This document shows positions 1 through 34,023 of a stretch of DNA of 34,023 nt, piece by piece. Location of the stretch: assembly GCA_000826855.1 (NCBI GenBank), contig JTLS01000079.1, forward strand, positions 1 to 34,023, written 5' to 3'. The stretch comes from Basidioascus undulatus (taxonomy: Eukaryota). Below the pieces are notes generated by a model, which was given only the letters and a program-made list of their open reading frames with translations, searched no databases and had not been told where the DNA came from. The translations under genes were made by a program, and so were the position numbers. The stretch's first letter is position 1. Every line of letters begins with the position of its first letter.

Positions 1-13
1 GCTCTTCCGATCT
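1..13 (+). other. Illumina TruSeq adapter remnant (GCTCTTCCGATCT)
   Basis: The first 13 nt exactly match the common 3' end of Illumina TruSeq adapters/read primers and sit at the contig edge. Confidence 0.85.
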
Positions 14-550
14 AGGCTAGGGTAGGGGACCGCGGAGGAGGGTGGTGTTGGAAGAGGAAGGGCGTGAGGGAGTGTAGCTGGGGTCGTAGGCGTAAGGATG
101 GAGTGGGTAGGCGCAGGACACTGGGGAACGAAATCAAGTCAGTCAGGAGGCTGTGACGGGACCTGGGAGTGATCCGGCGCGTCCACGTCTCGCCCAAGCC
201 GACTCTGCATCCGGTCCAAGATGAGCAGGAAGGAAATGCTCACCAGCTGATCCTTGTGGACTGTCAAGATCGAGCGCGTCTGCGGCAGAATAGAAACCAG
301 GCTGACCCACTGCGAGAGACAAGTCCATTCAGCGCTCAGCGCATCAGGATAACAGGCGCCCCCCCACAAATATCAGGACGTACAGTCGCGCGCCGATAAC
401 ATCTACCGTTCTCACGGCGAAGGGATGCTCTAGGAACGGTGGAGAGTATACGCGCTCCTGGCGAGCAGCAAGGCGTGTCGCGTCCTCGCAGTTTGGCGCG
501 TCGGCGGCGTCGCGATCCTGCACGAGTCCGACGCGTCCGATTTTAAGCAT
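14..550 (-). other. Possible spliced transcript fragment of an unknown gene running toward the left edge
   Basis: Minus-strand donors GTACGT (~383) and GTGAGC (~243), acceptors at ~311 and ~121, the latter with CTGAC branch points. I could not establish a convincing reading frame. Confidence 0.25.
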
Positions 551-2992
551 TCAATGTGATTCCACGTGCCCAAAAACTACACCGGAAATCTTACAGATAT
601 AGTGCGCGCAAGATCCCTGCAATATTCCAAGCTGGACGGAGCGAGCGAGATAACGGTGAAGGGTGAGAGGACGAGCGGTTCCTCGTCCGCGCTCCTCGTG
701 CGCCTCGTCCAAGTCAAACCACCGACGCGCCCACGTGTTTGAACGTATTCATATCGCCGATATAGCCGATCCTCTTCATGCTACTTACAATCGCTACAAT
801 TAACCATAAACACGTTTGATACTCCGCAAATTGGAACCAGAATGCAAAGAACATAAACAAATCCAAAGGGTTGCGTTTTTCCGCCCTACGGTTGGGCTCC
901 CATGCATGGTGAACGCAGTCCCCCACGACTGGCAATTGCTTGGAAGTTAGAACTGGCCACTGTAACACAGCGGTCGATTGATATCGCCACCACATGTCCA
1001 AAGATGCTCAAGCCGTCTTGAAGTTGGAACAACGGAGTCAAACTCTTAAGTCGAGCCAACAGCAGTTCAGTGGGGACTCACCAAGCAAATCGGCAGTTGG
1101 TGCGAGGCTGTGTCGCTGTCACACCCCTGGGCACAATAGCGAGCATCATATCCATGTGGACAAAAGCACCGCTCCCAAAAGAACACCAATCCCACTTTGA
1201 AGATGACGGCACATAGCAGAGACTGTTTCGCGATTGGGAGCGAGCAGCTACTCGCCGCGGCAACACCCACGTTCAAAGCGGCGGATTCACTGCTACAAGG
1301 TTTCGTCATCTTTTGGCATGGCCCGCGATATACAAGCCCGCAAGAGCCACTCAGTTTCCATCGCACTCTTTCCACTCCGAAGCACGGCTGCATTAATGCC
1401 TGAATGGTGGCTTCGCAAGGCTGTGCTGAGGGCCCGCGATATGACGATCTGCACGTTCTCAAGCTCGATAACTCCCGGCCTGTTGCTTTTTTCTCTCGTG
1501 ACTTACTGAATACAAGGGCTGTGCTTTTGTGGGACCAGAAGCTGTCGGGGCTCAGGGCTTAAAAACTAGATACGCGATTCCCCTACTTCGCGCTTTCCTC
1601 ACAGTTGAATGGTAGACGAAGAACCCCACCGAAGCAGCGTACTGCCTTCACATTCAGGATGTTCCACCCTCCAAAATGCCACCTACCCTGTCCAAAGAAA
1701 ACGATCTGATGCTGTGCGTTTTGTTGAGCCTCGGGCGGTGCGCATCCTTGCTCAATCGCAATTGGAATTCGCAGACAGAAGCGCTCCGACCCTCCCACAT
1801 ACTGGATCATAGCAGTTATAATAATATACGTCATAGGTTCGACCTTCCTCTCCCCTCTCCCTCCCTCTCTCCCCTGGTAACGAAACTCACCCCCGAAATG
1901 TGCGTGGCAGCGGGCCTGCTCATCCTGACGATCGCCGTAGGATCGTCCTTCAAATTCACGGCTCTGCGCAACCTGAGGGCACCCCGGGGGGTGGGGGGGC
2001 ATACACTATGCGGAGCCGAGGTGGGACGGGGTTGGGCGCCGCCGGTGGGGGATGGTTTGGAGGGTCGGGTTGGGACGGAGGGGAGCAGGAAGGGGAGGGG
2101 GAGCGTGCGATGTATCTGGGGGAGGAGGGGCAGGAGTGGGTGGGAAACGGTGGGGGAGGAGGAGGAGGAGGGGTTTGCTCATGACGAGACGGAGGTTCTG
2201 TTCTTGTCTGGTGTGCTGTGTGAAGCAGAGTAGCACTGCAAGCTTTCGACAAGGGGCGCAGCGGTTCAGTGCAGGAAGGGAAGTGCTTGCAAATACTCAT
2301 GTACATTCTGGGGTATTTTATAACTTTCTTAAAAATCAGGTGAAGAACCAGCTCTTGGCGAAGGTAGTGATACCCGACAGGGACGGAGAACGTTTCCGCG
2401 TCTCCAGCGAGTGTTGCACCGTGTCTTTGCATCTGCTAACAATTGGGAGTCTGTAGTGGTTTGTGCTCACGAACTTTTGTTGTCTCATGTAATACCTGTC
2501 CTTTTAGCAAATAAAATGCTCGCAGGCTTCATGAAAACGCTGAGCATGCCCGACGCGTTCGTGGCAGACCAGCCAACACGAAACACATTGTTTGCGCCCA
2601 TATGTGAGCCTGGCTGGTTGATTAAATGTCGGGCCAGTCCAGCTCAAAATCCCCGGCTTGATAGGATTTCGCACACACATACAGCACTCCCTTATATATA
2701 GATATATCGCATCGAGCGGTAGATTGATGCCCGAAGGACAGAGTGTACTTGTGAAAAAAAGGCGAAGCCCACCGGCGACCGAGGTTGCTGACTGCGCGAT
2801 TTCTCACGCGGACTCCTCGCTTGGCAGCACCGCCCAGCAACTCGGCGGGATACGGACCACGCAGCGCTTGTTGATGACAGCACCCATCATCGCCGTGCAT
2901 CATAGCGAGCACGGCCATTTCATCGACGAGCAGCGCTATTTCCCCAACTCAAATCGCCGCATACCCAATCTTGTTCGTAGTCACCGCCAAGC

Positions 2993-4417
2993 ATGTCCGG
3001 TCCCCCGCCCTCCGATAACCGTCCTGTGCGTACTCGCTACGCTCTGATTCGAGATGGGAGCCCGATCGCTTACGGTGGTCTGATACGCTCTCCAGCTTCC
3101 GCCAGGCTGGGTCAAGCAGCGTGATGACCGCTACGGGCGGGACTTCTACGTGAGTCTTCCAACACTGAGGTCGTTCAATGTGGTCGCAGGGTAACCCCAC
3201 GTCATTTCAGGTCGACACCAAGGCGAACCCGCCCCGCTCGATCTGGGTGCGAACGATTCATCTCCCAGCCTCGAGCTACTCGTGCTTACTAGCAGGAACA
3301 TACCACAGGTCCACCCTCTCGAGGATCCCCAATACCAGAAGGAGAACCCCAGCTCCGGCTATGCACCGCCGCCCGGCCCTCCGCCTCCGGGCGGCGGACC
3401 CAGCCCGGCACCTCAAGATCGAAGCGCTGGCGGGCCGCCGCCGTACCAAGGAGGTCCTCCTCAGCGTAAGTTCTGCTCCGGTCATCTGCTGGAAGGGGCG
3501 CACACTTGCGCGATCGGCGATTGACTGAAGCGTGGAATCCAGAGGGCGGCTACAACCAGGGTCCACCGCAGAGACAGTGGGGAGATCCTCGTACGTCCTT
3601 ATCGCACTTTCTAAGTCAAGGTAGCCTCGCTCACTGCCGATTATTGAGCAGAGGGCGGCTATGGTGGTCCCCAAGGCGGCTATGGTGGTCCGCGTGCGTC
3701 TTTCAAGTTGCTTCCTCCGCATATCGTCTCTGGCTGATAAATTACGGGCAATTATAGAAGGAGGATACAGCCCGGGCCGTACGAATATTGCGTCGAACCA
3801 CGCGGACTGGCTAAAGCTGACATCGCCGCATAATCGCAGCCGGCTACGGCGGTCCACAAGGTCCATACGGCGGATACCCGCAGCAGGGATACCCGCCTCA
3901 AGGCTACCAGCAGGGCTACGCGCCGCAGCAGCAGCAGCAAGGCGGCATGATGAGCCGCTTTGGCGGTGGTGGCGGCGGCGGCGGGATGGGCAGCAGTGGC
4001 GGCGGGATGAACCCCATGCTGGCCGGTGCGTCCTCGTTTCCTTCCATCCGAGACGCCTTCAGCTTATATTTGGGAATGGATGCAGGTGGCGCAGGTCTGG
4101 CGGGAGGTAAGCAGCACGTTTGCCGTTCTGTTGGACGACAGAGACTGACTTGGCGAGGATGGGACAGGTATGCTGCTTGGCGGTCTGATGGCGCACGAGA
4201 TCAACGAGAACGAGCAGGACGCATACCGAGACGGTACGTGAAGGCGCCACCTCTTTTCTTTCACGCTTGACCAATGGCTGACGTTCGTTCTCAAAACCAG
4301 GTTACCAAGACGCGCAGGACGACGGCGGTGAGCACTTCCTGGATGGTTTCCTGACGAGAGCGCTTGTTGACCGATTGTTGTGTGCGGACAGGCGACTTCG
4401 GGGGCGACGACTTCTGA
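2993..4417 (+). CDS. WW-domain protein with Gly/Pro/Tyr/Gln-rich tail (Wwm1-like), 12 coding exons
   Basis: Spliced exons 2993-3025, 3096-3149, 3211-3246, 3309-3465, 3543-3590, 3652-3693, 3758-3778, 3840-4025, 4086-4106, 4168-4233, 4301-4327, 4392-4417. They give MSGPPPSDNRPLPPGWVKQRDDRYGRDFYVDTKANPPRSIWVHP (WW signature), GGY/GPPQ repeats and an acidic end ...EINENEQDAYRDGYQDAQDDGGDFGGDDF*. Confidence 0.88.
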
Positions 4418-5094
4418 AGCGTGGGAGAGAAGACATAAAGATGGGGTTGGAGGTGTTGCAGGGATAAAGATTTATTGTGGCGGGCGGGAAGTGGGAGGGA
4501 GGTTCCTGCTTGCTTTGACGAGAGGTGGTTCTTTGTGGCGTGAACCGACAGGTTGCGCTGCGCTACGTAAACACATACTTACCATTGGCCGACGTCGCGT
4601 TTGGGCTGAAACCATTTTCGGGATATTTGCTTCATCGATCTTGCCTTGAAGTCGTCATATCGTCAAGACTCGACTGCACCTGCTTCCCGCCGAACCCAGG
4701 CCACACCGACAGCCACACCTCTTATCACAGCTGGCCTCCGGCGAAGTCGGCTGCTCTCCAACAATACCACATCGCCGGCGGAAACTGAGCGGAGGTTATC
4801 TATTTCTTCATTTCCGTCCGTGGAAACTCTGCCTTCTTATCAAACTGGCAAAGCGGCCTCGCTTGCAGGCTACCTTAACCGCGCTGTCACGCGATTGCGA
4901 ACCGATCGGAGCGGCGTCCCGTCGAGCCGCCGCGTGGTCGCCAACACCTCTCCTCCTTCTTCCTTCTTCCTTTGCCTCTCAGTTCATCTTCTTCTCTCGC
5001 AGACTGACCGCATTCGCGATATAATCTTTCAATCATTCTGCGATACTCACAGCCATCACCCACCATTCTCCGTTTCGCTCGCTCGCTCCACACC

Positions 5095-7898
5095 ATGCCC
5101 GCTGTCGACTGGTCCAAGCTCACGCCCTCACGGGATCCCGAGTTCCTGCGCTTCCCCTCGCGCAGGAGCGTCGTGTTCTCGACGAAGGGCGTCATCGCCG
5201 CGTCGCAGCCGCTCGCGGTCCAGGCTGGGATCGAGGTGCTGAACAAGGGGGGTAACGCCGGTGTGTTACACTTCTCTGGCAATGCCCGCTGGCGAGCAGG
5301 CTGACCTTGTTCGTGATGCAGCTGACGCTGCTGTTGCGACTGCTGCGGCGCTGAACGTCACGGAGCCTTGCTCGACTGGTATCGGGTCAGTGTAATCTTG
5401 GGCTCGGAGACCTGGACTTAGCGTGCTGACGTCTCGCCGGGATGCGCAGCGGTGACATGTTCTGCATCTTCTACAACGCGAAGGTGGATCTACACATCTC
5501 CATAACGAGAGGCAACCCGAATGTCTATTGATAGGTCCGGGATGCAGGACAAGACTGTAAAAGCGCTCAACGGCTCCGGGCGCGCGCCAGCCGGCCTCAG
5601 CCTGGACGTGCTCCGCGAGAAGGGCATCGAGGGGACCGAGATCCCCTTCACCGACAGTACGCCTCATGGCAGATTCAAAATGATAAGCGAACACACTCAA
5701 GCTAACTGCCTTTGATTGTAGTCAACGCCGCAACCGTCCCCGGCAGCGCGGCGGGGTGGGTGGACACTGTCGAGCTGTTCGGCAGCAAGCGCGTACACAT
5801 GCGCGACATCTTGGCGCCTGCTATTCGCCTTGCGGAGGAAGGGTGAGTCATCCTCACTTCCGCTCAGATCCCCTGGCTGTAGTCAAGGCAAACGCTGACG
5901 CCATGGGGCTTGACACAGATACCCTGTCCATGAGCTCACCGCGTGGCAATGGGCGCGCTCCGAAAAGCTCATCCAAAACGCTTCGCCGAACGGTGGTGAG
6001 ATGCTGCTGAATGCCAAGGCGCCGAAGGCCGGCGAGGTGATGAAGATGGTACGCGTGCATTCCTCCGCAGATCAAGTACTTGCCTGCACGGCTCCCGATC
6101 CAAGCAAGAGCTGACTTGTTCACTCTGCTCGTACATCAGCCCAATCTCGGCGCGACTTTCCGCTCGGTTGCGGAGCACGGGAAGGGCGGCTTCTACAAAG
6201 GCCGCGTGGCCGAGGCGATCGTGGAGCTCGTGCAGTCCAGAGGAGGCGTGATGACGCTGGAGGACCTCGCGAACCACACGTCGACGCCTGTCGAGCCGAT
6301 CTCGTATACGTATGCCAACGAGGTCACGGTGCACGAGGTACGTAGTATTGAAGCCTGACGCATTTGCAGCATCGTAGGAGGAAATACTGAACCTTTCGAC
6401 CGGCTGCGCTTGACAGTGCCCCCCGAATGGCCAGGGTCTGACCGCGCTCATCGCTCTCGGCATCATCGACGCGCTCGAGCAGGAGGGTAATATCAAGCCG
6501 CTCATCGAGCAGGAGCACAACAGCGCGGAGTATGTCTTACAGCCTCTCCCAGTTCGTGACATCTATGCTGACCGACTCTGCCCTAAGATACATCCACGTC
6601 ATTGTTGAGGCTTTGCGGTGCGTTTCCTTTACTTCAAAAATGGAACCTTCCTTTAACTGATACTGGCGTTATGCAGACTTGCCTTTGCGGGTGTGTAGCT
6701 TCGTTATTTACTTTCGGCGATTTTGAACTAATTGCGTCTGAGCATCAGACACCCGATACTACGTCGCGGACCCCGAGATCGAGCACGTCCCGGTCAAGGA
6801 GCTGCTCAGCAAGGAGTACCTAAAGAAGCGGGCAGCGCTCATCAACCTCGAAAAGACGACGGACGTCTTGCACGTGCGTGTGCTCGTTGCGTCTGCTGGA
6901 GACTGTGCAGTCATGGCTGACAATTCCGCTGCAGGGAAGCCCTGTGAACAGCTCGGACACCGTCTACTTCTCCACTGCGGACAGCGAGGGCAATGCCTGC
7001 GTGCGTCATACTGTTCACTGTTCCGCATGCGCCTGCATACTTACGCATTGCTTCGCAGTCCTTCATCATCTCGAACTACGCGGGCTTCGGTGAGCTGAGC
7101 TCGGGATATCTTCCAGACACCTTGCGGCTAACTTTCTTCTCCGCAGGTACCGGCGCTGTCCCGAAGGGCTGTGGATTCACGCTGCAGAACCGCGGTGCGA
7201 ACTTTACGCTCGAGGAGGGCCACCCGAACAACATCAAGGGCGGAAAGCGTCCTTACCACACGATCAGTGAGTGCAGTTAGCGCGTTTCATCATTCGCCCT
7301 CTGACTGTTCTCCATCCACTCGACAGTTCCCGCCATGGCTACTCGCAACGGAGAGCTTTTCCTTTCCTGGGGCGTAAGTCTTGGTTCACCGTGCTCGCAA
7401 TTGCGTCCTACTGACAGTCTGGGTGCCGCAGGTCATGGGTGGTTTCAACCGTGCGTCCGCCGGAGTTTTAACTTTTGGAAATCCCCGCTGACATGGCACT
7501 GTCGATCGCCCACAGAGCCGCAAGGACACGTGCAGACCCTTCTGAACATCCTGCGCGGCTTCACCGTGCAGCAAGCGCTCGACGCTCCCCGTATCTGTAT
7601 CGGTGCCGCCCGTCCCGAAGTCGTCCCGACCGGCGAGCCCAGCACCGAGTTCGAGGTCGAGAACCTGGAGGGCAGCCGGTCCGAGATTAACACCGAGGTC
7701 AACATCGAGGACGGGTTCGCGCCGGAGGTGGTGGAGAAGCTGAAGGCGATGGGGCACGACGTTCGTGTACTGGACGGGCATAAGCGCGAGATGTGCGGGC
7801 GCGGGCAGATCATCCAGAACCTAGGAAAGGATGGAGGTGTCCTGTGGGCGGCGGGTTCGGATCCGAGGGCGGACGGGAACGCTGCTGCGCAAATCTGA
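5095..7898 (+). CDS. Gamma-glutamyltranspeptidase family protein (YwrD/LmbA-like Ntn hydrolase), about 17 exons
   Basis: Spliced motifs [92 protein letters not shown] (nucleophile Thr), [31 protein letters not shown] and AGSDPRADG. The 16 GT-AG introns keep the frame open. Confidence 0.93.
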
Positions 7899-8341
7899 GG
7901 ACGATACCAGTTATTGATACGAAATACCTGCCTTGACTTGTTGAACGGGTGACACTGAAATATTGAAAGGACAAACTTACAAACTTAAGTTGCTTCGCGG
8001 GAGGACTACCATTAGGTACGACGGCTTGGGACTGAACAACGGCCGTCTCGCCGCACGAGTGATGGAAACATGTCTGGAAACGGGAGCCCTGCTCGGCAGC
8101 CCTGTTCGCTTTCTCTTTACAACGCCGTTCAGTAGACTCGGAAGGGGCCAGTACGCTGAATGGAAAATCTGGCAGACAATTTACCGCCGCCCAAGCTGGA
8201 GACCGGGCATATCTTGGTGATAATTCAGGCAGTATACGTGAATTCATGACCAATATAAGCATGCGGGACGTTTGATCACTAACAACCGAACGACGAGGGC
8301 AATCTTCCCGCTCGCCGAGACGCTCTGGTGACAGCCTCAAA

Positions 8342-9003
8342 TCACCCGCATAATAACCCGCGAATATCGCTCCAAATGTAAGCCCAGGGACTAGCCCACC
8401 CGAAAGCTAGCAGGCCGAGCGCAGCAACGGCGATCGCGCTGCAAATTTTGGCGGAAGTGGCCTGCGTAGCGAGAACCCATAACAGCAGCCGACGGTCGAG
8501 CAAAACATGCCCAGAGGAAATAGCACGCAGATGGCAACCCTGACCGCCACCGACGTGCCCATTCCATCCTCCACACTCCTGAAAAGAATGAGATATAAGT
8601 CGTCGTTCTTGCGCAGGCGCAGCGTCCGCCGCTCGTTGCCGGAGTCGCTTGCGTTGAGGAGATAGACCTCCGCGCTGCGCTCCGAGTACATCATGACGCG
8701 TATGCCAAATACGAGAGCTACGGAGATCTGAAGGAACAGCGCTAAGAACGAGAAGGCTCTGGAAGCCCGGAGGAGCCGCGATGCAAGCTGGTTGCGATCG
8801 AGGATCAGGCCCAGGAGCTGCACCTGCGTCGCTGCGAAGGACGTTGCTAGACCATAGAAGACCCAATGAGTCTTCGGAAGGAAACATATGGCCTGGACTG
8901 GAGAACTATAACCGTAGCAGCCGTCTTGGAGGTGTCGGAGGTGTCGAACAGGCCTGCAGACCCTGCGCCAGGTACTCGGGGTGATGGACGTGCAGCCATC
9001 CAT
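8342..9003 (-). pseudogene. Multi-pass membrane protein of unknown family, frameshifted near 8489
   Basis: Hydrophobic segments (VFYGLATSFAATQVQLLGLIL, AFSFLALFLQISVALVFGI, VAICVLFPLGMFCSTVG) continue in another frame as LLWVLATQATSAKICSAIAVAALGLLAFGWASPWAYIW. The true 5' end is unresolved. Confidence 0.5.
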
Positions 9004-10597
9004 CCTCGACCTCCTGCTGTTCGTCGGGGCCCCTTTGATTCATTGTCTGCTGGTAAAAATGGAAGGAAGAACGCTCATACTTCTCCTAGGTTGATGGTGG
9101 TCCAATCGTCATCAAATTGCGACTGCATGTCTGCGATGAGGGGTGTTTTCGGCAGAGGGTAGAGAACGGTGAGGTGTGTTGGCGTGGAATAAGGGAAGTA
9201 CCGACGAGAAGCATCGCATGAGTTCCAGAGCTCCAGGTAACTACCGCCGAAGGGAGGCTGTGAGCAGGCTCGGCGATGCATCCGTCCTTGAGGACGGGAT
9301 GCCGAGCGTACGGGATCCTACTGAAAAAGCCTTTCCGACACGCGTCTGGTCTATAACACAAAATTTCACGGCTTTGGTCGACACTGGCGCTTTCTGCACA
9401 GCCGACGACAACGTCTGTCGACCGGTGCTGATTCCAAGAAGGCTCACAGCGTTTACACCTTCCATCCTTCCGCCCCCTCAACCAACAAACCTGCGTGCGT
9501 GCTCACGGGTACCATCCTTCACAGTCATGATCTTTCTCTTTACAGTTGTCTCGCCAATCCTGACCTCATAGAAGAGCGAACGAGACCCTACTACTTGCAG
9601 CGTTGAGACTGCACCAGCTGCTCTCCGGAAGGCGAAGAGCAGGCCCTCTGTGATATGGCTTCAGCCCCAAGCTGCTTTGAAAGTGAGAACAAAGGTACTT
9701 CGTGATTGTATTAATTTTCATGAAATATGGCTCACGCGCGCACTCAGTCCGTCCGCTCCCAAGCTGCGCCGCCGTCTGCCGACTCACTCAGACTGACGGC
9801 CCTGCTTAACGTCCCGACATGGTTGGCGGTCTGAGAGATGGGTCCAGTTTGGGCGAGGGTATAAATTTCAGCAAGATTGGGGGTGATGGTCGATAAGAAG
9901 AGGATCAGAGAACATGCAGTCCTGCTGATGCAGTGCAGTGCTGCCCAGCCTGCTAATCAACTTCAAGCGTACCTCGCTCGTATGAACACTTTTGCGCCTG
10001 TTTAAAGCAATCTTCGGCTCAATGCACAGCAAGTCATGAAAAATTACTAGTGAAAAAAAATCCAGAATACGCGCGCTGTACCATTCGGCCGTCGCGTTCG
10101 GTGCCAGCTCGCAGCTCGCCGGCATGTAATCTGCCTCTGACTGCCTCGCGCTTTCAAAGACGCTTCACAGCCCTCCGACTGCATGAGCCGTTTTCATATA
10201 GAGCACTGCGCACTCGGACCCGGATGAAATGAGCGCCTTCTTCCGTAAATTCATACGATTTCTTCACAAATACAAACGCTGACAAACTCTCAGGCATGAC
10301 CGGCTCTGTCCGCTCCGCCCGAGTGTCGATCACAGCATGTTCATCCAACTACAAATTGCTTTCCAGGCTCTATACATGCGCCCTCCAGTCTATCCCACTA
10401 ATGGAACCGCCACTTGTGACCGCAGCAGCGACGGGCCGCTCGCAGACTCATACCACCCGCCCCTCCCATTGACAGCCTGCGTGAGCGACGCCCCTAGGGC
10501 CCTGCGGGCAAACAACACTCACCTTGAAAGAACAACGAAGACCGGAAGGCTAGAGACCACGAAAAGGTCCGATTGAACAGCGTCTCTTTTTGCGTGC

Positions 10598-11056
10598 TCA
10601 ACTATCCCTTCCCTCCCATCGAAGAAAGTCAGACAGGCGGATACCATCGACCCAGCCAGACGCAGCGCTCGCCGGTCCACTCGGTCCATTCAAGCTGGTC
10701 GCCCCTGCCACGGAGACTTGCGCGTCAGCAGCAACACGAGAAAGATCGGTGTACGACGCGGCAGAGCCATGAACGCGCGATCTCGAAAACCCCCACCCAA
10801 CCTGGGCTGCGCCGACATCGGGAGCTGAAAGTCCCACCGAATGGCACTCCGATCCTCTTCGTACTGCTGCTGACGCGCAAGTCGCCGTTGTCCAGGACCA
10901 CCAGCTTCATGAACCGGTTCGACCCGGAAGAGCTGGGGCCGGTTGCTGGCATCCGGAGGTTGTCGAAGGGACGCGCTGGACCTGCGAGGGCAACGGCGGT
11001 GAGGTGGTGGTAGTGCAAAGCGTCGTGAGGGCTAGGTAAGGCGAAGGCTAGCGACA
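10598..11056 (-). CDS. Hypothetical protein (possibly degenerate)
   Basis: ATG preceded by a pyrimidine-rich leader. ORF MSLAFALPSPH... joins in phase to ORF 10598-10824 through a short 40-nt GT-AG intron (10825-10864). No recognisable domain. Confidence 0.25.
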
Positions 11057-11971
11057 TTGGGGATGAAGGGGAAGGATGAGACCATAGAGGGATATGAAGG
11101 ACAAAGAAAAGAAACTAAGGCCCTGGTTTCGCGAGTACAGGGCTGTTGGGCTGACGCAGCGGCGGAACGGCTTTCAGGCTTGTTTGCATGCAAACTCGTC
11201 TGTACACGTTGCAGACGAGTGCGAAATTACTGAATATTATTATAGGTCGATAAAAATACCTCGAAGTGCGGTAGTGAGGAGCTCCACCAGACTATGTCCT
11301 AGCAACCCCCGGTGCAGCGCAAGCGATTTCTGGTCCAGCACCCAAATTAAACGGTTCATCCTCAGACGAGAAAGGACGCTCCAGCACAGACTCGTTGAAT
11401 GTCCTCGTACCTATCTATGCAAGAAATGTACATGTGCTAGATGTCAAAAGCCTGACAGGCGGTGCGATGCAACGCTAACCTCTGAAACTCAGGACGCTGG
11501 GACCTGGCAGCCTTTGACCTCTCATTGCATTCCACCTGAAAGACATAACTTCCAAACCTCCAACACGCATCCTGTTTCCGCTCACCGGTTCCGCGTCCGA
11601 GGCACCCCCAGTCTAGCAAGCGAGCTAGACGTGCAGCTGCCTTCCTTCCCTGCTTTTTTCGTCAGAGTCCTTCCCAGCCGACCTCACAGTCCTAGTAAGC
11701 TCTCGAGAAGATACGAACATGTTCAGCATTGATTTAGAACTATTGTCAGAAACGACCACAGGCCCATCTTCAGATGAATCCCAATACGGCTTACAAGAGC
11801 AGAAAACGGTGAGTCGAAAAACTGTGAAATATAGACTGGGCGGAAACAATCCACTTGCCATCTCGAAACACTTTCCGAGCCGGACGCGCCCTTGTTGGCT
11901 CCACCACTTCTTGATCAGTCCTGCGTCCCCAGCTTGCTATTCCGCTCGTTGTTTGACTGTCCACGGACTCC

Positions 11972-14900
11972 ATGACCGTTGACGTTTCGCAAGCGCACGC
12001 GCTGGCGCAAGCGCTCAAAGCCGAGGGCAACGCCGCCTACACCGCGCAGGACTTCCCTCGTGCCGTCGCTCTACAGCCAGGCAGCTCACCTCGAGCCGTC
12101 CGAGCTTGTCTACCTTTCGAACTTCTCTGCCGTTCAGACAAGCGCGGTCTGTACTCTGTCGCTCTCGAATCCGCCGACAGGGCCCTCGCTCTGGCGGAAG
12201 CAGCCGACCAGGGCTTGACGGCCAAGCGCCTGCTGCGCAAGGCGAGGTGCCTCGTGCAGCTGAGGCGAGACGGAGACGCGCTCGAAGTGATGCGAGGGGT
12301 GGAAGAGAGAAGTGAGAAGGGGCGGCGCAGACGAGTGGAAAGGCCGCGAAGGCCCTGAAGCAGGCGCTCGAGCGGAAGAGGTCGCTGGAGATGGAAGACG
12401 CGGGCGAGATGGATGTAAAGCGTCAGGTCATGTGAGTGTTGCCTTTTGTCTGTAGTTCTGACAAATGGACGAGAGGGAGTGTACAGACGATGATTGAGGG
12501 ACATTTAGGAAGCTGCCGCGGTACCGGCCTCAGCCAACCCGATGCAAGAGTACTACGTTGTAAGGCACCTCCTACTCCTTCCGTTCCTCCAGCACGTAAC
12601 TGAACATACCTGAACTTCCGTGCACTCCGAAGTGCGGCCATGGAAAAGCATCCTCCTTGCTGTCCGCCTATCTCGACGGCAACGAGCCCGAAGTCGTCTC
12701 AGGCAAGCTCGGCATCCGCGTCCCGCCTGCGACCGAGCCGTTCGATTTCGCTTGCCTCTTCGGCGGCATTGGCGATGTGCGCCACCTGTCGCGACCCTCA
12801 TCGACTGCGTGCAGCAGGTCAAGGAGCGCAGGCGGGCGGCTTCCGAGGTCGGCGCGGGCGGTGAGAGCAAGGCGCGGTTCCAGTTCACACTTGTGAGGCT
12901 TCCTATTTTGTCGTCGTTGATGTTATTTCTCCTGCCCTGTTTTACACGTAATATGGCGGCATTTGAGATGGCGAGAGCGTGTGCTTTCTACACTCTCGCC
13001 GAGCTGTCTGACCACAGCTCTTCAGAGCGTTCGAATACTATACGAGTGGTCGATCTGCTCGCAATGCTACACTATCTCTAGTGCATGCAATGGCTCGCAC
13101 TCTTCATTCCACCGGTCCCGTCTTGACGCGCCTGCTGATCGCTGGCCCCTCTTGCGCAGCTGGTCGGCCGTAATCTCGCCTTCCGTGTACGATACGATGC
13201 TCGCGATTATTTAGCATGTGCGCGCGAACCTCTCGCCCGCGTCGGACGCGCACGAGCCCTTCAGCCTCCCGTGGCTCTTCATCGAGCCCGACAGCGTCCC
13301 CCGCATCCTGGACGTGCTCGATTGGTGGCTCGGCCCGGCTGGCGAATTCATGACATCCGTGCGGCAATACGGTCTATTAAGTACGTTGGACTGGACGCAG
13401 ACATCCCCCTTCAGGCTGCGGGAGTGAAGGGCGCGGTTCACTCATGCGTTGGGTGCACGGTACAGGTTGTCGTCGCTTGGGCAGAGCATTGAGGATAATG
13501 TGTTCCTGAGAGACGAAGACACTTCCCGATGCGTTCCTTCAACATCTTTTACGAAATCCCCTCGCATGCGCGGCTTCTCGTGACCGCCCACAGGACGCCG
13601 AGGCTGCCAAAAGCGTTGCAGTTCCTGCAGGAGCTCACTGCAGGAGCTCAACGACCCATCGAACGAGGGCAACCTCGTCAAAGCCACCGGCGCATGAGCT
13701 ACAAGGACCTCAAAGTTCTTTAGCCTCTCGCCTTCGTCGACGAGCCTGAGGAGGTCAAGGAGTCCTTCGACTGGATCCGCAAGAGGGAGGAGACGGATGA
13801 GGATGTGGAGATCGTCAGGGCACGGGCGGAGAAGAACTTGAAGGTTAACATCACGTACGTGGAATGTTTCTACTATCACTCTTCGCTCTTACCGCAGCCG
13901 CTTATTAGTCTTTAGTTCTTCAAACAGCCGCAAGTGGGTGACGCGCTCCAAGCCGGACGTTCTCGCGTGCCCTCCCATGTCTGTTTCTTGCTTACACCGC
14001 GGTTTCATTGCAGTTCAACCATGATCCGTTCCAGAACGGCCGCTTACTTTTCTCCGTTCGTACTCCTTTGTTTGCTGCATCTCGCGCAATATTGACCGGA
14101 CTCACTTGCGCACACCTCCAACCAGTCGAGCCGCGATACGAAAAGGGCATCTCGCTCTACGAGTGGTCATGCATATTCTTGGACCATACAGCCGAAGCCG
14201 TACGGGGCTGGGGCGCGGCGAGACGGACGCGCTCAAGCTTGAGGTCATACTCGGCGATGCTTTCGGCGTGATGGACGATCAGGCATGGTAAGTTTTCAGC
14301 CCGCTGATGTGCTTCCTGGCCACCTCACTGCTTTGACTTATATACTGTACGCGCACAATGACAATCGCGAGATATGCGTCCTTCCCGGCTGAATTCGACC
14401 GCGTGCATTTGTCGAAGTACGTCTTGCAGTTGAGCGCTCCTGTCCTTCAATCGAAGTTATCTCACACATCCATCCTGTATCAGTGTGCCTGATTACTCTG
14501 GGGATAAGATAGTCTGCGTTGGACATTTCACGTTGAGCTGGGCCTCTCAGCGCCGTCTTTCGAATATCTGCAGGCCACCTGTCAACCTTCACGGTCGCGC
14601 AGCGCATTCTGAAGCCGCACGCGAAAGCTTTCACTACCGCTAACATCCTTCTCAACACCGGTGGTAAGGCATCTCAGACGTTGAGCATCCTGAGACCGCT
14701 CAACATACATCTCATACGTTGGTTAGTTTTTGAGAACGCGCTCGAAGGCTCGTACGACGTTGCCGTTGCCTCGGTCTTGCACCTCATTGAACTGACGCAC
14801 GACAACCCTTCTCCGATCGCATCTGCCTGCTGTTCTGCGCACTTTCGAAGACGAGGTCAAAAGGTTTGAATAGCAAAAATTCAAGTGACAACAAGGGCAG

Positions 14901-15087
14901 ATCGTTGCAAGACCCACCTCGTCTCCCCAGGATTGTGAGGCTCGGCCACTTCGAACAGGGTAAGGATTTGGAGGCTCTCTTTAGCGGAGCAGCCCAGAAG
15001 GAAGTGGGGTTTCAACTGACAAGCATGTTGTTGGAGCACATCTTTTGGGGATCAATCTATCATATGACTGAAAGAGTATCAGAATGA
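11972..15087 (+). pseudogene. TPR + DUF4470-like protein pseudogene
   Basis: N-terminal TPR (ALKAEGNAAYTAQDFPRAV..YSQAAHLEPSELVYLSN), plus LPRYRP, FACLFGGIGDVRHL and spliced FPAEFDRVHLSN|VPDY motifs that I recognise from fungal TPR-DUF4470 proteins. Frameshifts at ~12068 and ~12138 and in-frame stops at 13212, 13425 and 13721. The 3' end is approximate. Confidence 0.75.
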
Positions 15088-15306
15088 GCAAACTGTGAAG
15101 CACTCAGTAATCCCACCAGTGGACAGGCGACGCGTGCGTGCAAGCACAATTTGCGGAAGACCAGCTTCCATCAATTTCAACACCAGAGTACCCCCTTCCT
15201 ACAGTTACATTCAAGGTATCGCGACAAAGCAAAGCCCAAGAGAAGCAAAGTTCTAGCAGTTTGATTTGCCAGAGCCCGTAAAAGGGGGGGAGGACCGATG
15301 CACGGT

Positions 15307-16402
15307 TTAGGCGACACGGGCTGCGATGAAGTCCGCTGCCTGCGCTGCGTCTGTACCATATCCATAATCGATGTGATCGATAACGTTGAACCCGCTGTGC
15401 GTAACAAAACCTTATATCTGTCAGACCGGAGAGGTGATGAATCTCAGAAGACGTGAGAGTGACTTGCTTAAGGCAAACAGGGTCGCCCTCGTGGCAGATC
15501 TTCCCCAGAGTAGCGCCAAAGTCAGCGTCACGGTAAAAGGAAAAAAAGGAAAAAGGAGAGGAGCACACACCGAGAGGACGTTCGCCGCGTTGTTGACCGG
15601 CCAGTCGTCGTTCAGTCCGAGGGTGATGCGGTAGCTGTGGCGAAGAGCATGATTCGAGGGGTGACGTAGCAGCATTGAGCGTTCGTGCATACGGGTCCCC
15701 GAAGACGACTACTGCTTTCACGCGGTTCTTCAGGTTTTGTGGCAGCTGGGTGACTGTGCAGGAGCAAGGCCATCAATTGCATGTGTTAGGCAAGTTGCTA
15801 AGAGGTGGAAGGGCGGTGGTTTGCGAGGCTTACGGTGAACAACCATGGCTCCCTTCGAGTAGCCACTGATGGCAAACTGCTGGTCCGGGCAAGCAGCGGC
15901 TTGGGCAGTAATGTGTTGCTCGAGATCACGGGCACCCTGGCTGGGACTGACGAGGTATTCGGCCGTGCTGGGGTAGTTCACGCCGTAGGACTGTGTTCCA
16001 CCAGGCCGTCAGTCAGAATGGCAAAGTCTAGTTTGCAATTAGCGAATAAGCCTACCGTGACACTGAACAAAGGGAAACAAGTCAAACTGATCAGCAATGG
16101 GGTTTGAAATTCGGACGTCGAGGTTAGGCGGCGTACCCAGGAATCCGCCTCTGAAGCTGAGCGAACAGCGGGTTGCCGATCACCCCTCCCAGGCCGGGGA
16201 GCTCGAAAGTGCCGCGAGCGCTTATGAACTCGAGGCGGGAGCAGGGGGCACGGGGCTGAATAACGTCCAGGGGCGCAGTGAATGCAACGGTAGCTGCACC
16301 GACCTGACGGAGGGGGAAAGAGGAACAAGTAAGTACATTGGCATGTCTGAGATGTCGCACAAGATAAGGACGTACAATAGCGACGATGATGGAATAGCGC
16401 AT
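15307..16402 (-). CDS. Secreted cutinase-family (CE5) esterase
   Basis: Spliced product MRYSIIVAIVGAATVAFTAPL (signal peptide)...CSRLEFISARGTFE...GVTSYGVNYP...ACPDQQFAISGYSKGAMVVH...VKAVVVFGDPY...ICHEGDPVCLNGFNVIDHIDYG...FIAARVA*. Ser-Asp-His triad and the paired cysteines are present. Confidence 0.9.
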
Positions 16403-18979
16403 CGCAGGTTCAAGTGTTGCGGTCGAGTAGGGAAGGAAGACTGCCGCGAAGCTGGACTGAGAGCAAGTTGGGCAGAAACCATTGCAGCTCGAGAAGTCCT
16501 TTTATGCCGCGATGACTGCCGTCGGCTGCAATGGAATGTTGCAGTGAGTTGGCATCATTCGATACAACTGTTCTATGAAAGCTGCCGAGAGCAGTGCAGG
16601 CGCGCACAATTGGGGTGGTGCTGCAGGGAGACCAGGCGTGCACCCCCAGTCCTCTGGACGCCAGTGCAAGTGCCCAGGAAGGGATGATCTACAAGAAGTT
16701 TTTCGGTAACCAATGGACCGTGTTCCGGTACTCCCGTGCTCCTATCCCTTGAGGAAGGAGGAGGGAAAGGGCCAAGCAGCCAGCCAGCTGCTGGCGTTGT
16801 GCCTCGAGGATTTCTGCAGCCGAGGCGACACCAGCCTGGTCGGCACGCGGTCTGAAACGGGTTCCTGAGTGTGCACTGAATGAGAACGGAGATAAGAGTA
16901 TGTTTGGTGAATAGCAAACGAGTAATGCAACGCCGACTCAGTCGTCCAGCAGGGTCATCTGACACGGGCTGTATTAACATCGACGTTCGACGCGGCAGTC
17001 GGTATTTGTCAACGGACCGGGTGGCTTTGCCTCTCCTACATTGCTGCCGGACAAATCCCCATTTGCCATAAAGGTTCTGAAATACTCACCACTGACCGAC
17101 GTTCCCGTGAAAGCTGCCGAGGATTGCAACCGACTCACAGGTGTGGCCATGCGCACCCCACGCAGCGCGCATGCAGGCGTGAGCGGATGAGCAGGAATGC
17201 AGGCGCGACATCATCGAGGGAAGCATGGCTAAGAAAATTTAGGCCTTTATCTGCAATAACTGATCCCAAAGAGCTTAAGGCAATCCCAGCTGAGCTTGCT
17301 GCAAGGGATCCGAGTACCCACAGCACTGTTTGCGAGGTCGGGCACACACTTGGCACACAGGTGACGAATCGGCCGCACCTCTTCTTTCGCCTATATTTTT
17401 CAAGAAAGGGTTAGAAGTCTACTGCTCTAGGTACCTTCAATAATTTCACCCGTTTACCACGCAATAACCTCGCCGAGCGTCGCCGTGCAAGCCTGTGAGC
17501 GCAGACAACCGCCGTCGATAGGGTTGGACGTGACGTTCGCCCATTGAAGCGGCAACCCCTTCTCCGCGTGGACTGTTCCAAGGGTTGATCCAGGATGCAT
17601 TGGATGTCTCTTCATGTTGCCATTTGTCGGTCAAGTAATGCTTAGCTCACTGTGCGTGGCGGGGCGATGGTCGAAGAGCTAGCGATGTGCGGTCTCGTAA
17701 TAACGTCAATGCGTGTCAAATTATTTCCTCGTGTAGAATTACGCGCAATATCATACAAGCTTTTGGCCATCACAAGGGCGCAGAAAATAGTTGGCAGCTT
17801 CAGAAACAGTTGGGCGTCGTGGAATAGCTACAGTTGGTCAGGTGCCATCGTGTCGTCCAAGAACTGCTTGACGTGGTTGATATCGGAGTCTGGGGTGAGG
17901 GGCTGTTTGCTTTGCTTGACTCTCCGGTGGGCCGGTAAAATGTACAAAATATGAATTTTCGAGCAGAGCACGCGCGGTTGTGTCTCCCAGACGACTGATG
18001 AGAGCTTTGACACTCTTTGCCGTGTCTGAGAATGCAGCCTTTACCGATTGAGCTGGTAAAGTGCTTCTCGATTTATCATTAAAGGAATCCATCAATCACA
18101 CTGGGTCTCGCTGCTAGGTGCGGCACGGCAAGCATGCCGTGATTGGCGTCTCCTGGACTCGACTGTGTAACGCCGGATCATAATCTGTGCGTGTTTTCAG
18201 TGCTCGGAAATAGTAATTCACCCATGACCACAGCGACATTCCTCATTAGCGTAGGAAGAATTGGTCTGCACTGTGAGCGTCAGGCAACCAGAAACCCGGT
18301 TGAAAGTTGAAAGGGATGCAGCAAGTCCGCATACTGCGTCCGTCACGGTTACTCATCGTGAATGCCAAAGCTGGTCGTGAACGCTAAAACTGGCCTACCC
18401 AAGCACATTTGATGCGGATTCCAATCAAATCATTGAATTTTGAAAGTAAAAGAATTGGAGGAGGGAAATGGAAAAAGATGAGGGGAAGGAGCTGGGAAGG
18501 AGAGCGATCTCGCGCAGGACCGGCCCTTAACAAAGAAAGGCTCAAGGACTGGGAAATTCGCAAACTCACCAACTTCCTAGAGGACCGCGCAAGAAGTGAG
18601 TATTGTTGTTGATATTGTTGTGCTCGACGTTGCTAACGACGACGCCGTCACTGTAGGGTGAGATCCAGCTCCTATATCGTTCCCAGCCCCGACGTCTCCG
18701 CCATCCCCCCTCGACGCTCGTCCGACCTGTACCCCCCCATACCGACTTCCTCCTCCGACCCTCTCTAGGCGCGCCTGCGCGCTCGCGGGACAGCCCGCGG
18801 TCTGGAGTATGCTGTATGGGGGCGCTGGGAATGGGAAGTTGTAGGGCGCAGGGCGAAGGGAAGGACCTGGTCCTAGGCGGAAGGAGGACACGGGTCTTGG
18901 GTCACGCGCGCGCGAGAAGACGCAACTTTTGCTGACCCTCTTGCCCTCTCCTCCTGCCTTCATTTGGTCGTAGTTCGCC

Positions 18980-19859
18980 ATGGTACGTCTGATTTTACTT
19001 CTGGGATTTGCTGCGTCTGTCTGTGGGACTCGCAGCTAGGTCGGGCGGGGTATTCTGACTTAGCGCTGGTCCCGGCATGACAGGGTTTCCGCCACAACAA
19101 CGTCCTCCACGCGAACCACTTCCGCAAGGACTGGCAGCGCCGGGTCAAGACCTGGTTCGACCAGCCCGGCAAGAAGAAGTCGCGCCGCGTTGCGCGTGCC
19201 CGCAAGGCGGCGGCTCTCGGCGTCCGCCCGCTCGAGCTCCTCCGCCCGGCTGTGCGCGCGCCGACCGTGCGCTACAACCGCAAGCTCCGCGCCGGCCGTG
19301 GCTTCTCCCTCGCCGAGCTCGAGGCCGCCGGCATCCGCAAGAAGGAGGCGCTCTCGATCGGCATCCCCGTCGACCACCGCCGCCGCAACAAGTCGGAGGA
19401 GGGCCTTAAGCTCAACGTCGACCGCCTCAAGGCCTACCGCGAGCGCCTGATCGTCTTCCCCCGCAACGCCAAGAAGCCGAAGAAGGGCGACTCGACTGTA
19501 CGTATTCGCTCATCTGGGGCCAGATCGAACAACGGTGGGGCTGGGAGGCTTAGGCATGTTGGTTGTTGGCGTCGCGCAGGACACCTCGGCCCCCACCACC
19601 CGCAACGTCCAGTCCGTCCTCCCCATCCCCGCCGGCGTTGCGCACGAGGCCCCGCGCAAGATCACCGCCGAGGAGAAGGAGCTCGACGCCTTCACCACCC
19701 TCCGCAAGCAGCGCAGCGACGCGCGCCACGCTGGTGCCCGCGCAGAGCGTGCTCGCAAGGCAAGTCCTCCCACCATCCCTCAAACCGCTGCATCCACTGA
19801 CTTGGAGGCATTTCGAGCGATTGCAGAAGGCGGAGGAGGAGGAGGCCAAGAAGAAGTAG
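18980..19859 (+). CDS. RPL13: 60S ribosomal protein L13 (eL13)
   Basis: Exons 18980-18982 (ATG), 19084-19497, 19580-19759, 19827-19858/9 give [32 protein letters not shown]...[16 protein letters not shown]...[13 protein letters not shown]...[10 protein letters not shown]. Strong C/G-ending codon bias. Confidence 0.97.
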
Positions 19860-21553
19860 TGCGTATCGCTTTGATCACGTTCTCAAAATGCTCCATCCTA
19901 ACGTGTCGTCCTTTCTCTAGAACGCACCCGCGTCGACGTTCTTACTGCCCTGTCCACCTTCCATGCCGGTCTCTTGTGCCATGTATCTTCGCTGCCTCAA
20001 CCTACGCCTACGCTCTACGAACGAACTTTCAGGGTTGTGTGTGCTGGAAGTGATGTCGAGCGTCGCGGACGTCCGTAAAACTGACCTGACCTGCACTCAC
20101 TCATTTTCGCGTTGCATCCCTCGATCGTCTTGTTCTCCTATTTACCGAGTTCATCGGAACTTTGCCCTATCGCTTCCGGACGTCGGCTCAGCCTGCATTT
20201 GGATGACTTACACTGACCGAACGCACACGTCCGCCGCGCTCTTGCTCAGGTTCGGTGCGTTATTGAGACCAATAGCCGTCCGCATTTGCACTACTGCCAT
20301 GCCCTCTGGCAATAACCTCGGCGCCCAGACGATTGCTGGTTCCTCGTGCGTCGCCACGAACAGGGTACATTCGGAACCACATCGCACTTGAACGCACAGT
20401 CCGAAACACCCTGCTGCTTGAACTGATGCTGTCGCATCTAAACAGCAATCTCTCCGCTCGACGGCGTCCCGCTTGAGAACTGGCAATCCATTGTCGTGCC
20501 TCTGCGTTCTCTTTCGCTTCTGATTCATTTCATCTTCTTTGTAGTCATTTCGTACTTCTACGCACATGGTGAAGTGGTGTTTAAATCGCCGAAGCTCGTG
20601 TGCTCACCGCCTGTCGAACTGTGTCACCCGCAATTCTGCCATGATGCTGAGACTGCCTCGTGGTGGCGGGCGTGCGCAGAAGCCTGGACGCTTGCGATGC
20701 AGGCAAGTGCGACCCAGAAGACAACTTACTACGCGTACAGGCGGTGAACTGGGAATTCAAATCCGAGCTTTCTTTGAAGGCTGTCTCCAGTGCACTTGCT
20801 GTGGAAAAGCCCTTGGGACGGTGGTAGTTACCAAGTTCGCAAGCGGCGACAGTCGTGTCTGACCGTTCACGTCTTGACAACGTCTCAGTGACACGTGAGA
20901 AGACGCTGACTGACTATTCGCCCTGCGCCGGTCCCTTTTCTGTCGTCACCTTGTCAATGTCAAACTGGTGCTGCTCGGCGGTGATTTTCGATCTTGGGTG
21001 CACCAGGCATTTTACATACCTTGCTTCGTGTTGCTGCAGTGCCGTCACAGGCTGTCGACTGCGATCTAGCAGCGACATCCCCGCTGATGCAAGAGTTGAC
21101 AGACACAACAGCTTTACAGCTTCGCCCTCTTGTATTTCTTCAAGCCGAACTCAAGGGAGACCCGAGTTGCAGCAGCCCCAGCCCCCCAGTAACATGAAGG
21201 CGCAACCTCTCAGTGACCAGTGGATTTGCGGCGATTCGCTGCAGTGACAGCAGGCTCTGCGCTCCATTACCTGAGGAGATCAGTAATCAGCACAGTAGTC
21301 TTTGGTTCAGTAATAGGCAGCTCGCAACAGGGGAGCTTGGTAGCGAAAGTGTGGCGCAAGCATTTCTGGAGAAATGTGCCATGGAAAGCCAGCAGCACAG
21401 TCGGTCTCAACCGACACCAGGCTTAGTTCGCAACAACTCCGCGGGCACGCTTCACGAATTCGAAACTTTCCTTTTCAACGCTAATCTAAGACGTCTTTTC
21501 CCGCCTCGTCACTTCTGTTCGCTGACCACACCGAGCGTTCTCGGTTCAATGAG

Positions 21554-22359
21554 ATGGAACGCTCGATCGCTTCCTTCAACGCCTCCTCGACGACACAAAC
21601 GACACCTCAGACCCCTCACACTCTCGAGTTCGATCCATCTCGCTACCCTAGGTCTCGTCCAAGCCGCCGTGTATCGCCTTCTCCTGCTCGAGAAGTTGTG
21701 AAAGATCCAAAGAATGAACGCCCTGGACCGTCACCATCGAAGCGACGGCGCCTCTCGGATCTACCCCCGCCACAGTACCCTCTTGCCTCCGGCGCCTCGC
21801 CCAAGGCTAAACCCGCACCGGCGTCACCTGAATCCCTCACTTCATTCGCTCATCCGCTTCGAGACGCACAATCCAACCCGGCTTCGGGTTCTTCCTCCCC
21901 TATCAAAGAGTCTGCCACCAAAGACCCTCGCACAAGCCCATTGGAAGTGCGCCGGCGCCCCCGTTCCATTTCGTCTACCTCTGATGATCATGGAACAAAT
22001 CCGCCGGCACGCTCATCGCCTTCAAAAATGGTACATACTTCGGCGGACGTTGCGAGCGCAGAGGAGACGCATTCTAAGGCTTGCGGGGAGTGGAACAACG
22101 CAAGAACTATGAGCTGTTGCAATCGATGCGGGAGATGAACTCCGTTTGGTTTCATTGTTGGAAGGAGGTGGGAATTGAATGCGTTTTGGGCTTGGTATCT
22201 GAATGTTGGTTGGGTTGGTGCAAATTGTGCTGTAATGCTTGTTCGGTTCGCGGGCTGGGGGTGAAGCTCACGCTGCGAAACATGCACTCCGCACGAGCGA
22301 GCGGAAAAGGAGAGCAAGAAGACGTGCCAAGGAGGGAGACCAGGCTCTCTGGGTGTTAA
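21554..22359 (+). pseudogene. Ser/Pro-rich protein with basic NLS-like patch and a frameshifted Cys/His-rich C-terminus
   Basis: 194-aa ORF with PSKRRRLS ending MSCCNRCGR*. An overlapping frame continues NSVWFHCWKEVGIEC...WCKLCC. Confidence 0.3.
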
Positions 22360-22886
22360 GCCAGAGGAAGTGGGTCACAATCTTACCTCAGTTGCAGTGC
22401 TCGGTGCTGATGATCATTGGATAATGGGTTGCACTGGATCTTGCTTCACGTTGCTGCGTCGACAGACTTTCAATCGCGACCTGACACCGGCATTTCGACG
22501 AACGTCAAGGTTCATTCCTACCATTATTGACTTCTTTTCTATTTATTTTGAGCTTAACTAATGGAGAAGACCCGAATAGAATAGATGAAGATACAAGCTG
22601 TCAGTGACCAGCGAATACTGTGCGGGCCAAAGTCTGCTGCACTAGCAGCAGGCTGTTTACGGGTCCAGTACTTGAGGAGATCAGAGACCAGTTTAATCTC
22701 CAAAAAAGGGAAAGATCTGTTGCGTCTGTTGCCCTTCGGAAGGCCGAACACCGGCAGGAAATGAGGAGTTATGCTTTGCAGGAGTCGACAACCTGAACGA
22801 CTTGGCCTGGCGTCTCGCACAGGCACCGCGAAGCCTCTCCCTCATCCTGAACTGCTGCCGGCGTCCTGCTTATGTAGCATAGGTGC

Positions 22887-22891
22887 AAAAA
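22887..22891 (-). terminator. RNA polymerase III terminator (T5) of tRNA-Pro
   Basis: Five Ts directly follow the discriminator base on the minus strand. Confidence 0.8.
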
Positions 22892-22987
22892 GGGCCTAAC
22901 CGGGAATTGAACCCGGGACCTCTCCCAAACATGCAACTGCACGGGCTGCCACCCGAAGGGAAAATCATACGACTAGACCATCAGGCC
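22892..22987 (-). tRNA. tRNA-Pro(CGG) with 24-nt intron (22928-22951)
   Basis: The reverse complement folds as acceptor GGCCTGA/TTAGGCC, anticodon arm TTCCC-TT-CGG-G[intron]T-GGGAG and T arm CCGGG-TTCAATT-CCCGG. The intron sits at the canonical 37/38 position. Confidence 0.93.
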
Positions 22988-23996
22988 GATGTGCATAGCG
23001 TCCTCAAATACAATTATCAGTTATCAGTCTTTGAGTACTGCAATGCCGTTTTGGAATCAACCAAGACACTGCGTGTAAGCGAGATAATGCAAACCGAAAC
23101 CCGAGCATTGTGTTCATTAGCAGTGTCGGCAGCTGACGATGCAACGGGACGGCTGTGTATGGGAAGCGGGCGGTTTGGCCTGCGAAGAGCCCGAGATCGC
23201 GTTGGAAACAATGCATGTCGGGAGAGGTAAGTAAAGTTACTTATGAGAAGAAAAAGGTCCTTACGGTCAAGTAATGTGAACCCGTCGGCTAACTATGAGG
23301 CACGATCAGCCTGTGGGTAGTCTCCGTAGTTCGCGATTTCTATGAACAGTCATCGTGAGAAAGAATCCCAACTCCAGGATTAAGAACTCAAAGAAAAGTT
23401 GCCAATAGTATAGGGAGCGCAAGAAAGGATGCGAGCGCAGCTGTGTACAGCAGTGCCGCAACTAGACGGGTCAGGAGAAAAAAGGCATTGAGGTCCGCTT
23501 ACGTGCTGCTAGGACATCACGATAAATTGTTCTAAATATTTCAGGGTAAAAACTGTGGAAGAGCTTACTTACATTCTGGGGCTTTCTGGGATAGCTGGTA
23601 TCAGGGTTTCCAGACCTTGATGAAATCCAGGCGTGCCCGGACTCCTGCTCAACGGCTACCTTTCTTCGGCGAAACTCAGGGGGGCCTCTTTTCTGTCTGC
23701 TTGGGACATTGAGCTACAAAACCGCTGAGTGTAGCTTGAGGGTCCCATCTCTGCGCAGCCAAAACTCGACTGTCTCGCTTCGTTCTTCGCTGGGTTTCGG
23801 CGCATGGACCACATACTCTTGCAGGCCACCTTCTTTCAGCCCGCAACTCAGTTAATACACCAATTAATGTGGATCTGCGTTCAGTCGTGATTGATTTCCT
23901 CCAGCTCGAAGTGCTGCACGTTACTGCACCGAAGGACCGCGTGAAACTCTACTCCCGCTTTATGCAAGTCAAGTGAATTTGATAACGTCAGAATCT

Positions 23997-24022
23997 CCGT
24001 CCCTGTGACCCGTCCCTGTGAC
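23997..24022. repeat. 13-bp perfect tandem duplication (CCGTCCCTGTGAC x2)
   Basis: Seen directly in the sequence. Confidence 0.8.
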
Positions 24023-24064
24023 CCGGAACACAGCCATAGTCGACAAGCGCGACCGTGTGCCCGA

Positions 24065-25530
24065 CATGGCAAGCTGACAGCGGAGCTCGGCGCTCGTCCT
24101 GCCTGCGCTTTGCCAATCACCACGACCCTCCTCCACTACAGCGACCTCTCGAAGAGCCATCGATATGTTAGGAAACTTTCGATGTACTTCCGGTTAAGGT
24201 TCTCAAGGCCATCCTCGGGCACCTTCCTCGCCCTCGCGACCTTCTGGCGCTGTCTCTCACCAGCAAGTTTGTGCGCTCTGTCGTTTACCCACGCCCTTTC
24301 GAGCTTCGATACATCCGGACCCTGCCTCGCGAATTCAATTCTTGGACTATTTCGCTTCCCACCCGGCCATTGCGGCTGAGGTGCGTTCATGCACCGTCAC
24401 GGCCTGGCCGTGCCCGAGCTCGTGCCTGCGGAATGCCGCAATGTCGAGGAAGACAAGCAGGACCTCGAGAAGGCTGAGAGTCCGGAGGACGACGCCGAGG
24501 CTGGAACGAGTGAAATCCAAGAAAGCTGGTCGGAGGACGAGGAGGAGTGGGAAAGGAGGGCCGAGAGGGAGCAGCTCGAACGCCAGCAGTTTGAGAACGG
24601 CGATCCTGTCTGCTCTGAGGCACATGACGGGCCTGCAGCACTTCGTCTGGGACGAGAACTGCAGGACTTCTGACAAGCTCTGGGGGTTGCTGTTGAAGCA
24701 CTGTCCCGAGCTAGTTGGCTTAAATGTGAGCTAACAACCGGTCTGGCCTTGCCTCACTTCTCTTTCGCTGCACCCCTTCTCCCTACCGACACCGCTTCTT
24801 CTCGCTTTCCTCGCCAACCATCCATTTGTTACTCAACTTGAGCTTTATCGGAAGGCGAAGGACCCCTCGACATCTTCTCTTTGCCTGCTTTCTCGCTCCC
24901 GAACCTCGAATCCTTCGTCGGCTCGACTGCGGACGTGATCACCCTTCTTTCTTCCGGGACACGTCCCGCTCCGTGCCCTCAGCGGAGTTTCTTTCAAGAC
25001 CTTCGAAAATGATGATGCCAGGCTTGACAGTTTCCTGGCCGCGCTGCGGGCGGTTGGGCTCCACGTTGAGAAGCTCGAGGTCTGGTGGTGGGACGACCTA
25101 ATGCTGGACATGCTGGCGGAACTGACCAAGGTGGGACGGCCTAATGCTGGATATGCTCGCGGAGCTGACCAAGGCGGCGCCGCGCTTATGGCACCTCAGA
25201 TTTAATCCACAGCCGTATGTTGGACCTGATCTGGTAACGAGAAGTTTTTTCAATGCCCGTTTTGCTTGCCACGCCGACGCCTGCCTATGACATTTGTTTT
25301 GTCTGACTTCACGCAGTCGCCCTGGCATACCGCTCTTTCTGTTCCCCTATCTCGAAATCCTCTTCGGCTCTCCGATACTTCCTCAAACCACAGCGACGGG
25401 CTTGAAGCCATGCTTGCAGAGAATGATGTCGATGTCGGAGTACTTGACACCGGGATCAGGTCTCTGGCAACGCATGCCCGTCGCTGAGGGTGCTCGGCGG
25501 CCGAAACGGCGGAGAGGTGTCTATCTTTGA
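24065..25530 (+). pseudogene. Basidiomycete F-box/RNI-like leucine-rich-repeat protein pseudogene
   Basis: Fragments in shifting frames: LDYFASHPAIAAEVRSCTV, an acidic insert, AILSALRHMTGLQHFVWD, LLKHCPELVGLNV, LPNLESFVGS, VEKLEVWW and AAPRLWHLRF. Multiple frameshifts and stops. Boundaries approximate. Confidence 0.55.
25088..25173. repeat. 43-bp imperfect tandem duplication (4 mismatches)
   Basis: gtgggacgacctaatgctggacatgctggcggaactgaccaag (25088-25130) followed by gtgggacggcctaatgctggatatgctcgcggagctgaccaag (25131-25173). Confidence 0.9.
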
Positions 25531-25994
25531 GAGAGAGGGAGATGGAACGTTGAGAAGCTGGGAAAGTCTCCGCAGGATCTTGTGGGAGTTCAGCGAGGGA
25601 CTTGAGGATGCGCAGTGAGGGTATGAGAAGGACGCTGGTCGATATGCAATGTGTTTTTTGCGCTATTTTTGTTGGACCCCTTCAACCCTGAGTGTAGAAT
25701 CACGCTTGCGCCCCCTCTCTCCAAGCTGCGGTTTTCAGACAGCTCACCGACGCGAGAAGGACGACAAAAAGTAGCAAGCAGGTCGCAAGAAGAGCTTCTT
25801 TGATAGCAAGAGTGTCAAGCGAACTGCCACTTGTCCGCTTGAGACGAACAAGGGGCTTACGACGCAGGCATTGGTCGTGCAACTTACCCTTGTTCTTCTC
25901 TTTCGAATTCGTCCACACCCACCGCAGTAAACCCACTCCCTTGATCACGAGGTTTTACAACTAGTCTCTAAAACACAGCGCAGGTCTGCAGATC

Positions 25995-27432
25995 ATGTCC
26001 CTGAACGCTGTCGCGGGGGAGAGCGAGAGGCCCAGCGCGGCCACAACGGATTTGGTCCAGTCTCCTCAGAGGACAAGCCCTCCAAGCTACGAAACCAGGG
26101 GTCGTACGGCGACGATTGAGGGTGAGGATCCCGAGCGGCTTGTGACGGATGATTGTGAGTGAACACTTCAGCTCCACCGTTTCTTTCTCCAGCGCTCACG
26201 AACTCGCATCATCTTGAAGCTCCGGCAAGCTTCAATTGGTACAAGGGCGCTCTTCTCCACGATGGCCCCTTTGGAAGGGTCTATCTCGGCACGAATGCGA
26301 CTACAGGCGACCTTGTGGCGGTTCGCGAGCTTAAGCTTCCTGTCGTCTCGTCGAGGGCCGGGCAGGCCGGGCGCAACTTTTCTGCAAGACTGGCGTCCGA
26401 AGTCGATATCCTCAAAAACATGAAGCACCAGAATATCGTGCAGTTCATTGGTGCGTATTCTTGAGCTTTTCGTTATCGCCGTGAAGGATGGTTACTGATA
26501 TTGCTCAGGAGCAGCTGCACAATCGTCGGCAGAAGACGACTGCTCTTACCTCTTCTTCGAGGTACGCACCGCGACAACCCGAAACTTACCCCACATCGCT
26601 CATCTGCTCCATATTTCAAGTATCCTGCTGGGGGACCTGTAGCTTCGCTGCTGAGTAACTATGGCCTTTTCGAGCGCGAGCTCGCGCGCAACGTTGTGCA
26701 ACAGGTCCTCTCCGGACTCGCGTATCTGCACGAATGTTCCCTTGTGCACGGAGACATAAGGGGTGCAAATATCTTCCTTGATAACAGGGGCCAGGCCAAG
26801 GTCTTCTACTCTGGCAAGGTGTTCGAGGAACCCCAGGAGGGCACCGACGACGCCCCGGTGGGGCAGAGCGTGCAGCACTCGGTGTTTTGGACGGCGCCTG
26901 AGGTCGGCCTCATCTACACGAGTGATTCACATATAAATTTGGCTAAAACCTTTGGCGGGAATGATGGCCGGGTAGACTCTCGAGAACGGAATGTACACCG
27001 CGAAGACCGACATTTGGAGGCTGGGTTGCGTGCGTATTTCCGTCCTCTTCTTCTGTAGAATTGAACCACTAACTTTGGTCATAACTGGAAGTTTTTCATT
27101 GAGATGATATCCGGACAGCACCCCTACGTATGCTCCAGAGCTTCGTTCGATGCGCGGACCCAGTCTCACGTCGAAGCTGTTCTTGACAGCCCTCCCTCAC
27201 CGCGGACGAAGTCATAGACGAGGTTCACCTTCCGCTCTGATGACATGAAATAATCTGAGAAATGGTGTTTAATTGGGGCTACCTACAGATGAGGTCGTCT
27301 CGGTCACCCGCCGTGCCCGGCGATGTTGACGAAGAGGCCAGCGACTTCGTTGCGCTCACTTCCAAGACCGACCCTGCAGAGCGTCCTACCGCCGCGCAGC
27401 TCTTGCAGCACCCGTTTGTCAGAAAAATTTAA
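25995..27432 (+). CDS. STE11/BCK1 (MAPKKK)-like kinase-fold protein, predicted pseudokinase, 8 exons
   Basis: Exons 25995-26154, 26219-26450, 26509-26561, 26621-26902, 26976-27029, 27092-27127, 27190-27222, 27289-27432 splice into one open frame: WYKGALLHDGPFGRVYLG..VAVRELKLP..EVDILKNMKHQNIVQFIG..LFFEYPAGG..GLAYLH..HGDIRGANIF..SVFWTAPE..YTAKTDIWRLGC..EMISGQHPY..DPAERPTAAQLLQHPF. Confidence 0.85.
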
Positions 27433-27934
27433 TTTAATATTTTCTAAGAGTGAGCCCATTCCTCGCACCTCTAGTCGCCATCTGACTTGGCCTGATTGCC
27501 GCAGGGCTGGCGGAAGACGGCTGACTGTCCTTCGTTGCGCCGTGACACTCTTCATGATTTGATCAATTTCGCATGATCAGCAGGTTGGACGCTTTGGACT
27601 CTCATGACAACATCTTTCAGTTGCTCTGGGTGGCAGGAACGGACACTGTGGATGTCGCAACGCTGTAAGAACCCCGCTTGCTCCACGAAGGCCTAGCGAC
27701 TCTGCTGAGGGGAAGTGAACGTTTGTCTCCGCAACAAAGAGTGGCAATTACTCCTGGCATGAGAAGCGCCTAGATAATACACCAAAGACATGAACCTGTC
27801 GAAATTCAGCACGGCAACACATGCCAAGGGCTGGGATCCGAGATGGGACTGTCCGCCTGCCGTTCGACCATGCAGACAGCCCTTCCGCAAGCATCTGCGA
27901 CATATAAGCACAAATGTGACGAAGCCATAAATGT

Positions 27935-29565
27935 TCATGTGCTCTTCGCCTGCTCCATCCTTCTTAAAGCCTCCTTCGCTTCGCGGACGCCTTCCCGCAA
28001 CCCGACCTTCTGGCTCTCCTCGATCGACCTGTGATAGTTGCTCTTCGCCTCCTTTGGGTTCTCCAGCATCTGTATCCAGCATCCAGATCAGCAGAAACCC
28101 CCCAAAGTGTGAGCGAACGGGCCTAGCGCACCTCATGCAAGACGCCGAGGTTGAACAAGCCCGCAGCGAGCGTCTGGCCGCACAGGATGGACGCGGAGTC
28201 CTCGGGCGCGGACGGCGTCGGCGACCCGGCAGCGGCGGAGGTCACGTCGACTGACTTGTCGGCCCAGGTCAAGGCGGTGCGGAGGTTCGCGGTGGAGGGG
28301 TGGCTCGTCAGGATTTGGGAGAGGTTGTTCATCAGGAGACCGGCTGCGCGCGACCACCGTATAAGCTTCGCTCAGATAAGGGATGCATGAACGCAGGTTT
28401 ACCTCGGCACTTCTCGTCCTTTGTGGGTTCACGCGTTCGGCTCTCGGGCGGGGGCATGAGGAGCGTGAGCGCTTGGATGTAGAGCGGCACCGCATCCCTG
28501 AAATTGCAGATGAGATTTGAGTTCGGGGAAAGGCATAGGGCCACGAAAAAGAGTGCTACTTACTGTGCTCGGCCTTGCCTGGCGTATACAGCACCCAAAG
28601 CCTCGAGCGCCGCGCCCAGATCCGTCCGCGTTATCCACTTCGGCAGCTGCAGCTCGTGCACCAGCAGGTTCTCGCCCTCCTCGCCCTTGATCTTGCGGCC
28701 CGCAAGCGCCATTTTGAGCATCTCCTCGACGCCCCACTCGAGGTACTTCTCCGCGACGTCGTCCGACACCACGCGCAGCGCGAGGTCGCCCATCTTCTGA
28801 CTCATCGCCACCGCGCGCATCCGCTCGGCGGGCAGGAGCTCATCCTCCCGCAGGGACACGATGGAGGACAGCGCGGGCTCGAGCACGCGCAGGGCTGCGG
28901 CGGGACGCCCGGCAGACTCGAGCATCGTGGCGAGCGAGACGGAGATGCCAGTGAGGGCGAGGAGGGGAGTGGGTTTCAAAGTTTCGGGAGGGAGAGTCTG
29001 AGCGGTTTCCAGAGCTCTATCGACGCCGAGCAACATGTCAATGGACTGTCGACCCATGTCAACAGCAACGGACGCACTTTCGGAACAGGTCTTCCGACTT
29101 GACGTAGTCGCCCGAGTTGCGACATTTGATTGCGAGACGAAGGTCATCGCGGACCTCCTTGGGCCAGGTAGTGAAGCTGGAGTAAAACTCGAGGCTGACA
29201 GGGTTATGTTGGTGTCAAATGGAAGGTTAACTGCGATCGAAAGAGTCAAGCGACGCACATGCTGTAGATCGTCACGCCCAAACCAGCACAAACGAGCAAG
29301 CTGAGGAGGTGCCCTAACCACAGATCCCTGGATTAACAGAACGCCACAGAAAATACATTGTGATAGGCCTCCAACCTTGTCGCAGTCCACCTTGCTTGCC
29401 CTGCTTCCCTTCAGCCTGAGTGGAAGAATACTGAGCGAAGGAAGACGGGGCGCTAGGCGCGATCGACACGGGAGCTGCCCTCGAGAGAGCGCGAGGCGCG
29501 GCCGCTCTAGGCGTAGCGCAAGTTAATGATCGATATGGGCGCGTTAGGGCTTTGGACAATTGCAT
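27935..29565 (-). CDS. Mitochondrial TPR-like inner-membrane protein, Mgr3-like (i-AAA protease adaptor family)
   Basis: Arg/Ser/Ala-rich presequence MQLSKALTRPYRSLTCATPRAAAPR, then a spliced TM segment ITILLVCAGLGVTIYSILEFYSSFTTWPKEVRDDLR. Helical repeats follow (LGAALEALGAVYARQG, AVPLYIQAL, GLFNLGVLHE), ending EAKEALRRMEQAKST*. Family assignment is from recall. Confidence 0.65.
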
Positions 29566-29752
29566 AATGTTGGGGTGGATGATGAAGGTGAAGGAGAAGA
29601 CGCTCCGAATCGGGGTACGCATCCCGCTTTCGGCGCTGTTGCCCAGTATGAAACCCCCAACATCGGCGAATTTCGCTGCAGCCTATCTTGCCAAACTATT
29701 TCCAGCTTCTTACCTTCCTCTACTCCTCCCCTCCCCCGGAACTAATATAGAC
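29566..29752. promoter_or_regulatory. Compact bidirectional promoter region between the Mgr3-like and Mak32-like genes
   Basis: Divergent ATGs are only 187 bp apart, with a pyrimidine-rich leader on each strand. Confidence 0.5.
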
Positions 29753-31260
29753 ATGGCAGACTCAAACACCACTGACCGGAAAGGTGCACTAGGATATTCA
29801 GCTTTCATTCTAATCAAGTGGACTACGCTGACATGCCTAAGTGATGCTCATCTTTCGTCGCTCAAACTCGATTTCGCTATCTCGATCATTCATATGCAGC
29901 CCTCGTCACGTTGGGGATGTTCATTATTGACCAGTTCGTCTGGGAAGATGAGCACGGTAATCATACCGGTCGGGAAAGCATCGAGCAGGTGCGTCTATGT
30001 GCTCTCAGAGCCATTCGGAAGGTCACTGACATCGCATGCTTCACAGATAGGCGGTGGCGGAACCTACGGTAAGCACAACGCAATATGCGAGGCGTACTCG
30101 TAGCTGAAGGTTTTGTGCGCTACAGCCATTATAGGTGCCCGGATATGGCTGCCTCCCTCAGACCTGGGCATGATCGTCGACCGAGGGCACGACTTCCCCT
30201 CCTCGATCCTCTCCTCCCTGAACGCCTTCTCCTCCCCTTCCCCCTCCTCCTCTTCCTCCCTCTTCCACTACCGCGACGACCCCATGCGGAGCACCACGCG
30301 CGGCCTGAACCTGTACAAGGGCGAGCTGCGCGGGTTCGAGTACCTCAACCCGCGCGTGCGCATCTCGCCCGCGGGGCTGCCCCGCGCCTTCGCGCGCCCG
30401 CGCTGGCTCCACTCTATCTGCGGGCCCGCGCGCTTCCGAGAGGTGCAGCGTGAGCTGCGCGAGCTCGGCTGGGCGGGGGACGTCAGGCACGTGTATGAGC
30501 CGATTCCGGGGCTTTGCAACCCGGGGGAAATGCCTGCGCTAAGGGAGGCGCTGAAGGAGGGGGTGGACGTTCTATCGTGCGTCTGCGCCTTCAATCCTCT
30601 CTTCTTTCATGTGCTTCAAATGCTGAAGTGACTTGAAACGGGATGCGCAACAGCCCAAACCACTCGGAAGCAGCCGAGTTCATGGGCCTCCCCGAGCCGA
30701 ACAGCCGCGAGGGGGTGGAAGACCTCGTCCGCCGCTTCCACAAGGCGGGCGCGAGAGGGCTCGTGATTCGCTCCGGGGCGATGGGTGCTGCTGTATCGGA
30801 CGGCGGGGAGCTCGGCGTGCGCTGGGTGCAGGCGTACCATACGGATCCGGCGAAGGTGGTGGATGTCACGGGTAGGTGGTACTTCTGCGTGTTCGAGGAA
30901 GGTGTCAAGGGCAGCTGAGTGAAAGTGCTGATTCTCTGCCGATGCGTACCACAGGCGCAGGAAACGCCTTCCTAGGCGGTCTCGCAGCCGGACTGGAGCT
31001 GACGAACGGGGACTTGTACGAGGGTGCGCCGTTCTCTCTCCCTTCTCTTCAGCCCCTTTCTTTAGAGCTTCGAGCAGCTAGCTGACATTCGAGGATGTCG
31101 ATCTACAGCTGCCCTCTACGCCTCCGTCTCCGCCTCGTACACGATCGAGCAGATGGGTCTGCCTTCCGTTTCCGTTGGGGCAGACGGCGTCGAGCGGTGG
31201 AACCGATCCGACACGCCTGCGGAGAGGCTGGAGGCGCTGAGGAAGCGGCAGGCGGCGTAG
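29753..31260 (+). CDS. PfkB/ribokinase-superfamily protein, Mak32-like
   Basis: Spliced LVTLGMFIIDQF...IGGGGTYAIIGARIWLP...GMIVDRGHDFP...RGFEYLNPRVRI...VYEPIP...VDVLSPNHSEA...VIRSGAMGA...VVDVTGAGNAFLGGLAAGL...ASVSASYTIEQMGLP, stop at 31258-31260. Confidence 0.85.
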
Positions 31261-31596
31261 AAAGGGGACGATGGACACGGATCGGATGGAGCGCGCTCAG
31301 GCCTTCATTACATCAGCATATTATAGAAGCACACGGATCACGAATTATTGTGGAGCTTTGGAGTGTGATGCGTGCGTAGGAGTACGAGCACGAAGAGGCG
31401 CTTCATCTAAAAGCTGCGCTGCACATACTGAACGTTCCTCGCTTCCTCTTTTTCCAAGCCAACGACGGCGACGGAACCCAGACACACACTCCAAAGTAGA
31501 GATCAAAATGACTGCGCCGAACTCGTCCTCCTACAAGCACACTTGCCCACACCCGCTGAACACTGTCTTTCCCCGCACTCTCCTCAATCCCCTGAT

Positions 31597-32700
31597 TCAA
31601 TCCAACGTTGCATCCTCGCTCGCCTCCCCCACCCGTCTCCGCGCGCCCTCGGCCGCCTCGCCGCCGGCGGGCGTGTCCTGCCCCGAGGCGGACACGCTCG
31701 CGGGCTCGCCGGCCTCGTCCTTGGAGCGCTTCTTCTTGCCGCCCTTCTTCTTCGGGACGTCCCACTCCCAGAGGGGGATGAAGGACTCGACCTGCGGGAT
31801 GGAGGGTGGGTGTCAGGCGGGGCGGGGGAGGAGGGAGAATGAAAGAGGACGCACGAAGCCGACATCGTCGAACAGCTTGGGAAAAATCCAGATCCCGGGG
31901 CTGGCGACGAACATAGTGATGATGTAGAAGATGAGGCGGACGACGGCGATGGCGAAGAAGAGGCCGATGAGCCCCAGCACGCCGATGGAGAGGTACCACA
32001 CGCCGATGCGGAGCGTCGCGGGCCAGAGGGGGAACATGACCCCCGCGAGGACGACGGCGACGAGGGCGGCCGCGCCGAGGTACGCCTTGAGCTGCGACCC
32101 CGCGTACAGCCACACGTAGTAGTGGTCCGGGTGGAACAGTTGCTGCGGCGTGATCTGCAGCGCCTTTGGAGAGCCCGCGCCCCCGATGGCGTTGCCCCGC
32201 TCCACACGCAGGTAGAACGCGAAGGGGATGATCAAGTGCAGGAGCTTGAGCGCGTCGGACTCGGTCGTCACGGGCGGGACGGAGCGCAGCTTCAGGTAGG
32301 CGGGCGAGAGGAGCGCTTTGACGGCGGAGCGGCCTACGGGGGAGGAGAGGGGTATCAGCGTGCGTTGGGGAGTGGCGGTTGCAGTCGAGGTATCGTTCTT
32401 GACATGCCAGTCACCGACTAAACACCCCACCACATCTCCCCGCCATACCTCTCCCTCCACACCCAGCACCGGCCCAGCTCCGCCAGCGCCCGCTCAGACT
32501 CACCCTTGAAGTATTCCACCCGCTTCCCATTCAGCGCGCCCTTCCTGATCTTCATTCCCGACTTCTCCCGCAGAAAGTCCACGACGAGCTTGAGGTCCGC
32601 GGGGATCTGCGTTCCGACCCACCCAGCGCTCCTATTCAGCTCCCCTTCCAGTCCACAGGAAATAGGAAAGGCAAGGACGGACCTTCTTTTGTTGCTCCAT
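31597..32700 (-). CDS. SEC62: ER translocation protein Sec62
   Basis: Four exons: MEQQKK|IPADLKLVVDFLREKSGMKIRKGALNGKRVEYFKG|RSAVKALLSPAY...YYVWLY...LAGVMFPLWPATLRIGVWYLSIG...VRLIFYIIT...PGIWIFPKLFDDVGF|VESFIPLWEWD-KKK...ATLD*. Confidence 0.95.
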
Positions 32701-33380
32701 TTCGCCAGTGAGAGAGAGTGGGGAGATGAGAAGAGGAGGAGGAGAAAGAGCAAGCAGTTGCTGGCGAGCGGAAAAGCCGGGACGCGAGCTTGCCAAGTTA
32801 CAGCGTGGCGGTCGCGCGATTCCGTGTCGTTGTGAGTCGTGACTGCGCGGGTGTTTTCGCAAACAGCGGCAGGAGGAAGGGTTTCGCACAGCTTTTTTGG
32901 TTGTGCTGACTGATTGAAGGGGCTTTACTTTGAAGAAGTTGAAAGGGAGAAAGGGGGCACAGAGGCTCGAGTCCCAGTGACAGGACAGGCAGACAGGCAG
33001 ACTTCTGTCCAGCTTGACAGCCATTGTACGCCGCCCCACGTTTGGACGCCCAGGGAAACGCTTGCAATCATGGAAGAAGTCCGTCACATTTCTTTATTCG
33101 TGAAGAATATGCAAGTTGATGGCCAAGTAGGACGTTGCAATTTGCAACGCTGCACTGTGCAGGGGGGTACTGCCCATCCGTGGGACAACCTCGCGTCTCC
33201 CGGCCATGTCTAGTCCCAAGCAGGCGCTCTTGCTCGCCCCAATCAGAACTCCCAACCGCCCAGGGCGTGATATCAAGCCTCGCCCACTCAGCCCAGCCAA
33301 TTGCAGCCCCTCTTCCACTCCCTGCGCCCTACCCCTGCGCGCTAATTCAATAAAGCACACAACCGAGCGATCCACGAAGG

Positions 33381-33994
33381 ATGGATCACCACAACCACCA
33401 CAACTACCACAACCACAACCCTCCCCCGACCTCGTCCTCCTCCGTCGCGGCTACACCCGGCCACCACCCATTTGAGACGCTCTCGCCGGAGGACATCTAC
33501 GCTGTGTACGGCGCTCAGGCTTCACGGAGCGGCACGCACAACCAGTCATATGCAGGGCTGCCGGTGGTCGGGTTCGGGGCGGGCGCGGACGGGTCGGGCT
33601 GTGAGTCCTTTTTTCCACGACAGTTTCCTTGTGTTTGTTTTTTTTATTTCGCAACTTATGATCGCTTTGTGCATACGCAATTACAGTCTCCTTCTCTCCC
33701 CACCCCGCGCCAAACCTCTCCCAGCTTCTAAGCGGGCACGCCTCGCTTGCATCCTCACACCCAGGCTCGCCGTCGTCCGAGTCCCCCTTCCCCCCGCCCG
33801 CAGACTTCGCCTCTCTCGCCGCCGGCGCGCCCGGGTCGTCCCCCGCGAGCATGCGCTCGCCGAAGCGTAGGCGGACAGGGTCGGTCGAGGAGGTGTTTGA
33901 TCTGGGCCAGTTCGACGTCGCCCAGCCCGAGGCGTTCGAGGCCGAGTACCCGTCGCGCCCGCTGCGCCCGAAGCGTCCAAGCCCGAGACCGTAG
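33381..33994 (+). CDS. Unknown low-complexity His/Ser/Pro-rich protein with NLS-like PKRRR (possibly truncated 5' part of a longer gene)
   Basis: ATG 33381, intron 33601-33686 (GTGAGT...TACAG). The second exon is open to TAG at 33992-33994. Confidence 0.55.
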
Positions 33995-34023
33995 TCGCAT
34001 GAGCGACGTGCGACGTTCCCCAA

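Follow-up and report, generated by a model that had tools for sequence, protein, structure and literature searches.

Pseudokinases that arose from duplicated active kinases are common, and proteins of this kind are already known. In mammalian KSR1, Arg replaces the beta3 Lys. The fungal Ste11/Byr2-type MAP3Ks are autoinhibited by their own N-terminal region. As worded in excerpts of two papers, a pseudokinase is defined by sequence as a kinase fold that lacks at least one of the beta3 Lys, the HRD Asp and the DFG Asp (PMC13519141, PMC4718504). KSR1/2, the Raf-like scaffolds of the animal ERK module, are kinase-dead MAP3K relatives, and such proteins act by binding according to the accessible part of PMC3014569. 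In fission yeast, Wis4 or Win1 without catalytic activity can still contribute to signalling within the MAP3K heteromer, which is a fungal precedent for an inactive MAP3K with a structural role in a cascade (excerpt of PMC3608495). In MEKK2, a member of the STE11 subfamily, the alphaG residues Met567, Ile570 and Phe571 and the P+1/APE residues Met528, Pro530, Ile533 and Ser534 mediate dimerisation and are also required for MAP2K phosphorylation, as stated in the accessible text of PMC12780230.

Here, we describe a predicted pseudokinase gene at positions 25995..27432 on the plus strand of a 34,023-nt stretch of Basidioascus undulatus DNA, hereafter the window. It is a real gene encoding a Ste11-derived kinase domain, and we lean towards the view that this predicted pseudokinase is a selected protein with a non-catalytic role; it is probably lineage-restricted. 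KSR is TKL/Raf-derived, large and multi-domain, with a conserved MEK-binding surface and the CA1-CA5 regions, whereas the protein described here is STE11-derived, consists of the kinase domain alone and has lost the docking patch of its own subfamily, and is not a member of the KSR-type MAPK scaffolds. Wis4 and Win1 also differ from it in that they are full-length, naturally active Ssk2-type kinases that form their heteromer through N-terminal regions and Mcs4, none of which is present here. We found no description of a fungal stand-alone Ste11-derived pseudokinase in the literature, with the main survey (Kwon et al. 2019), which may list such proteins, lying outside the scope of that search. 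If functional, the protein would add a new component without catalytic activity to the surroundings of the pheromone/filamentation MAP3K in a poorly sampled basidiomycete lineage, and would be a natural case in which the active site and the canonical docking surface have both been rewritten while the fold was kept.

Gene model and transcript-like coverage

The eight exons were joined by script into a coding sequence of 993 nt (330 codons plus TAA) that is free of internal stops, which confirms the eight-exon GT-AG gene with an uninterrupted kinase frame that a previous sequence-only reading of this DNA had proposed. The N-terminal extension of about 55 residues described in that reading was likewise found: exon 1 (25995..26154, residues 1-54) places 54 residues before exon 2, is rich in Ser, Pro, Thr and Glu, and is preceded by an in-frame stop codon located 10 codons 5' of the ATG. 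No Pfam match was obtained in the ORFs of the exon 1 stretch. Exon 2 (26220..26450) contains the N-lobe with the Gly-loop, beta3 and alphaC, exon 3 (26509..26561, residues 131-148) is collinear with the relatives, and exon 4 (26621..26902, residues 149-242) extends from the hinge to the APE motif. These are followed by exon 5 (26976..27029, residues 243-260), which includes DIW..GC, exon 6 (27092..27127, residues 261-272), exon 7 (27190..27222, residues 273-283) with the alphaG helix, and exon 8 (27289..27432, residues 284-330 plus TAA) with the end of the C-lobe and the RPTA..LL.HPF motif. Exons 2 and 4 match the Pfam Pkinase profile (PF00069) at profile positions 8-64 (E=1.3e-7) and 81-167 (E=1.6e-12), respectively, and exon 8 follows in the correct order at positions 226-263 with a match that is below the cut-off (E=2.2e-4). 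These Pkinase matches over both lobes point to a eukaryotic protein kinase fold.

All seven predicted introns are of the GT..AG type and measure 58-73 nt. Introns 1 (26155..26219, 65 nt, GTGAGT), 2 (26451..26508, 58 nt, GTGCGT) and 3 (26562..26620, 59 nt, GTACGC) are followed by intron 4 (26903..26975, 73 nt), which has the weak donor GTCGGC and whose excision yields a gap-free alignment to the relatives. Intron 5 (27030..27091, 62 nt, GTGCGT) contains a CTAAC branch-point-like site, intron 6 (27128..27189, 62 nt) starts with GTATGC, and intron 7 (27223..27288, 66 nt) starts with a second weak donor, GTTCAC. Because exons 4-8 of the spliced protein align to Ste11-type kinase domains without gaps and at the exact length, both weak donors (at 26903 and 27223) are supported. 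The presence of seven introns also rules out a processed (retro-copied) pseudogene.

Transcript-like contigs (X3) cover the locus at a depth of 2.9-3.7 in bins 26005-27405 only, with a depth of 0 in the flanking bins, and hold a fraction of 0.29 of its sampled words, which hints at transcription at low depth; splicing of the gene is predicted. The same contigs skip at least 12 GT-AG introns in neighbouring genes. The codon-position composition of the gene is still coding-like, with GC1/2/3 values of 0.61/0.46/0.68 compared with 0.63/0.49/0.78 for an expressed neighbour, and the GC contents of its introns (0.48) and flanks (0.52-0.53) are both below its GC3.

Catalytic core and docking surface

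We scored motif conservation against 74 Ste11-like relatives, and each of the altered motifs HDGPFG, VAVR, HGDIRGAN and YSG was located where the sequence-only reading had placed it. In the Gly-loop HDGPFG (26258..26275), the first Gly, found in 73/74 relatives, is replaced by His67, and Gly69 and Gly72 are kept. The beta3 Lys (73/74 relatives) is Arg89 (26324..26326), which lies within VAVR and is encoded by CGC. This codon has no nucleotide in common, position by position, with either Lys codon, a hint at an old change after which Arg was retained. The catalytic loop HGDIRGAN (26747..26770) carries Gly192 instead of the HRD Arg (71/74) and Arg195 instead of Lys (74/74) but keeps Asp193 and Asn198, and DFG is replaced by YSG (26807..26815), in which Tyr211 and Ser212 stand for an Asp and a Phe that are present in 71/74 and 74/74 relatives, respectively. 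Overall, six of the 13 catalytic-core positions are changed: the Gly-loop has lost its first Gly, beta3 and the catalytic loop have each lost their Lys, HRD its Arg, and DFG both its Asp and its Phe. The comparison with the 74 relatives confirmed that the alphaC Glu (Glu114, 26399..26401; Glu in 72/74 relatives), the HRD Asp, the Asn, the APE motif (26894..26902, with Pro241 and Glu242) and the DxW pattern (DIW, 27009..27017) are kept; the preservation of structural motifs that had been reported before, including DIW..GC and RPTA..LL.HPF, holds. By the sequence definition the protein is a pseudokinase, as had been claimed: two of the three defining residues are missing (Lys to Arg89 and Asp to Tyr211) and the third, HRD Asp193, is present. 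Because of the six catalytic-core changes, phosphotransfer by this predicted pseudokinase is unlikely.

The surface that corresponds to the MEKK2 dimerisation and docking residues is altered as well. The alphaG residues D278-I281-D282 (27205..27219) correspond to MEKK2 Met567-Ile570-Phe571, and the hydrophobic knob has become acidic: where 59/74 relatives have Met the protein has Asp278, and where 68/74 have Phe it has Asp282. In the P+1/APE segment TAPE (26891..26902), which corresponds to MEKK2 Met528/Pro530, the P+1 Met that occurs in 74/74 relatives is Thr239. The equivalents of MEKK2 Met528, Pro530, Ile533 and Ser534 are Thr239, Pro241, Leu244 and Glu245. Because this patch has turned acidic or polar, the protein is probably not a plain MAP2K-titrating mimic and a change of partner is more likely, an argument that assumes use of the MEKK2 surface by fungal Ste11, as its conservation suggests.

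Ancestry, divergence and relatives

Over 264-331 aa, the spliced protein is 38-45% identical to proteins with a SAM, Ras_bdg_2 and Pkinase architecture from Pleurotus, Neolentinus, Panus, Suillus and Sporobolomyces and to S. japonicus Byr2. MEKK2 was the top PDB match of exon 2 (9p6a, E=8.7e-7) and the top single-domain PDB match of exon 4, and an AU test did not reject the grouping of the pseudokinase with 19 basidiomycete Ste11 rows (p=0.448). The protein shares a collinear kinase domain with the Ste11/Byr2 MAP3Ks (animal relatives MEKK2/3) and keeps their signatures NW.KG at its start, FGRVYLG, NIVQ, YG.F.E, GL.YLH, FW.APE, DIW..GC..EM and RP.A..LL.HPF. Unlike these MAP3Ks, it places only about 55 residues ahead of the kinase domain and lacks the SAM domain and the Byr2 Ras-binding domain, neither of which was detected when 246 stop-to-stop ORFs with a length of 75 aa or more were scanned over the whole window; the altered catalytic-core residues and alphaG/P+1 patch further set it apart. 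By these similarities the gene is derived from the kinase domain of a Ste11/Byr2-type MAP3K, which bears out the former assignment as a stand-alone MAPKKK-derived kinase-domain gene and narrows its nearest relatives to the type with SAM, Ras-binding and kinase domains.

The divergence from this family is large. When family-invariant columns are defined as those conserved at 90% or above in the family, the pseudokinase keeps 63/108 of them, compared with a family median of 98.6%. The remaining 45/108 (42%) are changed, and the earlier statement that the gene loses only catalytic residues is not borne out. Its identity to family members averages 39% and reaches 43.8% at most, whereas pairs of family members average 62.5% with a minimum of 43.9%. 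The terminal branch measured 1.81 in a tree of 83 rows and 4.46 under a site-mixture model with 41 rows, against a median of 0.2 in each; at 9-22 times the family median across both trees it is the longest in the family.

Neither an orthologue nor a close relative was found in the cluster, phmmer and metagenome searches. An exhaustive phmmer search of exon 4 against 1.84 billion representatives returned 5265 matches, none of which exceeded 61% identity on exon 4. In a collection of 5.8 billion clusters, the same exon retrieved zero candidates among proteins of similar length, and the 109 candidates among longer proteins included a single significant match, to an unrelated Pleurotus multi-kinase protein. 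The metagenome scan yielded 60 loci, all of them partial or generic kinase matches, and the four with the best coverage among those listed (L055, L047, L045 and L014) were 20.8-27.5% identical to the spliced protein and not orthologous. Even the closest relatives of B. undulatus with sequence data are distant, with a Sec62 identity of at most 73%. The X1 and X2 sequences are identical to the window across the pseudokinase gene and thus contain no polymorphism; the case rests on one gene in one genome.

Short degenerate Ste11-like proteins occur in other Agaricomycetes and include Agrocybe chaxingu KAJ3499938.1 (P0128), Candolleomyces eurysporus KAJ2931360.1 (P0014), Phlebiopsis gigantea KIP11254.1 (P0030), P0095, P0019 and P0113. 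They resemble the pseudokinase in being Ste11 relatives that are fragmentary or consist of the kinase domain only, and their substitutions overlap with its own, such as LMAVRQ and HGDIRGAN in P0128, YFG in P0014, HGD in P0030 and P0095, and HRDIRG and SGF in P0019. Unlike the pseudokinase, they sit on short branches (0.19-0.97) beside the canonical Ste11 of their own lineages; for the 86-aa fragment P0113, the branch is 2.18. These copies look like recent decay products, and some may be partial gene predictions. The Agrocybe protein P0128 was rejected as an orthologue, being 68% identical to canonical Pleurotus Ste11 and 41% identical to the pseudokinase. Because its pairing with the pseudokinase received an SH-aLRT value of 34, the substitutions common to both look independent.

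Frame preservation and competing explanations

We found none of the lesions expected of a non-processed pseudogene in the 993-nt CDS or the 14 splice dinucleotides, and the start codon is intact. Treating the excess divergence as neutral, with a K of about 0.215 per site, predicts roughly 7.0 stop codons and roughly 6.0 splice-dinucleotide hits, compared with 0 observed. The probability of an intact gene is then about 9e-4 if only stops are counted and 2e-6 once splice sites are included. With one quarter of that neutral drift, the probability (stops and splice sites) is about 0.04. The claim that the frame stays open is therefore upheld, with frame and splice sites kept far better than neutral decay allows.

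A favourable choice of splice sites could in principle have opened a frame across a broken gene, and two donors do depart from the usual GTRNGT. Every predicted junction, however, restores an alignment to the relatives that has no gap and the exact length over exons 4-8, Pkinase matches come from three different exons in the right order, and the intron lengths of 58-73 nt fit those of the local introns verified by transcript-like contigs (at least 12; 11 of the 12 listed are 57-82 nt and one is 170 nt). These verified introns include the donors GTAAAC, GTTGGA and GTCCGT, so GTCGGC and GTTCAC fall within the local range, and we regard such a gene-model artefact as highly improbable. An atypical active kinase that compensates for lost canonical residues, as WNK and Haspin do, is very unlikely. 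Asp193, Asn198, alphaC Glu114 and two of the three Gly-loop glycines are kept, and some predicted pseudokinases have turned out to be active (PMC3014569, in excerpt), but four independent changes of the ATP/Mg site occur together here (Lys to Arg in beta3 and in the catalytic loop, Asp to Tyr in DFG and Gly to His in the Gly-loop), a spine residue is changed as well (Phe to Ser), and the Gly-loop strand does not offer the substitute Lys of WNK, with an Arg following the third Gly. The protein might instead be a decoy or dominant-negative form that binds a Ste7/Pbs2-type MAP2K or dimerises with Ste11 through the canonical surface and in this way damps or scaffolds a MAPK cascade. Its descent from Ste11 and the existence of pseudokinase scaffolds in MAPK modules, e.g. 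KSR, and of the Wis4-Win1 precedent (PMC3014569 and PMC3608495, both in excerpt) agree with this proposal. We nevertheless consider it improbable, given that Asp278, Asp282 and Thr239 replace docking residues of MEKK2, a point limited by its reliance on conservation for fungal Ste11, and that the N-terminal regions responsible for the Wis4-Win1 contact and for contacts with Ste50 and Ras are missing.

The explanation that deserves most attention beside a selected protein, though we hold it to be unlikely, is a relic, either functionless or inactivated only recently. It would be a partial copy of Ste11, or of an active paralogue that had already diverged, and would be heading for decay, with its frame still open and its weak transcription due to chance or its release from selection recent. 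The loss of 45/108 family-invariant residues fits long relaxed constraint, and the replacements resemble single-step mutations that have passed no filter: the mean BLOSUM62 score at the 45 changed columns was -0.22 compared with -0.36 for a null of random single non-synonymous changes, and 5866 of 20000 draws scored at least as high as observed. The longest branch in the family, the lost alphaG/P+1 docking patch, the searches that found no orthologue, the low transcript-like depth, the two weak donors, and the short degenerate copies beside canonical genes in other Agaricomycetes (P0128, P0014 and P0030, on short branches) point in the same direction. Against a relic stand the stops and splice-site hits that neutral drift of that size predicts, and a GC3 that is still well above the GC content of introns and flanks. 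Moreover, the six catalytic-core changes are too many for a brief recent neutral phase, and their presence without a frame-breaking lesion needs a long frame-protected period.

In the reading that we favour, the 330-aa protein, in essence a single kinase domain that descends from a Ste11/Byr2-type MAP3K and lacks the SAM and Ras-binding regions, is kept by selection for a non-catalytic role. It has diverged in sequence far beyond any other family member, yet the frame, the start codon, 14/14 splice dinucleotides and a coding-like codon-position composition are all preserved. Through its kinase fold it could bind or sequester a partner or act as an allosteric regulator. That the gene is translated, is under selection and works by binding is what we infer here. 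A narrower proposal, to which we give little credence, is that this long-lived, fast-evolving, fold-only Ste11 derivative with its acidic docking patch is a lineage-specific trans-acting regulator of the Ste11 module, possibly one that mimics the Ste11 kinase domain and binds the Ste11 N-terminal autoinhibitory region or another upstream partner. If true, this would extend the KSR principle to a fungal protein built on STE11.

The ORF scan of the window yielded the Pfam domains gamma-glutamyl transpeptidase, cutinase, RPL13e, F-box, Pkinase, PfkB and Sec62. A role of the kinase as the effector domain of a fungal NLR, an idea taken from an excerpt of PMC9815663, was dropped, as no NLR-type domain was among these ORF domains. 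The neighbouring genes had been called dead in the sequence-only reading; leaving the F-box neighbour aside, this description does not hold. The downstream neighbour on the minus strand is open for 412 codons and has six CT..AC introns that are spliced in transcript-like contigs, and such contigs also show splicing of the nearby RPL13e, PfkB-family and Sec62 genes.

Gene model and ancestry

The eight exons of the predicted pseudokinase gene (25995–27432, forward strand) join into one open frame of 993 nt, made up of 330 codons and a TAA and free of internal stops, as the sequence-only reading had described, and the motif coordinates it gave are exact. On the spliced CDS, all on the forward strand, the Gly-loop reads HDGPFG (26258–26275), beta3 carries the Arg codon CGC (26324–26326), the catalytic loop reads HGDIRGAN (26747–26770), YSG stands in place of DFG (26807–26815) and APE follows at 26894–26902. 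The seven introns are 58–73 nt long and all GT..AG, an in-frame stop lies ten codons 5′ of the ATG at 25995, and three exons separately matched Pfam Pkinase in the correct order. The donors GTCGGC at 26903 and GTTCAC at 27223 are weak; removal of these two introns gives a gap-free, length-exact alignment of exons 4–8 to relatives, and the donors of the 12 introns skipped by transcript-like contigs elsewhere in the window include GTAAAC, GTTGGA and GTCCGT.

An exhaustive phmmer search with exon 4 against 1.84 billion representatives returned 5265 matches with E ≤ 1e-3, of which the 150 best were carried forward. The spliced protein matched 149 of those 150, with 96 aligning over at least 240 residues, and the best full-domain matches among them are 38–45% identical. 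The best of these, from Pleurotus, Neolentinus, Panus, Suillus, Pterulicium, Sporobolomyces, Trichomonascus and S. japonicus (Byr2), have the Ste11/Byr2 architecture of SAM, Byr2 Ras-binding and kinase domains, and the top single-domain PDB match of both large exons is MEKK2 (9p6a). Only 54 residues precede the kinase domain of the pseudokinase, and a scan of the window's 246 stop-to-stop ORFs of 75 aa or more found no SAM or Ras-binding match. In the trees, constraining the pseudokinase to group with 19 basidiomycete Ste11 rows lowers the log-likelihood by 0.18 units (AU p = 0.448), a result compatible with an origin among basidiomycete Ste11 proteins. The gene comes from one genome only, and no orthologue was found in any sequence collection searched. 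The best matches of Sec62 in the window, which has Basidiomycota affinity, are at most 73% identical, so the proteomes compared include no close relative's.

Several Agaricomycetes have short, kinase-domain-only or fragmentary Ste11 relatives with overlapping motif defects. Such short Ste11-like proteins include Agrocybe chaxingu KAJ3499938.1 (LMAVRQ, HGDIRGAN), Candolleomyces eurysporus KAJ2931360.1 (P0014; YFG), Phlebiopsis gigantea KIP11254.1 and P0095 (both HGD), P0019 (HRDIRG, SGF) and the 86-aa fragment P0113, which likewise has degenerate catalytic motifs. Apart from the fragment P0113, they sit on short branches next to canonical Ste11. In our reading, these proteins are more recent events of separate origin or incomplete gene models rather than orthologues. 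The Agrocybe protein was rejected as an orthologue, being 68% identical to Pleurotus Ste11 versus 41% to the pseudokinase, with a pairing support of 34.

Divergence and probable protection of the reading frame

We compared the pseudokinase with 74 Ste11-like rows (96 aligned minus 22 dropped as distant or multi-domain), and 6 of 13 catalytic-core positions are altered. The first Gly-loop Gly (73/74 relatives) is His67, the beta3 Lys (73/74) is Arg89, the HRD Arg (71/74) is Gly192, the catalytic-loop Lys (74/74) is Arg195, and the DFG Asp (71/74) and Phe (74/74) are Tyr211 and Ser212; the alphaC Glu, the HRD His and Asp, Asn198, the DFG Gly, APE and DxW are retained. The view that only catalytic residues were lost does not hold, since, of the 108 columns with 90% or more conservation in the family, 45 are altered and only 63 kept (family median 98.6%, minimum 82%). 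Identity to the family averages 39% (maximum 43.8%) versus 62.5% for pairs within it (minimum 43.9%), and the terminal branch is 1.81 versus a median of 0.2 in a quick LG+G4 tree (83 rows, 14 dropped) and 4.46 versus 0.2 under a site-mixture model with 41 chosen rows. The gene is real and unusually diverged.

Under a neutral model, with an excess divergence of ~0.215 substitutions per nucleotide site and 3.3% of single-base changes in the CDS creating a stop, ~7.0 stops and ~6.0 changes in the 28 splice-dinucleotide bases are expected, and none of either was observed. The probability of an intact gene is then ~9e-4 for stops alone and ~2e-6 with splice sites, indels being left out of both, and is still ~0.04 if one quarter of the excess was neutral. 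Because these probabilities are low and six core residues are altered, most of the divergence, catalytic losses included, would have arisen while the frame was protected.

The main rival explanation is a relic that recently lost its function, which we regard as possible but rather unlikely. It would fit the lack of an orthologue in the collections searched, and also the replacements at the 45 altered columns. These are no more conservative than single-step non-synonymous changes picked at random, which scored at least as high in 5866 of 20000 draws, but far more so than residues drawn at random, which did so in 0 of 20000. Against it stand the missing neutral lesions and the extent of the core changes, for which a brief recent neutral phase cannot account. 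The GC content of the three codon positions, 0.61/0.46/0.68, still has a coding-like profile (0.63/0.49/0.78 in an expressed neighbour), versus 0.48 in the introns and 0.52–0.53 in the flanks. The CGC codon of Arg89 differs at all three positions from either Lys codon, a hint that Lys was replaced long ago and that Arg has since been retained. On these grounds, the gene has probably been kept by selection.

Docking surface and putative role

A pseudokinase derived from a duplicated kinase is of a well-known kind; no description of a stand-alone Ste11-derived pseudokinase in fungi was found in the literature covered, which did not extend to the survey of Kwon et al. 2019. The only functional clue is ancestry. 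According to excerpts of PMC12780230, a surface of MEKK2, a member of the STE11 subfamily, mediates dimerisation and is required for MAP2K substrate phosphorylation; it comprises Met567, Ile570 and Phe571 in alphaG and Met528, Pro530, Ile533 and Ser534 in the P+1/APE region. We mapped it through the alignment of 9p6a with P0014 and then of P0014 with the pseudokinase, counting residues over the 74 relatives. Met567 corresponds to Asp278 (Met in 59), Ile570 to Ile281 (Ile in 51), Phe571 to Asp282 (Phe in 68), Met528 to Thr239 (Met in 74), Pro530 to Pro241 (Pro in 74), Ile533 to Leu244 (Val in 71) and Ser534 to Glu245 (Lys in 65).

The hydrophobic knob, along with part of the pocket, has thus given way to acidic or polar residues. 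This speaks against a decoy or dominant-negative mechanism in its simplest form, with a MAP2K or Ste11 captured by way of the canonical surface. Also missing are the N-terminal regions responsible for the other known MAP3K contacts. Because both are changed or missing, an altered partner would be favoured, and we lean towards a putative non-catalytic, binding-type role with such a partner. Precedents, as far as the excerpted sources describe them, are KSR, a non-catalytic MAP3K-like protein (PMC3014569), and Wis4/Win1 of fission yeast, with a catalytic-independent role (PMC3608495).

Transcript-like coverage and neighbouring genes

The X3 contigs are labelled 'DNA?', with no run on record as RNA. 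However, 12 GT-AG introns present in the DNA assemblies X1 and X2 are missing from these contigs. The introns lie in RPL13e, the minus-strand gene downstream of the pseudokinase (27956–29375), the PfkB-family gene and Sec62, and X3 therefore behaves like an assembly of transcripts. At the pseudokinase locus, a fraction of 0.29 of sampled words was present in X3, and depth in three bins over 26005–27405 was 3.65, 3.13 and 2.91, with 0.23 in the preceding bin and 0 in the following one and in other intergenic bins; for comparison, Sec62 reached ~60–150 and RPL13e ~900–1400. The locus is covered by transcript-like contigs, and its exon joints are predicted only. Over 19000–33000, X3 depth is gene-dependent (0 to ~1700), with exon-level evidence for neighbouring genes.

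Gene content along the window is dense and ordinary, with gamma-glutamyl transpeptidase, cutinase, RPL13e, F-box, pseudokinase, PfkB-family and Sec62 genes. The suggestion that the neighbours are dead fails for the downstream one (27956–29700, reverse strand), which has six CT..AC introns spliced in X3 and 412 open codons starting MQLSKAL; it is an expressed gene, and none of its ORFs of 75 aa or more gave a Pfam match at E ≤ 0.001. In the upstream gene (24172–25600, forward strand), the ORF 24172–24474 gave an F-box-like match (E = 3.3e-5), there are apparent frame changes further downstream, and one low-depth X3 contig spans 24328–24559 without a gap. At 22887–22994, where X1/X2 depth rises to 333–1020 many small contigs end, and differences and indels are numerous, a dispersed repeat or low-complexity element breaks the assemblies. 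A second long contig (30 kb in X1, 90 kb in X2) matches 21730–22140 in three pieces with 9–19 differences each, and thus a diverged paralogous copy lies elsewhere in the genome. Position 29718 is the sole base in 22962–33000 at which X1 and X2 both disagree with the window, their contigs having A where the window has C.
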